A stretch of 64,000 nt of DNA. It comes from Candidatus Peribacteria bacterium. Its GTDB lineage: Bacteria; Patescibacteriota; Gracilibacteria; Peribacterales; Peribacteraceae. How positions within the stretch are numbered: the stretch's first letter is position 1; every line of letters starts with the position of its first letter. A model generated the notes under the pieces. That model had not been told where the DNA came from. It did no database searches and saw only the letters and a list, made by a program, of their open reading frames with translations. Location: positions 32,001 through 96,000 of the forward strand of contig JBEPVF010000001.1 in NCBI GenBank assembly GCA_041691135.1. The letters are read 5' to 3'. Positions 1-64,000 of the stretch are shown here, one piece after another. Made by a program: the position numbers and the translations under genes.

Positions 1-532
1 CGTGTTCGATGATGCGCGAGCGTTCTTGTACGATACCTTTATTGTGCAAGAGAAAGGAAAGCAATGAATATTCCTTGGGCGACAGACTAATTACTTTCTT
101 CCCTTTGCGCACTTCCTGTGTATTGGTATCCAGTGTGATGTTGCCAACACTCAGACGGGGATCTTTCTCCGTGCCGTTGCGCCGCAGAAGTGCACGGACA
201 CGTGCCAGGAGTTCTTCCAGATCAAACGGCTTGGTGAGGTAATCGTCGGCGCCGATATTCAAGCCGTGCACCACTTCCTGCTGCTTGGTGCGTGCGGTGA
301 GCATGAGGATCGGCATGTTCTTCTTGTGTTCACGCAACATCGAACAGATAACATAGCCATCCATGCCCGGCAAATTGATGTCCAGAATCAGGAGATCCAT
401 ATCGATGGTCATGGCCTTCTCGAAGCCTTCTTTTCCATCGTGAGCGAGCGTGACCGCGTAATGCTCCAGTTCCAGAAACTGCTTGATGTTGTGGGCCAGT
501 TTTTCCTGATCTTCGATAATAAGGATGTGCAT
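1..532 (-). CDS. OmpR/PhoB-family response regulator (3' end runs off the window)
   Basis: Manual translation from ATG at 532: MHILIIEDQEKLA...LLILDINLPGMDG...PILMLTAR...GADDYLTKPFDLEELLARVRALLRR...LSPKEYSLL. Receiver domain plus the start of a winged helix; absent from the ORF track because it is partial. Confidence 0.95.
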   Translation of the reverse strand, partial: MHILIIEDQEKLAHNIKQFLELEHYAVTLAHDGKEGFEKAMTIDMDLLILDINLPGMDGYVICSMLREHKKNMPILMLTARTKQQEVVHGLNIGADDYLTKPFDLEELLARVRALLRRNGTEKDPRLSVGNITLDTNTQEVRKGKKVISLSPKEYSLLSFLLHNKGIVQERSRIIEH

Positions 533-556
533 GCGAGTGGGTAAATCTCTTCCTTC

Positions 557-660
557 ACTATAGGGTATCTGTATTAAGGTCACATTAAGAAGAGAATCCA
601 GCCTGGTATACAGATTTGCAAAATTGCCTTAATCTGCTCTTAATTTGCTTTCTCTATACT
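557..660. promoter_or_regulatory. Divergent promoter region with two CTTAAT-N5-CTTAAT direct-repeat boxes (OmpR-family operator-like)
   Basis: ATTAAG at 573-578 and 584-589 (CTTAAT on the minus strand) and CTTAAT at 628-633 and 639-644, each pair at 11-bp period. -10-like TATAGT (minus, 557-562) and TATACT (plus, 655-660). Confidence 0.65.
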
Positions 661-682
661 GGAAGATACTTTCCCCTCTCCT

Positions 683-1036
683 ATGAAAAAATTACATCCG
701 ATGTCTTTTGGCCTGGGTTTCGCCTCCGGCCTCGTGGTTCTGGTCGTTGTCGTCGCTGCCATGCACATGATGAGCCCCCGCGGACCCAGAGGTTTTGCCG
801 GCGGCTTCGGCGGAGGCACACAGAACGTCGGACGTATGGCGCAACGATTCGGTATGACGCAGGATGAACTGCAGAAAGAATTGGATAGCGGTAAAACCAT
901 CCAGCAGGTTGCCACCGAACATGGTGTTCAGTTTGGCGGACGCGGACAGAATCCGTCTGCTGCAGGCAATGTAAATAGTGGGACAGGCAGTGCTGCCCAA
1001 AGTTCTTCCATTACGAGCACATCATCTCATTCATAG
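683..1036 (+). CDS. Small Gly/Ser-rich membrane-anchored protein, first gene of the efflux operon
   Basis: N-terminal TM helix, Gly-rich linker and a 'GMTQDELQKELDSGKTIQQVATEHGV' helical motif; co-oriented with the MFP gene. Confidence 0.75.
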   Translation: MKKLHPMSFGLGFASGLVVLVVVVAAMHMMSPRGPRGFAGGFGGGTQNVGRMAQRFGMTQDELQKELDSGKTIQQVATEHGVQFGGRGQNPSAAGNVNSGTGSAAQSSSITSTSSHS

Positions 1037-1051
1037 TTTTTCAATTTTTGT

Positions 1052-3109
1052 ATGACCACTTCTCCACGTCGTTTGCTTACATCTTTGATGACCAGATTCC
1101 GGTCTCTGCGAAGTCGTATTCTATGGCGCAGCTACCTTGCCGGTTTTTTGATCCCCGTCGTTCTAGGCAGCGGCTACATGGCCTTTGCGCAGGGCGGGAC
1201 AACTGGCCAAACGACAACGAGTACGTCGAGTGTGCAGCGCCGCACGCTTGAATCATCGGTAAAAGCGGTCGGCAAAGTGACCTATGCCAATGAACAACAG
1301 CTGCGTTTTAATCAGAAAGGAACGGTTGCCAAAGTGAGTTTTAAACTGGGCGATCACGTTAAGGCGGGTCAGGTTATTGCCGAACTCGACAAATCGAGCG
1401 TATCGGCCGACGTGCGCTCGGCGCAGTTGTCGGTAGGTGCTAGTGCTCTTCAATTGCAGCAATTGCAATCGCAGAAATCAACGGATCTGCTGAATGCGCA
1501 GAATGCTTTGAACGATACGCAGCGTCAACTGACGGCAGCGCAAAATGCACTCGCCGTATCACAGGAGCAATTGCCGACCGCATTGGCTCAGGCGCAACGT
1601 GCTGTCCAAGACAAGCAGTCTGCTCTGCAGCAGGCGCAACTCGATCTGGTCAAAGCCAAGACGACCGAAGTGCAGAGCCTCGCCATTACATCGCAATCGA
1701 TACTCGCCTCCTCTGACGGATTGCTCGATTCGATCTACAGCGTCGTGACGCGCAGCAAGGAATCGCGGCCAACGCAGTCGAACTACGAGCTGACAGTCGA
1801 TCACTTCATGTACAACGATCCGACGATGGCCCAGCAAGTGGTGTATGACTACCTCGATGCGGTGAATGCATCGCAGAAAATGCACACGCAGTACGGTACG
1901 TCTCTGGCCACCGAACAAGATGCGGCCAAGCTCGTGCAGGCATTGGACGACTCTCAGGATTTGGCACAGAAAATTTACAAACTCGGCGAAGATACTTACC
2001 AGATGATGCAAGGCGCCGCCACTGATACATCCATCTTCACGTCGGCTGATTTGAATTCCCTTCGTTCTACCATCACATCCGACCGGTCCAAGGCGACCGA
2101 TCTGGTGAGTCAAATCCAAACCGCGCAGGCGGACCTGACAGCAGTGTCATCGTCCGGCGGCATTCCGAGTGCGACGCTCAAGCAGAAGCAGGATGCGGTG
2201 ACAACGGCTCAGAACGCGTTCTCGCAGGCGTCCGAAAATTTGCAGGTCCTTCAGACCAAAAATCCGGCCGATCTGCAGGCGCAAATTTCAGCCCTCAAAA
2301 AAACGGAGGATGATCTGAAGGCTAAGGAGGCGGCGCTGGCCATGACGTCTTCGAATGACGATGTAAGCATTAGGCTGAAGCAGAACGATGTGGCGCAGAA
2401 ATCGACATCGCTGCAGAAAACAGCCAAGGTGCTGGCGGATTACCAGCTGACCGCTCCGTTCGACGGCGTGGTCACGCATATGGATTATAAAGTGGGCGAC
2501 AATCTGCTCGATACCACCGAAGATAAATTCGCGACGCTCGAGAATCCGGATTTCATCATCGTCACCATTCCGCTTGATCAAATGGATGTCGTGCGCGTGC
2601 AAAAAGATATGCCCGCCACCGTTATCTTTGATGCTGTTCCCGGACAAACGTTCGACGGTGTGATCGACGAAATCGATTCGACGCCGATGGAACAGTCGGG
2701 TGTCGTGTCGTACAACGTGTCCGTGAAATTACCGACACCCAAGAATCTGACACTGCTCTCGGGCATGACGGCGACGGTGCAAATACAGACAAGTAAGAAG
2801 GATAATGCATTGGTTGTGCCGAATCTCGCTCTGCGATATCAGGGCAGTACTGCGACCGTACAGTTGGCCAACGGACAACGCGTGGATGTCCAGACCGGCG
2901 TGACCGATGGTCAGTACACCGAGATCACATCAGGGTTGCAGGAGGGCCAGAGCGTCGTATCGATGAATTTGCCGACCGCTTCCGCGGGTGCCGGAAACAA
3001 TCAAAACGCAGCTCAGCAGCTGTTGCGCGGCGCGGGCGGATTCGGCGGAGGCGGAGGATTCACCGTGGGTACCAGGGCAGGCGGAGGTGGCGGTAACCGT
3101 ACTCCCTAA
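1052..3109 (+). CDS. Efflux membrane fusion/adaptor protein (MacA/YknX-like) with a long coiled coil
   Basis: N-terminal TM; lipoyl-like halves 'GTVAKVSFKLGDHVKAGQVIAEL' and 'LTAPFDGVV'; C-terminal 'VQTGVTDGQYTEITSGLQEG'. Confidence 0.92.
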   Translation: MTTSPRRLLTSLMTRFRSLRSRILWRSYLAGFLIPVVLGSGYMAFAQGGTTGQTTTSTSSVQRRTLESSVKAVGKVTYANEQQLRFNQKGTVAKVSFKLGDHVKAGQVIAELDKSSVSADVRSAQLSVGASALQLQQLQSQKSTDLLNAQNALNDTQRQLTAAQNALAVSQEQLPTALAQAQRAVQDKQSALQQAQLDLVKAKTTEVQSLAITSQSILASSDGLLDSIYSVVTRSKESRPTQSNYELTVDHFMYNDPTMAQQVVYDYLDAVNASQKMHTQYGTSLATEQDAAKLVQALDDSQDLAQKIYKLGEDTYQMMQGAATDTSIFTSADLNSLRSTITSDRSKATDLVSQIQTAQADLTAVSSSGGIPSATLKQKQDAVTTAQNAFSQASENLQVLQTKNPADLQAQISALKKTEDDLKAKEAALAMTSSNDDVSIRLKQNDVAQKSTSLQKTAKVLADYQLTAPFDGVVTHMDYKVGDNLLDTTEDKFATLENPDFIIVTIPLDQMDVVRVQKDMPATVIFDAVPGQTFDGVIDEIDSTPMEQSGVVSYNVSVKLPTPKNLTLLSGMTATVQIQTSKKDNALVVPNLALRYQGSTATVQLANGQRVDVQTGVTDGQYTEITSGLQEGQSVVSMNLPTASAGAGNNQNAAQQLLRGAGGFGGGGGFTVGTRAGGGGGNRTP

Positions 3110-3118
3110 TACTGCTTC

Positions 3119-3790
3119 ATGATCACGCTGCGCAACATCACCAAATCGTATCCGCTTGGCAAAGAGCAGCTCCTGATTCTGAAAGGTGTGAGCCTGACGA
3201 TCAACGCCGGTGAATTCGTGGCCATCATGGGACCGTCCGGATCGGGCAAATCCACACTGATGAACATCATCGGTCTGCTTGATACGCCGAGCGACGGTTC
3301 GTATCTGCTGGAAAAGAAAGAAGTGGCCAATCTGAGTGAAAATGAACAGGCCGATGTGCGCAGTCGCCGCATCGGATTCGTGTTTCAGTCATTCAATTTG
3401 CTGCCGCGAATGGATGCGCTGCGCCAGGTGATGCAGCCGATGTTGTATCAGGGCGTGCACCGCACCGATGCCGAGCGCCGGGCCCGCGAAGCCCTCCACG
3501 CGGTGGGTCTGAGCGAACGCATCTCGCACAATCCCAATGAACTGTCCGGCGGACAACAGCAGCGTGTTGCCATCGCGCGGGCACTGGGAACGAATCCGGC
3601 ACTCATCCTGGCCGATGAGCCGACCGGTGCCCTGGATACTCACACCGGGGAAGAAGTGATGGGCATTCTGCGCAATCTGAATGGCCATGGAAAAACAATC
3701 GTCATGGTCACGCATGAACCGCGCGTTGCTTCGTATGCCGATCGCGCCATTCATATCCAGGACGGACTCATTCAAACTGATCACTCATGA
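3119..3790 (+). CDS. ABC transporter ATP-binding protein (MacB/LolD family)
   Basis: Walker A GPSGSGKS, signature [22 protein letters not shown]-loop VTHE. Confidence 0.97.
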
Positions 3791-5016
3791 ATATTCTCGA
3801 GAACATCCGCAATGCGCTCGGCGCCATCGGCTCCAACAAACTGCGCTCGGCCCTTACGATGCTCGGCATCATCATCGGCGTGGCATCGGTGGTTCTGATG
3901 ATCGCCATCGGCCAGGGTGCCCAGCGCGGCGTTACCTCGCGTATCGAAAGTCTGGGGACGAATCTGATTACGGTGTCGCCCGGCAGTCCGAATCAGACGA
4001 ACGTGCGTTTCGGCGGGGGAGGGGGCGGAACGGCAAGCGCGACGCTGAAGCAGGATGATGTGACGGCGATTCAGACGGCTGTCCAGGGCATCAAAGCGAT
4101 TGAGCCGGAGTATCGGAATCGTCAGCAAGTGATTGCCGGCAGCCAAAATCTGAATACCAGCATCATCGGCACGACGCCCGAGTACCTCACCGTGCGCAAT
4201 TCGCCGCTCGCATACGGAAGCTTTATTACTGAGCAGAATCTGCTCAACGGCGATAAGGTAGCCGTGCTCGGCACGCAGACGGTGGCCAGTTTGTTTCCCG
4301 ACGATCCCAGCCCGCTTGGCAAAGACGTGCGCATCGGTACCAACATCTTCACCGTCATCGGCGTGATGCAGACCAAAGGGCAACAAGGCGTGACGAACCA
4401 AGACGACATGATCCTCATACCGCTCACTACCATGCAGCGGCGATTTGTGGGACAGGCCGTCGTCAGTTCCATTTCCGTCTCGGTCACGAATCAAAAAGAC
4501 ATGGACTTGGTGCAGCGTGAGATCACGGCAGTTCTTTTAAATGCACATGGTATCACCGACGCCAGTAAGCAGGACTTTACCGCGCTGAATCAGGCTGATG
4601 CGGTGCAGACATTGAATCAGGTGACAGGCATCTTCACGCTCCTTCTGGGCGGCATCGCCGCCATTTCGCTCCTGGTCGGCGGCATCGGTGTGATGAATAT
4701 CATGCTCGTGTCGGTCACCGAGCGAACGCGCGAGATCGGCATTCGCAAAGCCATCGGTGCCAAGAAGCGCGATATCATGCTCCAATTTTTGGTGGAATCG
4801 ATGGTACTCAGTGTATTGGGAGGAGTCATCGGCGTAGCGATCAGCCTGATCGGATCGTGGATCGTCAAGTCACAATTCAATTTGGATGCAACGATTTCAC
4901 TTTTATACGTCGTACTTGCCACGTTTTTCTCTATCGGAGTCGGTGTATTTTTTGGTATGCTGCCGGCCTACAAAGCGGCGCGTCTGCGGCCTATCGAAGC
5001 CCTCCGCTACGAATAA
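3787..5016 (+). CDS. ABC transporter permease (MacB/FtsX family)
   Basis: 'RSALTMLGIIIGVASV', 'GGIGVMNIMLVSVTERTREIGIRKAIGA', C-terminal 'PIEALRYE'; ATGA overlap with the ATPase gene. Confidence 0.97.
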   Translation: MNILENIRNALGAIGSNKLRSALTMLGIIIGVASVVLMIAIGQGAQRGVTSRIESLGTNLITVSPGSPNQTNVRFGGGGGGTASATLKQDDVTAIQTAVQGIKAIEPEYRNRQQVIAGSQNLNTSIIGTTPEYLTVRNSPLAYGSFITEQNLLNGDKVAVLGTQTVASLFPDDPSPLGKDVRIGTNIFTVIGVMQTKGQQGVTNQDDMILIPLTTMQRRFVGQAVVSSISVSVTNQKDMDLVQREITAVLLNAHGITDASKQDFTALNQADAVQTLNQVTGIFTLLLGGIAAISLLVGGIGVMNIMLVSVTERTREIGIRKAIGAKKRDIMLQFLVESMVLSVLGGVIGVAISLIGSWIVKSQFNLDATISLLYVVLATFFSIGVGVFFGMLPAYKAARLRPIEALRYE

Positions 5017-5057
5017 CATCCTCATTCTTTTCTTTATTTTTTCTCACATTCCTCATC

Positions 5058-5603
5058 ATGAAAAAAGTTCTTCTCTTCCCGGCTGCAGCCAGCCTGCTGT
5101 TGCTCGTCGCTTGCAGCGGTACTACCACGACTACGTCTACTGATGGCTCTTCTTCCACTGATACAACGATGTCCGCACCATCCGACATCGGTACTACTGG
5201 TGATGCAATGAGCGCTGACAACAGTATGAGTGATGACTCGATGTCCGCCATTAGTGAATCCAGTGATACCGAAACGTCTGATGATTCTTCCTCTGCCGCA
5301 ACATCCACTAAGCCTGTTTCTGATGTACGCGTGATCAATGTCACAGCCGACAACTTCAAATTCACGCCGAATATCATCACGGTGAAGAAGGGCGAAAAGG
5401 TGGTTGTGCATTTGTCGGATGCCAATGGTGTTCACGGTTTCGGAAGCAAGGATCTCGGTTTCAATGTGACGATCAATCCGGGTGAAACAAAGGACGTCAC
5501 GATTCCGACCGACAAAGCCGGAACCTTTTCCTTCCGCTGCACGGTTCCGTGCGGTCCTGGACACATGGATATGACCGGACAGATCATTATTCAAGAGGCG
5601 TAG
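5058..5603 (+). CDS. Cupredoxin-domain lipoprotein (CuA/COX2-C-like)
   Basis: Start at ATG 5058 (MKKVLLFP...LLLVAC lipobox), Ser/Thr/Asp linker, then HGF...FRCTVPCGPGHMDM copper-site motif. Confidence 0.88.
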   Translation: MKKVLLFPAAASLLLLVACSGTTTTTSTDGSSSTDTTMSAPSDIGTTGDAMSADNSMSDDSMSAISESSDTETSDDSSSAATSTKPVSDVRVINVTADNFKFTPNIITVKKGEKVVVHLSDANGVHGFGSKDLGFNVTINPGETKDVTIPTDKAGTFSFRCTVPCGPGHMDMTGQIIIQEA

Positions 5604-5622
5604 TTTCTATTGAGATGTACGT

Positions 5623-5655
5623 AAAAAAGAGTGACTTCTCAGTCACTCTTTTTTT
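5623..5655. terminator. Bidirectional intrinsic terminator
   Basis: AAAAAAGAGTGACT-TCTC-AGTCACTCTTTTTT perfect hairpin between convergent genes. Confidence 0.85.
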
Positions 5656-5675
5656 AATTGAAAATTGAGAATTTT

Positions 5676-7469
5676 TTAAAATTTCTGCTTCTCCCACAGT
5701 TCGTAGAATCGTCCCTTTTTCGCGTACAGTTCATCGAAGTTGCCTTCTTCGATAATCTGTCCGTTCTCCAGTACCAAAATGCGATCCATCTCGCGGATCG
5801 TCGTCAGCCGGTGGGCAATCACGACGGCCGTGACCGACTGGAAGAATTGATGGAGCGAGTCGCGGATCTTCTCTTCGGATTCCAGATCCAAATGCGATGT
5901 GGCTTCGTCCAGAAATAGCAGCTGTGGTTGCTTGTACACGGCTCGTGCGATGCCGAGGCGCTGCTTTTCGCCGCCCGAAAGCTTGATGCCCTTTTCGCCG
6001 ATAAGAGTGTCGAGGCCTTGGGGAAGTTTGTTCAGAAAATCATCGACGTGCGCGACGGCGATCGATTCCTGCAGTCGCTTCTTTTCGTTCGATGCATCCT
6101 GCGTCGCCAATACGATATTGTCCCGCAACGAGAAGTTGAAGACCTCCGTGTCTTGTAGTACAACCGCCGTGTGCTGAAACATCGATGTCCGTTTAATATC
6201 GCGCAGAGGAACGCCGTCAAACAAAATTTCGCCGTCGTAGTTCTCGTATTCTTTAAGGAGCAATTTGAACAGCGTTGATTTGCCGGCGCCCGATAAACCT
6301 ACGACACCGGTCCGTTCGCCGCGAGTAATCGTAAACGAGATGTTTTTCAAAACAGGTTTTGTTCCGTACGAAAATGACAAATTTTTCACAGTCAATTTCT
6401 TCCAATTTTTGGGAAACTCGCGTTTGCCTACCTCGCTATCGATGCCGATGGGTTCATCCAAAATCTGTTTCATGCGCCAGAAGCCGTACTTGCCGATGAC
6501 AAAATCAAGCGACACGCGCGACAGTTGATTGATGGATTCCCAGATGTAGTTGAAGTAGTTGTAGAACAGCACCAGGAATCCCACTTCATACCAACCGTGG
6601 ATGATGCCGTACACAATGTAGAACAGAATACCGAGGCGAAATATTTGTCCCCACATATTCACCACCGCGTCGCGGGTGCGGAACCAGGCGATACGTCGGC
6701 GGATAGTGAGGAACCATTGGCCAAATTTTACGCTTACCAAAGCCAAAAGTCCGTTTCCCATCCCCAGCACCTTCACGCTGCGGATGTTGTTGAGAATCTC
6801 GAATTCCAGTCCGGCCACTTCTTCCTCCATCTGCGTCGTCACATTGGCTGCCTCGCCGGCCTTACTGGTGAGATAAAATGCGATAGCGATATAGCTGACA
6901 AGAAAAAGAATCGTAAGCAGTCCGATGAGCAGATCGAAACGCGCAAGGATGAAGATCATGCCCACGAAATTGACCGCGCAGTCGATGATATTGTCGAACC
7001 AAATACGGATGACTTTATCAATGCCTTCGCCGCCCCGTTGTATGCGCTTGAGTTTATTGCCCGAGTTTTCTTTCTCGTGCCAGCGCATGTCGAGCAGCAG
7101 TAAATGTTCCAGTGTTTTTTGCATGCTACTGAGTGCCACGCGCTCGGCGGTCTGGTATCCATAGTGCGCCGCCACTTCCAGACCGATGTAATGAAATGTC
7201 GAAATGAGTGCCCAGAGCGTTCCAATCCACAGGAGCGGTGTCAGATCATCGCCCGGTTGGTACCGGGCAAAAAACGTGACGATCGATGCCAATGCGTACG
7301 GCGGATAGAGCCAGATAACCTGGCCGATAAAGCGCAACAACGATGCAAACCAGAATGAGGTTCGGTACGGACGAATCAGCGGCAGCAAATCGCGCACCAG
7401 AGCGACAGTGCCGTAGGTCGCCGATTCTTCACGTTTGTAGTATTTCACGGAGTCGGCATGGTACAGCAT
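5676..7469 (-). CDS. ABC exporter, fused permease/ATPase (MsbA/multidrug type)
   Basis: N-terminal multi-TM domain; GLSGAGKS, LSGGEKQR, FLDEATS, IAHRL motifs. Confidence 0.95.
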   Translation of the reverse strand: MLYHADSVKYYKREESATYGTVALVRDLLPLIRPYRTSFWFASLLRFIGQVIWLYPPYALASIVTFFARYQPGDDLTPLLWIGTLWALISTFHYIGLEVAAHYGYQTAERVALSSMQKTLEHLLLLDMRWHEKENSGNKLKRIQRGGEGIDKVIRIWFDNIIDCAVNFVGMIFILARFDLLIGLLTILFLVSYIAIAFYLTSKAGEAANVTTQMEEEVAGLEFEILNNIRSVKVLGMGNGLLALVSVKFGQWFLTIRRRIAWFRTRDAVVNMWGQIFRLGILFYIVYGIIHGWYEVGFLVLFYNYFNYIWESINQLSRVSLDFVIGKYGFWRMKQILDEPIGIDSEVGKREFPKNWKKLTVKNLSFSYGTKPVLKNISFTITRGERTGVVGLSGAGKSTLFKLLLKEYENYDGEILFDGVPLRDIKRTSMFQHTAVVLQDTEVFNFSLRDNIVLATQDASNEKKRLQESIAVAHVDDFLNKLPQGLDTLIGEKGIKLSGGEKQRLGIARAVYKQPQLLFLDEATSHLDLESEEKIRDSLHQFFQSVTAVVIAHRLTTIREMDRILVLENGQIIEEGNFDELYAKKGRFYELWEKQKF

Positions 7470-7537
7470 GTTGGCTTTTAGTTCACTGATTCGTTCGTCT
7501 CATAGAGAAATGTCACCCTGAGTCCCAGCTCATACAT

Positions 7538-7565
7538 AAAAAGAAGGGCACCGAATGCCCTTCTT
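7538..7565 (-). terminator. Intrinsic terminator
   Basis: AAGAAGGGCA-CCGAA-TGCCCTTCTT hairpin with a U-tract on the minus strand, just after the small gene ending at 7579. Confidence 0.75.
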
Positions 7566-7578
7566 AACGCTATTCCTG

Positions 7579-7839
7579 TTATTTTGCCGGCTGTGGCGCG
7601 GTATTGGTAGCCGGTGGCGGACTCACCTTGGGTACATTCACATTGATGTCATACTGTTGCGGCGTGCCGGTGGCTGGTGCGGTGCTGAAATTAAAAGGAT
7701 AGGCGCGGGCAAGGAACAGCGCGAATCCAGCCACAATCAGAATGAGGAGCAGAGCCACGATCCACATGCCCGATGCGTCGCTCGAGTCGGTTTCCTCGAC
7801 ATGCCGTTCCACAATTGCCGGTTGACGGATAGTTGCCAT
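7579..7839 (-). CDS. Small single-TM hypothetical protein
   Basis: ATG 7839 (MATIRQP...), one hydrophobic helix, Pro/Thr-rich tail, own terminator. Confidence 0.7.
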   Translation of the reverse strand: MATIRQPAIVERHVEETDSSDASGMWIVALLLILIVAGFALFLARAYPFNFSTAPATGTPQQYDINVNVPKVSPPPATNTAPQPAK

Positions 7840-7908
7840 AAGAAAAGAAGGGAATTGAATAAAAAGGAAAGCAGTATTGTTGACGGCGAGTATCTTGTTT
7901 TCTGTCAA

Positions 7909-8790
7909 TTAAGGCTGGCCAAGTGTGTACTTGCGTAATTGGTTTCGAAAATGTTGGTACAAATCATCATTGTTCGGAACAACTGCTTTTCGCAGGACGC
8001 ACGTGAGAGCCCTGTTTTCGATGACTTGTGTGAATTCATGATCACCCATTTTCAGCTGGGCGAGACGATCAAACGCGGCTTGCGGAGCCATGAAACCAAG
8101 CCGGCCAACACTGATCGTATCGCCGTCACAGACAAATGATCGGCGTTTAGCGTCAGCGTCAGGACGAGTGTTTGTCCTACCAGCCTGCCATACCAATGTC
8201 TGATACAACTCAGATCGATGAAAGTTTGTATCGATTGAATTGATTCTCGTTTGATTAAAGTATTCCAATTCCATGATCATGTTTGCATCTTCGTCACTGG
8301 CCGGTACGAAGCCCTGACTCTTGAAAAAATTCATCACTGGCAACTGTTGCACCGTCGCTTGCAAATGAATGGCTCTATTTCGCTTTTTCGCTGTCTCCTG
8401 AGCGCATGATTCAATTACATCCAGCATTTTCTCGCCAATCCGCGGTCCTTCCCGATGCATGATGTCCCAGAAAGTCGAATTCCCTTTCACTTTTTCTTCA
8501 ATAACGAATACGGCGTGATCCCGCTCTTCTCTTCCTTCTTGGCTGGAAAGTGCAAGCCGTAACTGTATGGTGCCGTACTCCTCGCTTGGCATAAGGGACA
8601 GGCGCAGGATTTTGGTTGGACTGCCGCCAATACGAATGCTTTCCGGGTATTGTGATTCGCCATTGAGTGCTGCCTGAATGTACTCGGCTGCCAGCTTACC
8701 TGCATCCTCTGCCGATGTTTGCCACTCGTTCAATGCGTCATACGAAAGAGACGGCTCGATAAGACTGTCTGTTGCAGACATCATTGACAT
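7909..8790 (-). CDS. Hypothetical protein, possible divergent GNAT-like domain
   Basis: 293-aa ORF; 'IGEKMLDVIESCAQ...IHLQATVQQLPVMNFFKSQGF' resembles GNAT motifs A/B. Confidence 0.6.
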   Translation of the reverse strand: MSMMSATDSLIEPSLSYDALNEWQTSAEDAGKLAAEYIQAALNGESQYPESIRIGGSPTKILRLSLMPSEEYGTIQLRLALSSQEGREERDHAVFVIEEKVKGNSTFWDIMHREGPRIGEKMLDVIESCAQETAKKRNRAIHLQATVQQLPVMNFFKSQGFVPASDEDANMIMELEYFNQTRINSIDTNFHRSELYQTLVWQAGRTNTRPDADAKRRSFVCDGDTISVGRLGFMAPQAAFDRLAQLKMGDHEFTQVIENRALTCVLRKAVVPNNDDLYQHFRNQLRKYTLGQP

Positions 8791-8882
8791 ACCGGTTCAA
8801 TGTACAGACGTCGCTTTCCATCACTAAACAGAAAGAGTAAGAAATTCACTTTTGCTCTACCTGAAGAGAAAAACTCATCGCA

Positions 8883-10754
8883 TCAGAACCAACACTTCAC
8901 GAGCAGCACGCGCAATGCATTGAAGATCACCACGACATCAATCACTTCCTGTAACAGTGCACCGACTACCGGCAGAATGAAGCCGAATGTGGCCAGCAGC
9001 ATCAGTACGATGCTCAAGCCGATGCCGATGAAGATACTTTGCTTGGCGATGGCTAGTACTTGATTGCCCAAGCACAGTGCTTCGCCCACGCGTTCGATCT
9101 GATCCACCATGATCACAATATCGCTGGCCTCGGCCGAGGCGGTAGAACCGTGTGCACCCATCGCAATTCCCACGTCCGCTGCGGCCAGGGCCGGCGCATC
9201 GTTCACGCCATCGCCCACCATCACGACCGGCGAGTATGTCTGCTTTAATCTTTGCACTTCTTCCACTTTTTGCTCAGGCAACGCTTCGGCCAGCACATCA
9301 TCGTCATTCAATCCGATCTCGCGCGCCACTCGCAATGCGGGTACTCGCTTGTCGCCGGTGAGCATCATTATTTTTTGAATATTGAGTCCGCGCATGCCGT
9401 GGAACAAATGCTTCACCTGACTGCGAACGTGATCGGCAAAACGAATGGCACCCAGCACACCTTGCTTTGTCGCCAGATAGACCGTCATCGCTCCTTCTGT
9501 TTCGGCGCGGTCGTGCTCCTGTTTTGTTTTGTCGTCGATGGGAATTCCTTCGGACTGCAAAAATTTCAAACTGCCGAAGCAGTATTCTTTGCCGTCGATC
9601 ATGCCGCGTACACCTTTGCCGAGGCTTTCGTGAAACTCATCCGGAAACGCCAGGTCGATCTTTTTGTCATGCGCATGCTCGACAATGGCTCGCGCCAGCA
9701 CGTGCGTCGATAGCTGATCCAGTGACGCTGCAATTCTGATGATATCCTCTGGTTTCTGATCACTGGCCTCTGATGCATGCACCATGACTTTTTCCACCGT
9801 CGGTACACCCAAGGTCAGCGTTCCCGTCTTATCGAATACTAAGCAGCGCGCGTCGCCAAGCTTTTCCAACACGCCGCCGTTCTTGACGATGATGCCGCGC
9901 TTGGCTGCCCGGCTGATGCCGGACGAGAAGGCAATCGGCGTCGCCAGGATAAGCGGGCACGGCGTCGCGACGACCAGGACGGCCAGAGCACGCACCGGAT
10001 CATGGCTCAACAGCCAGGCGCTGATGGCGAGAATAAAAGTGAGACTGGTGAACCATACGCTGTAGCGATCGGCTAACCGTACAAACGGCGCCTTTTTCGC
10101 TTCGGCTTCTTTGATCAGGCGAATGATCTGTTGGTACTTGCTTTCGTGACTCGTTTTGAGCGCCATGATCTCGAGCACACCGTCTTTGGACACGCTGCCG
10201 CTCATCACGTGCGCGTGTTTGAACTTTTCGACGAGCATCGCTTCGCCGGTAAGCGCGGATTCGTCCACCATTGCCGTCCCGCTCACCACTTCGCCGTCGA
10301 CCGGTATGGTCTCGCCCGGTTTGACCAACACGACATCACCCGGGTGCACATTCTCGGCCGCGATGTCGCGTACAGTTTCTCCTTCTTTCTTATGGGCGAT
10401 AGTTGGTGCGTTCGAAATCAATGCCGTCAGCTCTCGGCGTGCCCGTCCCAACGCGAACCATTCCAGTGCCTCTCCGCCCGATAACATCAGGAGAATCACC
10501 GTGCCGGCCAGGTACTGATGAAACAGCAGCGATGCGACGATGGCGACGATGGCAATCAGGTCCACACCGAAATGACGGTTCAGGAGGGATTTGAGGATAT
10601 CGAGCAGTAAGGGTGCAGCGCCCACGACCAGCGTGACGATCAAAATCGTGTCACTCATCTGAGGATTATGGCTTGCGTAAGCCAATCCAGATGCCCATAG
10701 TCCGGCAAGTACAAAAGCGGGGATGACGGTACGGATGGAGAAAGGAAAGTGCAT
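8883..10754 (-). CDS. Heavy-metal translocating P1B-type ATPase (P1B-5-like signature)
   Basis: LTGE, ATPCPL, FDKTGT, THVLA, GDGVNDAP; Qx4Gx3Sx3M and Px6QExxDx5N in the last two TM helices. Confidence 0.95.
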   Translation of the reverse strand: MHFPFSIRTVIPAFVLAGLWASGLAYASHNPQMSDTILIVTLVVGAAPLLLDILKSLLNRHFGVDLIAIVAIVASLLFHQYLAGTVILLMLSGGEALEWFALGRARRELTALISNAPTIAHKKEGETVRDIAAENVHPGDVVLVKPGETIPVDGEVVSGTAMVDESALTGEAMLVEKFKHAHVMSGSVSKDGVLEIMALKTSHESKYQQIIRLIKEAEAKKAPFVRLADRYSVWFTSLTFILAISAWLLSHDPVRALAVLVVATPCPLILATPIAFSSGISRAAKRGIIVKNGGVLEKLGDARCLVFDKTGTLTLGVPTVEKVMVHASEASDQKPEDIIRIAASLDQLSTHVLARAIVEHAHDKKIDLAFPDEFHESLGKGVRGMIDGKEYCFGSLKFLQSEGIPIDDKTKQEHDRAETEGAMTVYLATKQGVLGAIRFADHVRSQVKHLFHGMRGLNIQKIMMLTGDKRVPALRVAREIGLNDDDVLAEALPEQKVEEVQRLKQTYSPVVMVGDGVNDAPALAAADVGIAMGAHGSTASAEASDIVIMVDQIERVGEALCLGNQVLAIAKQSIFIGIGLSIVLMLLATFGFILPVVGALLQEVIDVVVIFNALRVLLVKCWF

Positions 10755-10836
10755 GAATAGAGGCTAAATGATTCCAGTGAACCATCATAGGCCGGAAGTG
10801 CTTGACCGGCTACTGCGGCGTTAGGAGAATGCAGGC

Positions 10837-11739
10837 ATGTCCCCCGTATTCCACATTGCGGCTTTCTACAAGTTTGTGCCGATTCCCTTGGAAGAGATTG
10901 CGAAGCGCCAATCTCAATTGCATGAATTTTTGATGAGTCATGATCTGCGGGGTCTGCTCCTGATCGCACCCGAAGGTATCAATGGGACGTGCGCCGGATC
11001 TACCGCAGGAATAGAGGCACTTAAAAAAATGCTCACCGAAACGTATGGCGACATCACCTTCAAAGACAGCTCTGCCGCCGCACAACCCTTTAAACGTTTG
11101 AAGGTGGATGTGCGTGAGGAAGTTGTGGCGATCGGAAATCCGTCTCTTGTGCCTGAGCAGGCCGATGATCATGTATCGCCTGCCGAGTGGGATCGGATAC
11201 TTGAAAACGAAGATGTGATCGTTCTCGACGTACGCAATACCTACGAGACGGAGATCGGCACATTTGCTTCGGCCATCGATCCTCAACTGTCGCAATTTCA
11301 GGAATTTCCATCCTACGTTGCCAAGTCGGATCTGCCGAAAGATAAAAAAGTGCTGATGTACTGCACGGGTGGCATCCGTTGCGAAAAAGCGGCCTTGGAA
11401 ATGCGCCGTCAGGGATATCAACATGTCTATCAGCTCGATGGCGGCATCTTGGGTTATCTGGCCGCGCGACCGCAGAGCAAATTTGTCGGGGAGTGTTTTG
11501 TGTTCGATCACCGTGTGTCGGTGAATCAGGAATTACTTCCGTCCGAGCGCTATGCATTGTGTCCGCACTGCGGCGATCCCGGTGATGTGACGATCGCATG
11601 CAGTCGCTGCCAGACCGAAAATAAAATATGTGGGCGATGCAACCGCGATGAAAATCGTCGGACCTGCAGCAAGGATTGTCGGCATCATGTTGAGCGCCAA
11701 ACACAGACGAAAAGTCAGCAAAGAGCTGCCGTCTCTTAA
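10837..11739 (+). CDS. trhO: Rhodanese-domain tRNA U34 hydroxylase (UPF0176)
   Basis: 'FYKF', 'APEGINGT', 'DVRNTYE', 'YCTGGIRCEKA', 'GECFVFD.R'; C-terminal Cys cluster. Confidence 0.9.
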   Translation: MSPVFHIAAFYKFVPIPLEEIAKRQSQLHEFLMSHDLRGLLLIAPEGINGTCAGSTAGIEALKKMLTETYGDITFKDSSAAAQPFKRLKVDVREEVVAIGNPSLVPEQADDHVSPAEWDRILENEDVIVLDVRNTYETEIGTFASAIDPQLSQFQEFPSYVAKSDLPKDKKVLMYCTGGIRCEKAALEMRRQGYQHVYQLDGGILGYLAARPQSKFVGECFVFDHRVSVNQELLPSERYALCPHCGDPGDVTIACSRCQTENKICGRCNRDENRRTCSKDCRHHVERQTQTKSQQRAAVS

Positions 11740-11885
11740 AGTATATTAAAAAATAATTATAATATTAGTTCAATACGATGATGAACAAGATCCGAACTCA
11801 TGAGGGCGTGTTTGTTTGTAGTGCAAGCCGACAACGCGCTTCAGATACTTTCGGTGGCCGACCCTTGCCTGGGTAAGGTGTACAC

Positions 11886-12251
11886 GTGTACACTAACGGC
11901 ATGTTCACCTCGATGACCGATTTGGCCCTCCAGAATCAGCGATCCAGGATCGTCATCGATTGGTCGGACTTGTGTACTGATGATCGCTCGGACACCGGTG
12001 GAACTGAGGTGGACGAGATGCTCCAGTGGGTGCACACGTACCCGCGGCGTTCGGACATCCATGTCTACCTCCAGAGTCCCAAGCGAACGGAGGCAGGACG
12101 TCGTCTCAAGAACACGCTGCAGGCACTGGGATGCACGGTGACCGTCAAGCTTGCCTCATCTGTTCGTCAACGTGCTCTGGAAGGGACGCGCGCAGCACTG
12201 AGTCTTCCGTCTCCTGCGTTTCTGAATGATTTTGTCGGAGCATGCGCATAG
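11886..12251 (+). CDS. Hypothetical protein (start uncertain: 11886, 11901 or 11913)
   Basis: Best ORF in a ~700 bp gap, followed by a hairpin near 12306-12337. Confidence 0.5.
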   Translation: MYTNGMFTSMTDLALQNQRSRIVIDWSDLCTDDRSDTGGTEVDEMLQWVHTYPRRSDIHVYLQSPKRTEAGRRLKNTLQALGCTVTVKLASSVRQRALEGTRAALSLPSPAFLNDFVGACA

Positions 12252-12460
12252 GAGACACTTACATTGTTATGATCTGAAGGAAAACGGAGAATGGAAACAC
12301 AGAGCGGAGAAAAGGCGCGGCGGAACGCGTCTTTTCTAATAGGCGGTTGGAACATTTTTGTTGAAAATCATTACAAATAACTTGCATTCGCTGACGGTAA
12401 CGCAAAGCGATCTTTGTACGATATGCATTCGAACGCCAGTTTTCGATTATACTAACGTGT

Positions 12461-13663
12461 ATGCGCTGGCGGTCACTCTTTCCGCTCATGTTTCTTGCGG
12501 CAATTGTTCATCTGAACACGGCACACGCCGCCTCGCTTTCGTTGGCGGATGTGCGTCCGTCAAACCTTGCGTACGGTGCGATTACCTATGTGGTGGGCCA
12601 TAATATTATGGAGGCGGACAAGGACCAGAAGTTTCATCCCGACCGCCTGCTCAATCGGGCGGAATTCATAAAAACAGTGGTTAGCGCATCGGCGTCGGCC
12701 GCACAGGTCGATGATTGCCGTTTCCCCAAAAAGCGGCCGTATGCCGATGTTCCGTCTGGACTGTGGTTCGGACCGGCTCTATGTGTGGCCTATCAACATG
12801 GTTGGGTGGTGAGCAACAGCGGTAAATTCCGACCTGCCGATACGATATCAAGAGCAGAGGCAGCCAAGATATTGGCGCAGGCTTTTGGCCTGCATTTGCC
12901 TGATCCAAAAAAAGGAGATGCCTGGTATGTTCCGGCCATTACGGCTCTCACGAATGCTCATGCGCTCACCGTTTCCGTGCCGCCCACCACATCTATGACG
13001 CGCGCCAATCTGGCGCAGATCATCTGGCGCCTCCGGGTCCCTCCGCCTGTTCCCAAGGCGCCGATTGCCAAAAAAAAAGCGGCGAACATAAGTGTAAAAG
13101 TTGTCACGGCGGCGATGAAATGCGACGGGTTTACGGATGAAAACATTCCGCAGGTGGATCTGGCGGAGGTACGCCGCGTGTGGCTGTCGTGGATCAACGA
13201 TGCGCGCGCCGATCAGGAATTGTCCGCCTATCAGTACGAATCACAACTCAATCGTACTGCGACGACCTGGTCGCGTGAGGCCAAGGAGCGCGGCTCCATC
13301 ACCCACAAGCGGCCGGGACAAACTGCTTACTACGATTACACACTGATGGCCAAGTGGTTTGAGAATCTCGGTCTGGAATTCAAGAACGTGAAGGGCATGA
13401 CCTTTACGGAGAATATCGGTTGGGGATACTACAAATGCGGCGGCGCCGATGATTGTACGCAAGCGCTCATTGATGGAGTACGCTCAACGTTTGATATGTA
13501 TATGGCCGAGAAGCCCAAATCGTACCGACCGCATTACAACAGCATCATGAATCCGGAGTTCAAGCTCATTGGCATGGGCGTGGCAGTGGACAATGGAAAG
13601 TACTACGTGACCACTCATTACGGCACCGAAATTACATCGCAGCCACCACCGGTATGTCAGTAA
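12461..13663 (+). CDS. S-layer homology (SLH) plus CAP/SCP domain secreted protein
   Basis: Signal peptide; SLH motifs 'FHPDRLLNRAEF', 'FRPADTISRAEA', 'MTRANLA'; CAP-like 'INDARA...ENIG...HYNSIMNPEFKLIGMGV'. Confidence 0.88.
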   Translation: MRWRSLFPLMFLAAIVHLNTAHAASLSLADVRPSNLAYGAITYVVGHNIMEADKDQKFHPDRLLNRAEFIKTVVSASASAAQVDDCRFPKKRPYADVPSGLWFGPALCVAYQHGWVVSNSGKFRPADTISRAEAAKILAQAFGLHLPDPKKGDAWYVPAITALTNAHALTVSVPPTTSMTRANLAQIIWRLRVPPPVPKAPIAKKKAANISVKVVTAAMKCDGFTDENIPQVDLAEVRRVWLSWINDARADQELSAYQYESQLNRTATTWSREAKERGSITHKRPGQTAYYDYTLMAKWFENLGLEFKNVKGMTFTENIGWGYYKCGGADDCTQALIDGVRSTFDMYMAEKPKSYRPHYNSIMNPEFKLIGMGVAVDNGKYYVTTHYGTEITSQPPPVCQ

Positions 13664-13716
13664 TTTGCAGGATTCGCCAGTCTGTTCTAGGCTAAGAGCA
13701 CCTTCCTCCGGTTTCT

Positions 13717-14121
13717 ATGCAGTGGCAGGAAAAAGTTCACGCGCCTAAACCGACGATTCGCCATGGTCTGCTGTCGCTCGTTTCTTCGATATTCAGCTTA
13801 CTGGGGATGACATTGTTTCTCATATTGCTCTTGTACCAGCTCAAAACGTGGCTCGAAACTGGTTTCTGGCCGTCGTTGCCGGTTCGGATTCTGTTGGTGG
13901 ATGTGCTGCATCTGTCGGCTATCACGGATTATACGTCGTGGTACAACGCGCCGACCAAATGGTTCGGTTTGCATACGATGGCCAAAGCCTTCGTCGAAGA
14001 CCTGCCGCTATCTATTTTCTTTTTGGTGCTCGGTAAACTCATTGCCATCTTGGTCGATGGCATTGCCCATTTTATTCCACAATCAAGAAACAAAGTGATT
14101 ACGATGGCGAACTTTAAATAA
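13717..14121 (+). CDS. Hypothetical membrane protein
   Basis: Two hydrophobic segments in a 134-aa ORF. Confidence 0.7.
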   Translation: MQWQEKVHAPKPTIRHGLLSLVSSIFSLLGMTLFLILLLYQLKTWLETGFWPSLPVRILLVDVLHLSAITDYTSWYNAPTKWFGLHTMAKAFVEDLPLSIFFLVLGKLIAILVDGIAHFIPQSRNKVITMANFK

Positions 14122-14165
14122 CCGCCGAAGCATTCGTAGGACATTATTCTTTGTAGTGAAGTGAT

Positions 14166-15191
14166 TTATTCTCCAGCGAGCGGATGCATCTGTTTGCGAA
14201 CAACAATCCAGAGTACAGCCGTGCTGAGGATAATCACCACCCACAGACCAGGGCCGCTATTGGCGGTGCTGGGTGTGTGCTGAATTTGTGACGCACCTGC
14301 ATGTAAGGCATCGCGCTTTAGGGATCCATCGGGATTGAAGGCGTCGGGGATCGGTTGACCGTTGGCATCGAAAGGATGTGTGTAATTGCTGCCGACCACA
14401 TAGGGGTTTTGCGGCAGAGCGGTACCGACGTTATTTTCTTCGGCCGATGCAGCGGGAACGGCATTCACGGGCTGCTCGGGAGCCGATGGGAGAAGACCGG
14501 ACGCAGTATCCGATGGCGGCGTCTGATCGAAGAGGGAAGGATCAGACGACACAGAGTCGTTGATGGAATCAGTTATATCTGTTGCAAACGAAACAGGATG
14601 AACAGTTTCCGCTGGTTGAGTATCGCTTGTTGGTTGCGAAACCGGTTGTCCGTTACCCTGAATATTGATCGTTCCGGCCAAGCCAGAATTGGTGGTCGAA
14701 GCGTACGTGTATGTTCCGGGAATTTGCGCGGCTGATAATGTCACACTTTGCGTGGCGCCCGGAAAAATAGCCGGAGTGCTCATCGGCGTGCCATCGGCTA
14801 CGAACAGCGTCTGTGATTCCAGCAGCTGTGGAATATCCGTGTCATTCCGGAAGGTGATGATTTGTCCAGGTTGGGCGGTAATACTTGCCGGGTCCACGCC
14901 AGTCTTTGTCAGGGCAATGGTGAGATCCTGCGGTGCAGTAGTGGCTGGGGGAGTCGTGACATTGATCTGGGCACGCATGCCGTTGATCTGTTGGTAAATA
15001 TCGTCCCAGCCATTCGAGTAGGTGATGCCGAGTACGACGGCAATCACGATGCCGATGGCGGCTGCCGGACGGCGGGACATATGTCCCGTGGCAATCGGAA
15101 TCGACATGTGTGACGAGTGTGACGGCGTGACAACCGCAGAGAGCGGAGCATCATCATCGCCGGTGGCATCCCAGTGCGGATGGAGATCCAT
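14166..15191 (-). CDS. Surface protein with a cupredoxin-like fold and C-terminal sorting-like signal
   Basis: ATG 15191 directly after the upstream stop; N-terminal TM; 'GVDPASITAQPGQIITFRN...PGTYTY...LAGTINI' (cupredoxin-like, no Cu ligands); tail TANSGP-TM-RKQ. Confidence 0.75.
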   Translation of the reverse strand: MDLHPHWDATGDDDAPLSAVVTPSHSSHMSIPIATGHMSRRPAAAIGIVIAVVLGITYSNGWDDIYQQINGMRAQINVTTPPATTAPQDLTIALTKTGVDPASITAQPGQIITFRNDTDIPQLLESQTLFVADGTPMSTPAIFPGATQSVTLSAAQIPGTYTYASTTNSGLAGTINIQGNGQPVSQPTSDTQPAETVHPVSFATDITDSINDSVSSDPSLFDQTPPSDTASGLLPSAPEQPVNAVPAASAEENNVGTALPQNPYVVGSNYTHPFDANGQPIPDAFNPDGSLKRDALHAGASQIQHTPSTANSGPGLWVVIILSTAVLWIVVRKQMHPLAGE

Positions 15192-15192
15192 A

Positions 15193-16395
15193 TTAATGTG
15201 CGGATGAAGAGAGCTGCCGGCGGAACGCGAACAGGGTACCGATGCCTGCCGATGCAATCAGCAACAGAACGAACAGAGAGGGGAGTCCTGACTGTCCAGG
15301 CACGCCACTCGTGCCAATGGTTTTTCCTGTGAGCGGATTCTTACCGGTGCTGCCCGGAATTTTCCCCAACATGGGCGATGTGGACGTGGCCGGACTTCCG
15401 ACCTTCACGCCGACTTCCTGACTGAAGGCGCTCTCCTGATTGCTCTGATTCACGCCACGGACGGCCAGGTAGTACACCGTGTCCAGCGGCAAACCGCGCA
15501 ATGCCAGCGAGGTGATATCGGTTCCCACGCTCTTGCGTTGCAGATATTCGCCGGACTTCGTGCCGTAATAGACATTGTAACCTTGCAGCTCCGATGAACG
15601 GAGAGGATCCCATGCCACATAGATGGCGCTTCCTTCGGTCGTCACCGTCACGTGCTGCACTTGTAACAGGGTGAACGAACTTTGGACCGGAGCAGTGTCC
15701 GGTTGCTGGATGGTTGCCGGAGCAGAGCTGGCTTGCGTGCTGGCTTCTGAAGCATTGCTGCTGGTTGTAGCAGTGGCGCCGGTTGTTTGCAGGTACACGT
15801 GGAGTGAACTCTGTTGGGGTGCCAGCAAGTTCTGTTCGGTGGCTGCGTTTCCTGTCGTTACGTATGTATGTCCGTCCGTTCCCGACTTCACATCGAACAA
15901 ACTCAGTACGGTTGATCCGCCGCCGGGAACACTTTTGACGTGCAGCGTGATGCGGGCGATAGGCACAACGAAGCCTGATACGGGCTGCGTGGTGTTCATC
16001 GCTTGAATCTTAATGTAGCCGTCCTGTGCCGACACATCCGCTTCGCCTGGCGTAGTAACCGGGAACGATGGGGAGACGGTAACGGTATTACCATCAAGTA
16101 CACCCGAGTCGTAAGCGACCCAAGCGCGCACATGTTGTATCGGCGTGCCTGATGTATTGATGTATACCAGATCCATGTCGAGCGTATCACCGGTATGCAA
16201 AGGAGGAGTCTGAAGCGTGTGCGGATCTTCTACCAAATACTGCGGACATTGTTCCTGATCCTGCAATTCGCAGTGCGGGCGCAGCAGCAATTGTCCATCG
16301 GCATCGGCGGCGATGCTTACGTTGGGCAGGAATGAGCAGAGCATGCTGATCATCACAAGTAATACATTCCAACGATTGAATGAAGATGTTTTCAT
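15193..16395 (-). CDS. Cohesin-like plus fibronectin type III surface protein with C-terminal anchor
   Basis: Signal peptide; 'GDTLDMDL...VRAWVAYDSGVL...IARITLHVK' cohesin-like; 'VAWDP...LQGYNVYYG...GLPLDTVYYLAVRGVN...ESAFS' FN3; tail VPGQSG-TM-RRQ. Confidence 0.8.
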   Translation of the reverse strand: MKTSSFNRWNVLLVMISMLCSFLPNVSIAADADGQLLLRPHCELQDQEQCPQYLVEDPHTLQTPPLHTGDTLDMDLVYINTSGTPIQHVRAWVAYDSGVLDGNTVTVSPSFPVTTPGEADVSAQDGYIKIQAMNTTQPVSGFVVPIARITLHVKSVPGGGSTVLSLFDVKSGTDGHTYVTTGNAATEQNLLAPQQSSLHVYLQTTGATATTSSNASEASTQASSAPATIQQPDTAPVQSSFTLLQVQHVTVTTEGSAIYVAWDPLRSSELQGYNVYYGTKSGEYLQRKSVGTDITSLALRGLPLDTVYYLAVRGVNQSNQESAFSQEVGVKVGSPATSTSPMLGKIPGSTGKNPLTGKTIGTSGVPGQSGLPSLFVLLLIASAGIGTLFAFRRQLSSSAH

Positions 16396-16727
16396 TGGCG
16401 GGGGGTGAGGGAGGCGAGAAGCCACAGCGCATCGCGCAGAGTAAGTTCGTGGTCCCCATCAAGGTCGGTGATTTTCCACTGCGTGGCCGCCGCATCATCC
16501 TGTCCGAGTACGGAAAGGAGCGATAATATACTTTCGCGATCAATGGCGGGTTTGGAATTCATATTGCTTGTATCGGCAGGAGTACGTGCGCTTGCCGAAC
16601 CGGGCACGAGAGCGTCCAGGGTATCCGGCGTATACAGACCCGCGGCAAAAGAACTGACAATCGATAGAATGCCGATGACCGACAGGCTCAGAAATATACG
16701 AAACTTGGGATGTATGTGTATGCGCAT
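16392..16727 (-). CDS. Small dockerin/EF-hand-like membrane-anchored protein
   Basis: N-terminal TM; 'TDLDGDHELTLRDALWLL' dockerin-type Ca-loop and helix; ATGA overlap with the cohesin gene. Confidence 0.7.
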   Translation of the reverse strand: MRIHIHPKFRIFLSLSVIGILSIVSSFAAGLYTPDTLDALVPGSASARTPADTSNMNSKPAIDRESILSLLSVLGQDDAAATQWKITDLDGDHELTLRDALWLLASLTPRQ

Positions 16728-16865
16728 TTCCTCTTATTATAGCCGTTTTTACGGTTTCCCTCAATCGTGTGGAAGTTGACCTAAGTATTAATATATGTCG
16801 TAAATTATAATAAGAATCTTCCAATCCGTCTCCACCGAATGCATTGAATAGGGCAGTATACGTAT

Positions 16866-17834
16866 ATGGCTGCTTTATACTTCTTTACCGGCGAAAATGA
16901 GTACGTTCTGCGGCTCGAGAAACACAAATGGATGCAGGAATTCATTCAAAAGCACGGAGCCGATAATTTGCTTCTCTTAGATGGTGCCACCCTCGTATTC
17001 CGGGCCCTCCTCGACGAAGTCTCCGTCGCTCCTTTTATCGCGGCGAAGCGACTGGTGATCATTAACGGCATGCCGAAGTTTTCGAAAGAAGAAATAGAAT
17101 CACTCGAGCGTGATATGCATGAGGATACGATTCTTGTTATCAGTGATCCCAAACCCGACAAGCGCCTGGCCGGTACCAAATCTCTGCTTGCGACGGCGAC
17201 GGTCAAAGAGTTTCCGGTACTCAGCGGGAATGCATTGCAGTCATGGGTGCAGTCGCAGATCACAGCCGGCGGCAAAGCAATAGATCCGGCGGCTCTTACG
17301 CTGCTCCTTCTCCGTGTTGGTGATAATCAGGACATGCTGTATCAGGAAGTGGCGAAGCTCACGCTCGGTGTCGTCGCTGAACGGATTACTGCAAGGGATG
17401 TTGAGCGGCTCACGCTGGCGTCGGCGGAACAGGAAGTATGGACACTCACAAATTTACTCGCCGGCGGAAAACGCGAAGAAGCATTGGTCTTTGCTTCCTC
17501 GCTGCTTGATCGCGGGGAAGACGCCTTTTCGGTCTGGGCCATTCTGCTCTGGATGCTCAAAAATCTGGTGGCCACCGTCGCAGCCGTGGACGAAGGAAAA
17601 CGTAATCCGGCAGTTATTGCCAGCGAGTATGGCGTGCCGTTCCCCTCGGCAAAGACATTATTGCCGTGCGCGCAGGGTATCCGGATCGCATCACTCGGAA
17701 CATTCGTCGCCTGGGCCGCCGAAACGGACATCGCCCTCAAAACGGGAGGCTATCGTGCCACGCAGGAATTTCCGCAAGAAGTGAGAGCGTTGATTGATCG
17801 GTTTGTGATCGGATTTTCGACACTCGTTCACTGA
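16866..17834 (+). CDS. holA: DNA polymerase III delta subunit
   Basis: 'YFFTGENEY', 'PFIAAKRLVII', 'QEVAKL', 'DIALKTG'; 322 aa. Confidence 0.9.
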   Translation: MAALYFFTGENEYVLRLEKHKWMQEFIQKHGADNLLLLDGATLVFRALLDEVSVAPFIAAKRLVIINGMPKFSKEEIESLERDMHEDTILVISDPKPDKRLAGTKSLLATATVKEFPVLSGNALQSWVQSQITAGGKAIDPAALTLLLLRVGDNQDMLYQEVAKLTLGVVAERITARDVERLTLASAEQEVWTLTNLLAGGKREEALVFASSLLDRGEDAFSVWAILLWMLKNLVATVAAVDEGKRNPAVIASEYGVPFPSAKTLLPCAQGIRIASLGTFVAWAAETDIALKTGGYRATQEFPQEVRALIDRFVIGFSTLVH

Positions 17835-17938
17835 AGACGAAGCACTAAGGGCCAAACAAAAACCAAATACAAAAAGAAAACGTTTCGTTTTTGAAGAAGT
17901 ATTCTTCGTACTTTCCTGTCTCTTGGTTTTTCGAGTTT

Positions 17939-18316
17939 TTATGCCGACTGAATTTTCTCCAGAATCGCATCTGCACTATCATCTCCCTGATCCGACAGTT
18001 CCTGCTTCTTTAATTCTTCACGTCGCTGCCGGCGGTCTTCGGCAGTCTGAGGATTCGGTTGGGCTATCTGCTCGATCTGTTTGGAGTATTTGTCATCGAT
18101 CGCCGCAAGTTGGTGCTTCTCGTTTTCCAAAATTTCCTTCAGGTTCTGAATCTGATCAGGAGTCATCACCGGCAGGATGTTGATCCAGTACTGCCGTTCC
18201 TCATTATTCATGCTCTCGGATTGCTTAATCAATTCGATGAGATCGCCATGCTGAGCTTGAACGTCAGCTGGAATGGTAAGTCCGCTCTGGCCAGTGCTTG
18301 TCGTATTGTCCGTCAT
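17939..18316 (-). CDS. Hypothetical helical protein
   Basis: ATG 18316; 'LIELIKQSESMNNEERQYWINILPVMT' followed by a coiled coil. Confidence 0.75.
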   Translation of the reverse strand: MTDNTTSTGQSGLTIPADVQAQHGDLIELIKQSESMNNEERQYWINILPVMTPDQIQNLKEILENEKHQLAAIDDKYSKQIEQIAQPNPQTAEDRRQRREELKKQELSDQGDDSADAILEKIQSA

Positions 18317-18430
18317 CAGACAAAGATTACGGCGAATGAGTGAAAAGTGCAAAAAAGCCGGACGCTATCTCTGGACGATCATTAAACGCTCAATCGTTTG
18401 AATCGGCCGAAGACATCTGGATTTCGGTTG

Positions 18431-18982
18431 CTATGACACCTGCAGAACCTCGTATTCCACGATTCCCGACGGCGTCGTCACGTCCACCGTATCGCCTTTC
18501 TGCCTGCCGAGCAGGGATTTACCGATAGGCGATTCGTTGCTGATTTTGTGATCAAGCGGATCAGCTTCGGTGGTGCCGACGATGGTGTACTTCTCGGCTG
18601 CTTCGTTGCCACTCTGATTTTGCAGAGACACGGTCGATCCGATATCTATGACCTTGCCGCCGCGTTTCGTCGTTTCGACCTTTTTCTCCGAGATAATCTT
18701 GGCATTCTTCACTTTCTGCTCGAGTTCCAAAATGCGTCCTTCTACGAAGGCTTGCTCATTTTTGGCTTCTTCGTATTCGGAGTTTTCGGAGAGGTCTCCG
18801 TAGGAAATCGCTTCCTTCAAGCGCTGCGCCACTTCTTGGCGACGAGCAGTCTTGAGTTCATCCAGTTCATCTTTCAACTTCTTCAGTCCTTCTTTGGTGA
18901 CAAGAGTTTGATCGTCGTCGCCAAAATTTCCGTCACCGGAAGAAGCTTGGTCGTCGTCGAGGAGAATATCATCATCAGCCAT
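18431..18982 (-). CDS. greA: Transcription elongation factor GreA
   Basis: 'EAISYGDLSENSEYEEAK', 'ISNESPIGKSLLG'; acidic N-terminal extension. Confidence 0.97.
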   Translation of the reverse strand: MADDDILLDDDQASSGDGNFGDDDQTLVTKEGLKKLKDELDELKTARRQEVAQRLKEAISYGDLSENSEYEEAKNEQAFVEGRILELEQKVKNAKIISEKKVETTKRGGKVIDIGSTVSLQNQSGNEAAEKYTIVGTTEADPLDHKISNESPIGKSLLGRQKGDTVDVTTPSGIVEYEVLQVS

Positions 18983-19129
18983 GAGAAAAACGGGGAAAGC
19001 TCGGGTATTGTAGTGAATTAACAGGTGTTGGCAAGTTGAAGAAACCGATGAAGTCGAGGGAACCGCAGAAGCCGAGGAGATGAGGATTATCCGAGGGCGA
19101 CCTCTTATTTTCTACTCCTGGTGCCATTA

Positions 19130-22100
19130 TTAACTTTCCCTCAACAAATCCGGCCAACGCATGGTGGGGAGATCTTCGACCTTCTCTTGGACCAGGGCCT
19201 CAACCAAGCGTTTGGCGAGTTGCACGTTGGTGACGAGTGAAATGCCATGATCAGTGGCGATGCGGCGGATGAAGTAGCCGTCGGTTTGTTCGGGCGTGCT
19301 GAAGTGCGTGGGGATATTGATGACCAGATCAATGCGCTTCTGTTCCAGGTACTCGCGGATATTGGGACTGCGCGGTTCGGAAACCTTATGCAGTAACGCC
19401 GAAGGAATATTGCGGCTGGTCAAAAATTCGTGCGTGCGCTCGGTGGCGAAGAAGGAGTATCCCAGTTCATGCAGTTGTTGGATGGATGGCAGCATGTCCA
19501 TCTTGTCTTCGAGCGAGCCGATGGTGACCAGAATATTCTTCTTTGGAATTTTGAAGCCGACGGCGAGCATCGAAATGAGCAATGCCTGCTCGGCGTTCGT
19601 GCCGAAACTCGCAACTTCGCCGGTGCTGGCCATCTCCACGCCCAATCGCGGGTCCGCGCCTTTGAGTCGGCTGAAACTGAACTGAGCGGCTTTGACACCG
19701 ACGTGATCGAGGTCGATGGTCTGATAGCGTTGATCGGTCGGTGCAACTCCAAGCAAAGCCTGTGTCGCCAATGCCGCGAAGTTCACGCCTGTCACTTTGC
19801 TGGCGAATGGAAAACTCCGGCTTGCGCGCAAGTTGCATTCGATCACTTTGAGTCGGTTGTTTTTTGCTAATAACTGAAGGTTGAACGGCCCGGAAATCTC
19901 CAGACCAAGACAGATATTTTTGGCGATCTGCTTCAGTTGTCTCAGCGTGGCGACGTTCACCCGCTGCGGTGGCAATACAATGGTCGCATCTCCCGAGTGC
20001 ACGCCTGCATTTTCGATGTGTTCCGAGATGGCGTACAGCAGCAATTTGCCGTTTTGCGCCACGCCGTCGAACTCGATTTCCTTGGCGCCCAGCTCGAATT
20101 TCGAGATCACGACCGGCGCCTCTTTACTCACCAGCGCCGCCTGCTTGATGAATTCTTCCAGATCATCGCTGGAGTGCACCACGGCCATTGCCGCTCCGGA
20201 TAACACGTAACTCGGACGGACGATGACGGGATAGCCTACGCTCGTCGCGAATGTTTTGGCTGAGGCGATGTCGGCAAATTCCTTCCACTCCGGCTGGTCC
20301 ACTTTTATGTCATCCAGAAGCGTGCTGAACTTATGCCGGCTCTCGGCGCGGTCAATGCTTTCGGGCGACGTGCCGAGGATCGGAATACCTTTGGCCGCCA
20401 GTTTCTTGGCGAGCGAATTCGGAATCTGTCCGCCCATCGATACCACCACGCCCATCGGTTGTATCAACTCGATGATATCGCGGACGCGTTCTTCGGTCAG
20501 CTGCTCGAAGAACAATGTATCGCACTCATCGTAATCGGTGCTTACCGTTTCCGGATTCGAGTTGATCATCACCACTTTGTATCCCTGTCGCTGCAGTTCA
20601 TGCGTAGCCTGCACGCAGCACCAGTCGAATTCGACCGAAGAACCGATGGAATAGGGGCCGCCTCCTAAGACGATCACATACGGGTGGTCGGCGGCCAGTG
20701 ATGAGCTGTCAGAATGTTCTTTCTCTTCACCGCTGATCAATGACTTCTGATCACTGAATACGACGTCATGCTCTTCTGCATGGTATGTCATGTATAAATA
20801 ATTCGTATGCGCCGGAAATTCTCCACCGAGTGTGTCGACTTGTTTGATGAACGGCGTGATGTTCCATTCTTTGCGCATGTTGCGAATGTCTTCCGCTTTC
20901 GTTTCGCGAAGCTGCGCGATGGATGTGTCGGAGAAACCGGCTCGTTTTGCGGTGCGGAGCGTCTCCCGATCAAGCGGCGAAAGCTTATTCTTGAACATGT
21001 CGCGCGCCAATTGACCGCAATTGCGGACGCGCTGAAGGAACCAAGGATCAATGCCGGTGGCGATATTCACTTCTTCCACCGACCAGTCGCCCTGCAATAC
21101 TTGTGCCACCGCGAACAGACGCCGCGGAGTGGGGCGCTTTACTTCCCGATTCACATCCTCGAACTGGATAGGCACCGGATACAGACCGTCGGCGCCGATG
21201 TTGAGCATGCGTATTGCTTTTTGCAGTGCTTCCTCGAACGTGCGGCCGAGCGCCATCACTTCGCCTACTGATTTCATCTCGCTCGTCACCTGATCCGATA
21301 CGAAGCGGAATTTCTGTAAATCCCAGCGTGGCATTTTGACAGCCACGTAGTCGAGCGACGGTTCGAAGTCGGCGCTCGTCACTTGCGTGATGGCGTTTTT
21401 GAGTGCCGGTAATGTGTGGCCAAGCGCCAGTTTGGCGGCGACGAACGCGAGCGGATAACCGGTTGCCTTGGACGCCAGAGCCGAACTGCGGCTGAGACGC
21501 GCGTTAACTTCGATCACGCGATACTTGCGCGACTTGGGATGCAATGCGTACTGAATGTTGCACTCACCCACGATCTGTAGATGGCGAATCACTTTGAGCG
21601 CGATATTGCGGAGCATCTGGTACTCAAAATTATCAAGCGTCTGACTCGGCGCCACCACGATCGATTCGCCGGTGTGAATGCCGAGCGGATCGACGTTCTC
21701 CATGTTGCAGACAGTGATGCAGTTGTCGACGCCGTCGCGCACGACTTCGTACTCGATCTCTTTCCAGCCGGTCAGATCTTCTTCGATCAGCACTTGATGC
21801 GATTCCACGAAGGCAACTTTGAGCAGCTCTTTCAATTCCTCCTCATTCTGCGCCCGTCCGCTTCCTTTACCGCCGAGTGCGAAGGCGGCGCGCGTGATCA
21901 CCGGGTAACCGATTTTGATGGCAGCGGCCAAGGCGGTGTCCATGGATTCACATGCTTCGGAGACGGGCATCTCGACACCGATGCTGCGGAGTTCCTGATT
22001 GAAGAGCGCACGGTCCTCGGTTTTCCGAATGCTCTCTACCGGTGTCCCCAGTACCTGAATGCCGTATTTTTCCAGGATTCCGGAATCATTGAGTTGTACG

Positions 22101-22444
22101 CCGCAATTGAGCGCCGTCTGTCCGCCAAAGCTCAGCGCGATGGCATCGGGCTTCTCCTTCTTAATGATGTCTTCCACGAACTGCGGCGTCACCGGCACGA
22201 AGTATACGCAGTCTGCCAATCCCCAGCTCGTCTGATTGGTGGCGATGTTGGGGTTGATGAGCACGATTCGTTTCCCCTCTTCCTTAAATGCTTTGATGGC
22301 CTGGCTGCCGGAGTAATCGAATTCACCGGCCTCGCCGATCTTGAGCGCCCCCGATCCGAGCAGCAGAATCGTCTTAATTTTTGAAAAATCAGCCCCCGTG
22401 CCCTGTTCAGGCTTCGGAGAGCCGGTTACGTTCGCTGCGGTCAT
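19130..22444 (-). CDS. carB: Carbamoyl-phosphate synthase large subunit
   Basis: 'GSGALKIGEAGEFDYSG', two ATP-grasp halves, 'NPETVSTDYD', C-terminal MGS domain. Confidence 0.98.
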   Translation of the reverse strand: MTAANVTGSPKPEQGTGADFSKIKTILLLGSGALKIGEAGEFDYSGSQAIKAFKEEGKRIVLINPNIATNQTSWGLADCVYFVPVTPQFVEDIIKKEKPDAIALSFGGQTALNCGVQLNDSGILEKYGIQVLGTPVESIRKTEDRALFNQELRSIGVEMPVSEACESMDTALAAAIKIGYPVITRAAFALGGKGSGRAQNEEELKELLKVAFVESHQVLIEEDLTGWKEIEYEVVRDGVDNCITVCNMENVDPLGIHTGESIVVAPSQTLDNFEYQMLRNIALKVIRHLQIVGECNIQYALHPKSRKYRVIEVNARLSRSSALASKATGYPLAFVAAKLALGHTLPALKNAITQVTSADFEPSLDYVAVKMPRWDLQKFRFVSDQVTSEMKSVGEVMALGRTFEEALQKAIRMLNIGADGLYPVPIQFEDVNREVKRPTPRRLFAVAQVLQGDWSVEEVNIATGIDPWFLQRVRNCGQLARDMFKNKLSPLDRETLRTAKRAGFSDTSIAQLRETKAEDIRNMRKEWNITPFIKQVDTLGGEFPAHTNYLYMTYHAEEHDVVFSDQKSLISGEEKEHSDSSSLAADHPYVIVLGGGPYSIGSSVEFDWCCVQATHELQRQGYKVVMINSNPETVSTDYDECDTLFFEQLTEERVRDIIELIQPMGVVVSMGGQIPNSLAKKLAAKGIPILGTSPESIDRAESRHKFSTLLDDIKVDQPEWKEFADIASAKTFATSVGYPVIVRPSYVLSGAAMAVVHSSDDLEEFIKQAALVSKEAPVVISKFELGAKEIEFDGVAQNGKLLLYAISEHIENAGVHSGDATIVLPPQRVNVATLRQLKQIAKNICLGLEISGPFNLQLLAKNNRLKVIECNLRASRSFPFASKVTGVNFAALATQALLGVAPTDQRYQTIDLDHVGVKAAQFSFSRLKGADPRLGVEMASTGEVASFGTNAEQALLISMLAVGFKIPKKNILVTIGSLEDKMDMLPSIQQLHELGYSFFATERTHEFLTSRNIPSALLHKVSEPRSPNIREYLEQKRIDLVINIPTHFSTPEQTDGYFIRRIATDHGISLVTNVQLAKRLVEALVQEKVEDLPTMRWPDLLRES
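20683..20757. repeat. Degenerate 7-bp-periodic palindromic element inside carB
   Basis: Left arm GTGGTCG-GCGGCCA-GTGATGA and right arm CCGCTGA-TCAATGA-CTTCTGA-TCACTGA, encoding a ~20-aa insertion. Confidence 0.55.
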
Positions 22445-22600
22445 GTCCGCGGCAGAGTAGGGGAGAATTGAAGCGTGGGCAAGCGAAAGAAAATCATCCG
22501 CTCACTGATTTTGCACTCATAAACGTACCTCGCATCGTGCAAGTCTTTTTTTGGCGTAACTCTCCTGACAAAAACATCCGTATGGTACAGTGACGTTCAG

Positions 22601-23452
22601 ATGAAATACGCATTCCCTCTCACATTGTTGTCATTCGCCATTGTTCCCAACGCATTGGCGGCGAGTGGCAGTTACGTGTCGCTTCAGAAGAATCTCCAGA
22701 CCGTGTCGCCGCTGCTGCAGCAGGATGTGGATCAATTGCATCAGGAAGACAATGATGCGCAGGAAATCGAAGCGAAAGATCTGTTTCCGCTCAGCGACTC
22801 CGGCGCCACGGATCAGCGGCCGAGTGTCCAGCCGGGACAGAAAAATTTGACGGTGGTGATCGGCACGGCGAGCGTTACTTTTTCCGACGTACCGCTTGTC
22901 AGTTGGTTTGCACCATATGTGCGGGAAGCGGCCGAGCGGGGGATTGTGTCGGGGTATAAAGATGCGAACGGAAATTATTTGGGTATCTACGGGCCGGAAA
23001 GAAATGTGTCCGTGGAGGAGCTGGCAAAAATGGCGGTGAAGGCCGCATTGATCGTGGAATCATCCTGCGGAACGACCGTCAAGAATCCGGGTGCGCAGAC
23101 CAGCTGGTCGCGCCCCTACATCACATGTGCCGAACAGGCGAATTGGTCGATCTATAATGATGAGAATCTGCGCATTACCCGGCCTGCCACGCGTGCCGAA
23201 GTCATAGCCACATTGATGGATGCCTTCAAGATCGAATACAGCGACCGCATCGTCGCCGGGTCCGTCTTCAAGGACGTGAAGGATTCCACTCGTTTCGCTT
23301 CGGCTATCGAGAAGGCCATTGTCGACGGGATCGTATCCGGGTATACCAATCCGGATGGCTCGAGGACCGGTTACTTCGGACCGAATAACCCGGTAACTCG
23401 TGCGGAAGTGGCAAAGATGATCACCATGGTTATCCAGAAATATTCTCAATGA
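22601..23452 (+). CDS. SLH-domain protein
   Basis: Signal peptide; three SLH repeats (FSDV...GIVSGY...VSVEE; ATRAEV; FKDV...GIVSGY...FGPNNPVTRAEVAKM). Confidence 0.9.
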   Translation: MKYAFPLTLLSFAIVPNALAASGSYVSLQKNLQTVSPLLQQDVDQLHQEDNDAQEIEAKDLFPLSDSGATDQRPSVQPGQKNLTVVIGTASVTFSDVPLVSWFAPYVREAAERGIVSGYKDANGNYLGIYGPERNVSVEELAKMAVKAALIVESSCGTTVKNPGAQTSWSRPYITCAEQANWSIYNDENLRITRPATRAEVIATLMDAFKIEYSDRIVAGSVFKDVKDSTRFASAIEKAIVDGIVSGYTNPDGSRTGYFGPNNPVTRAEVAKMITMVIQKYSQ

Positions 23453-23515
23453 GGAATTCAAGGGATCCGACCATTCTGAAAAATCGCGGTACACAATTCT
23501 CGTTAGATTCTTTTG

Positions 23516-24514
23516 CTACGCATTCCCTCTCTCTTGCGCCAAATGTTCTTCCAGATGTTGGTCTGACGGATGTGTTCCCAGAAATTCCAGTGTGATCGTT
23601 CCCAGCAGAATCAAAAATCCGCCGGCAATGTGATACCAGTGCAGCGGCTCGTGTAAGTACAAATGCGCGAACAGCATGGCACCGATGATTTCGAAAGAAA
23701 TGAAGAATGAAACGGTCGAAACGGGCAGCCTATCCATGGCCTGATAGAAGGTGAAAATATTTACAAACTGCGCAATGAAACAATAGCCGAGCAGCGCGGG
23801 AATCAGGAACAGAGGAAAAGCATGTATTTCCTGACCGAAGGTTTCCGGCAAAAACGGCGCCAGGAGAAAGAATGCCGCAATACTGGTGATCGATCGCCAG
23901 AGAATAACAATTTCGGCCGGTATGCCGTGCAGGTACATTCTGAACAACATGCTGCCGACCGCGTAGACGAAACAGGAGAGTATAATCAACAGATCCCCCG
24001 AATGGAGTTTCATGCCGATGGACCCGCCGTGAAGCATGATGCACAGTATGCCGATGACGATGATGATGCCGCCGATCACATGTCCGCGAGTCCATTGCTC
24101 CTTCAGGAAAATAAAAGCCAGAAAAAGCATGAATATCATTTCCATCCTGCCGAACAGGGCCGAATTGATGGCGGTAGTCGTCTGCAGTCCGGTGAACCAA
24201 AGGAAAGGAGCGAGAACGCCACTCGTGACGCCTACGGCTATCAGTATCGGCCAGGTCCTGCGCGGAATGTGCGTCAGTTTTTTGACCGACGGCAGGACGC
24301 CGAACGAAAACAGCACTATGACGGCGATCAACGTCTGGCTTACGAATAGCAAGGACAGCGGAGAAAGAGCCGACGAAATATTCTTGGCGAAGCCATTATA
24401 GGTCGAACTCGAAAGGACTGTGATGATCAATGAGCCCCAGCCAATCGTTGTCTCCGTCAACAGAGTCGGACGGCGCCATGTGAAGGCCGGTATCTGACGG
24501 AGAGAAATGTGCAT
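23516..24514 (-). CDS. EamA/DMT family transporter
   Basis: About 10 TM helices in two repeats; 'WFTGLQTTTAIN', 'FLKE', 'YLHE'. Confidence 0.9.
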   Translation of the reverse strand: MHISLRQIPAFTWRRPTLLTETTIGWGSLIITVLSSSTYNGFAKNISSALSPLSLLFVSQTLIAVIVLFSFGVLPSVKKLTHIPRRTWPILIAVGVTSGVLAPFLWFTGLQTTTAINSALFGRMEMIFMLFLAFIFLKEQWTRGHVIGGIIIVIGILCIMLHGGSIGMKLHSGDLLIILSCFVYAVGSMLFRMYLHGIPAEIVILWRSITSIAAFFLLAPFLPETFGQEIHAFPLFLIPALLGYCFIAQFVNIFTFYQAMDRLPVSTVSFFISFEIIGAMLFAHLYLHEPLHWYHIAGGFLILLGTITLEFLGTHPSDQHLEEHLAQERGNA

Positions 24515-24566
24515 TTGAAGTAATATTATAACATAAAAATAGGATTATTGGAATAGAGCAACCTAT

Positions 24567-24675
24567 GAAGAACCAAGAGCCCAGAGCCAAACAGGCACGA
24601 AATTCGAAATGCGAAAAATCCAATTGTTCGTCCTTTGCGGTTCGAATTTTGAATTCACTGATTCTTGGCTCTTTT
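24567..24675. repeat. Heptamer-periodic palindromic intergenic element
   Basis: AACCAAGAGCCCAGAGCC...CACGAAATTCGAAATGCGAAA...TTCGAATTTTGAATT...TTCTTGGCTCTT; related to 47015-47092 and 41548-41610. Confidence 0.6.
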
Positions 24676-24699
24676 CCGACGAAACTGTACTCTCCCTGC

Positions 24700-25149
24700 A
24701 TGCCAAATTTTCTTCGCGAATTCAAGGCGTTTGCCGCCCGTGGCAATGTGATCGATATGGCCGTCGGTATTGCGATCGGTGCGGCGTTCGGCAAGATCGT
24801 CTCGTCGTTCGTCGATGATATTCTGATGCCGCCACTGGGAGTGGTGGCGGGTAAAGTGGATTTTGCCGATCTCTACTTCAATTTGTCGGGTGGTCACTAT
24901 AGCTCGCTCGCGCAGGCTAAGGCGGCCGGTGCGGCGACGTTGAACTACGGACTCTTCGTCAATCAGGTCATTAATTTTTTGATTGTGTCCTTCGCGATTT
25001 TTCTGATGTTACGCCAGATCAATAAACTGAAAAGAGGCACGAAACAAAACGAAGCACCCACGCTTCGCGATTGTCCCTTCTGTCTGTCAGCCATTCCGGT
25101 AAAGGCAACACGGTGCTCGGCCTGCACGTCGCAGCTGTCTGCAGCTTAA
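24700..25149 (+). CDS. mscL: Large-conductance mechanosensitive channel with C-terminal zinc ribbon
   Basis: ATG 24700; '[38 protein letters not shown]', 'NYGLF...INFLIV'; tail CPFC...CSAC. Confidence 0.95.
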
Positions 25150-25271
25150 TGAATAGCTGCGCTGTACAAATATACCGAGGTAGTAGTGATCGCCATCAGT
25201 GTTCCTGCTATTGCCAGATAGAAGAGCGGGTTATCCGTGGTCAGCCGATGCCAGTATGGGAGAGTGTGCAT
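25146..25271 (-). CDS. 41-aa single-TM microprotein (below the ORF-track cut-off)
   Basis: Manual translation [41 protein letters not shown]; pyrimidine-rich start context as in other genes here; stop overlaps the mscL stop. Confidence 0.5.
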
Positions 25272-25593
25272 ACGAGAGAGGAATAAAGTCTCCTTCGGAA
25301 CCCTGGTCACTAGTCCTCTTGTTTCCTATCTTCCTGTTCCAGAGAAAGAAAGGAAGGAAGAGGAGGTCGAAGGCCCGAAGGAGCACATCCGATGACGCGG
25401 TCGCTGAACGCTTTCTTACCGAAAGTCCTTGCCTGATACCGTAAAAAATGCGGAATCCCTTTTGTAGAGCGGATTTATCGATTATCTGACCATAAAAAAA
25501 CGATTCGTACAAAGTATATTTGCTGAAACTTCATGGCGGATCGGTAGTGTTGGTCTTTGTCAGGAATTTTTATTTTTTACTCCTTGTACTTAT

Positions 25594-26061
25594 ATGAAAC
25601 GCACGTTGCTTGCAGCAGCCACGGCTGTCCTGCTCACAGTTTCTTTGACAGCGCCGGCCTTTGCTGACGATACCAGTTCATCCTCCTCCTCATCTTCGGC
25701 GATGAATCACCTGACGGCTGATAAAAAGGTGGCAAAAAAATCAGTTGATTCTGTCTGTGCTCAAACAGCTGTCGATACACGTGAAGCAGCGCTCGGTACT
25801 GCCATCGGTGCATTTGGGACGAGCTTGTCGGCGGCATACGCCACTCGCGCCACCGCTCTGCATACTGCATGGAGCTTGACGGATGTGAAGCAACGCAGGA
25901 CATCGGTCAAAGCGGCCTGGAAAACTTTCCGCGATGCGAAGAAGGGTGCTGCCAAAGGCTGGAGCGATGCGCGTAAAGCGGCGTGGAGTGCATTTTCTGC
26001 CAGTGCCAAAACATGTAAGGGAGTGGATACCACACTCGAGGATGCCAATGCTGACCAGTAG
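25594..26061 (+). CDS. Secreted Ala/Lys-rich helical hypothetical protein
   Basis: Signal peptide ending APAFA, poly-Ser linker, two Cys bracketing a helical domain. Confidence 0.85.
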   Translation: MKRTLLAAATAVLLTVSLTAPAFADDTSSSSSSSSAMNHLTADKKVAKKSVDSVCAQTAVDTREAALGTAIGAFGTSLSAAYATRATALHTAWSLTDVKQRRTSVKAAWKTFRDAKKGAAKGWSDARKAAWSAFSASAKTCKGVDTTLEDANADQ

Positions 26062-26076
26062 GAATATGTGTTCTTC

Positions 26077-26105
26077 AAAAGCCGTCCAGATGGACGGCTT
26101 TTTTT
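26077..26105 (+). terminator. Intrinsic terminator
   Basis: AAAAGCCGTCCA-GA-TGGACGGCTTTT followed by a T run. Confidence 0.85.
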
Positions 26106-26169
26106 GAATCTATTGTGTGAATGCAAAAAAAGAGCGAGGGCCTAGAATCCCCGCTCTTTCTATTCTCTG

Positions 26170-26268
26170 CTACTGATTGTCCATCTTGCTGCTACTGCCG
26201 CTACTGGACGAAGAGCCTTGCTGCTCGGTATTTTGACCTTGCTGCTGACCTTGCTGGCGATTTTCCAT
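26170..26268 (-). CDS. 32-aa Gln/Ser/Gly-rich hydrophilic microprotein
   Basis: Manual translation MENRQQGQQQGQNTEQQGSSSSSGSSSKMDNQ; followed by a hairpin and U-tract at about 26125-26159 on the minus strand. Confidence 0.55.
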   Translation of the reverse strand: MENRQQGQQQGQNTEQQGSSSSSGSSSKMDNQ

Positions 26269-26434
26269 ACACAATGGGGGAAAGAGAAATAGAAAGTAGA
26301 ATTGCTTCCGATCGGTGCGCATACTCCATGACGATTACCGACAGCGGCCTCTTACAGAACGGTTGAATTTTGTGGCGAGCGGTATAGAAAGGCGATTGAA
26401 TCGTTTGTCTTTTGCGGGTAGCGTGGTGTCGTCT

Positions 26435-27811
26435 ATGAAGAAGATGCGCACCGAAGGCGATTCGCTCGGTGATGTCTCGATTCCGGCTGATCGTCTGTAT
26501 GGCGCTTCCACCGCGCGCGCAGTGGAGAATTTTCGCGTGAGTGCTCTGCGATTGCCGACTTCCTTTGTACACAGCCTCGCCCGCATCAAACGTGCGGCTG
26601 CCCAGGCGAATGCGGAGTTGGAACTGCTTACCGCTGATCGCTGCGATGTCATCTGCGCAGCGTGCGATGCGATCGTTGATGGAAAATACGACGAAGAGTT
26701 TGTACTGGACGTGTTCCAAACCGGTTCCGGTACCAGTACGAATATGAATATGAACGAAGTGATTGCAAATGTAGCGAACCAGGCGCTCGGCAGAGCATTG
26801 GGTTCGCATGATCCCGTGCATCCTAATGATCACGTGAACCTGGGTCAGTCGAGCAACGATGTATTTCCGACGGCGATGCACGTAGCGGCAGTCGTCGTCA
26901 TGACGCGCGAGTTGCTGCCAGCATTGGAAAAATTGAAACAATCATTGGATCAAAAAGCGAAAGCATGGCGGCCGATTTTTAAAAACGGACGCACGCATTT
27001 GCAGGATGCGACGCCTGTATCCCTGGGCGAGGAGTTTTCCGCTTACGCCGAGCAGATCCGTAAAGCGGTCATCCGTTTGCAGCAAGCGCGTGATGAGCTG
27101 CTGGAGTTGCCGCTGGGCGGGACAGCCGTGGGGACTGGCATCAATACACATCCGAATTTCTCGGCGTTGGTGCTGAAGCGACTCTCGAAGGAAGATGGTG
27201 TGACGTACCGCGAGGCGTCGAATCACTTTGAGGCGAATGCCAGTCGCGATGCATGCGTCGCCGTCAGCGGCGCACTCAAGACAATGGCAGTTTCACTGTC
27301 GAAAATTGCGGACGACATTCGTTGGATGTCATCGGATGTGATCGGCGAACTTCGTCTTCCGGTCATGCAACCCGGCAGCAGTATTATGCCGGGGAAGGTG
27401 AATCCAGTCATTTGCGAATCACTTCTACAAGTTTGTGCCCGAGTAATCGGCAACGATACGACCGTCACCTTGGCCGGATTGGGCGGTAACTTCGAGCTCA
27501 ACACCATGTTGCCGGTTATGACGCATGCATTGCTTGAATCGCTGGCGATTCTAAGCGGTGCAGTGACCATGTTCGATATGAAATGCGTGCAATTACTGGA
27601 GGCATGTGACGAGCGCATGAAAGAGAAACTCGCACGCAACCCGATGCTCGCCACGGCACTCGTGCCGCTCGTCGGCTACGATCGTGCCGCATTGATCGCA
27701 AAAAAAAGCCGCGACGAGCACATGTCTGTGCGCGATGCGGCTGTTGCTGCCGGGGTTGCCGCGGATGAAGTGGATCGATTGCTTGCGTCCGCCTTACAGA
27801 GACACGATTAA
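26435..27811 (+). CDS. fumC: Class II fumarate hydratase (fumarase/aspartase family)
   Basis: ATG 26435; 'FQTGSGTSTNMNMNEV', 'HPNDHVN..QSSND', 'GRTHLQDATP', 'GSSIMPGKVNP'. Confidence 0.92.
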   Translation: MKKMRTEGDSLGDVSIPADRLYGASTARAVENFRVSALRLPTSFVHSLARIKRAAAQANAELELLTADRCDVICAACDAIVDGKYDEEFVLDVFQTGSGTSTNMNMNEVIANVANQALGRALGSHDPVHPNDHVNLGQSSNDVFPTAMHVAAVVVMTRELLPALEKLKQSLDQKAKAWRPIFKNGRTHLQDATPVSLGEEFSAYAEQIRKAVIRLQQARDELLELPLGGTAVGTGINTHPNFSALVLKRLSKEDGVTYREASNHFEANASRDACVAVSGALKTMAVSLSKIADDIRWMSSDVIGELRLPVMQPGSSIMPGKVNPVICESLLQVCARVIGNDTTVTLAGLGGNFELNTMLPVMTHALLESLAILSGAVTMFDMKCVQLLEACDERMKEKLARNPMLATALVPLVGYDRAALIAKKSRDEHMSVRDAAVAAGVAADEVDRLLASALQRHD

Positions 27812-27823
27812 GAAAACCAGGGC

Positions 27824-28051
27824 TTAGTAGGTCGAGTAATAAGATGACGACTCAGGCGATCCCGTACCGGTCATATCGCCTATGCTGGATGTTTGCCCAT
27901 AGTCTTCGCTGACGCTGGAATAGTCATCCGATGCATAGGATCCGTTCGTGGTTGCACCCGTATCAGCTGTATTGCTGCAAGCAACAACAAACAGAGCGGA
28001 CAGGAAGACAAGGCCAGTGGATGCCGATGATGTGCGGGCAGAAGTGTGCAT
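27824..28051 (-). CDS. Small Ser/Thr-rich lipoprotein
   Basis: 'LVFLSALFVVAC' lipobox then a low-complexity tail; start could be 28051 or 28105. Confidence 0.6.
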   Translation of the reverse strand: MHTSARTSSASTGLVFLSALFVVACSNTADTGATTNGSYASDDYSSVSEDYGQTSSIGDMTGTGSPESSSYYSTY

Positions 28052-28329
28052 ATGTTCGTTGGAGACGAATGGGCGTCCTGTTTCTTGCAGGGATTTCTCT
28101 GTCAACGCCCGCTAGCGATTATTGCAATTTACTTAAAAATGTTTTTATTTGTCATAACTACAAAATGCAATAATAGACAAAAACGGCTTCAAATTTTGAG
28201 GAATCTCGGTCGCTTTATCTATTGCAAATCAATTTAAATTTCTTGCAATAAAATGTTTGTAAGTCTTGTCTCCCTTTCCGTCTATGCCTAGCCTCGGGAA
28301 GCTCCCTTATTTTTTACCCCCGCAACCGC

Positions 28330-30222
28330 ATGCGGAAATTTTCTTTCGTCTTGCACAGAGATGTGCAACGCTTTCCCCGAAAAATCGCCACCTCTCTTTT
28401 GGTGCTAACACTATGCTCCACTTTGGCGTGGGCATGGTCAACTGGTCCGGTCGTGAAGGCTGCCGATCAGAGTCCCAACCTCGAAAGCTGGTGGCCGGCT
28501 GATGGCGCCAAGCTGTCTGGTGTTCAGCCTTTTAAGGCGCTCATGAAGGATCGCGCCGCGGATACGTACGATATGTATTGGCAAGTCGATGGCGGTCAGC
28601 TCAATCCAATGCAAACCAATTCGCAAGATGACCCGCATAAAGAGTCGCAGGTGGATCTATCGAGCTGGAATTGGAATGCCTCCGGAAAATATAGCATCAC
28701 CTTTGTGGCTGTGGACCCGCAGGGACAAACTGTCGGCCAACGGACTCTGACAATCCAGAAGGATGGCGTGACACCCGTGGTGGCCCAAGCTCCTTCAAGC
28801 AGTTCGTCTTCCAGTCAAAGCAGCATAAGCTCTTTCTCTTCATCCCTGATTTCTTCGTCAATCAATCAAACGGCGAGTGTCGCATCGGTAAATTCACAAT
28901 CGACTTCGTCAGCCGTTTCGGTTGCGAGCAGCACACCCGTCGCCCAGCAGAGGAAGCTCAATATTTGGTGGCCGATCAACGGCGTAACAGTACAGGGCAG
29001 TCAGCCGCTTAAGGCGCAGTTGGAAAACACTGACATGCAAGCCTACAACGTAACATGGGATGTCGACGGCGGTCAGTTGAACCCGATGGTCAGTAATTAT
29101 AAAGATGCGCCGCACAAAGAGGCACAGGTCGATGTAAGCGGTTGGAAGTGGCATGGCAGCGGTCCGTACGTTCTCACCTTTAGAGCAACGGACGCCAACA
29201 AGCATCTCATTGCAACGCAAAGTGTGACGATATATAACGGATCACCTGATCAAATCGGCGTACCGGTATCGTCTGTACAGTCGACATTGTCGAACTCAAC
29301 ATCATCGAATTCATCGCAGATTGTGGTTAATTTGGGCCCGACGAATAATCTTTTTGCCGGGGCGAAATTATACGTGAATCAGAATTCCGATGCCAAACAT
29401 CAGGCCGATGCATGGCGACAGAGTCGTCCGGCGGATGCGGTGCAATTGGATAAGATCGCCGCGCAGCCCGAGACGTGGTGGTTCGGCAACTGGAACAGCA
29501 ACCTTTCCGGTGATGTGAGCAACGCGATCAATACGGCAAAAAATCAAAATGCCCTTCCGGTCTTCGTCGCCTATAATATCCCGCAGCGTGATTGCGGCGG
29601 TTATTCATCCGGTGGTTCATCGGACAGCGATGCGTACCGTACATGGATCCGCACGCTTGCCAGTGGCATCGGCAACAATAAAGCTGTCGTTATCCTCGAG
29701 CCCGATGCGTTGGCAGGCATGACGTGTCTGTCTCAGGGCGATCAGGATACACGCGTGTCACTCCTCAAGGAGGCGGTGCAAACGCTGAAATCGCAGGGCA
29801 ACGTCGCGGTGTATCTCGATGCCGGACATCCGGGCTGGATAGACAGCGCCGATATGGCATCCCGGCTGAAGCGTGCAGGCATTGACCAAGCCGACGGGTT
29901 TGCACTGAATGTTTCAAACTTCAGTACCGATGATGCGAACAAGTCCTACGGGGAGGCCATCTCGCGCAACGTGAACGGCAAACACTTCATCGTCGACACG
30001 GGACGCAATGGACTCGGCCCGGCGGGCAATAACGAATGGTGTAACCCGTGGGGACGTGCACTCGGTCGCAAACCGACGACGGATACCGGCAACGGTCTGA
30101 TCGATGCCTACCTGTGGGTGAAGGGGCCGGGCGGTTCCGATGGGCAATGCAACGGCGGTCCGGCAGCCGGAATTTGGTGGGGGGACTATGCATTGGGCTT
30201 GGCGCAGAAGGCGGCTTGGTAA
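28330..30222 (+). CDS. Glycoside hydrolase family 6 (cellulase-like) with two N-terminal repeat domains
   Basis: GH6 motifs YNIPQRDC, ILEPDAL, YLDAGH, NVSNF, DTGRNG, WCNP, DAYLWVK..G.SDG; duplicated 'WWP..G...G.QP.KA...W.VDGGQLNPM...PHKE.QVD.S.W.W' module. Confidence 0.93.
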   Translation: MRKFSFVLHRDVQRFPRKIATSLLVLTLCSTLAWAWSTGPVVKAADQSPNLESWWPADGAKLSGVQPFKALMKDRAADTYDMYWQVDGGQLNPMQTNSQDDPHKESQVDLSSWNWNASGKYSITFVAVDPQGQTVGQRTLTIQKDGVTPVVAQAPSSSSSSSQSSISSFSSSLISSSINQTASVASVNSQSTSSAVSVASSTPVAQQRKLNIWWPINGVTVQGSQPLKAQLENTDMQAYNVTWDVDGGQLNPMVSNYKDAPHKEAQVDVSGWKWHGSGPYVLTFRATDANKHLIATQSVTIYNGSPDQIGVPVSSVQSTLSNSTSSNSSQIVVNLGPTNNLFAGAKLYVNQNSDAKHQADAWRQSRPADAVQLDKIAAQPETWWFGNWNSNLSGDVSNAINTAKNQNALPVFVAYNIPQRDCGGYSSGGSSDSDAYRTWIRTLASGIGNNKAVVILEPDALAGMTCLSQGDQDTRVSLLKEAVQTLKSQGNVAVYLDAGHPGWIDSADMASRLKRAGIDQADGFALNVSNFSTDDANKSYGEAISRNVNGKHFIVDTGRNGLGPAGNNEWCNPWGRALGRKPTTDTGNGLIDAYLWVKGPGGSDGQCNGGPAAGIWWGDYALGLAQKAAW

Positions 30223-30308
30223 ATGGAAATAAAAAATCAGAAGATAAAATTCAGCTACCGCACAACTCCCAATGTTCGAATGATTGCATTGGGAGTTGGC
30301 CGTGGCAT

Positions 30309-33137
30309 TCACACTGTTATCCCGTTCGCATTCTCGGTGTGGCTCCACTGCCACAACATAAACCAGTACCAACTTTTTTCGTAGAACGAGGATGAGTTGG
30401 GCAGTCGCAATTCGCCGGGTGCGAAGACGAATGACTCCAGTACACTCTTGGCTTGCGACGGGTTCGTTACGGTCCACACGCTAACCGGTGCGGCGAGCGA
30501 ACCCATATCAAAGTGGCAGGTGTCGGTGGTCGAAGAGAAAATGTACAAATTGCAGAGGCGATTGTCGCTGTTCCATTCGGTATCGTACGCGGTGATCTTG
30601 CTAAGATAGCTGCTCGCGGCCGGGTCATGCGATGTTGTGGAGTCCTGTGCGACGCGCCACAGCGTTCGAAATGCATCGAATGACACGTCGAGACTGCCGG
30701 GCTTGGCGCTGAACGGCGCGTAGGTATTCGTGCTCAGATCAAGCTGCATCCAATCGGGCGGCATGTATTTGCCTTTCTGACTTTCCACCAATTGCGAACC
30801 GGCCAGCAAGTCCTGATACCCCGTTTGTATCACGCCTTGCCAATCGTGCGATGGATCGAACTGTGCGAACAAGCGGTACGCCTGGGGAGAAAAATAGGAT
30901 GGATTGATGACCAGTGTGCCCGATTCGCTGGCCCAATTGCCGGCGATGACATGTCTGCCGCTGTCGGAAACTGCTGTTTCCCGTGACCAAATTCCGGCGA
31001 TGATGGGCTTGGCATCCGCAATGTACGCCGGCTTCGCCCATCGTTGTCCGGCCAGTAGCAGCGTGTTTGCCATATCCGTGTCGGCGTCGGTGGCTGAATT
31101 GGAATCATCGATCACCGCTCGTCCTGCTGCATCCACCGTGAACTTCCAGGCGAACAATCCGTCGGGCCGTCGTAAGTGCGTCTTCGTCCACTGCCATACA
31201 CGGTCGAATGTTTCGGGATCATCCACGCGCAGCGCCTGCATCATCGCATAACTCTGTGATTCGGTATTGCCTTTGCGGTTTTCATCCAGATAGTAGCCGT
31301 TCTCAAAATCAGGTTTCAGGCGGTTCCAATAAAAATCAAGCAGCTCACTCTTTACCGTGCCTTTGGAATCGGCCAGTTCCTGTGCCGTCAACTTGATCGG
31401 TTGAGGTTCGCGCATCGTTGCGTAGACAGTGGAGGGATTCCAGTTGCTCAGGGCCGGATTGAGCGCTGGAATAGTACTGACACTGTATCCGCGTTTTTTT
31501 ACGGCTTGCAGCAGGTGGTTCTCGTTGAGTTTGTACAGACGCCGCTCGCCGTTTTGGAGGACAAGATCGTAGTACTGCGTAAATTCTTTCGAATCGCCCC
31601 ATTGGCGCAGGACCGGTTCGTGCTGCTTTGCCCAGTCGTCACGTTGTTTGGTGGGATCGTGCATGATCACCCACTGCGCGAAGAACCATGGCTCCTTCAT
31701 GACCTGGTCGAAGTAGCGGTAGTTGCCCTCATAAATATAATCGTTGAGTGGCACGCCCGCCGCGGCAAAAATAGGATCGTTGTCCACGCGGGCCGACAGA
31801 ACTTTACCGTTGGTGTAGTGAGCTTTGAGATAGTCTGCCACCTCGATCTGTGCCGCAACCGGCGAATTGAAATTACGCCTGATCACATCGAAGTGACCGA
31901 TGAACACGATGCGAATGAACTGATAGGCCATGAAGATGATGAGCAATCCAAGCAGCACCCGTCCGAGTGAGCGGATGAACGAGTGGAGCCATACACGTGC
32001 GCCGGTCATTCGTTCGAATTCATGGAAAAGAAGGATCGGCGCCAGTACGGCGAAGCCGAGCCATGTAAGGCTGTAGCGGTCGTTGTGGAAGATATTGTAT
32101 GGCGGCAGTTCCGGCACGTTGATGGTGATCGATCCGGTGTACAGTGCGATGAAGACGAAGATGAGCGGACTGCCGAGTACGAACAGCGTCGCGTACGGTT
32201 GGAGGCGACGGTGCTGTACTGCCAATAATCCCAAGAAACTCGCGCCGGAAATCACCACCAGCGGTTGACCGATGATGTAATAGGATGCGGCCATCGCATC
32301 ACGAAACGTGTTGAGCAGATTGAAGCGTGCCGGGCGCAGACTGGCCGCCGGATCGCGCAACCAATCGCCGCCGGTAAAGGCCAACGGGTTATGGCCGTAG
32401 ACCCAGCTGTAGAGCATCACGAGGAAGACGCCGATGACGGCCAGTACGCCGAACAGAATGAGCAGCGCTTCCATTTCGGCATACTTCTTCCGGCGGCGCA
32501 CGAGCTCGATCAGGACGATGCTGCCCACGATCGGCAGCAGCAAAAATCCTTCGAAGCGCGACAGGCATGCCAGCGTGATGAACAGGCCGGTCAGGAGCAA
32601 CGTATGGAGCTTGCCGGTATCCAGCCACCCCAGCAGAAAGTACGCCACGGCAAACAGGTTGGTCATGAACAGGATCTCCATCATCGGAGTGACCGAGTAG
32701 TAGAGAATGTACGGATTGAGAACAAAGAGCACGCCGGCCACAAGTCCCATCGTCTCGCTTTTGGTCAGCCGCAGCGTGATTCTATAGAGGAGGAAAACGC
32801 ATATCATCAGGCAGGGCACCAGCACGAATGCGCCGGCCAGGCCCGTGCTGTACAGCAGCGGAACGGCGACGAACGGGATCATCAGAATATGCAGAAGCGG
32901 CGGCCAGAATCCGAGCTGGCTGACACCGGGTGTCAGGCTGTCAAAGGTGAGTCGCGAGAAATTCAAATGTGAACTCTGATCGGTGAGAGCTTTGGTGAGA
33001 CCGCTCTGGTACACGTACCAGGCCATCACGATGCCCATGAGGAAAACGAAGACAAGCAGCGGGAACTCGACAGTCGAGAACCGCTTAAGACGCAACGGGG
33101 ATAGTCGCATAAACGGGAGTGAGTAAGTGTTTGCCAT
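30309..33137 (-). CDS. Fusion of a GT-C (PMT/ArnT-like) membrane glycosyltransferase and a GH8 glycoside hydrolase
   Basis: N-terminal ~11 TM with 'DQSSHLN', 'WPPLLH', 'MMEILF', 'SRFEG'; C-terminal 'TESQSYAM', 'GLFAWK', 'NSATDADTDMA', 'INPSYFSP', 'FDAFRTLWR'. Start 33137 or 33110. Confidence 0.88.
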   Translation of the reverse strand: MANTYSLPFMRLSPLRLKRFSTVEFPLLVFVFLMGIVMAWYVYQSGLTKALTDQSSHLNFSRLTFDSLTPGVSQLGFWPPLLHILMIPFVAVPLLYSTGLAGAFVLVPCLMICVFLLYRITLRLTKSETMGLVAGVLFVLNPYILYYSVTPMMEILFMTNLFAVAYFLLGWLDTGKLHTLLLTGLFITLACLSRFEGFLLLPIVGSIVLIELVRRRKKYAEMEALLILFGVLAVIGVFLVMLYSWVYGHNPLAFTGGDWLRDPAASLRPARFNLLNTFRDAMAASYYIIGQPLVVISGASFLGLLAVQHRRLQPYATLFVLGSPLIFVFIALYTGSITINVPELPPYNIFHNDRYSLTWLGFAVLAPILLFHEFERMTGARVWLHSFIRSLGRVLLGLLIIFMAYQFIRIVFIGHFDVIRRNFNSPVAAQIEVADYLKAHYTNGKVLSARVDNDPIFAAAGVPLNDYIYEGNYRYFDQVMKEPWFFAQWVIMHDPTKQRDDWAKQHEPVLRQWGDSKEFTQYYDLVLQNGERRLYKLNENHLLQAVKKRGYSVSTIPALNPALSNWNPSTVYATMREPQPIKLTAQELADSKGTVKSELLDFYWNRLKPDFENGYYLDENRKGNTESQSYAMMQALRVDDPETFDRVWQWTKTHLRRPDGLFAWKFTVDAAGRAVIDDSNSATDADTDMANTLLLAGQRWAKPAYIADAKPIIAGIWSRETAVSDSGRHVIAGNWASESGTLVINPSYFSPQAYRLFAQFDPSHDWQGVIQTGYQDLLAGSQLVESQKGKYMPPDWMQLDLSTNTYAPFSAKPGSLDVSFDAFRTLWRVAQDSTTSHDPAASSYLSKITAYDTEWNSDNRLCNLYIFSSTTDTCHFDMGSLAAPVSVWTVTNPSQAKSVLESFVFAPGELRLPNSSSFYEKSWYWFMLWQWSHTENANGITV

Positions 33138-35391
33138 GCTTGGTCTTTTCCCACTGATGTGGTTTGAAAATCAAATGCACACAGCCTCGCAGTGAGGCAT
33201 AGGCGAGCATGAGCCAGTAGAAAAATGAGAGCAGACTGTATTTCACCAGACTGTAGCGCTCACGCTTGTATGACCCGAGAAGATTTAGGAACATGAACGT
33301 GAAGTTTCCAAAGGCGAACGAGAAGATGGAGATGTACAAAACGGGGCCTGGAAAAAGTTGCTGGATCGCAGTCGATTGTGTCACGAACCACGCGCCGAGC
33401 AGCACCCAGAAGAACAGGTTGATGATATTCATGACTACGCTGCCCGGGACGAGTACCAGAAAAGCCAGTAACTTCGACCAGCCGCCCAGTTCGTTCTTCA
33501 ATCGCAACGGATGTCGCAAATGTACGATGCTCGTTTGCACGAATCCTTCCATCCATCGCGACCGCTGCGCGACCCATGCGCCGATGCTGCACGTCGCTTC
33601 TTCCTGGCTGCGCGAATCCATCATCTCGGTTTTGTAACCTTTGCGGAACAGACGAATGCCCATGTCGCAATCTTCGGTAAGATTGTACGGATCCCATGCG
33701 CCGATATCTTCCAGGACATCGCGTCGGAAATGCGTACTATGGCCGGACAGCGGAACCACGTATCCGAGTTTTTGAATGCCCGGCAGAAACAAGTCGTAGT
33801 GGAACGAGAATTCGGCGTTGAAAAGTTTGGTAATCCAATTCTGCTCGGCATTGTAATGGTCGAGTTGTGTTTGGAAGCAGGCGATATCGGGATGCTTTTT
33901 GAAGGCCAAGTATGCTTTTTTCAGCTGATCGGGATCGGGAATAATCTCGGCATCGTAGATGACGAGGAACTCGCCGCTCGTCTGTAAGAAAGCCACGTTA
34001 AGTGCTTTGGGCTTCGTCTTCGGCTTTACGTCCGGCAGGATCAGCGTGCGGAAATGCGCCGGCATACCGGCCTGAGCGATCGCATCGATCGTCTCGTGGT
34101 CGTACTCTTCCAGGGTGATGATGATATCGAGCTTGTCGACCGGGTAATCGATACGGGACATGGCCGTGACAATCTGAGGAATCACTTCCGCCTCCTTATA
34201 AAGGGGGATCAAAATGGTGTAGATCGGCAATTCTTCGTCGGTGATCGCCGCTATGTCATCCGGTTTAAAACTGACCGGTTTGCGCTGCATGCCGGCGCGT
34301 ACGATTCGGAGCTTGAACACGATGAGTCCCAAGTAAACCAATGCGAGCATGCCCGACAGAATGAGCAGCGGCGAGTAGCCGGTAACCGCACTCAGTAAAC
34401 CAATACCCGCGCCAATCACGAGCAACGAAACAACGAGCAGGACGACGGTTTCGCGGAAAAAATGTTTTCGCGTGCTCACAATGTCCGGCAAGAACAAGAA
34501 GTCATCGGTGTTGGTGAATCCGCGCGTGTGATATTCCGAGATGTGTGGATAGAACAAGAAAGGAAGAATGTCTTTCGGCAGATAACTCAGGCGGAGTGTG
34601 ACGGATCCGACGATGAGTTCGAAAGCGGTGAGAATGGTATTCACGTGGCTTTGTCCGTATTTTCGATCTTCAAACACGATATCCGTCTGACCGATACGGT
34701 AACCAAGCCGCTTGGCATGATACAAAAATTGGTAGTCGAATCCCCAGGCTGACGGGTGCATTTTTACATGGTGCAAAATATCGGCGCGGAATACTTTCAA
34801 ACCCGATTGCACATCCGTTTTCAGTCCCAGGACAAAATGTCCGAAGATGCGTTGATAGGTGCGACTGAGAAAAGTGCGCAGCCCGGAAGTGCGTCGAATG
34901 CGGCGATTGCCGACCACGATGTCGTACTCCTGCATCAGTTCCACCATGTCGGGGATTTTCTCGGGCGGGTACTGCAGATCGGCATCGATCATTGCTATCA
35001 CTTCGCCTTTGGCCTGTTGAAATCCTTCTATCAATGAGTACGCTTTGCCGCGCTCTCCTTTTTTGGTCAGCACACGGATTGGCGATGATGCCGAGAATGA
35101 TCGGATCATTTCGGCTGAACGGTCGTTGGAACGGTCGTCGACGAAGATGAGTTCATAGCCGTATTCAGCACCTTGCATGCTCTTCATGATTCTCTGAATC
35201 AACGGACGCAGATTGGGACGTTCGTTATAAACGGGAACGATGATGCTCAGAAACACGGCATCCTTCTGTTTGCGTTTCGCATGCTGCTGCCCAATTCCAC
35301 GTTCGTATCGTTTTTTGACCGACTCGCGAAACGAGGCGACGGGTGTGCTGGTTACAGCAGGCGACTCTACAAGAGTCCGGAGCGGATTCAT
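33085..35391 (-). CDS. Double GT2: polyprenol-P-sugar synthase-like domain plus a processive membrane GT2
   Basis: Domain 1: LSIIVPVYNE, VDDRSND, IDADLQYPP. Domain 2: LIPLYKE, KPKALN, YDAE, LTEDCDMG, QRSRW, and WEKTKHG after the TM helices. Confidence 0.93.
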   Translation of the reverse strand: MNPLRTLVESPAVTSTPVASFRESVKKRYERGIGQQHAKRKQKDAVFLSIIVPVYNERPNLRPLIQRIMKSMQGAEYGYELIFVDDRSNDRSAEMIRSFSASSPIRVLTKKGERGKAYSLIEGFQQAKGEVIAMIDADLQYPPEKIPDMVELMQEYDIVVGNRRIRRTSGLRTFLSRTYQRIFGHFVLGLKTDVQSGLKVFRADILHHVKMHPSAWGFDYQFLYHAKRLGYRIGQTDIVFEDRKYGQSHVNTILTAFELIVGSVTLRLSYLPKDILPFLFYPHISEYHTRGFTNTDDFLFLPDIVSTRKHFFRETVVLLVVSLLVIGAGIGLLSAVTGYSPLLILSGMLALVYLGLIVFKLRIVRAGMQRKPVSFKPDDIAAITDEELPIYTILIPLYKEAEVIPQIVTAMSRIDYPVDKLDIIITLEEYDHETIDAIAQAGMPAHFRTLILPDVKPKTKPKALNVAFLQTSGEFLVIYDAEIIPDPDQLKKAYLAFKKHPDIACFQTQLDHYNAEQNWITKLFNAEFSFHYDLFLPGIQKLGYVVPLSGHSTHFRRDVLEDIGAWDPYNLTEDCDMGIRLFRKGYKTEMMDSRSQEEATCSIGAWVAQRSRWMEGFVQTSIVHLRHPLRLKNELGGWSKLLAFLVLVPGSVVMNIINLFFWVLLGAWFVTQSTAIQQLFPGPVLYISIFSFAFGNFTFMFLNLLGSYKRERYSLVKYSLLSFFYWLMLAYASLRGCVHLIFKPHQWEKTKHGKHLLTPVYATIPVAS

Positions 35392-35629
35392 GATCAAGCG
35401 GGTGAAGAGTGTGCCAAAGGTTCACAGTTGTGACGCGGTACGTTGACAGCTCTTACCAGAAACGAGTCGGCGTTGATTTTTTTCAATTTCGTCGAAACGC
35501 ATGTGAAATAAAAACGACAATTTTGTTGTCGTAACGGTGCAGAAAGACAAGAATGACCGGTTGATGTTACTCATCATGACAGACATCGTGTGCATCATTG
35601 TTGCATCTTTGACGTTGCAGAAAATTTAA

Positions 35630-36322
35630 TTACATGGTGTCGATAGCCTGAGCGTAGACGACAAGTCGTTTGTCGTAATGTCCAAGCGAACGGTCCCAAT
35701 TGCCGGCACACGTGATGATGTTCAGCAGATGATCGTCGCTCTCGCCGAAGATAGTCTGCATCGGCGCCGTACGTACGTCGTACACTTGCATATCCCGCAC
35801 GCGGAAATCGCGCTTAGCGCCATTTTCATCAGTCACACTGATGATGTCATCGATTTTCACATTATGGAGATTCCAGAAAATGCCGGATCCCTTGGATGAA
35901 TCAAGATGTCCGTCCAAAATTGCTTTTCCTTTCTCTCCCGGTTTCGGACCCAGCGTGTACCAACCGACTTTCGTCGGATCCGGCACATCCAACTTGCCAT
36001 CGGGCAGCAGACCGACGTCTGTGACGGTCGCAGTCAGCTTGATGCTGGGAATAGAGAGAACACGCGGTTCGCCCGCTTTTTGTACCGGTTGTGCGACTGC
36101 CACTGTGGTAGTGGCTATCGCTGTTTGAGCAGGTGGATGACGTTGAACAACGGTCTTTCGTCTGATTCTTCCGGCCTCCGGCAGTTGCGTGGGTTCGGCT
36201 TCTGCCGCTTCCGAACGATGAGCGATGGCATGTAGCGCCCACGTCAGCTGTAATCCGCTGACGACAAGGAAGAGGATCGTGGACGCGAGGAAAGCGCGCG
36301 CAAAAGGGTGGGAGCGGGACAT
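35630..36322 (-). CDS. Class F sortase
   Basis: N-terminal TM; 'VGWY..GPKPGEKGKAILDGH', 'LNIITCAG', 'YDKRLVVYA'. Confidence 0.92.
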   Translation of the reverse strand: MSRSHPFARAFLASTILFLVVSGLQLTWALHAIAHRSEAAEAEPTQLPEAGRIRRKTVVQRHPPAQTAIATTTVAVAQPVQKAGEPRVLSIPSIKLTATVTDVGLLPDGKLDVPDPTKVGWYTLGPKPGEKGKAILDGHLDSSKGSGIFWNLHNVKIDDIISVTDENGAKRDFRVRDMQVYDVRTAPMQTIFGESDDHLLNIITCAGNWDRSLGHYDKRLVVYAQAIDTM

Positions 36323-36505
36323 ACTCAAGTGTTATAACTGGCTTGTGCAAGCCTACCAAGAAAAATCAGGAGTTTTTTGGTAAGAAAAAGGTGAGTTGCC
36401 GTCTCATTACCCAATTTTTGCGCTACAAGGAGCGCTGCACTTCGAACGTGGCTCTTTGGCCAGAGGGCGGGCATAATTCATGTACGTGCTCATTGTTTTA
36501 CATAT

Positions 36506-36593
36506 GCCGCTGTGGTGGAAAGGTAGACACGGGGGACTTAAAATCCCCTGCTCGTTACAGAGCGTCTCGGTTCAAGTCCGAGCGGCGGCACCA
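36506..36593 (+). tRNA. tRNA-Leu (anticodon TAA), CCA encoded
   Basis: GCCGCTG/CGGCGGC acceptor stem, D-loop GGTAGAC, anticodon arm GGGGA-CTTAAAA-TCCCC, long variable arm, GGTTCAAGTCC, ACCA. Confidence 0.96.
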
Positions 36594-36614
36594 CGTAAAA
36601 GATGAAGAGAGCCT

Positions 36615-37187
36615 CTATGTGGCCACCTGGTCGCTCTCATGTGGCGCAGTTAACACTCTTATAATCTCCCCACACGTTTCCTCTGGAGTTTTTCCTTCGG
36701 TATAGATGATGAATTTTGCGATGTCCCAAAATGTTTTGTCTTTGAAATAGAGCACGTTGAAATCCTCCTCGTCATCAGCAAGCTCATTACGTTTACGCAA
36801 AATATCGAGCGATTCTTTTACGTTGCCCGTAGGCAGTAAAAGAAAAATATTGGCATAAGGCGTCAAAGCCTCAAGTATTCGTTTTTGCTTCTTTTGGTCT
36901 GGAACTATCGGATGGCCACCACCCAAATCAAAAATGCCATTTTGATGCGCAGCCAAAAAACGTATGACAGTCTCATCAAAAAAGCTACGTGCATACTCAT
37001 AGGCAGCAAAGGGTCCTTGCTTTTGCTTGAGTAGGTCATAGTGATTGATGTCGTATCCCAGTGGAGCTGTGTACTTTTGCTCTTCTTCATCAAGAGAATA
37101 GAAGGGCACCGAAAATTTTTGAGCGAGCAATTGCCCGACGGTTGTTTTTCCAGCTCCGATAGGCCCTATAAGTATGACTGGCTGCAT
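36615..37187 (-). CDS. Shikimate kinase-like P-loop kinase
   Basis: 'VILIGPIGAGKTTVG', 'SLD', 'DLGGG', 'TEGKTPEE'; visibly more AT-rich than its neighbours. Confidence 0.8.
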   Translation of the reverse strand: MQPVILIGPIGAGKTTVGQLLAQKFSVPFYSLDEEEQKYTAPLGYDINHYDLLKQKQGPFAAYEYARSFFDETVIRFLAAHQNGIFDLGGGHPIVPDQKKQKRILEALTPYANIFLLLPTGNVKESLDILRKRNELADDEEDFNVLYFKDKTFWDIAKFIIYTEGKTPEETCGEIIRVLTAPHESDQVAT

Positions 37188-37206
37188 GTTTGTGACTATA
37201 TCATCC

Positions 37207-38352
37207 TCAAATCGGTAACGCCTCCAATTGCGGCGACTTCGGCAATTCCTGTCCCTTCTCGCCCACTTTCAGCGGCTGAGCCGTGATGGGATCGACTTCC
37301 TGTGCCACGATAATGAGGCGACGCAGAGTGGTGCCGACCGGCGTGCAGGTCATCAGCGTGGAAATGCGACGATCGCTTGGTTGGTCGAGAACCGAAATGT
37401 CCGACGGCTTCACCTCCTTCTTCGTTTCGATGATGTACCGATGCTTGTCGCCGTTGAAGTACACCACATACTCATCACCGACGTTCAATTCGCTCAGGCG
37501 CGCGAAGACGGTTTTAAATTGTCCTGAGTCCCACGGGTAGTACGAACTGTGTCCGGTGATGAAAAAGTTGCCGGCCTGACCCGGACGAGCCGTACCGGGA
37601 TAGTGAACGACGCCGCGTTGCAGCGCGCTCTGAATATCTTTCTCCACTTGTGACCAGTCTTCTTTGAGTAGTGCCGCATACGAGGGCTCGACGAGCGGCA
37701 CGTTCAATCCGAGCTTGGGAATGATCATGCGATTATCGGGCGGGCCGGCCGGCGGCAAAAAACTCAGCAGGTTTCCCACCGAACGCGCGTCGCTGTTCGG
37801 CGAATTTAAAAAGTCGGATGTCAATATTTGCTGGGTCACATCCACGGTCGGTCCGTGGAGGAAGGGTCGCACGTACGACTGACCGATTTCCCAGTAGCTC
37901 TGAAAGTTGAGGGTCAGGAACAGGATGCCAAAGATGACGGTGAATGTGCCGCCGAAGCGAAAGATATCCAGGAAGAACAAGGTCATCCGGCTGTATTGCT
38001 TCACGCGTTTTTTGCCGGATCGAATCACCACTGGCCGCGTGAGAAAACGCCACAGGCGCGTGAACATGCCTTCTGATTCTTCCTCAATATCATCCAGCAT
38101 CGATCGCGCGGACGAGATGCTCACCGAATACTGCTGAATTCCTTCGTGTACGGCGCGACGTGTGAGCACCGACAGTTCGGCGAGTTGTTCGTGAATGCGT
38201 ACGCTGTGGGACGACTGATCTTCGCGGACTGGAATGCGCTGCTCAGGGTGTACGGTTTCCTGCACATCGCTGGTCAGCATATGCGGTTCGATCGGCAGGA
38301 CGATATTGCCGTCCTGGTCGTACGTGGCCCGATGTGGAAAGGGAGTATCCAA
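37207..38352 (-). CDS. Sortase (class D/E-like) with long N-terminal cytoplasmic region
   Basis: TM then 'MIIPKLGLNVP', 'GVVHYPGTARPGQAGNFFITGHSS', 'TLMTCTPVGTTLRRLII'. Confidence 0.93.
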   Translation of the reverse strand: MDTPFPHRATYDQDGNIVLPIEPHMLTSDVQETVHPEQRIPVREDQSSHSVRIHEQLAELSVLTRRAVHEGIQQYSVSISSARSMLDDIEEESEGMFTRLWRFLTRPVVIRSGKKRVKQYSRMTLFFLDIFRFGGTFTVIFGILFLTLNFQSYWEIGQSYVRPFLHGPTVDVTQQILTSDFLNSPNSDARSVGNLLSFLPPAGPPDNRMIIPKLGLNVPLVEPSYAALLKEDWSQVEKDIQSALQRGVVHYPGTARPGQAGNFFITGHSSYYPWDSGQFKTVFARLSELNVGDEYVVYFNGDKHRYIIETKKEVKPSDISVLDQPSDRRISTLMTCTPVGTTLRRLIIVAQEVDPITAQPLKVGEKGQELPKSPQLEALPI

Positions 38353-38454
38353 AATCCTTATATTATAGCAGAAAAGTCGTTATTTGACGAACGATGATTT
38401 AGTGAGTTATGCGTGATTTCTTTCACTCTATTGACGATCTGCACAGTCTCTGCC

Positions 38455-39549
38455 TCACGCAGTCATGACTCCCCCGCCCACGATTTCTTCGCCGCGGTAC
38501 AAGACGAGTGACTGTCCATAGGCTTGCGGATGTTCCGGACCACCAAATGTGAACGTGCCTTCCGTGCCTTCGTACTTCAGTGTGCCGTGTTTTCGTTGTG
38601 ATAACGAGCGCGTGCGATACTCAAACGATGTCTGTATCGACGGCTCGGGATTCCACGATACCCAATGCAAATCCGTGAGCGAAACAGATGAGAGAGTTTC
38701 ACTTTCTTTCTCGGCGACAATCAGCCGGTTGTGTTGCGTATCTTTGCTTACCACTTCGAGCGGCACTTTCAATCCGCCAATCCCCAATCCGCGACGCTGT
38801 CCGACTGTATACAGCGGCAATCCGTCATGATGCCCCACCACTGTGCCGTCACGCCGGACAATTTCGCCCGCTTGCAGATCGGTTCCCAGATGACGCTTCA
38901 GAAATTCCTGCGGCGACTTTTCGGGGAAGAAACACAGGTCCTGACTCTCGCGATAATAGTCATCGAACGGAACGCCGTAGTGTTTGGCCAGTGCGAACAC
39001 TTCTTCTTTTCGCATTGTTCCGAGTGGGAACAAAACTTTGGCCAACGCCCCCTGTGTCAGACCATACAGATAGTAACTCTGATCTTTTTCCGCATCGATG
39101 GCTTCCAAGAGCAGATGACGCTCGGTCCCGTCATTCAATCGTTCGCGTGCGACGCGTGTGTAATGACCGGTGGCCAGTTTTTCGCAGCCGAATTCCTGCG
39201 CCAACTGCAGAAGTTTCCCAAACTTGATCGTTCGGTTGCATCCGATGCACGGATTCGGTGTGAGGCCTTTTCGGTGTCCATCCAAGTACGGATCAACCAC
39301 GTTTTGCTTGAACTCCTGTTCCAGATCGATGACATGAAACGGAATACTCAGCGAATCGGCAACGTACTTCGTACGCGCGGCTGTCTGTGCATTGCAGCAC
39401 TTGCTCGGCAGAATTTGCGCCATCGCCGGAGCGAGAGGATCGCTCCATAGAGTGAAACGCACGCCGATCAGTTCATGTCCTTGCTCATGCAACAAATGCG
39501 CGACGACACTGGAATCGATACCGCCGGAGAGGGCGACAAGAATCTTCAT
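38455..39549 (-). CDS. mnmA: tRNA 2-thiouridylase
   Basis: 'ALSGGIDSSV', 'TPNPCIGCN', 'ATGHY', 'KDQSYYL', 'ESQDLCF', 'YTVGQRRGL'. Confidence 0.97.
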   Translation of the reverse strand: MKILVALSGGIDSSVVAHLLHEQGHELIGVRFTLWSDPLAPAMAQILPSKCCNAQTAARTKYVADSLSIPFHVIDLEQEFKQNVVDPYLDGHRKGLTPNPCIGCNRTIKFGKLLQLAQEFGCEKLATGHYTRVARERLNDGTERHLLLEAIDAEKDQSYYLYGLTQGALAKVLFPLGTMRKEEVFALAKHYGVPFDDYYRESQDLCFFPEKSPQEFLKRHLGTDLQAGEIVRRDGTVVGHHDGLPLYTVGQRRGLGIGGLKVPLEVVSKDTQHNRLIVAEKESETLSSVSLTDLHWVSWNPEPSIQTSFEYRTRSLSQRKHGTLKYEGTEGTFTFGGPEHPQAYGQSLVLYRGEEIVGGGVMTA

Positions 39550-39730
39550 GGCGGGAGTATACAGAAAGTTAGACTATGGTGAGGTGAATTTAGCCATCAA
39601 AAATCAGTGACAGCGGCCACAAAGATAAAAACCGATAACTGACCACTTGTCCCTGATCACTCTCAAACAGACATTTTTCCTAAAACAAGCAACTACCCTC
39701 TTGGATTAATTTCAGTACAATCCAAAATAC

Positions 39731-40975
39731 ATGATGACGATCGAACAGGCACTGGCATATTGGGTGGATAAGAAGAAAATCACACCCAAAAAAGCGTTGG
39801 AGTTAGTGGATTGTCTGCCGGCAAAACTTCGTGAACACGATCAGAAAGAAGAAATGTCCCATCGGGCAATCGGTATCTTTTCGTCTGTCGGTGCGATTTT
39901 ACTGGGACTCGGCGTTATTTTGTTTGTCAGTAGCAATTGGTCGGCAATGACGGCGATGGCGAAGGTGTCGATTCTTCTGGCAGGCATGATCGCAACTGCC
40001 GGAGCCGGTTACTACCTGGCGTATGAAAAACATACATACGAAAAGACAGGATTGGCGCTGCTCTTCGTGAACATCCTCATCTTCGGTGCAAGTATTTTTC
40101 TGGTAGCACAGATTTATCAGCTGCCGCTCAATTTCTGGCTCGGCGCATTGCTTTGGTTCATCGTCACGCTCGGCTTTGCCGCTATTTTGCAATCACGATT
40201 ACATCTATGGACATCGGTACCGCTTCTCCTTCTGTTCTTGGGATGGCTGCGCGTGTCGCTGTACGGCGGCAGCGGCCAACTGGACTTCCTGTTTGATGAT
40301 CGTCACAGCCTCCTCAATATGTTGCCCATTATCGGTGTCGGTCTGGTCAGTGGCGGAATTTTGTTACGCCGTTCGTCTTTTCTTTCATTCGGCACCAAAA
40401 CGCTCTTTCACTGGGGTATTTTTCTGCTTGTCTTCATCGTTGTCTTGGGAACCGTTGATAAAGAAGTATTCTTTCCGGTTCTGCAGGCGACCTTCGATAC
40501 GGTGAACGTCGTCACGGCGATTGTTGCTTTCGCTTTACTTGGCATAGCCTTTTTCCGCGCACCGTTCGAAACTCCTCAGGGAAGATGGGGACTTTTAGCG
40601 CTCGGTCTGTATACGGTGTTCCTGTATGTACTGGCCTGGTTACCTTCTATATGGGTCGGCCCTATGGGAAGCGGTTTTGCCTTCTATCAATACTCTGATG
40701 TGCCGGCATTCCAGATGCTCTTTATATTGCACGTGGTTCTCGCTTTCATTTTCCTGTTCGTACTCGTGTGGTACGGCACTCTGCTCCGTATGTCGGTTCT
40801 GATCAATATCGGCATGATCGGCATTGGCTTCATCATCTTCATTCAGTACTTCTCGTGGGCATTCCAAATGCTCGATCGCTCGTTGGCATTCATTCTTGGC
40901 GGCTTTCTGATCCTGGGACTCAGTGCGATTCTGGAGCGTCAGCGCCGTAAAATTCTCACCTCCATTGGCAAATGA
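39731..40975 (+). CDS. DUF2157-like membrane protein
   Basis: 'GAILLGLGVILFVSSNW', 'GASIFLVAQIYQL', many TM helices; usual partner of the downstream GDYXXLXY gene. Confidence 0.88.
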   Translation: MMTIEQALAYWVDKKKITPKKALELVDCLPAKLREHDQKEEMSHRAIGIFSSVGAILLGLGVILFVSSNWSAMTAMAKVSILLAGMIATAGAGYYLAYEKHTYEKTGLALLFVNILIFGASIFLVAQIYQLPLNFWLGALLWFIVTLGFAAILQSRLHLWTSVPLLLLFLGWLRVSLYGGSGQLDFLFDDRHSLLNMLPIIGVGLVSGGILLRRSSFLSFGTKTLFHWGIFLLVFIVVLGTVDKEVFFPVLQATFDTVNVVTAIVAFALLGIAFFRAPFETPQGRWGLLALGLYTVFLYVLAWLPSIWVGPMGSGFAFYQYSDVPAFQMLFILHVVLAFIFLFVLVWYGTLLRMSVLINIGMIGIGFIIFIQYFSWAFQMLDRSLAFILGGFLILGLSAILERQRRKILTSIGK

Positions 40976-41535
40976 CACGTCGCATCGCCTTCCTCATCGG
41001 CCTGCTCATCGAAGTCATTGCGATCTTCACCTTGTTCATTCCGTCGGAAATATTGCTGGCGAACGGCACACTCATTACATTGAAAACGGTACCCGTCGAT
41101 CCGCGCGATATTTTCCGTGGCGATTACGTGGCATTGGATTACGAGGTTGGCCAAGGGCTTACGGACATCACCGATACCAAGCCGGTCTATGTGGTTCTGG
41201 AAAAAAAGGACGATACATACGAGCGCGTAAGTTACAGCAGCAATAAGCCAATCTTGCAGCCGGGTCAGGTGTGTCTTATCGGCCGGCCTCAATACCAGCG
41301 AGTCGAATTTCCGGATATTTCGCAGTACTTCGTTTCGGAAGGAACGGGGCACGAGCTGGAGCAGGCGCGCAATGGCCATCGTTTGCTCATTGATGCGCGT
41401 GTGAACAGTAATTGTCGGGCAGTCATTCAGGGACTGCGCATTGGTCCTGAAGTGCCATTACCTGCCATTCAGCCGTTCGAAAACATGCCGGTTCCGCCGC
41501 CGATAGAGCAACCGAAGCCGGTTCCTGTGAAGTAA
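40972..41535 (+). CDS. GDYXXLXY-domain protein
   Basis: 'PVDPRDIFRGDYVALDY' and 'YFVSEGTG'; ATGA overlap with the upstream gene. Confidence 0.93.
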   Translation: MTRRIAFLIGLLIEVIAIFTLFIPSEILLANGTLITLKTVPVDPRDIFRGDYVALDYEVGQGLTDITDTKPVYVVLEKKDDTYERVSYSSNKPILQPGQVCLIGRPQYQRVEFPDISQYFVSEGTGHELEQARNGHRLLIDARVNSNCRAVIQGLRIGPEVPLPAIQPFENMPVPPPIEQPKPVPVK

Positions 41536-41635
41536 AGAAGTCGGGGCATGAATATCGATATTCGAAAAGTATGGTGATTTTTCGAATTTCTGGCTTCGAA
41601 TTTAGAATTTGGCCCTTCCCTGCTATTCTCTTCCC

Positions 41636-42703
<1,068 letters not shown>

Positions 42704-42705
42704 TC

Positions 42706-44037
42706 TTATCTCAACTGCTTCATCATCTCGATTCGCTGATCGATCAATTGTTGAGTGCCGATATCCGACCGGAATCGCACCGGTCCTTCCACTTGCTCAC
42801 ACACTGCCTGTGCGATCTGTTCGGCTTCGCCAATTGTATCGGCAATGCCGACGATACCGGCTGTGCGCGAACCGCCAAGATGCAATGATCCATCATCTGC
42901 TTCGGTGATATCGCCATAATAGAGACGCGCAGAGCTTGGAATGACTGGGAAAGAAACTGGCTGTCCTTTCTCGTCTTTACGATCGGGATAACTCTTTGGT
43001 GTGATGTACTTGCAGACCGTGGCTTTGTGCTCGAATTGCACCATTTCTTCGGTAAGCGTTCCGTCGATGATAGCCTGACAAATATCCACGAAGTCACTCG
43101 ACAGGATCGGGAGAACGTTTAGCGCTTCGGGATCACCAAAGCGCGCGTTATATTCGATCACGCGGATGCCGTCTTTTACAGCGATAAACCCGCCATACAA
43201 AATTCCCTTGTACGGCTCGCCGCATTCCTTGAGTAGTGCTGCAGCCACCTGGCGATTGATTTCTTTGGCCTGTTTCAAATCAGATTCAGTCAGAAAGGGG
43301 AGTGAGTGTGTGGCATCGGAGTATGTGCCCATGCCACCCGTATTCGGTCCCGTATCACCTTCGAAAGCGCGCTTATGATCTTGGACTGCAGGCATGTCGG
43401 CAACACTTGTGCCCGAGACGAACGATAACAGGCTGAATTCCACGCCGATCAATTTTTCCTCGAGCACGACGCGACCACATTCATTCAGACATTCGATAGC
43501 GTAAGCAACGCCTTCGTCGATTGAATGCAGATGATCACCGCTCACTTTGACGCCTTTGCCTCCTTTGAGTGCATCGTATTTCACCACATAGTTTCCTTGT
43601 AATTCGTCATTAATATAATTATGAATTATTTGTTTTGTATTGGCGTCGTGTTTGGTGATGATTTTAAATTTTGGCGATACGTCAATACCATACTTTTCCA
43701 TCAGTTTTCGTGTGAATGATTTACTACTTTCGATCTGTGCTAGTTTGCGCATCGGCGCGATACTTGGTATTCCTTCTGCAGCGAATTCATCAGCCAACCC
43801 CTGTCCGATCGGATCATCGGGAGCAATGAAGGCGAAGTCGGGCTTCACGCGTTTTGCCAATTCAAGTATGGGTGGGAAATCGAGAATATCCATCACATGA
43901 TGTTCGCTTGATAAGCGACGCGTGCCAGGATCACGTACGCTGCTGACGGTAACGATGTCCGGGTTGTGCCGGCTGCGTGCCAAAGCTTCGGCGACAGCAT
44001 GGCCACGGGCGGAATTGGTGATCAGGAGTATGCGCAT
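42706..44037 (-). CDS. purD: Phosphoribosylamine-glycine ligase
   Basis: 'GGKGV', 'QDHKRAFEGDTGPNTGGMG', 'IEYNARFGDPE', 'RSDIG'. Confidence 0.97.
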   Translation of the reverse strand: MRILLITNSARGHAVAEALARSRHNPDIVTVSSVRDPGTRRLSSEHHVMDILDFPPILELAKRVKPDFAFIAPDDPIGQGLADEFAAEGIPSIAPMRKLAQIESSKSFTRKLMEKYGIDVSPKFKIITKHDANTKQIIHNYINDELQGNYVVKYDALKGGKGVKVSGDHLHSIDEGVAYAIECLNECGRVVLEEKLIGVEFSLLSFVSGTSVADMPAVQDHKRAFEGDTGPNTGGMGTYSDATHSLPFLTESDLKQAKEINRQVAAALLKECGEPYKGILYGGFIAVKDGIRVIEYNARFGDPEALNVLPILSSDFVDICQAIIDGTLTEEMVQFEHKATVCKYITPKSYPDRKDEKGQPVSFPVIPSSARLYYGDITEADDGSLHLGGSRTAGIVGIADTIGEAEQIAQAVCEQVEGPVRFRSDIGTQQLIDQRIEMMKQLR

Positions 44038-44052
44038 AAGAGTGTTGCTACC

Positions 44053-44445
44053 TTAGCTTTCCCATTCGAACTCCACAAATCCCGGATCATACGGGTCAAA
44101 GTCAGGCAGAGGCAATTGAAGATCTCTCAGCAAATCAAAGGAATGCCGAGTGGCATGACGCTGGATGAATTCGCCGATCGGTCTTTTGCAATTATTGAAG
44201 GCTTCTTTAAAACCACGTTCCACAATCGTCAAAGTAGTGGCGAACGCCGTTGTCCCAACTATGATGCCCATTTGTGCGTTATCTTCTTTTACCATGCACG
44301 CCATCGTGGAGCAGCCACCTATGCAAAGAGCCAGAAGGTGGCAGACTCTTGAGCTCAGACGCAGTATATGAATATCTTCAGCTGCATGCTTCAGGGCACT
44401 TACATCCGCCTGTGAAAATTTATAGTACTCAGTATCTTCTAACAT
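44053..44445 (-). CDS. Hypothetical two-TM protein between purF and purD
   Basis: 130-aa ORF filling the gap, co-oriented with both neighbours. Confidence 0.6.
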   Translation of the reverse strand: MLEDTEYYKFSQADVSALKHAAEDIHILRLSSRVCHLLALCIGGCSTMACMVKEDNAQMGIIVGTTAFATTLTIVERGFKEAFNNCKRPIGEFIQRHATRHSFDLLRDLQLPLPDFDPYDPGFVEFEWES

Positions 44446-44455
44446 AATTCGGTGA

Positions 44456-45967
44456 TTACATCAGTGTCATACCTTTCGATCCCTCCGCGTCATCACCATC
44501 CACCATCAAGCTGCTCATCGTGTCGCGGGTGTTGTTACGTGCGGAACCCATTTCGAGCAGCAATTTGGGCGTTACTTCGGGCGTTGGATAGCGACCGTTG
44601 AAGCAGCCAGTACAGAGTTTCTGCAGTTTGCGGTTGCCGACTTTGATCGCGCGAACCATGTCTTCGGCTGTTGCGTAAAAGAGTCCGTCAGCTCCGATGA
44701 ATTCGCAGACTTCCTCTATCGATTTGTTGGCACCGATCAGTTCATCCGTCGTGGGAATATCCACACCGTACGGACACGGGCCGGTGACAGGCGGCGATGC
44801 GGAGGCGAAATACACTTTGCGCGCACCGGCTTCGCGGGCCATCTCCACGATTTTGCGGCTTGTATTGCCACGCACGATCGAGTCATCGACCAGAAGGACG
44901 TCGTTGCCTTTGAATTCCAAGTCGATGGGATGGATTTTGAAGTGCAGGCTCCGTTGACGGAGCGCCTGGCCCGGCATGATGAACGTGCGACCGATATAAC
45001 GGTTCTTCACGAATCCTTCGCGGTAACGAATTTTTAATTTATCCGCCAAACCGGCAGCAGCTGCGCGCGACGAGTCGGGAATGGGAATGATCGAATCGAT
45101 CTTGAGTCCGGACTTCTTGATCTGCGACGCAAGGGATTCGCCCATACGGACGCGGGCTTTGTAGACCGACACATTATCGATCACCGAGTCCGGCGCGGCC
45201 AAATACACCCATTCGAAGGCGCACGGATTCAGATGGCCTTTGGCACACACACGTGAGTGGAAATTATTGTGTTTGTCGATGTACACCGCTTCGCCGGGAA
45301 GAACGTCGCGCACGAACTCGTAGCCGAGCGGCTTCATCAATGTGTTCTCGGAACACAGAATGTATTCCTCTTTCATGCCATGCTTGCGCTTGCCGATCTG
45401 GAGCGGTCGGATGCCGTGCGGATCACGGAACGCCAGGATGCCATTGCCGCCAATGAGCACGACGGCCGAATAACTGCCGGTACAACGGCGATGCACGGTG
45501 CGGACTGCCCGGAAAATATGATCCGGCGTGAGCTGGATGGGGCGCTGTTTCTGGAGTGCCAATGCGAAGACGTTCAATAACACCTCGGAGTCCGATGATG
45601 TATTGAGATGACGGAAATCGGTGTGCAGTAATTCCGTGGCAAGTTTCTGCGAATTAGTGAGGTTGCCGTTGTGCGCCAGTGCGATACCGAACGGTGAATT
45701 GACGAAGAACGGCTGCGCTTCGAACTCGCTGTTGCAGCCGGCTGTTGGGTAGCGCACATGCCCGATACCCATCGGGCCGCGCAAGCGCTGAAGTGATTGC
45801 TGATGAAACACATCGCGCACCATGCCGTTGGCTTTCTTTAAATGGAATTGATTGTCGAAGGTGACGATACCGGCTGCATCTTGCCCGCGGTGTTGGAGCA
45901 CGATCAGTCCGTCGTACAGGTCTTGTATCGCGTTCTGGAAGCCGGAAACGGCAATAATTCCACACAT
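44456..45967 (-). CDS. purF: Amidophosphoribosyltransferase
   Basis: N-terminal MCGI, 'QHRGQD', 'GHVRYPTAG', 'HNGNL', 'VDDSIVRGNT'. Confidence 0.98.
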   Translation of the reverse strand: MCGIIAVSGFQNAIQDLYDGLIVLQHRGQDAAGIVTFDNQFHLKKANGMVRDVFHQQSLQRLRGPMGIGHVRYPTAGCNSEFEAQPFFVNSPFGIALAHNGNLTNSQKLATELLHTDFRHLNTSSDSEVLLNVFALALQKQRPIQLTPDHIFRAVRTVHRRCTGSYSAVVLIGGNGILAFRDPHGIRPLQIGKRKHGMKEEYILCSENTLMKPLGYEFVRDVLPGEAVYIDKHNNFHSRVCAKGHLNPCAFEWVYLAAPDSVIDNVSVYKARVRMGESLASQIKKSGLKIDSIIPIPDSSRAAAAGLADKLKIRYREGFVKNRYIGRTFIMPGQALRQRSLHFKIHPIDLEFKGNDVLLVDDSIVRGNTSRKIVEMAREAGARKVYFASASPPVTGPCPYGVDIPTTDELIGANKSIEEVCEFIGADGLFYATAEDMVRAIKVGNRKLQKLCTGCFNGRYPTPEVTPKLLLEMGSARNNTRDTMSSLMVDGDDAEGSKGMTLM

Positions 45968-46107
45968 ATTACGCTTGCTGGAACACGCTCAAGCACGCCT
46001 CGCCGGAGATCCGGGAGGCCGAAAAATGCGTGAAGGCGATATCCACGGAGACATTCTAATGACAATTTTCCTGAACGCAAGAAGCATCCATCGGCTTTAT
46101 GCGGCTA

Positions 46108-46965
46108 TTACACCTCGAGCATCTGCCTCTGTCGTTCCTTTGCACGCACGCAATTGCGAATGAGGCTCGCCACGGTCATCGGTCCGACACCGCCAGGCAC
46201 GGGTGTGATGGCCGATGCCACCTCTTTGACTGCGTCAAAATCCACATCGCCTTTCAGCCCCTCTTCATCGCGTGTAACGCCGATGTCGATGACGACTGCT
46301 CCGGGCTTGACCATATCGGCCGTGATTATTTTTGCTTTGCCGACGGCCGAACAGAGAATATCGGCTTGCCGTGTGATGGCGCCAAGATCAGGAGTTTTGC
46401 TGTGACAAATTGTAACGGTGGCACCGCGGTTGAGAAGCATGATGGCGAGCGGCTTGCCCACAATATTGCTGCGACCGACGATGACGGCGTGCTTGCCCTC
46501 AATCGGCAATTTGTAATAGTCGAGGATGCGGATCACGCCCGACGGCGTGGCTGGCGGCAGATCTTCGAACTCGGTGGAGAGAAACATTTTTCCCAAGTTG
46601 TACGCGCCGAATCCATCGATATCTTTGTTCGGTGCGATGGCCCGGATGATTTGCGGAACATTCTTGTCCAAATGCGGCGGCAATGGTAACTGAATAATGA
46701 ATCCGCTCACATCAGCGTCGCGATTCAAATCATCGATAAGCGCCATGAGCTGACTCAATTTCGTATCGTCTTTCAGTCGGAGCAGTTCATGCCGTAACCC
46801 CAATGCATCGGCGCTCTTCAATTTCTGTTTGATGTAACTCGCGCTGGCAGCATTCTCGCCTACCTGCACGATCACCAGCTGTGGGTCATATTCTTTTATC
46901 AGGGGCTTCAGTTCCTCGAACAGATGATCGGCAACTTCGCGGCCGGAGAGGATTTGGGCGGACAT
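46108..46965 (-). CDS. folD: Bifunctional methylene-THF dehydrogenase/cyclohydrolase
   Basis: ATG 46965; 'IQLPLP', 'KDIDG', 'GRSNIVGKP', 'TPVPGGVGPMTV'. Confidence 0.97.
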   Translation of the reverse strand: MSAQILSGREVADHLFEELKPLIKEYDPQLVIVQVGENAASASYIKQKLKSADALGLRHELLRLKDDTKLSQLMALIDDLNRDADVSGFIIQLPLPPHLDKNVPQIIRAIAPNKDIDGFGAYNLGKMFLSTEFEDLPPATPSGVIRILDYYKLPIEGKHAVIVGRSNIVGKPLAIMLLNRGATVTICHSKTPDLGAITRQADILCSAVGKAKIITADMVKPGAVVIDIGVTRDEEGLKGDVDFDAVKEVASAITPVPGGVGPMTVASLIRNCVRAKERQRQMLEV

Positions 46966-47014
46966 GAGGATATGATAGTGGGAGGGAGAGAGAATCCAAA
47001 GAGACAATTAGGCT

Positions 47015-47092
47015 AAACACGAAGCACGAATATTGAAATTCGAAAAACGCGGTTTATTTACGAATTTAGTGCTTCGAATTTCGGATTTTTTC
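47015..47092. repeat. Heptamer-periodic palindromic element overlapping the tmk stop
   Basis: AAACACGAAGCACGAATATTGAAATTCGAAA ... TTTAGTGCTTCGAATTTCGGATTTT; the right arm encodes the tmk C-terminus KIRNSKH*. Confidence 0.65.
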
Positions 47093-47659
47093 AAAGATTT
47101 CATCAGCGACCGCCGCTTTTTCTCCCGACGTATCCACCACGATCACTGCCTGATCTTCGGCAACATATTTCTCGTAGGCTTCGTAGATGCGGCGTTGGAA
47201 ATCCGTTCCTTCGAACAGGTCGCGCTCATCCCGGCGACTCAGTCGCTCCTGACAAACTTCGAAAGGTGGCAGCGTGAAGAGTGTCACATCAGGTTGAACG
47301 AATTGGGCGTTTATATCTTCGAGCCAATCGACGTCGAGGCCCAGTACGTCACCATAGATGAGAGTTGAGGGGGCATAGCGGTCACAAATGACAGTTTTGC
47401 CGGCGGCAATGGCCGGCTTGATGACGGTTGCAATGTGATCGGCGCGGTCGGCACAAAAAAGCAGCTGCAGTGCGGCAGGGTCCATCGTCGTTTTTTCCTT
47501 CAAGAGTGTACGAATCCATATGCCGATTGCACTGTCGCTCGGTTCCGTTGTAAGAAGAACGTCATGCCCTTCCCTTTGCAAACGCTCGGCTAAAAGCCGG
47601 CTGTGCAATGATGTACCGGAACCGTCGGGGCCCTCGAGGACGATGAAGGAAGGGGTCAT
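47066..47659 (-). CDS. tmk: Thymidylate kinase
   Basis: 'FIVLEGPDGSGTS', 'TTEP', 'LLFCADRADH', 'CDRY'. Confidence 0.95.
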   Translation of the reverse strand: MTPSFIVLEGPDGSGTSLHSRLLAERLQREGHDVLLTTEPSDSAIGIWIRTLLKEKTTMDPAALQLLFCADRADHIATVIKPAIAAGKTVICDRYAPSTLIYGDVLGLDVDWLEDINAQFVQPDVTLFTLPPFEVCQERLSRRDERDLFEGTDFQRRIYEAYEKYVAEDQAVIVVDTSGEKAAVADEIFEKIRNSKH

Positions 47660-47715
47660 GAGCTTTCGTGTGAAGATTTGACAAATTGATTAGATACTAC
47701 CTTATAATTGGGAGG

Positions 47716-48594
47716 ATGGGAATTTTACAAGGTGTTAAGGATTGGCTCGATGAAAGGAAAAGGTACCAAACTTTCTTTCCGAGAGATATTAGGTCTAGTC
47801 TTAAAGACCATGGGGAGCTTTTCGCTGAGCCGGGAGAAAAATCGTACGACAGAGTCTTAGCCTATGTTCCGCAGGTGCATTATAATGCTAGTTCGATACT
47901 AGATTTGATCCAAAATCCGGATAAATTTCGTAGTTTTGTTTCGCATCATGATTCAATTAAGTCTGCGATAGTGAAATTATTGAGGTTTTATGGGGCTGAC
48001 AAATCAATTTTTATTGATGAAAGTATAAATGCTTCGCAAAGTGCATGGGATGAAAAAAGAAAAAGTATGGCAATTATAAGAGGACTTGCTGATGAGGGAC
48101 TAATGGAGAGAAGCCCTGCCCAGAGGGTCCAGGAATACTATGAAAGTACGGTTCAAATGTATGAGGCAGGCGGTCCCCAAGCCGCAGCAAATTTTATTCA
48201 CACGCGAATTAATGGTGGTCGACGCGCAGTCTCGTGGTGTTTTTTGAACAAATACAAAGCAATCGGAGAGAGTGAACAAAATACAAGTAAAGTACGGGAT
48301 GACGTGAGAGAAAGCATACGTCGACGTCACGAATCGATTCGTTCTATATTTGAATCAGAAGTTCCTTCTGGAGGCATCGGCATTGTTGATCTAGGCGTAG
48401 GACATTCCAAGAGAAATCCAGATCAAACTTGGAAAATGATCGAATTGATTACGACGCCGTTGGTAACTCGAGGAAATTTCCTTGAAGATTATTTGAGCAA
48501 GGTGACTCATGCTAAAGTCGTTACCCTTGTTCCTCATGAAACAAACCGCTTAACAAATAATTGGGGTACGTTGGCATCGTTTGTTACAAAATAA
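47716..48594 (+). CDS. AT-rich hypothetical protein
   Basis: Long ORF from ATG 47716; composition differs visibly from the flanks. Confidence 0.7.
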   Translation: MGILQGVKDWLDERKRYQTFFPRDIRSSLKDHGELFAEPGEKSYDRVLAYVPQVHYNASSILDLIQNPDKFRSFVSHHDSIKSAIVKLLRFYGADKSIFIDESINASQSAWDEKRKSMAIIRGLADEGLMERSPAQRVQEYYESTVQMYEAGGPQAAANFIHTRINGGRRAVSWCFLNKYKAIGESEQNTSKVRDDVRESIRRRHESIRSIFESEVPSGGIGIVDLGVGHSKRNPDQTWKMIELITTPLVTRGNFLEDYLSKVTHAKVVTLVPHETNRLTNNWGTLASFVTK

Positions 48595-48623
48595 AAACAG
48601 TGGCGAGAACGACTCGCCACTGT
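48594..48623. terminator. Intrinsic terminator between convergent genes
   Basis: ACAGTGGCGAG-AACGA-CTCGCCACTGT with an A-tract on the left. Confidence 0.75.
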
Positions 48624-48639
48624 GACTATTGAATTGGTA

Positions 48640-51168
48640 TTAATACATGATCGGACCCCGGGCGTCCGTTGCCGGGAAGTCCACTTTGTTCTCGAATTTC
48701 ACGTCACTCAAGCTGTGGCTCTGCAGCCCCCCTTGCGACAGAGTAACCAATGATTCACTCAGACGTAGAATGCGCGTGATGTCTTTGCCCCACAGATAGC
48801 TGCCTGATTTTTGCTTGTCCTCATCCGTGTAGTGAGTAATTTGGCCGCGAAGCGTCAGACCTTTGTCGAGCGAAATATTGTAGACGTACGCGCCTTGGAA
48901 AGTTTGCGTCGCCATGGCTTCGTCGGGCTTCTTGTCTTTTTCGGCGCCGAGGAATTCCATGACGTTCACAGGGAAGGCCAGCAAGTTGCGTGACTTGTCG
49001 AATAGCAATGCATGGTGATCGTAGAGGAGGGGACTGTCGGTGCCGCGATCGCCGATCACGGTCTTGTACATCTCCTTAGGATTGTTCACGTCCGACACAT
49101 CGAAGATGGCTACCTTCAGGCCTTGGACTGCCGTGTAATAAACTGCATTGTCACTGTGGACCTTGTCGGCATCGATGGATTCGTCGACTTCTTTGCCAAA
49201 GCCGATCAAGTGTGTTTCGTCGTAAGGATGAAGGTAGCTGCTGTATCCCGGAATCTTCAGTTTGCCGAGGATTTTCGGGTTGTGCACATCGCTCAAGTCG
49301 ATCACAAAGAGGGGATCGACTGTCTTGAACGTAACGACGTACGCACGGTTGCCGATGAAGCGCACTGCGTAGATGCTCTCGCCCGGCGCGATGCCGTCGA
49401 CTTTGCCGATTGTTTTGAGATCCATGTCAGTTACAAACAGACTGTTCGACATCGATGCGGCGGGATCCCAGTTGTTCCCGATGCTCGTCGCCACGCGGAA
49501 GGTGTCGCCGCTTTCATCCATGGCAAATTGGTTGAGTAAGTGTCCGGGAACCGATCCCTGTGCCTTGAGTTCAATGCCGTCGGATGTGAAGGCGAAGCGG
49601 AAAAAATTCGTTTTTTCGTTCTGCTGTGGATGCGCGGAATCCCATACATAGTTTTGCTGCAGCGATGCGACGTACAAGTTATCAAGGGAGGCGTAGACAT
49701 TCTGCGCATCACCCACGATCGTTTTCGTCTTCACATCCGCGTTCAAGTTTGTCGTCGGGATCACGGCAACGGTCAGGTAGGCCGGTGACAGTATGTGCGG
49801 CAGGATGGCGATCTTGGCACAGGTTGTTACAGGCATTTCGGCCGTTCCCTTGGTTGAGTCGCTGAACTTGGGAAGGATTTGATCCTCCTTTACGTTGTCG
49901 AGCGGGATTGGCTGATTCCACTGCATCGACTCGTTCAGGACCATGTACAACTGATCATTGATCATGCGCGTCGACACGCTGTTTCCGTCAAAGCGTACCG
50001 TGCGTTCCAGCTTCGGATTGGCCGGATCAGTCACGTTGTAGACGCGAATGTCTTCTTTCTGGGCCATGAAATACGGGCGCATGATCATCATGTCTCCCCG
50101 GATCTTGCTCATCGGCATCACCGGGCCGTTATTCCATGCGTTGCCGACAACGATCAGGTGATCACCGTTCAAATACAATTCCTGAGGCGTCACATTGTCT
50201 TTGGAGAAATCAATCGTCGCCACTTGCTTCATGGCGCTCGCCGGCTGCGACTTCACAATGTACACGTTCTGGTTCTGAACCGTGTATACGTAGGTTCCGT
50301 CGGTCTTTACCGTATCGCCTTCATCCACTCCTTCGACCTGCACATTCGTCGTCGAGTGATCGGCCATTACAGCCGTTGAATTGGCGGACTTCATCTCGGC
50401 GCCGGGAGCGGCTTGGGGTGCCACCGCATCGCGCATCATGAGCGGACCGCCACCGTAACCTATGCTTTGAGTCGATAGTGTTGCACCAAACGCGCTGATA
50501 TCTGCACAGGTCTTCGCTGTCTGCACCGCATCGGATGCGGTGTTGATGCTCAGCTTCGGATTCTGAATATTCAGTACGCCCTTGGTCGGCTGATCGGTTT
50601 TCTTCTCGCTGATGCGCCACATCATTTCGGCCATTTCGCCGCGAGTGAGGAGGGCATCGAGTTTGCCGATCGTCGGTGGAATGGCTTTAGCCGATTCGAG
50701 TGCGCTCGTGTATGGCGTGTACCACTCGCCGCCTGAACTTTCTACTTTTTGCTTGTAGGCAAGCGATAGGACTTTTGATGCTTCCACAAACGTGATGTTC
50801 TGCCCCGGCTTGGCGGTACCGTCGGCGTAGCCCGACACGATGCCTTCGGCCTTGGCGGTGCAGAAATATTTGGCGAACCATTCGTCTTTCACGTCCGGGA
50901 AACAGTTGCTTCCCGTAAGATCGGCGGTGCCGCGCGCTTCCAAAATGATCTTCAAAAATTCACCACGCGTGATGGATTGACCGGATTTGAATGTGCCATC
51001 GGCATAGCCCTTGAGCACGCCTTTGGCTGCCAGCGCATCGATGGCAGTACTGTATTGGGTGCCTGCTTTTACATCACTGAATGCGAAAGTGCTCACTGGA
51101 AAAAACGTCGCAGCCATGCCAATCAGTGTGGCAGCCGCTGCGGCGCGGGGAGTCGAGAAACGTATCAT
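48640..51168 (-). CDS. SLH plus beta-propeller-domain secreted protein
   Basis: Signal peptide, three SLH repeats, then 'STTNVQVEGVDEGDTVKTDG', 'LNQFAMDE', 'VTFKTVDPLFVIDLS', 'LKIPGYSSYLHP'. Confidence 0.92.
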   Translation of the reverse strand: MIRFSTPRAAAAATLIGMAATFFPVSTFAFSDVKAGTQYSTAIDALAAKGVLKGYADGTFKSGQSITRGEFLKIILEARGTADLTGSNCFPDVKDEWFAKYFCTAKAEGIVSGYADGTAKPGQNITFVEASKVLSLAYKQKVESSGGEWYTPYTSALESAKAIPPTIGKLDALLTRGEMAEMMWRISEKKTDQPTKGVLNIQNPKLSINTASDAVQTAKTCADISAFGATLSTQSIGYGGGPLMMRDAVAPQAAPGAEMKSANSTAVMADHSTTNVQVEGVDEGDTVKTDGTYVYTVQNQNVYIVKSQPASAMKQVATIDFSKDNVTPQELYLNGDHLIVVGNAWNNGPVMPMSKIRGDMMIMRPYFMAQKEDIRVYNVTDPANPKLERTVRFDGNSVSTRMINDQLYMVLNESMQWNQPIPLDNVKEDQILPKFSDSTKGTAEMPVTTCAKIAILPHILSPAYLTVAVIPTTNLNADVKTKTIVGDAQNVYASLDNLYVASLQQNYVWDSAHPQQNEKTNFFRFAFTSDGIELKAQGSVPGHLLNQFAMDESGDTFRVATSIGNNWDPAASMSNSLFVTDMDLKTIGKVDGIAPGESIYAVRFIGNRAYVVTFKTVDPLFVIDLSDVHNPKILGKLKIPGYSSYLHPYDETHLIGFGKEVDESIDADKVHSDNAVYYTAVQGLKVAIFDVSDVNNPKEMYKTVIGDRGTDSPLLYDHHALLFDKSRNLLAFPVNVMEFLGAEKDKKPDEAMATQTFQGAYVYNISLDKGLTLRGQITHYTDEDKQKSGSYLWGKDITRILRLSESLVTLSQGGLQSHSLSDVKFENKVDFPATDARGPIMY

Positions 51169-51360
51169 AAGAAGAGAGGGGAAGATGTCTACACTGACAT
51201 AACGTTGAGGGTACCAAAAAGGTTACAGTACATCGGGAGGTTCTGTGGTGTGCGTCAAATCATTTCTGTATATCTAAAAGCGGCCGGTATGTCGGCCGCG
51301 AGGTTGATCGATGGGCCGGCCATCCCATGTGGAAGGCCGTAAATTCTCGTTCGCAATTCA

Positions 51361-51522
51361 TTACGTCTGTTCATCCATTTTTGGCGGGTTGAGTCGGTCC
51401 GCTATCATCATAAGGATGGCTCCGATGATTGGAATAGACCAGAGATCGTGCAGTTGAAACATATACACGTAGGCCCCGCCAACCGCGAAAATCAGTCCGA
51501 CTACAAGAACCAGTCGTTTCAT
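51361..51522 (-). CDS. 53-aa two-TM microprotein (array unit 1)
   Basis: MKRLVLVVGLIFAVGGAYVYMFQLHDLWSIPIIGAILMMIADRLNPPKMDEQT; SD-like AGGTGA before the ATG. Confidence 0.75.
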   Translation of the reverse strand: MKRLVLVVGLIFAVGGAYVYMFQLHDLWSIPIIGAILMMIADRLNPPKMDEQT

Positions 51523-51666
51523 GGTCTCACCTGTAACGAGAGGCGAAATGATCAACTGAAGCTAACCTACAATAAAAATGAAAATTACAAAATTTTTCTT
51601 GGCCTTGGTTCACAGCAAATAAAAGGCGGCCGGATGAACCGGCCGCAGGGGTTGATCGGAGCCTGT

Positions 51667-51870
51667 CTAGATGACAGGTGTGTGATACTTGGTTCGGCGC
51701 CATGGCCGCAGCCTCCAGAATATCAGTGCGCCGATGAGTGGCACCGGGCATGCCCAGAGGTATTTGCCGCTGAGGGCGATGTACATTCCAAAGGCCACGA
51801 ATGCCACGCCGAGGATATGGAGAATGACCAGCCGAAATGTTCCCACGATGCTCTCCTGTGCATGAGACAT
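51667..51870 (-). CDS. 59-67-aa two-TM microprotein (array unit 2)
   Basis: ...FRLVILHILGVAFVAFGMYIALSGKYLWACPVPLIGALIFWRLRPWRR...; start ATG 51870, or GTG 51846 which follows AGGAG. Confidence 0.75.
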   Translation of the reverse strand: MSHAQESIVGTFRLVILHILGVAFVAFGMYIALSGKYLWACPVPLIGALIFWRLRPWRRTKYHTPVI

Positions 51871-51985
51871 GGAGGATTTGATCAACTCAAACCAATCTAT
51901 AACAAAAATAAAAATTACAAAGTTTTTCTTGTGCCTTGACCTATGTCATGTAGAAGCGGCCGGTATGAACCGGCCGCAGAGTTGA

Positions 51986-52132
51986 TCACTCTCGTGTGGC
52001 GTACAAGCACAAGGACATGAACGCCGCCACTACCCACAGGATGATAGCTACCGACATGGGCCCTTGGACCCAAAAGTTGAAGCCGGTTCCTACGGTGACA
52101 GCCACCGCAAGCAACCCAATGAAGCGGAGCAC
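51986..52132 (-). CDS. 48-aa two-TM microprotein (array unit 3; not in the ORF track)
   Basis: Manual translation from GTG 52132: MLRFIGLLAVAVTVGTGFNFWVQGPMSVAIILWVVAAFMSLCLYATRE; GGGAGGTG SD; TGA stop overlaps GATCAAC. Confidence 0.72.
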   Translation of the reverse strand: MLRFIGLLAVAVTVGTGFNFWVQGPMSVAIILWVVAAFMSLCLYATRE

Positions 52133-52362
52133 TGTCACCTCCCTCTTTTAAAGAATTAAGGACATGCGATCAACAAGTACTAAATTACAATAAAAAATTT
52201 AAAAGGCAAATAATTCTTCGTACTCCATAGTCTGGTAGAAGGCCGGGGTGACGGGCAACAATCAGCGATGAATCGGACTAACTCCATTGGCCGCGAAGAA
52301 AGCGGCACCGCCATGCTGAAAAATCTGCTAAATGTTTGTCGAGCCATCTGACTTTTCAATTG

Positions 52363-52392
52363 AAAAAGCCCGGCTCATCACCAGGCTTTTTC
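52363..52392 (-). terminator. groEL terminator
   Basis: AAAAAGCC(C)GG...CCAGGCTTTTT imperfect hairpin after the groEL stop. Confidence 0.7.
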
Positions 52393-52410
52393 TTAATTCC
52401 ACAGTTCCTT

Positions 52411-54048
52411 TTAGTATTCCATATCTCCCATGCCTCCTCCCGGCATTGCGGGCATCGGCTTCTCTTTCTCCGGAATGTCAGTAACAGCCACTTCCAACGT
52501 GAGGAACATTGAGGCTACTGATGCGGCGTTCTGCAGTGCGCTGCGCGTGACTTTCTTTGGGTCGATGACCATTGCTTTGACGAGGTCCTCGTACTCGCCG
52601 GTCATCGCGTTGTAGCCGACGTTGCCCTTGTAGTTGCTCATCACTTTTTCGACGACTACTTTGCCTTCGACGCCGGCATTGTCGGCGATGTGGCGGGCCG
52701 GAGCTGACAAAGCGCCGCGGATGATTTCCACGCCGATTTGCTCGTCTTCATTCTTGAGCTTCAACTTATCAAGCGCTTCGATGGCGCGGATGTAGGCCGT
52801 GCCGCCACCCGGGACGATACCTTCCTCAGCTGCGGCGCGCGTTGCGGACAGAGCATCTTCCACGCGGTGCTGCTTCTCTTTCTGTTCGATTTCCGTCGCG
52901 GCTCCCACTTTGACGACAGCGACACCACCGCTCAACTTTGCGAGTCGCTCCTGGAGCTTTTCGCGATCGAAGTCGGACTTCGTGTTGTCGACAGCGGCCT
53001 TGATTTCGTTCTTGCGGGCTTCGATGTCTTTCTTGCTGCCAGCACCGTCGATGATGAGGCAGTTGTCCTTCGTCGCGACGACGCGGCGAGCCTGACCCAA
53101 GTCATCAGCCGTAGCATTTTCGAGCTTCAAGCCGACTTCCTCCGAGATCACGCGACCACCGGTGAGGACGGCGATGTCTCTGAGGATCTCTTTGCGGCGA
53201 TCGCCGAAGGCCGGAGCTTTGATGGCGAGTGTGCTGAATGTGCCGCGCAGTTTATTGAGTACGAGGGTGGTGAGCGCTTCTCCTTCCACCGTCTCGGCAA
53301 TGATGACCAGCTCCTTGCGACCCTTCTGGGCAAGTGACTCGAGCAACGGCAGGATTTCCTGGATGGAGGCGATTTTTTTGTCGGTGATGAGAATGTACGG
53401 GCGTTCGAATGTCGCTTTCATCGTCGCCGGATCGGTGACGAAGTACGGCGAAATATAACCCTGATCGAACTGCATGCCTTCGACGAATTCTTTTTCGAGG
53501 CCCAGCGTCTGTCCGGCCTCGACCGTGACGACGCCATCCTTGCCCACTTCGTCGATCACTTCGGCAATCACTTCGCCGATCTCCGGATCTTGTGCCGAAA
53601 TCGTGGCAACAGCGGCGTATTCCTCACGCTTGTTCACCGTCTTCTTCTGTGTATCCAAATGATCAACGACGGCATCGACGGCCTTCATGATGCCGTTCTT
53701 GATGCTGATCGCATTCTTGCCGCTGCCGAGGTGCTTAAGTCCCTCCTGCATAATGGCATGCGCGAGCACGGTAGCAGTTGTTGTTCCATCTCCGGCGGCG
53801 TCATTGGTCTTGGTGGCGGCCTGCTTCACCAATTCGGCACCCATATTTTCGTACGGATCCGGCAGTTCGATTTCTTTGGCGACGGTTACGCCGTCTTTGG
53901 TGACAGTCGGTCCGCCGTACTTTTTGTCGATGCATACGTTGCGGCCGAGCGGGCCCATCGTGGCGGATACGGCATTGGCGAGTTTGGTCACTCCCTTGAG
54001 GAGTTTTTCGCGCGCTTCGTTACTGAAGAGGAGTTGCTTGGCTGGCAT
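52411..54048 (-). CDS. groL: Chaperonin GroEL
   Basis: '[11 protein letters not shown]', '[11 protein letters not shown]', '[14 protein letters not shown]', GGM tail. Confidence 0.99.
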
Positions 54049-54093
54049 GAGAGAGGAATGAAGAATGTAAAATGGACAATGAGAAGAATCAGA

Positions 54094-54441
54094 TTATTTA
54101 CCCTCGACGAGTCCGAGGATCGAATCAAGGTGGAGAATTTTTACTTCGATATCTTTGCCATCGACGCTCTTGAGCTTCACATCGTCGCCGGCGTACTTGC
54201 CGAACAGGACCGTATCGCCGACTTTTACGAATTCGGATGGATTCACACTGTCTTTACCAATACCACCTTTGCCAACCGCGATCACGATTCCTTCCTGTGG
54301 CTTTTCGCCGGAAGCGGTATCGGGGATCACGATGCCCGAGGCGGTCACGCTTTCCTTTTCGAGCGGACGGACAACGACGCGGTCACCGATGGGTCGGATA
54401 TTGACGGCGAGTTTGGGAGTTTTCGATGTGGAGGTTGCCAT
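54094..54441 (-). CDS. groS: Co-chaperonin GroES
   Basis: 'IRPIGDRVVV', 'TASGIVIPD', 'VKVGDTVLFGKYAG'. Confidence 0.98.
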   Translation of the reverse strand: MATSTSKTPKLAVNIRPIGDRVVVRPLEKESVTASGIVIPDTASGEKPQEGIVIAVGKGGIGKDSVNPSEFVKVGDTVLFGKYAGDDVKLKSVDGKDIEVKILHLDSILGLVEGK

Positions 54442-54510
54442 AGAAATGAAAGGGGAGTTGATAAGGAGAATAGATAAGTATGATGACGTTGAAGGGTAGT
54501 GAGTTGTGAT

Positions 54511-54550
54511 TTATCAGTCGGAATTCTAGAGTGATAACACTTGAAGTCAA
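54511..54550 (-). promoter_or_regulatory. groESL sigma70-type promoter overlapped by a CIRCE-like operator
   Basis: Minus strand TTGACT-N16-TAGAAT; TTATCACTC-N9-GACTGATAA at 54537-54511 versus canonical TTAGCACTC-N9-GAGTGCTAA. Confidence 0.8.
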
Positions 54551-54707
54551 GGTTTGTTAATACATATACTGCCGGAAATTCCTGAAGATTACATTGATGA
54601 CTTATCCGGAATCACGATGCCAGGTGCATTGAGCACAAATCATCCGATGCTGGATTTGCAAATGAGCAATAGATCTTCGCGAGAAGAGTTCGTACACTTC
54701 ACTTGCA

Positions 54708-55256
54708 ATGAACTTCCTCCGCGTAATGATCAGAAAATTGTCGCACCGGCTCCGGGGCTTCACGCTCATCGAAATTATGATGGCGATTGCGATCATTTCG
54801 ATTCTCGCGACGATCGTCTACGGTTCTATCGGAAATGCCTTGGAAAAAGCGCGTTTTGCACGAGCGAAGGCGGAGTTGTCGGAAATCGCAAAGGCTGCCG
54901 AACAAATGGCGCTCAACAATGGCGGTATATGGCCGCCTGATGCCAGCCGTTCCTTGCCCTCCGGTATCGAAACATATCTTGGACCGGGTACGTGGCCCGA
55001 TGCCCCCTGGGATGGATCCGTGTTTGATTGGGACAACTTCGAAACAGACTTGGGCGAGCAGACGTATCAAATCTCCATACGCTTCTGCCCGCTTGGACTG
55101 CCCGATCAATGTAAATTCCCCGATGAGCCATGGGCCAAAGACTTCGATTACTACAGCAGCGTCTATTATTGCATCTATGGCCATTGCCGCGCACATATCA
55201 ATATGCCGGCGGATCATCCGGGTTTGTGTGTAAATTGCGGGGATAACGTTCAGTAA
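54708..55256 (+). CDS. Type IV pilin/pseudopilin-like protein
   Basis: Prepilin motif RG/FTLIEIMMAIAIISILA, 'ARFARAKAEL', Cys-rich C-terminus. Confidence 0.9.
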   Translation: MNFLRVMIRKLSHRLRGFTLIEIMMAIAIISILATIVYGSIGNALEKARFARAKAELSEIAKAAEQMALNNGGIWPPDASRSLPSGIETYLGPGTWPDAPWDGSVFDWDNFETDLGEQTYQISIRFCPLGLPDQCKFPDEPWAKDFDYYSSVYYCIYGHCRAHINMPADHPGLCVNCGDNVQ

Positions 55257-55278
55257 CCAGATCAGAATTATTTTTTGC

Positions 55279-56529
55279 TCATGATCGTATTTGTCCATTG
55301 CCCCTGACGATCCATTTATAACTGGTCAGTTCTCGCAACCCCATCGGACCGCGTGCATGAAGTTTTTGCGTTGATATGCCGATCTCGGCGCCCATGCCGA
55401 ATTGTGCGCCGTCACTGAAGCCGGTGGAAGCGTTGGCGTACACGGCCGCAGCATCAACTTTTTTGAGGAATGTATCGATCGACTCCTGGCTCTGTGACAC
55501 GATCGCTTCGCTGTGCTTGGAACCATAGGCAGCGATGTGTGCCAGAGCTTCGTCGAGGTTTCCGACGGTCTTGATCGACATTTTCAGCGACAGGAATTCG
55601 GTACCGAAGTCTTCGGGCTTGGCACGCTGTAGAAGCGATTCATCATACTTACCATCGAGGATCGCATACGATTCGCCGTCGGCAAAAATTTCCACGCCAT
55701 GGTCACGCAATGGCGCCACAAGCATCGGCAAATCGGCCCGTCTGTCGCGATGGATGAGCAGCGTATCGAGTGCATTGCACACGCTCGGCCGACGTGTTTT
55801 GGCATTGAGAACGATGGCCGTGGCCATCGCGATATCGGCTGAGGTATCGACGAATGTATGGACAATGCCGGCACCCGTTTCGATCACCGGCACGCGCGCA
55901 TGCTCGCGAACATACTGGATCAAACTTGCGCTGCCGCGAGGAATGATAACATCAACGAATGCAGTTGCTTGCAACATCTCCAGTGTCTCTTCGCGCTCGG
56001 TGCCGAGCAGATGTAAGGCATACGGATCTACCTCATGCTTCTTCAATACTTTCTGAATTACGCTCACCAGTGCCTGATTGGAATGAATGGCGTCGCTGCC
56101 GCCTTTGAGGACGCAAGCGTTTCCAGATTTGAAACACAGAGCGAATGCATCGACCGTCACGTTCGGCCGGGCTTCGTAGATGATGCCGATCACGCCGAGA
56201 GGCACGCTGATTTTCGATAAATGTAATTTATTGGGACGCGTGCATTCTTCCAGGATCAATCCAAGCGGCGAGGGCAGCGCGGCCACGGTCTTCACATCTT
56301 CGGCAATGCTCTTGATACGCTCTTCGGTCAGTTGCAGCCGATCATATTTCGGGTCACCGGCGTCCATCGCATCCAAATCTTTTTGGTTCGCTTTCAAAAT
56401 GCTTTTGACCTGCTTCGTAAGCGCATCGGCAAGATCCTGCAGGATGGCAGTGCGCAGCTCGTCGGTGAGGTCGCTCAGTTGCAAACTTACGGCACGGGTC
56501 TTAGCCAGTGCTGCGGCAAGGGCACTCAT
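55279..56529 (-). CDS. proA: Gamma-glutamyl phosphate reductase
   Basis: '[17 protein letters not shown]', 'SVCNALDT', '[17 protein letters not shown]'. Confidence 0.98.
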
Positions 56530-57314
56530 GACTCGAGCGACAGGGAACGCTGCTCGGCGGCATCCATAGCCGATGCAAAAATGGAAGCAAAATGTTCCTG
56601 CTCAAGCGACTGCAGTGCCGCTTCGGTCGTTCCGCCTTTCGAAGCCACGGCGTTCTTCAATTCCTCCGGCGACAACTCGCTTTTCTCCATCAGGAGGCCG
56701 CTGGCTGCCAATACTTCCCGACCGATCGAGCGGGCCGCCTCATCCGAAAAACCTTTGCGCTTGGCATTCTGTTCCAACTGTTCGGCAAGCAGAAAAAAGT
56801 ATGCCGGTCCCGAACCGGCAAGCGCAGTGAAGGCATCGATCATAGTCTCCACAGTCACTTCCGTCTGACTGCCCGTCGCCGCGAAAATCTGACGCGCGCA
56901 TTCTTTTTGCTCCTCCGTCACTTCCGGTCCCGCCATCCACGCCGTCATGCCGTGATGCACCTGCACGCCGAGGTTGGGCATGCAGCGGATCACATCGTTG
57001 GTATCGAGTGACTTCGTGAGTGTGCGCAGCGATACGCCGGCCATGATCGAAATGACTAATTTTCCATGGAGCGATCCGGCCAACTGCTTGGCGAGAGCGG
57101 AAAAAGATTGTGGCTTTACGGCAATCAAGACAACCTGCGCATCGCGAACTGCTTCCACCGGATTGTCGCTTTGTTTTGCGCTATGAAACTTCGACAACTG
57201 CTGGGCATCGCTTTCGCATAGTGACAACTGGTACTCCGGCATCGCAGCATGCAGGCTTTTTGCATACGCGCCGCCCATTTTTCCGATGCCGATGATGGCG
57301 ATTGAATGTGTCAT
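56526..57314 (-). CDS. proC: Pyrroline-5-carboxylate reductase
   Basis: 'IGIGKMG', 'AVKPQ', 'RCMPN', 'GSGPAY', 'VASKGGTT'. Confidence 0.97.
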
Positions 57315-58396
57315 GCGTACAGGAAAAGATAATCGTAGTGTACCAGCGGCTTCTGATCTTTTTTACCCATGGCGTTTCGCGCTTCGTCAGCCGAGTAACG
57401 CGCGATGCCGAGGCCGATGCCATGGCCATCGGGGCCGCAAAGCTTTATCAGATCGCCTTTGTCGAAATTACCTTCAACTTTTGAAATTCCCACTGGTAGC
57501 AAGCTGACTGCCTGCTCCTTGGAGCCTAGGATGTCGACTGCGCCTTGATTCAAAACTACGCGACCTCGTGTGCGACCTTCGTTGCCGGCTACCCAGCGCT
57601 TGACGCTTGACGATGAACGCTTGGCCGGAAAAAGCGTTCCCACTTTTTCGCCATGCACAATACTGAGTAAGTTTCCGTCGATTCTTCCGGACGCGATATG
57701 AGCGGTGATGCCGAGCGCCGATGCACGCAGAGCAGTCTCACATTTGGTATGCATGCCGCCACGACCGAAGCTCGACTTTTCGGCCTTCAGATATTTTTTC
57801 CATTCCTGAGAACCGTTGTCGATTTGCGGCAGCAGCGTACAGGTCGGGTCGTTCGGATCGCCGGTATAGACGCCCTGTACATTCGTCAGGATGATCAGGC
57901 CGTTCGCATCGACCATTGCCGCAATCAGTCCGGCGAGTTCGTCGTTGTCGGTGAACATCAATTCGTTGATCGACACCGAATCGTTTTCGTTGACGATGGG
58001 AATGATGCCTTCACTCACCAGACTCGTCAGACATTTGCGCATGTTCAGGTAATGTTCGCGATCGCGAAAATCTTCCTTGGTCGCCAGCACTTGAGCTGCG
58101 ATGAAGTTTTCCTTCGAAAACAGATCGTCGTATGTCTGGACTAGTTTGATCTGTCCGACTGCCGCCAACACCTGCCTGGCGGCGATCCGGCTCATATCCA
58201 TCGACGGTTTCACGGCAGCACGCCCGGCTGCCATCGCGCCCGACGAAACGAAAATCACTTCCACTCCTTCGCGCTTCAGCTGAGCGATCTGTCCGGTGAG
58301 CGAGCGCAACACCTGCTGATCGAGCAATCCATCGTCACGTGTGATCACGTTCGTGCCGACCTTCACGACGATGCGCTGATACACGGGTTTTGTCAT
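57311..58396 (-). CDS. proB: Glutamate 5-kinase with PUA domain
   Basis: ATG 58396; 'RIVVKVGT', 'VSSGA', 'PIVNEND', 'DNDELA', 'GRGGMHTK', 'SLLPVGI'. Confidence 0.97.
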   Translation of the reverse strand: MTKPVYQRIVVKVGTNVITRDDGLLDQQVLRSLTGQIAQLKREGVEVIFVSSGAMAAGRAAVKPSMDMSRIAARQVLAAVGQIKLVQTYDDLFSKENFIAAQVLATKEDFRDREHYLNMRKCLTSLVSEGIIPIVNENDSVSINELMFTDNDELAGLIAAMVDANGLIILTNVQGVYTGDPNDPTCTLLPQIDNGSQEWKKYLKAEKSSFGRGGMHTKCETALRASALGITAHIASGRIDGNLLSIVHGEKVGTLFPAKRSSSSVKRWVAGNEGRTRGRVVLNQGAVDILGSKEQAVSLLPVGISKVEGNFDKGDLIKLCGPDGHGIGLGIARYSADEARNAMGKKDQKPLVHYDYLFLYA

Positions 58397-58487
58397 GGTG
58401 CAGCCATTATGAGGCCGTTTTGGTATTTGTCGACTGATTCGGAAGCCTGAGATGTAATCGGTCACTCGCTCGGCTACACTTCCCGCC

Positions 58488-59633
58488 ATGGTCACATTCC
58501 ATCCTCCTGCTCTGCGGAGAAACAGCGGCGACAACGAACGTCGCGCCACGTGGCTCGAGCTCTTTTACGATTTGGTATTCGTCATCGCCGTCGCCCAGGT
58601 GAGCAGTCGCTTCGACCATGATCAGACGTTCCGCAGCATGCTGCACGACATCTTTATTTTCCTGCCGGTGTGGTGGGGCTGGGTCGGTTTCGTCATCTAT
58701 TCCAACCGTTTCGATACCGACGATCTGACGTACCGCGTGCTCACGTTGCTCCAGATGTTCGGCGCGCTCGCCATGGCGCTCACGTTGCACGGCGCACTCG
58801 AAGGCAGCGCACACGCCTTCGCATTGTCGTATATTTTCGTGCGTGTAATCCTCCTGATTTCGTATGCGCGTGCCTGGTGGTACGTACCGGAAGCGCGAAA
58901 GGTGACCTCCTTCTATTTACTCGGTTTCGGTACCGGCGTGGCTCTGTGGATTGCGTCGGAATTTCTGTCGGCGCCAGCCGAATTCTGGCTGTGGTTCGCA
59001 GGTCTCGGGCTCGACTTCGTTCTGCCCTGGATCGCCGTGCGATTGCTTTCCAAGACGCCGATCGATTCCAAACATCTGCCCGAGCGTTTCGGTCTCTTCA
59101 CCATTATCTTGCTCGGCGAACAAATGCTCGCCATCGCGCGATCCATTGTCGGCGAGCATTGGACGGAGCCGATCATCGTTGCGGGGATTGCCGCTTTCGT
59201 CATCGCTGCCTGCACGTGGTGGATTTACTTCGTGTATCTGGAATTCTGGCAACAGAGCTTATGCATGAACGGCGGCCAGCCGTTCATCTACGGACACTTG
59301 CCGCTGGCCGTCGGCCTCCTTATTTGCAGTGTGGCTGTTGAGCATGCGATACCCGAGGCCGCTGAACACCTTTCATCTTTTACCACCTATTTCATGGTGG
59401 GCGGTATGGCTCTCTGGCTCTCGGCCATTGCGCTCCTCGATGTAACCACCACGCATAGTCGTCAGTCCAACCTTTTCCCGTGGCCGCCTCTTGTAGCTGC
59501 TCTGTTGATGATTGTTCTGGCTTTGGTCGGTCATCTAACTTCCTCTATGACCCTCGCTGCCATCGCCGTGATCCTTCTGGCTTCCATTGTGATGGAAGAA
59601 TGGCGACTGCATGCGGTGGGATCGCATAGTTAA
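58488..59633 (+). CDS. Low temperature requirement protein A family membrane protein
   Basis: 'ATWLELFYDLVFV', 'HLPERFGLFTIILLGE', 'YGHLPL'. Confidence 0.92.
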   Translation: MVTFHPPALRRNSGDNERRATWLELFYDLVFVIAVAQVSSRFDHDQTFRSMLHDIFIFLPVWWGWVGFVIYSNRFDTDDLTYRVLTLLQMFGALAMALTLHGALEGSAHAFALSYIFVRVILLISYARAWWYVPEARKVTSFYLLGFGTGVALWIASEFLSAPAEFWLWFAGLGLDFVLPWIAVRLLSKTPIDSKHLPERFGLFTIILLGEQMLAIARSIVGEHWTEPIIVAGIAAFVIAACTWWIYFVYLEFWQQSLCMNGGQPFIYGHLPLAVGLLICSVAVEHAIPEAAEHLSSFTTYFMVGGMALWLSAIALLDVTTTHSRQSNLFPWPPLVAALLMIVLALVGHLTSSMTLAAIAVILLASIVMEEWRLHAVGSHS

Positions 59634-59808
59634 CCGCCGTCAAAATCGCTTAGCATCGCGAGGAAATCTGCTACCATAACGCGGCCTTAGGGCGATCTGT
59701 TCATTCTGTACAAAGTTGCCGACCAGCCTACGCTCTCTGGAGCTCTGGCCCGGCAGGCGTGGCTCATCCAAAAGGGCCATTCAGTATTTGTTCTTTCTTT
59801 ACAAAGTT

Positions 59809-59895
59809 GCCGACGTGGCGGAATTGGTAGACGCGCACGCTTCAGGAGCGTGTATCTTTACGGATGTGAGAGTTCGAGTCTCTCCGTCGGCACCA
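59809..59895 (+). tRNA. tRNA-Leu (anticodon CAG), CCA encoded
   Basis: GCCGACG/CGTCGGC acceptor stem, GGAATTGGTAGAC, CACGC-TTCAGGA-GCGTG, long variable arm, GTTCGAGTC, ACCA. Confidence 0.97.
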
Positions 59896-60011
59896 TTCGA
59901 CTCGCAGCCAGCAAGCTGGCGAGCTCGCTCATGGTAAACCACGATCTTTTCTTTCGAGCGAGTCGAATGACCCTGAGTGAGGAGCACCGCAGTGCGACGA
60001 ATCGAAGGGCC
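59894..60011. repeat. REP-like palindromic cluster between the tRNA and the GIY-YIG gene
   Basis: Perfect 12-bp inverted repeat CATTCGACTCGC (59894-59905) / GCGAGTCGAATG (59958-59969), inner hairpins, and CCCTGAG...TCGAAGGG. Confidence 0.65.
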
Positions 60012-60055
60012 CAACAAAACACTTACCAAACATTCATACTCACCAATTTTTAAAT

Positions 60056-60319
60056 ATGAACAAAGTCGAATGGTTTGTTTACATTGGACAAGTGCCAACT
60101 GGTAGATACTACACAGGTATCACTACTGATCTCAAACGACGCATTAAAGAACATAACTCTAATGAAGGGGCTAAATTTGCTCATGATCAAGGGGCATTGA
60201 GACTTGTCTATACTTCGCCGCCCTTTCCGGATCAGTCCTTTGCCCGCTATCGGGAAGCACAAATCAAAGGCTGGTCTCGAGCCAAGAAAGAAAAACTGAT
60301 TAGAGGTGAGTGGCAATAA
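60056..60319 (+). CDS. Stand-alone GIY-YIG nuclease (UPF0213-like)
   Basis: 'WFVYI...YYTGITTDLKRRIKEHN...GAKF...REAQIKGWSRAKKEKLI'. Confidence 0.93.
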   Translation: MNKVEWFVYIGQVPTGRYYTGITTDLKRRIKEHNSNEGAKFAHDQGALRLVYTSPPFPDQSFARYREAQIKGWSRAKKEKLIRGEWQ

Positions 60320-60489
60320 CTGCTAAATTTGTTTATCGGGTTAGCCTGTTTGGCTTTGGCAAGCTGGGAAGGGTGGAGTGTATGGCGTTCCTTCCGCAAG
60401 CTAAAGCAAAGGTGAGCGAAGTGGAAAGAGATATTTCGTTTGAGGGAAGCCAAAATACAAGCAGGTGAACTATCTGTTATACTTTCGAT

Positions 60490-62166
60490 ATGTCAATGAC
60501 ATGCAAACAATGCAGCAATGCGTTTATGGTGACGTCGGAAGATCTGACTTTGCTCGACAAGATGGCGCCTGTGTTTGAGGGGCAGAAGCAAAGTATCCCT
60601 GCTCCAACACTCTGTCCGCCTTGCCGCGAGCAGAGGCGATTGAGTTTTCGGAATCAGCAGACGTTATATCGCCGGCCGTGTGCGCTATGTGGTCAGAAGA
60701 TTATTGCTATCTACTCAGCCGAAAAGCCCCATGTCGTGTACTGCCCCACTTGTTGGTGGTCCGATAAATGGGACGGGCTCACGTTCGGCGCCGATGTTGA
60801 TCTAGAGGAATCTTTTTTCGATCAGTTTGTACGGCTCATGCAGAAAGTTCCGCACATTAGTGCGCTACAGGTGAATTGTCAGAATAGTGACTACACGAAC
60901 CAGTCATACAACAATCGTGATTCGTATCTGTCATCGGCCATCAAAGATTGCGACGCCGTACTCTACGTTCAAAACGCCAATAAGATTTCGGATTGTCTCG
61001 ATGCATCGTACTGCTTTGATTCCCAGTTGCTCTACGAATGCACTGATGTGTCCAATTCCTATGATTGCTTTTTCTTGCGCAATTGCATCCAGTGCACCGA
61101 GTCGCAATTTCTCTACGACTGCAACAGCTGTACCAATTGCTTCGGCTGCGTAGGGCTGCGCAATAAACAGTATCACTTCTTTAATCAGCCGCTCTCCAAA
61201 GATGAATACACGGCGAAGATTCAGGGGCTTCAGCTGCATACTTTTACGGGTATTCAGAGCGCAAAACGGAGTTTCGCCGAGTTTGCACTCAAGTTTCCAC
61301 ATGTCTATGCGTGGCTCAAAAACTGCGAGAATGTGACCGGAAACAATGTTCGTAACAGCAGCAACTGCGTTCAATGTTTCGATTCCACCGATCTGCAAGA
61401 TTGTCGGTACAGCACGTGGATTTTCGTCTGCAAAGACGCGATGGATTGCTATGGCATGGGTGAGAGCGAATTGGTCTACGACTGTGTCGGCGTCGAAGAG
61501 GTGCAGCATGTCGCTTTCAGTTTCGGTACAAGTTCCTCGCAAGATTGTTTCTATACCGATCTTTGTTTTTCCAGCAAAAATCTGTTCGGTTGCGTGGGTC
61601 TGCGCAATCAAAAATACTGCATTTTGAATAAACAATACTCGCAAGAAGAATACGAAACACTGGTACCGAAGATCATCGAACGCATGAAGCAGCGCGGCGA
61701 GTACGGTGAATTTTTTCCGGCATCCGTATCGGCATTTGCCTACAACGAAACTAAAGCACAGGAGGATTATCCGCTTACCAAAGGCGAGGCGATCGCCAAG
61801 GGCTTTCGTTGGAAAGACGACATCGACGAAATGCCGACGGTCGAGAAAATTATTCCTGCCGCAATGCTGCCGGATTCGATCGACGACATTCCCGAAGATA
61901 TTCTGAACTGGGCGATCCAGTGTGCCGACACACAGCGTCCGTTTCGCATTACAAAGAAGGAGCTGGAATTCTATCGTCAGCGGCGCCTGCCAGTTCCGCG
62001 GCTGCATCCGGATATCCGCCGCCGTCAGCGTACCGAAGCCCGAAACCCGCATCAGCTGCAAACGCGGCAGTGCGATAAGTGCCACAAAGAAATCCAGACG
62101 ACCTACGCCGCTGGTCGACCCGAGATCGTGTTCTGCGAAGAATGCTATTTGAAGGAGATGTACTAA
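60490..62166 (+). CDS. Large Cys-rich protein with zinc-ribbon-like CxxC pairs and beta-helix-like repeats
   Basis: CxxC at both ends; repeated 'C..CFGCVGLRN..Y..N..SK.EY' and short Cys/Ser/Asn repeats. Confidence 0.85.
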   Translation: MSMTCKQCSNAFMVTSEDLTLLDKMAPVFEGQKQSIPAPTLCPPCREQRRLSFRNQQTLYRRPCALCGQKIIAIYSAEKPHVVYCPTCWWSDKWDGLTFGADVDLEESFFDQFVRLMQKVPHISALQVNCQNSDYTNQSYNNRDSYLSSAIKDCDAVLYVQNANKISDCLDASYCFDSQLLYECTDVSNSYDCFFLRNCIQCTESQFLYDCNSCTNCFGCVGLRNKQYHFFNQPLSKDEYTAKIQGLQLHTFTGIQSAKRSFAEFALKFPHVYAWLKNCENVTGNNVRNSSNCVQCFDSTDLQDCRYSTWIFVCKDAMDCYGMGESELVYDCVGVEEVQHVAFSFGTSSSQDCFYTDLCFSSKNLFGCVGLRNQKYCILNKQYSQEEYETLVPKIIERMKQRGEYGEFFPASVSAFAYNETKAQEDYPLTKGEAIAKGFRWKDDIDEMPTVEKIIPAAMLPDSIDDIPEDILNWAIQCADTQRPFRITKKELEFYRQRRLPVPRLHPDIRRRQRTEARNPHQLQTRQCDKCHKEIQTTYAAGRPEIVFCEECYLKEMY

Positions 62167-62209
62167 TTGGCCCTTTCCGGTCGTTCGCTTCGTCCTTATA
62201 ATAGTTTAC

Positions 62210-62605
62210 ATGAAAGCCGCCATCGTTCTCGACGAGACACTGCCTCCGGGCCTACTCGCTAATGCCGCTGCCTGTATCACCACAGGAATTTTCCATGGTG
62301 CCGAAGAAGCATTAGGTGAGGAGATTGAAGGAGAGGATTGTACTTTCATATCGATCACCAAAATTGGCATTCCTGTTCTTCGTAAAGGGCACAAAGAGTT
62401 TGGTGAGTTACTTGAGCGCGCGAAAAATAATAATCTCAAGACAATGGTGTTCACACGTGAAGCACAATCAACGAATAGTTACGATGAATATGCTGAGCGC
62501 GTGCGCGGCAAGAAATTAGAAGATCTGACAATCATCGGCATCGGAGTACTTGGAGAAGATGCACTCGTGACAAAATTTGCGGGTGACCTGCCTCTGCTTC
62601 GCTAG
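62210..62605 (+). CDS. DUF2000 / PTH2-fold protein
   Basis: 'KAAIVLDETLPPGLLANAAAC', 'AQSTNSYDEY', 'GDLPLLR'. Confidence 0.8.
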   Translation: MKAAIVLDETLPPGLLANAAACITTGIFHGAEEALGEEIEGEDCTFISITKIGIPVLRKGHKEFGELLERAKNNNLKTMVFTREAQSTNSYDEYAERVRGKKLEDLTIIGIGVLGEDALVTKFAGDLPLLR

Positions 62606-62968
62606 CTACTTTGCGGGCACAAATCGCATCGACAAAGAATTCACACAATGACGTGTGTCTTTTTCTGTCATGCGTTCGCCCGTAAATACATGTCCCAAGT
62701 GCCCGCCACAATTCGCACACTCAATTTCGGTGCGCGAACCATCAGCATCAGGCAATTGTTTGACTGCTCCGGGAATCGCATCATCGAAAGCCGGCCATCC
62801 GCAGCCCGCATCAAACTTGTCGGTGGATCGATAGAGCTCCGCACCACAGCGCTTGCAGATGAATGTCCCTTTTTCGTCGAAATTATCGTATTCGCCAGTA
62901 AAAGGCGCTTCGGTTCCCTTATCTTCGATAATTCTCTTTTCCTCGTCAGTGAGCGGATTAATCGACAT
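62606..62968 (-). CDS. msrB: Peptide methionine-R-sulfoxide reductase
   Basis: 'GTEAPFTG', CxxC, 'GCGWPAF', 'HLGHVF', 'RHCVNS'. Confidence 0.97.
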   Translation of the reverse strand: MSINPLTDEEKRIIEDKGTEAPFTGEYDNFDEKGTFICKRCGAELYRSTDKFDAGCGWPAFDDAIPGAVKQLPDADGSRTEIECANCGGHLGHVFTGERMTEKDTRHCVNSLSMRFVPAK

Positions 62969-63035
62969 ATGTCCATTGTATCACAACACAGTGCGAGATA
63001 GTTGACCCTCTCCTAAGAAAAGGAACAATAGCTGC

Positions 63036-63566
63036 ATGTACCGACGGCAATCCAAAGTATCGAGCGAGATTGAAGACTTTCTCAGTGAACGCAGTCCTGA
63101 ATTTTTTGAACGCAAACGGGAACTCATCAATGCTGTTCACTTGAAAATATATGGACGTCCAAGGCGCCCCGGAGAAGACAAGGCAAATGTGTGTGGCTAC
63201 GTGGCATGTGCCGTACGTCATGGAGTGGCTCAATTAATGCCAGATCTACCTGTGAGGACTGTGTATGGCCAGTATGACAATCGACTTCCTCATTATTGGA
63301 ACGAAGTTGGTTGGCAGCGTGGTATGTATATCGACGGTGCACATGGGTATTTCAATCCGGAGTACGAGAATCAGTTTTTGATACTGCCGCGTGCACAGAT
63401 TGAATCGCTAAATTTGGAAGAGTACGAGGGTGGTGGGACATCGTTGGAAGATGCGATGAGAGAAACACTCCTGTTGCAACGACAGCATCCGTTCAAGGAT
63501 TACATGCGAGGCCAGCCCGAAATCATCGCTGCGTATCGTCGTCTGGTCGCATCCTTGCTTGCATGA
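63036..63566 (+). CDS. Hypothetical protein, possible transglutaminase/papain-like Cys-His-Asp fold
   Basis: 'NVCGYVA...PHYWNEV...YIDGA' spacing of Cys, His and Asp. Confidence 0.6.
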   Translation: MYRRQSKVSSEIEDFLSERSPEFFERKRELINAVHLKIYGRPRRPGEDKANVCGYVACAVRHGVAQLMPDLPVRTVYGQYDNRLPHYWNEVGWQRGMYIDGAHGYFNPEYENQFLILPRAQIESLNLEEYEGGGTSLEDAMRETLLLQRQHPFKDYMRGQPEIIAAYRRLVASLLA

Positions 63567-63581
63567 GGGTATCTTTGAGAT

Positions 63582-64000
63582 ATGAAACTGCGCCAGTACG
63601 TGCCGGCTCTCGTCATTATTGGCATCATCATTCTGCATGCAATGATCCTGCATTGGATGGGACGCATTCCCTGGTGCACCTGTGGTTTTGGGCTTTGGAC
63701 GAACAGCGGATGGAGTAACGAGACATCGCAGATGCTTGGGGATCCATATTCTTTTTCGCATGTGCTCCATGGCATTATTTTCTACGCAGTGCTGCGATTG
63801 ATAGCGCCCAAGCTGCCTGTGCGACAGCGTTTGATTCTCGCGGTGCTTATCGAAGTCGCATGGGAGATTACCGAGAATACACCTTTCATCATTGATCGAT
63901 ATCGCGCCGGAACAGCGTCGCTCGATTACACGGGTGACAGTATTCTCAATTCAGTCGGTGATGTGCTGTCGACGATGATAGGCTTCTGGATTGCAGCGCG
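63582..64000 (+). CDS. DUF2585 (UPF0314) membrane protein, partial
   Basis: Manual translation from ATG 63582: '...MGRIPWCTCG...SQMLGDPYSFSHVLHG...WEITENTPFIIDRYR...YTGDSILNS'; runs off the window. Confidence 0.9.
   Translation, partial: MKLRQYVPALVIIGIIILHAMILHWMGRIPWCTCGFGLWTNSGWSNETSQMLGDPYSFSHVLHGIIFYAVLRLIAPKLPVRQRLILAVLIEVAWEITENTPFIIDRYRAGTASLDYTGDSILNSVGDVLSTMIGFWIAA

Follow-up and report, generated by a model that had tools for sequence, protein, structure and literature searches.

We analyzed a 64,000-nt stretch of DNA (hereafter the window) from a genome of Candidatus Peribacteria, a CPR lineage. Three units of about 330–350 bp each, read directly from the sequence, are arrayed on the minus strand 3′ of groEL. 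Between groESL and the array lies a terminator, and the units are thus not just the tail of that operon. The genes flanking the array are housekeeping genes, and no phage context was found among the neighboring genes inspected. The closest GroEL sequences came from metagenome-assembled Peribacteria and Peregrinibacteria genomes, and the post-groEL position of the unit is kept across species. An Rfam scan gave nothing above gathering score; its top matches lay on the groEL terminator, namely OrzO-P, at 27 bits against a cut-off of 60, and an sRNA of cyanobacteria.

Each unit consists, in order, of an AT-rich promoter-like block, GTTGATC, a leader, an ORF, GATCAAC, a GC hairpin and a T-rich tail (Table 1). 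On re-reading the sequence, we found the landmarks of all three units where an earlier note on this DNA had placed them. A −35-side hexamer (TTGCCT or TTGTAA) lies 16 or 15 nt upstream of a −10-like hexamer (TAATTT, TAGATT or TAGGTT), and in each unit a gap of exactly 7 nt separates the latter from GTTGATC. As sigma-70 promoters these are weak matches (7–8/12 in a relaxed scan, with short 15–16-nt spacers), and none of the three passed the threshold of a strict promoter scan; an A-rich stretch lies upstream of the unit 2 block. The leaders are 34–42 nt long and carry a strong ribosome site. Depending on the start codon, the ORFs encode 48 or 50 aa (unit 1), 59, 67 or 72 aa (unit 2) and 53 or 64 aa (unit 3); we preferred the starts that follow GGAGG-like sites (52132, 51846 and 51522). 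In unit 1, a GGAGG-type site is located 5 nt upstream of the start, the stop codon TGA overlaps GATCAAC, and the peptide has two hydrophobic segments. The GCGGCCG(G)...CCGGCCGC hairpins begin 3–4 nt past GATCAAC. Those of units 2 and 3 were called by the terminator scan as GC hairpins with a U tract, but that of unit 1 was not, because its tail, TTCTACAT, is T-poor; transcription from unit 1 may therefore read through into unit 2. With its own promoter-like block and terminator hairpin, each unit is apparently a separate transcription unit with predicted transcript ends, as had been proposed.

Table 1. Features of the array and of the adjacent groEL gene, in window coordinates. On the minus strand a feature starts at its higher coordinate (GTTGATC at 52174, 51886 and 51556; GATCAAC at 51987, 51657 and 51309).
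Feature	Position	Strand	Basis or score
groEL, part of groESL	54048-52411	-	
groEL terminator	52362..52392	-	inverted repeat from repeat search; sequence read
Unit 1 promoter-like block: TTGCCT 52209-52204, 16-nt spacer, TAATTT 52187-52182	52182..52209	-	7/12, relaxed scan
Unit 1 5′ motif GTTGATC, predicted transcript start, 7 nt past −10	52168..52174	-	sequence read
Unit 1 ORF, 48 aa from GTG 52132 (50 aa from GTG 52138)	51986..52132 (stop included)	-	
Unit 1 3′ motif GATCAAC	51981..51987	-	sequence read, pattern search, fold
Unit 1 hairpin, 8-bp GC stem, 6-nt loop, weak T tail	51956..51977	-	
Unit 2 promoter-like block: TTGTAA 51920-51915, 15-nt spacer, TAGATT 51899-51894	51894..51920	-	8/12
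Unit 2 5′ motif GTTGATC	51880..51886	-	pair probability 0.98–1.0
Unit 2 ORF, 59 aa from GTG 51846 (67 aa from ATG 51870)	51667..51846 (stop included)	-	
Unit 2 3′ motif GATCAAC	51651..51657	-	sequence read, pattern search
Unit 2 intrinsic terminator, 8 GC pairs and T-rich tail	51626..51646	-	terminator scan
Unit 3 promoter-like block: TTGTAA 51590-51585, 15-nt spacer, TAGGTT 51569-51564	51564..51590	-	7/12
Unit 3 5′ motif GTTGATC	51550..51556	-	sequence read, fold
Unit 3 ORF, 53 aa from ATG 51522	51361..51522 (stop included)	-	
Unit 3 3′ motif GATCAAC	51303..51309	-	sequence read, pattern search
Unit 3 intrinsic terminator, 7 GC pairs, then TTTTAG	51280..51299	-	terminator scan

Both the minimum-energy and the centroid fold of each of the three predicted transcripts paired nucleotides 1–7 with GAUCAAC, and the GUUGAUC–GAUCAAC pair probabilities were 0.98–1.0. 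In unit 1, the 5′ motif paired with 51987-51981 at a probability of 0.99–1.0, and the helix extended to 9 bp. The suggestion that the 5′ end pairs with the GATCAAC preceding the terminator was thus borne out in every fold of every unit. The 3′ partner strand lies 190–360 nt from the 5′ end, beside the terminator. Pairing of nucleotides 1–7 with the pre-terminator GAUCAAC would loop the entire mRNA, with the closing helix beside the terminator hairpin; in the array units this helix excludes the ribosome site.

The end pairing is kept in two other genomes of the same genus. In one (G003), GTTGATC is found 6 nt past TATAGT, and a single nucleotide separates GATCAAC from a hairpin unlike those of the array. 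In the other (G001), GTCGATC is found 6 nt past TATATT, and GATCGAC abuts yet another hairpin; relative to the array, the helix carries one compensatory double change, from U-A to C-G, indicating covariation. The remaining parts of the promoters, leaders, ORFs and terminators could not be aligned among the array, G001 and G003. No other compensatory change was seen in helices of the GTTGATC type, and the remaining positions of the 7-mer are invariant in three species. A near-invariant 7-mer of this kind would also suit a recognition site at the DNA level or for a protein.

We then computed the expected number of base pairs joining the 5′ UTR to the 10 nt that precede the terminator stem for eight units from six Peribacteria species, with 100 shuffles each. 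Closure was significant in seven of the eight units, with 7.0, 6.0, 7.0, 4.4, 7.0, 7.7 and 5.1 expected pairs against shuffled means of 0.8–3.3; the observed value was reached by 0, 2, 0, 3, 0, 4 and 2 shuffles per 100, respectively. The exception was L168, with 1.3 expected pairs and 35 of 100 shuffles reaching the observed value. L145 closes by another helix, GGUUUU with GAAACC, and in L173 the ribosome site AAGGAGA is paired with UCUCCUU before the terminator. Both L173 and L168 have a local hairpin at the 5′ end.

The peptides are best read as predicted, fast-evolving small membrane proteins that would insert in the membrane. An AlphaFold2 single-sequence model of peptide 2 has helices at residues 2–26 and 34–46 (mean pLDDT 72). 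The view of the three ORFs as unrelated cargo failed for peptides 2 and 3, which are diverged paralogs (Smith-Waterman z 6.7; 0 of 2000 shuffles), and stood for peptide 1, which is not demonstrably related to them. Identity between ORFs 2 and 3 at the first, second and third codon positions was 0.37, 0.65 and 0.33, so that the second position, which sets hydrophobicity, is retained whereas the third has reached saturation. Third-position identity between copies was 0.29–0.35, and coding identity 0.42–0.45. The non-coding blocks, at 75–85% identity, are better kept than the coding DNA: between copies, 45/60 positions match in the promoter block and 33–35/41 in the 3′ block. Curated-family searches used Pfam, where no family exceeded the cut-off (best E 0.055), and PHROGs, where no toxin or holin family was matched (best E 0.16). 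A profile search of 1.84 billion representatives recovered only the three peptides themselves, and Atlas scores were 0.84 or lower; none of the homolog searches gave a peptide other than these three. Comparison of the array peptides with the L145/L168/L173 family by hhalign was not significant (E 0.32 and 0.014, probability at most 3%); position and layout are the basis for treating the array and these units as one gene.

Within the genome the scaffold is confined to the array, and its recurrence there exceeds chance. GATCAAC followed by 1–8 nt and the GCGGCCG(G) hairpin occurs three times in the searched genome (1.74 Mb, 92% complete), always in the array. The promoter block AAGAAAAANTTTGTAATTTT has two matches in the window against 0.04 expected, and a repeat search recovered a 53-nt direct-repeat family with three copies. 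Across the genome, terminators show a mild excess of reverse-complement 7-mers on their upstream side (85 versus 58 and 61 in controls). A promoter-anchored 7-mer bracket was found only in units 2 and 3 among 677 terminator-like sites genome-wide, and never in the control. Regular-expression and blastn searches of the whole genome uncovered no further scaffold copy. A DNA search in 40 relatives likewise gave no copies; two 30-nt matches (E 2e-4 and 8e-3) were too short to count. The pattern GTYGATC-N120-400-GATCRAC, applied to five genomes of the genus, was too noisy to use, with 3–33 matches per strand per genome; three additional candidates proved on inspection not to be units. The promoter-anchored bracket was absent from the 19 of 80 metagenome groEL loci scanned, namely the 17 top-ranked loci plus L079 and L119; GroEL identity was 66–86%, and three of the 19 loci had less than 150 nt downstream. 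Small hydrophobic ORFs past groEL were not enriched in 79 loci (5 on the same strand versus 10 on the opposite strand), a count flawed by misplacement of the groEL end in long loci. The earlier note had raised the possibility of a cargo-swapping cassette system. The lack of another scaffold copy in the genome, or by DNA in the 40 relatives, spoke against it, as did the housekeeping neighbors and the lack of an integron integrase above cut-off. Confinement of the scaffold to the array and the absence of such an integrase point instead to tandem triplication.

Taken together, we consider it probable that the array is a tandem triplication of a small stand-alone membrane-peptide gene with a self-closing mRNA, occupying a post-groESL slot in some Candidatus Peribacteria. 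Each copy would comprise a weak sigma-70-like promoter, a 34–42-nt leader, a 48–59-aa two-helix peptide and an intrinsic terminator. The predicted transcript would begin with GUUGAUC and pair with GAUCAAC 0–4 nt before the terminator stem. Closure would act at the RNA level, burying the 5′ end and compacting a very short mRNA. RNA decay in bacteria can depend on the 5′ end, and closure would thus shield the mRNA from end-dependent decay. Bacterial mRNAs are also stabilized by 5′-terminal stem-loops, such as that of the ompA leader. As in the ompA-type leader, the 5′ end is paired from the first nucleotide, but the ompA-type hairpin is local, whereas in the array the partner lies 190–360 nt off, so that the loop would take in the complete mRNA. 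Closure would also gate translation where its 5′ partner is the ribosome site, as in at least one related species. The transcript ends are predictions, and the stabilizing role of closure is inferred from what is generally known of 5′-end-dependent decay. To our knowledge, small membrane proteins and the control of their mRNAs are almost unexplored in CPR bacteria, which, as far as we know, cannot yet be cultured alone. The locus offers a compact case: a mini-gene some 250 nt long, with an mRNA predicted to be self-closing, the closure being kept by covariation across species and taking three forms (5′ end with 3′ segment, a different helix sequence, and ribosome site with 3′ segment). If closure controls stability or translation, the logic of the hok and aapA toxin mRNAs would reach a further phylum and peptides of two helices; should the peptides prove harmless, the array would still be a clear case of a regulatory RNA better conserved than its protein. 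It also marks a small-gene hotspot beside the chaperonin operon.

The same features invite comparison with type I toxin–antitoxin loci. Under that interpretation, which we regard as unlikely, the units would encode membrane-damaging peptides, their mRNA being held inactive by an end-to-end fold and countered by an antisense or trans RNA antitoxin that escaped detection; the copies in tandem would parallel those of the ldr, ibs or aapA arrays. Comparably doubtful is a form in which lineage-specific type I-toxin-like or stress-gated membrane peptides follow groESL in some Peribacteria, with the mRNA locked by a helix between the 5′ UTR, at its 5′ end or ribosome site, and the pre-terminator segment, and the array as the expanded form. 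If true, no earlier RNA-gated, small-toxin-like module would be on record for CPR bacteria; our literature searches turned up no paper linking type I toxins with CPR or Patescibacteria. The toxin likeness proposed in the earlier note holds for 5′–3′ pairing and terminators and fails for ribosome-site occlusion and a family match; no antitoxin candidate emerged from the eight units or the groEL–unit 1 spacer, and the likeness is unproven as a whole.

The T1TAdb paper lists SD/anti-SD pairing, 5′ stem-loops, a terminator stem-loop and a 5′–3′ long-distance interaction as the marks of toxin mRNAs (PMC8594479), and the account of aapA3 mRNA follows the same logic (PMC6733600). Of these marks, the long-distance interaction and the terminator are present in the units, and L173 shows all four, with a 5′ hairpin and the ribosome site paired to a CU-rich pre-terminator segment (z −7.9). 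In addition, the peptides are small, hydrophobic, orphan, fast-evolving and in tandem: at 48, 59 and 53 aa, each with its own promoter-like block, they agree with the usual description of a small hydrophobic peptide (usually under 60 aa, with its own mRNA). Tandem repeats and hydrophobicity are search criteria for which the T1TAdb paper cites Fozo et al. 2010 (PMC8594479). According to the two sources (PMC6733600, PMC8594479), hok/Sok and aapA/IsoA resemble the units in having a small hydrophobic peptide gene with its own promoter and terminator, a full-length mRNA closed by pairing of the 5′ region with the 3′ end, CU-rich segments opposite the ribosome site, and several copies per genome. 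They differ in that the 3′ partner in the array meets the extreme 5′ end rather than the ribosome site, which only L173 uses, and precedes an intact GC terminator hairpin instead of sitting at a trimmable 3′ end. The array also differs from them in its two-helix peptides and its lack of a detected antitoxin RNA or a family match. Similarly, ldrABC and ibs/sib are tandem direct repeats with one small hydrophobic ORF each and their own signals. Their repeat units, however, also contain an antisense RNA gene, whereas the 330–350-bp unit of the array has no detectable second promoter and no room for a separate small-RNA gene.

Several further results weigh against a type I toxin. No antisense promoter was detected at a conserved position in the eight units, and weak mid-ORF matches were seen in only three of them. 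RNA from the groEL–unit 1 spacer was rejected as a trans-antitoxin, its duplexes with the leaders being within the shuffle range. Occlusion of the ribosome site in the array leaders was also within shuffles, with 142, 225 and 65 of 300 at or below the observed value; similarly, the leader-only unpaired probability of the site lay in the shuffle range in all five units tested. In full-length folds, the site was unpaired at 0.14–0.43, against a transcript mean of 0.35–0.42. Anti-SD hairpins were visible in leader folds, yet not beyond shuffles. The ribosome sites of the array are strong and lie outside the closing helix, and neither Pfam nor PHROGs gave a toxin or holin match. Most type I toxins have one helix, whereas these peptides have two. 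In length (about 50–70 aa) and in their two hydrophobic helices they resemble small two-helix membrane toxins and pinholins such as GhoT and S21, but the array has no GhoS-like partner gene, phage context or Pfam/PHROGs match at E ≤0.05. The conservation of the groEL-adjacent position across species also speaks against the toxin reading.

An alternative that we consider very improbable takes the 7-mers as DNA elements: inverted repeats for a recombinase, as in attC-like sites or an invertible segment, or sites for a GATC-reading regulator or methylase. The integron core-site consensus is RYYYAAC/GTTRRRY, from which GATCAAC and GTTGATC each deviate by one base. Both junctions measure 108 nt between GATCAAC and the GTTGATC that follows, motifs included, and their ends pair as single-stranded DNA; the 7-mer is nearly invariant in three species, and GATC is about 1.7 times commoner in the genome than expected. 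Integron cassettes resemble the array in their small ORFs, conserved repeats of about 110 nt and inverted core-like 7-mers at the ends. They have, however, a complete site after each cassette and are mostly promoterless, whereas every unit here has its own promoter-like block, two of the ORFs are paralogous, and a second core site past the hairpin is absent in unit 3, G001 and G003. No integron integrase was found above cut-off in the 92%-complete genome; the best TIGR02249 match (87 bits, cut-off 265) was an Xer-like ORF at C1:279368-280201, about 200 kb from the array. An attC site folds into a long, imperfect hairpin whose inner boxes are paired. In single-stranded folds of both 108-nt stretches, on either strand, pairing was limited to the ends, the terminator hairpin and weak AT pairs, with no long imperfect palindrome. 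We therefore rejected an integron array, for want of such an integrase and of an attC-like fold. Repeats used for inversion are normally longer than 7 bp, and the source-sample assembly contained a single form of the locus and no joints (contigs only, not independent evidence). The one sequencing run in which the locus was detected is a DNA run, possibly the origin of the assembly itself. The fixed distances of the motifs from the −10 hexamer and the terminator stem are predicted by an RNA helix and not by a recombination site.

Least probable of all, and disfavored, is the absence of any function, with end complementarity as a by-product of duplication and the scaffold as a product of recent copying or gene conversion: the motifs are invariant within the genome, so the three copies alone yield no covariation, but the single-copy units of G001 and G003 have the same bracket at the same distances within unalignable flanks, with the compensatory change in G001, and third codon positions are saturated between copies while the non-coding blocks remain 75–85% identical.

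The window spans C1:32001-96000 of the source genome (G000; 1.74 Mb in 35 contigs, 52.9% GC), whose GroEL is most similar to those of metagenome-assembled Candidatus Peribacteria and Peregrinibacteria. Reading along the minus strand, groES and groEL are followed by a strong hairpin, three mini-genes (units 1–3, unit 1 nearest groEL) and a gene for an 842-aa protein that combines S-layer homology (SLH) and beta-propeller domains. The wider surroundings are housekeeping (an amidophosphoribosyltransferase-like gene, folD, tmk, a pilin, proline synthesis genes and LtrA), and no recombinase or phage gene was found close to the array in the annotated neighbourhood. The TTGACT...TAGAAT promoter upstream of groES is overlapped at its -10 by a CIRCE-like inverted repeat (TTATCACTC and GACTGATAA with 9 nt between them), which suggests HrcA-type heat-shock control of groESL; units 1–3 are without a CIRCE-like element.

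Coordinates of features at the groESL locus and the array
Feature	Position	Strand
CIRCE-like inverted repeat	54505-54531	minus
groES	54441-54094	minus
groEL	54048-52411	minus
Hairpin ending groES-groEL	52392-52362	minus
Unit 1 hairpin	51956-51977	minus
163-aa open frame	51448-51939	plus

The array is present in one form in the source assembly. On re-reading the sequence, we found all coordinates of the earlier note correct. In each unit, a -10-like hexamer is followed after exactly 7 nt by GTTGATC, and GATCAAC precedes a GCGGCCG(G)/CCGGCCGC hairpin by 3–4 nt. The promoter blocks form a direct-repeat family of three copies, the 3' blocks between units are identical at 33–35 of 41 positions, and GATCAAC with the hairpin occurs three times genome-wide, each time in the array. 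The unit promoters match only 7–8 of 12 consensus positions, with spacers of 15–16 nt, and none of the three was called by a strict promoter scan. The U tail of unit 1 is poor: its hairpin, which is followed by TTCTACAT instead of a T run, was not called in a terminator scan, and transcription may pass from unit 1 into unit 2. The 163-aa open frame on the plus strand also spans the terminator and promoter of units 3 and 2, to which it is antisense; a shadow frame, rather than a gene, is the most likely reading.

Folding of the full predicted transcripts, from GTTGATC to the tail, bore out in silico the proposed 5'-3' end pairing. Nucleotides 1–7 were paired with GAUCAAC in the minimum-energy and centroid structures of all three units (pair probabilities 0.98–1.0; fold z-scores −3.5, −3.8 and −2.3). 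When 677 terminator-like sites in G000 were subjected to a promoter-anchored 7-mer test for such a bracket, only units 2 and 3 passed (control, 0), unit 1 being missed because of its tail; the bracket is unique within the genome. At these sites, reverse complements of pre-hairpin 7- or 8-mers were somewhat commoner 100–450 nt upstream than in controls (85 vs 58 and 61; 26 vs 16 and 11), and GATC is about 1.7 times commoner than expected in G000. A single TATGTT, 6 nt and GTTGATC in AT-rich DNA on another contig (L061; G000:C2, ~50590–50610), with no 3' partner within ~700 nt, falls within a 129-aa ORF of the opposite strand and is probably a chance occurrence.

Because the motif is invariant, the three copies alone give no covariation, and the groEL-downstream DNA of relatives was therefore compared. 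The unit of G003 (same genus; GroEL 84% identical) consists of TATAGT, 6 nt, GTTGATC, a 76-aa hydrophobic ORF, GATCAAC, 1 nt, a different hairpin and T8. In G001 (same genus; GroEL 92% identical), TTGACG, an 18-nt spacer, TATATT, 6 nt and GTCGATC precede a 56-aa two-segment hydrophobic ORF, and GATCGAC then abuts yet another hairpin. At its third base pair the helix thus has C-G in place of U-A, both sides having changed: a single compensatory change. The sequence surrounding the motifs is not alignable in either relative; in both, the distances that separate the motifs from the -10 and the terminator stem are kept, exactly as an RNA helix predicts. The bracket was absent after groEL in G002 (same genus) and G005. 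In G003 (L012, G003:C25; unit positions 270–364), the 76-aa ORF ends ~95 nt before the 3' motif, and another frame, which has a hydrophobic stretch, ends at a TGA overlapping GATCAAC, like the unit 1 stop; this could reflect a frameshift or an additional small ORF.

We also surveyed groEL-downstream loci of other Peribacteria species, 46 of the 53 loci extending 300 nt or more past groEL; G001 and G003 were met again in this set (L142 and L156). In three other species (L145, L168 and L173), the post-groEL slot is occupied by a stand-alone gene for a 52–55-aa peptide in which one hydrophobic segment or more is predicted. The three peptides are clearly interrelated (62% and 37% identity to L173), and no further members were found in a large protein collection. 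In L173 a 5' hairpin is present, and 8 bp form between the ribosome site AAGGAGA(U) and the terminator-abutting segment (fold z-score −7.9). In L145 the 5' end, GGUUUU, has as its partner GAAACC, placed 2 nt ahead of the terminator, and L168 has a 5' hairpin and a weak closure of 4 bp. As a uniform test, the number of base pairs expected between the 5'UTR and the last 10 nt ahead of the terminator stem was compared with that in 100 shuffles of those 10 nt. Seven of the eight units passed; L168 failed.

Uniform closure test of eight units
Unit	Expected pairs	Shuffles reaching this value
Unit 1	7.0	0/100
Unit 2	6.0	2/100
Unit 3	7.0	0/100
G001	4.4	3/100
G003	7.0	0/100
L173	7.7	4/100
L145	5.1	2/100
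L168	1.3	35/100

The peptides of the array had been described as unrelated cargo. Peptide 1 has no significant similarity to peptides 2 and 3 (z 0.7 and −0.6), but the description fails for peptides 2 and 3, whose local alignment scores 52 (z 6.7; 0/2000 shuffles as high) with the common pattern R-L-V...G...Y...L-W...P-[IL]-I-G-A...R-L-x-P. From codon position 1 to 3, their codon-aligned identity is 0.37, 0.65 and 0.33. The second codon position sets hydrophobicity; because it is kept while identity at the third is random, the copies are old, coding and held to hydrophobic character. Non-coding identity is far above coding, at 75% for the promoter (units 2 vs 3) and 80–85% for the 3' blocks. 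Two helices, at residues 2–26 and 34–46, were predicted for peptide 2 by AlphaFold2 from its single sequence (mean pLDDT 72). Profile comparison of the window peptides with the L173 family aligned the same turn, G-x-x-x-W-x(2,3)-G-P, without significance (peptide 1 against the family, E 0.32; two profiles compared, E 0.014, probability 3%). No family match was obtained in Pfam, PHROGs, 5.8 billion clustered proteins or the ESM Atlas (best score 0.84), and a profile search of 1.84 billion representatives returned only peptides 1–3 themselves.

We consider it reasonably probable that the array arose by tandem triplication of a stand-alone gene for a small, fast-evolving membrane peptide, with an mRNA closed by a predicted short helix. 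The gene is placed directly after groESL in several Peribacteria, and its conserved, unusual feature would be this RNA-level closure. By joining the 5'UTR to the terminator-adjacent segment, the helix would close the mRNA and might act in its stability or in translational gating.

That the units are type I toxin-antitoxin-like, with the peptides as toxins, seems unlikely. Hallmarks of type I toxin mRNAs described in two papers (PMC8594479; PMC6733600) are ribosome-site/anti-SD pairing, 5' stem-loops, terminators and 5'-3' long-distance interactions, the last two of which are common to units 1–3. The ribosome sites are strong. CU-rich segments in the leader folds are able to pair with them; shuffled leaders occlude the site equally (in the five leaders compared, 142, 225, 65, 183 and 42 of 300 shuffles were no more accessible than the real sequence). 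Nor was an antitoxin found: across the eight units there is no opposite-strand promoter at a common position, the repeat unit has no room for a separate antitoxin gene, and the groEL-unit 1 spacer pairs with the leaders no better than shuffles. Rfam gave no match over threshold, and among sequencing runs that contain the locus there was none of RNA. Searches of one literature collection returned no paper joining type I toxins with CPR or Patescibacteria. The suggested cargo-swapping system, or another mobile cassette system, is very unlikely, with no integron integrase over the cut-off in the 92%-complete genome, no attC-like fold in the 108-nt inter-unit stretch, no second site in array-ending or lone units, and no further scaffold copies anywhere in G000 or, by DNA, in 40 relatives.

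Other tiny ORFs were observed after groEL in L011 (G002:C34:1-760) and in the metagenome locus L064 (~160–440 nt after groEL, as a tandem pair), encoding single-helix peptides of 29–32 aa with a basic tail, without the end bracket. Judging from these sequences, the post-groEL slot seems to attract small hydrophobic genes. L064 and L031 (G044) also have, on the opposite strand after groEL, a 9-nt complementarity of TGTCGTGGG with CCCACGACA, ~297 nt apart; there is no promoter-like hexamer, and the second copy lies 2 nt before a terminator on the anti-groEL strand.
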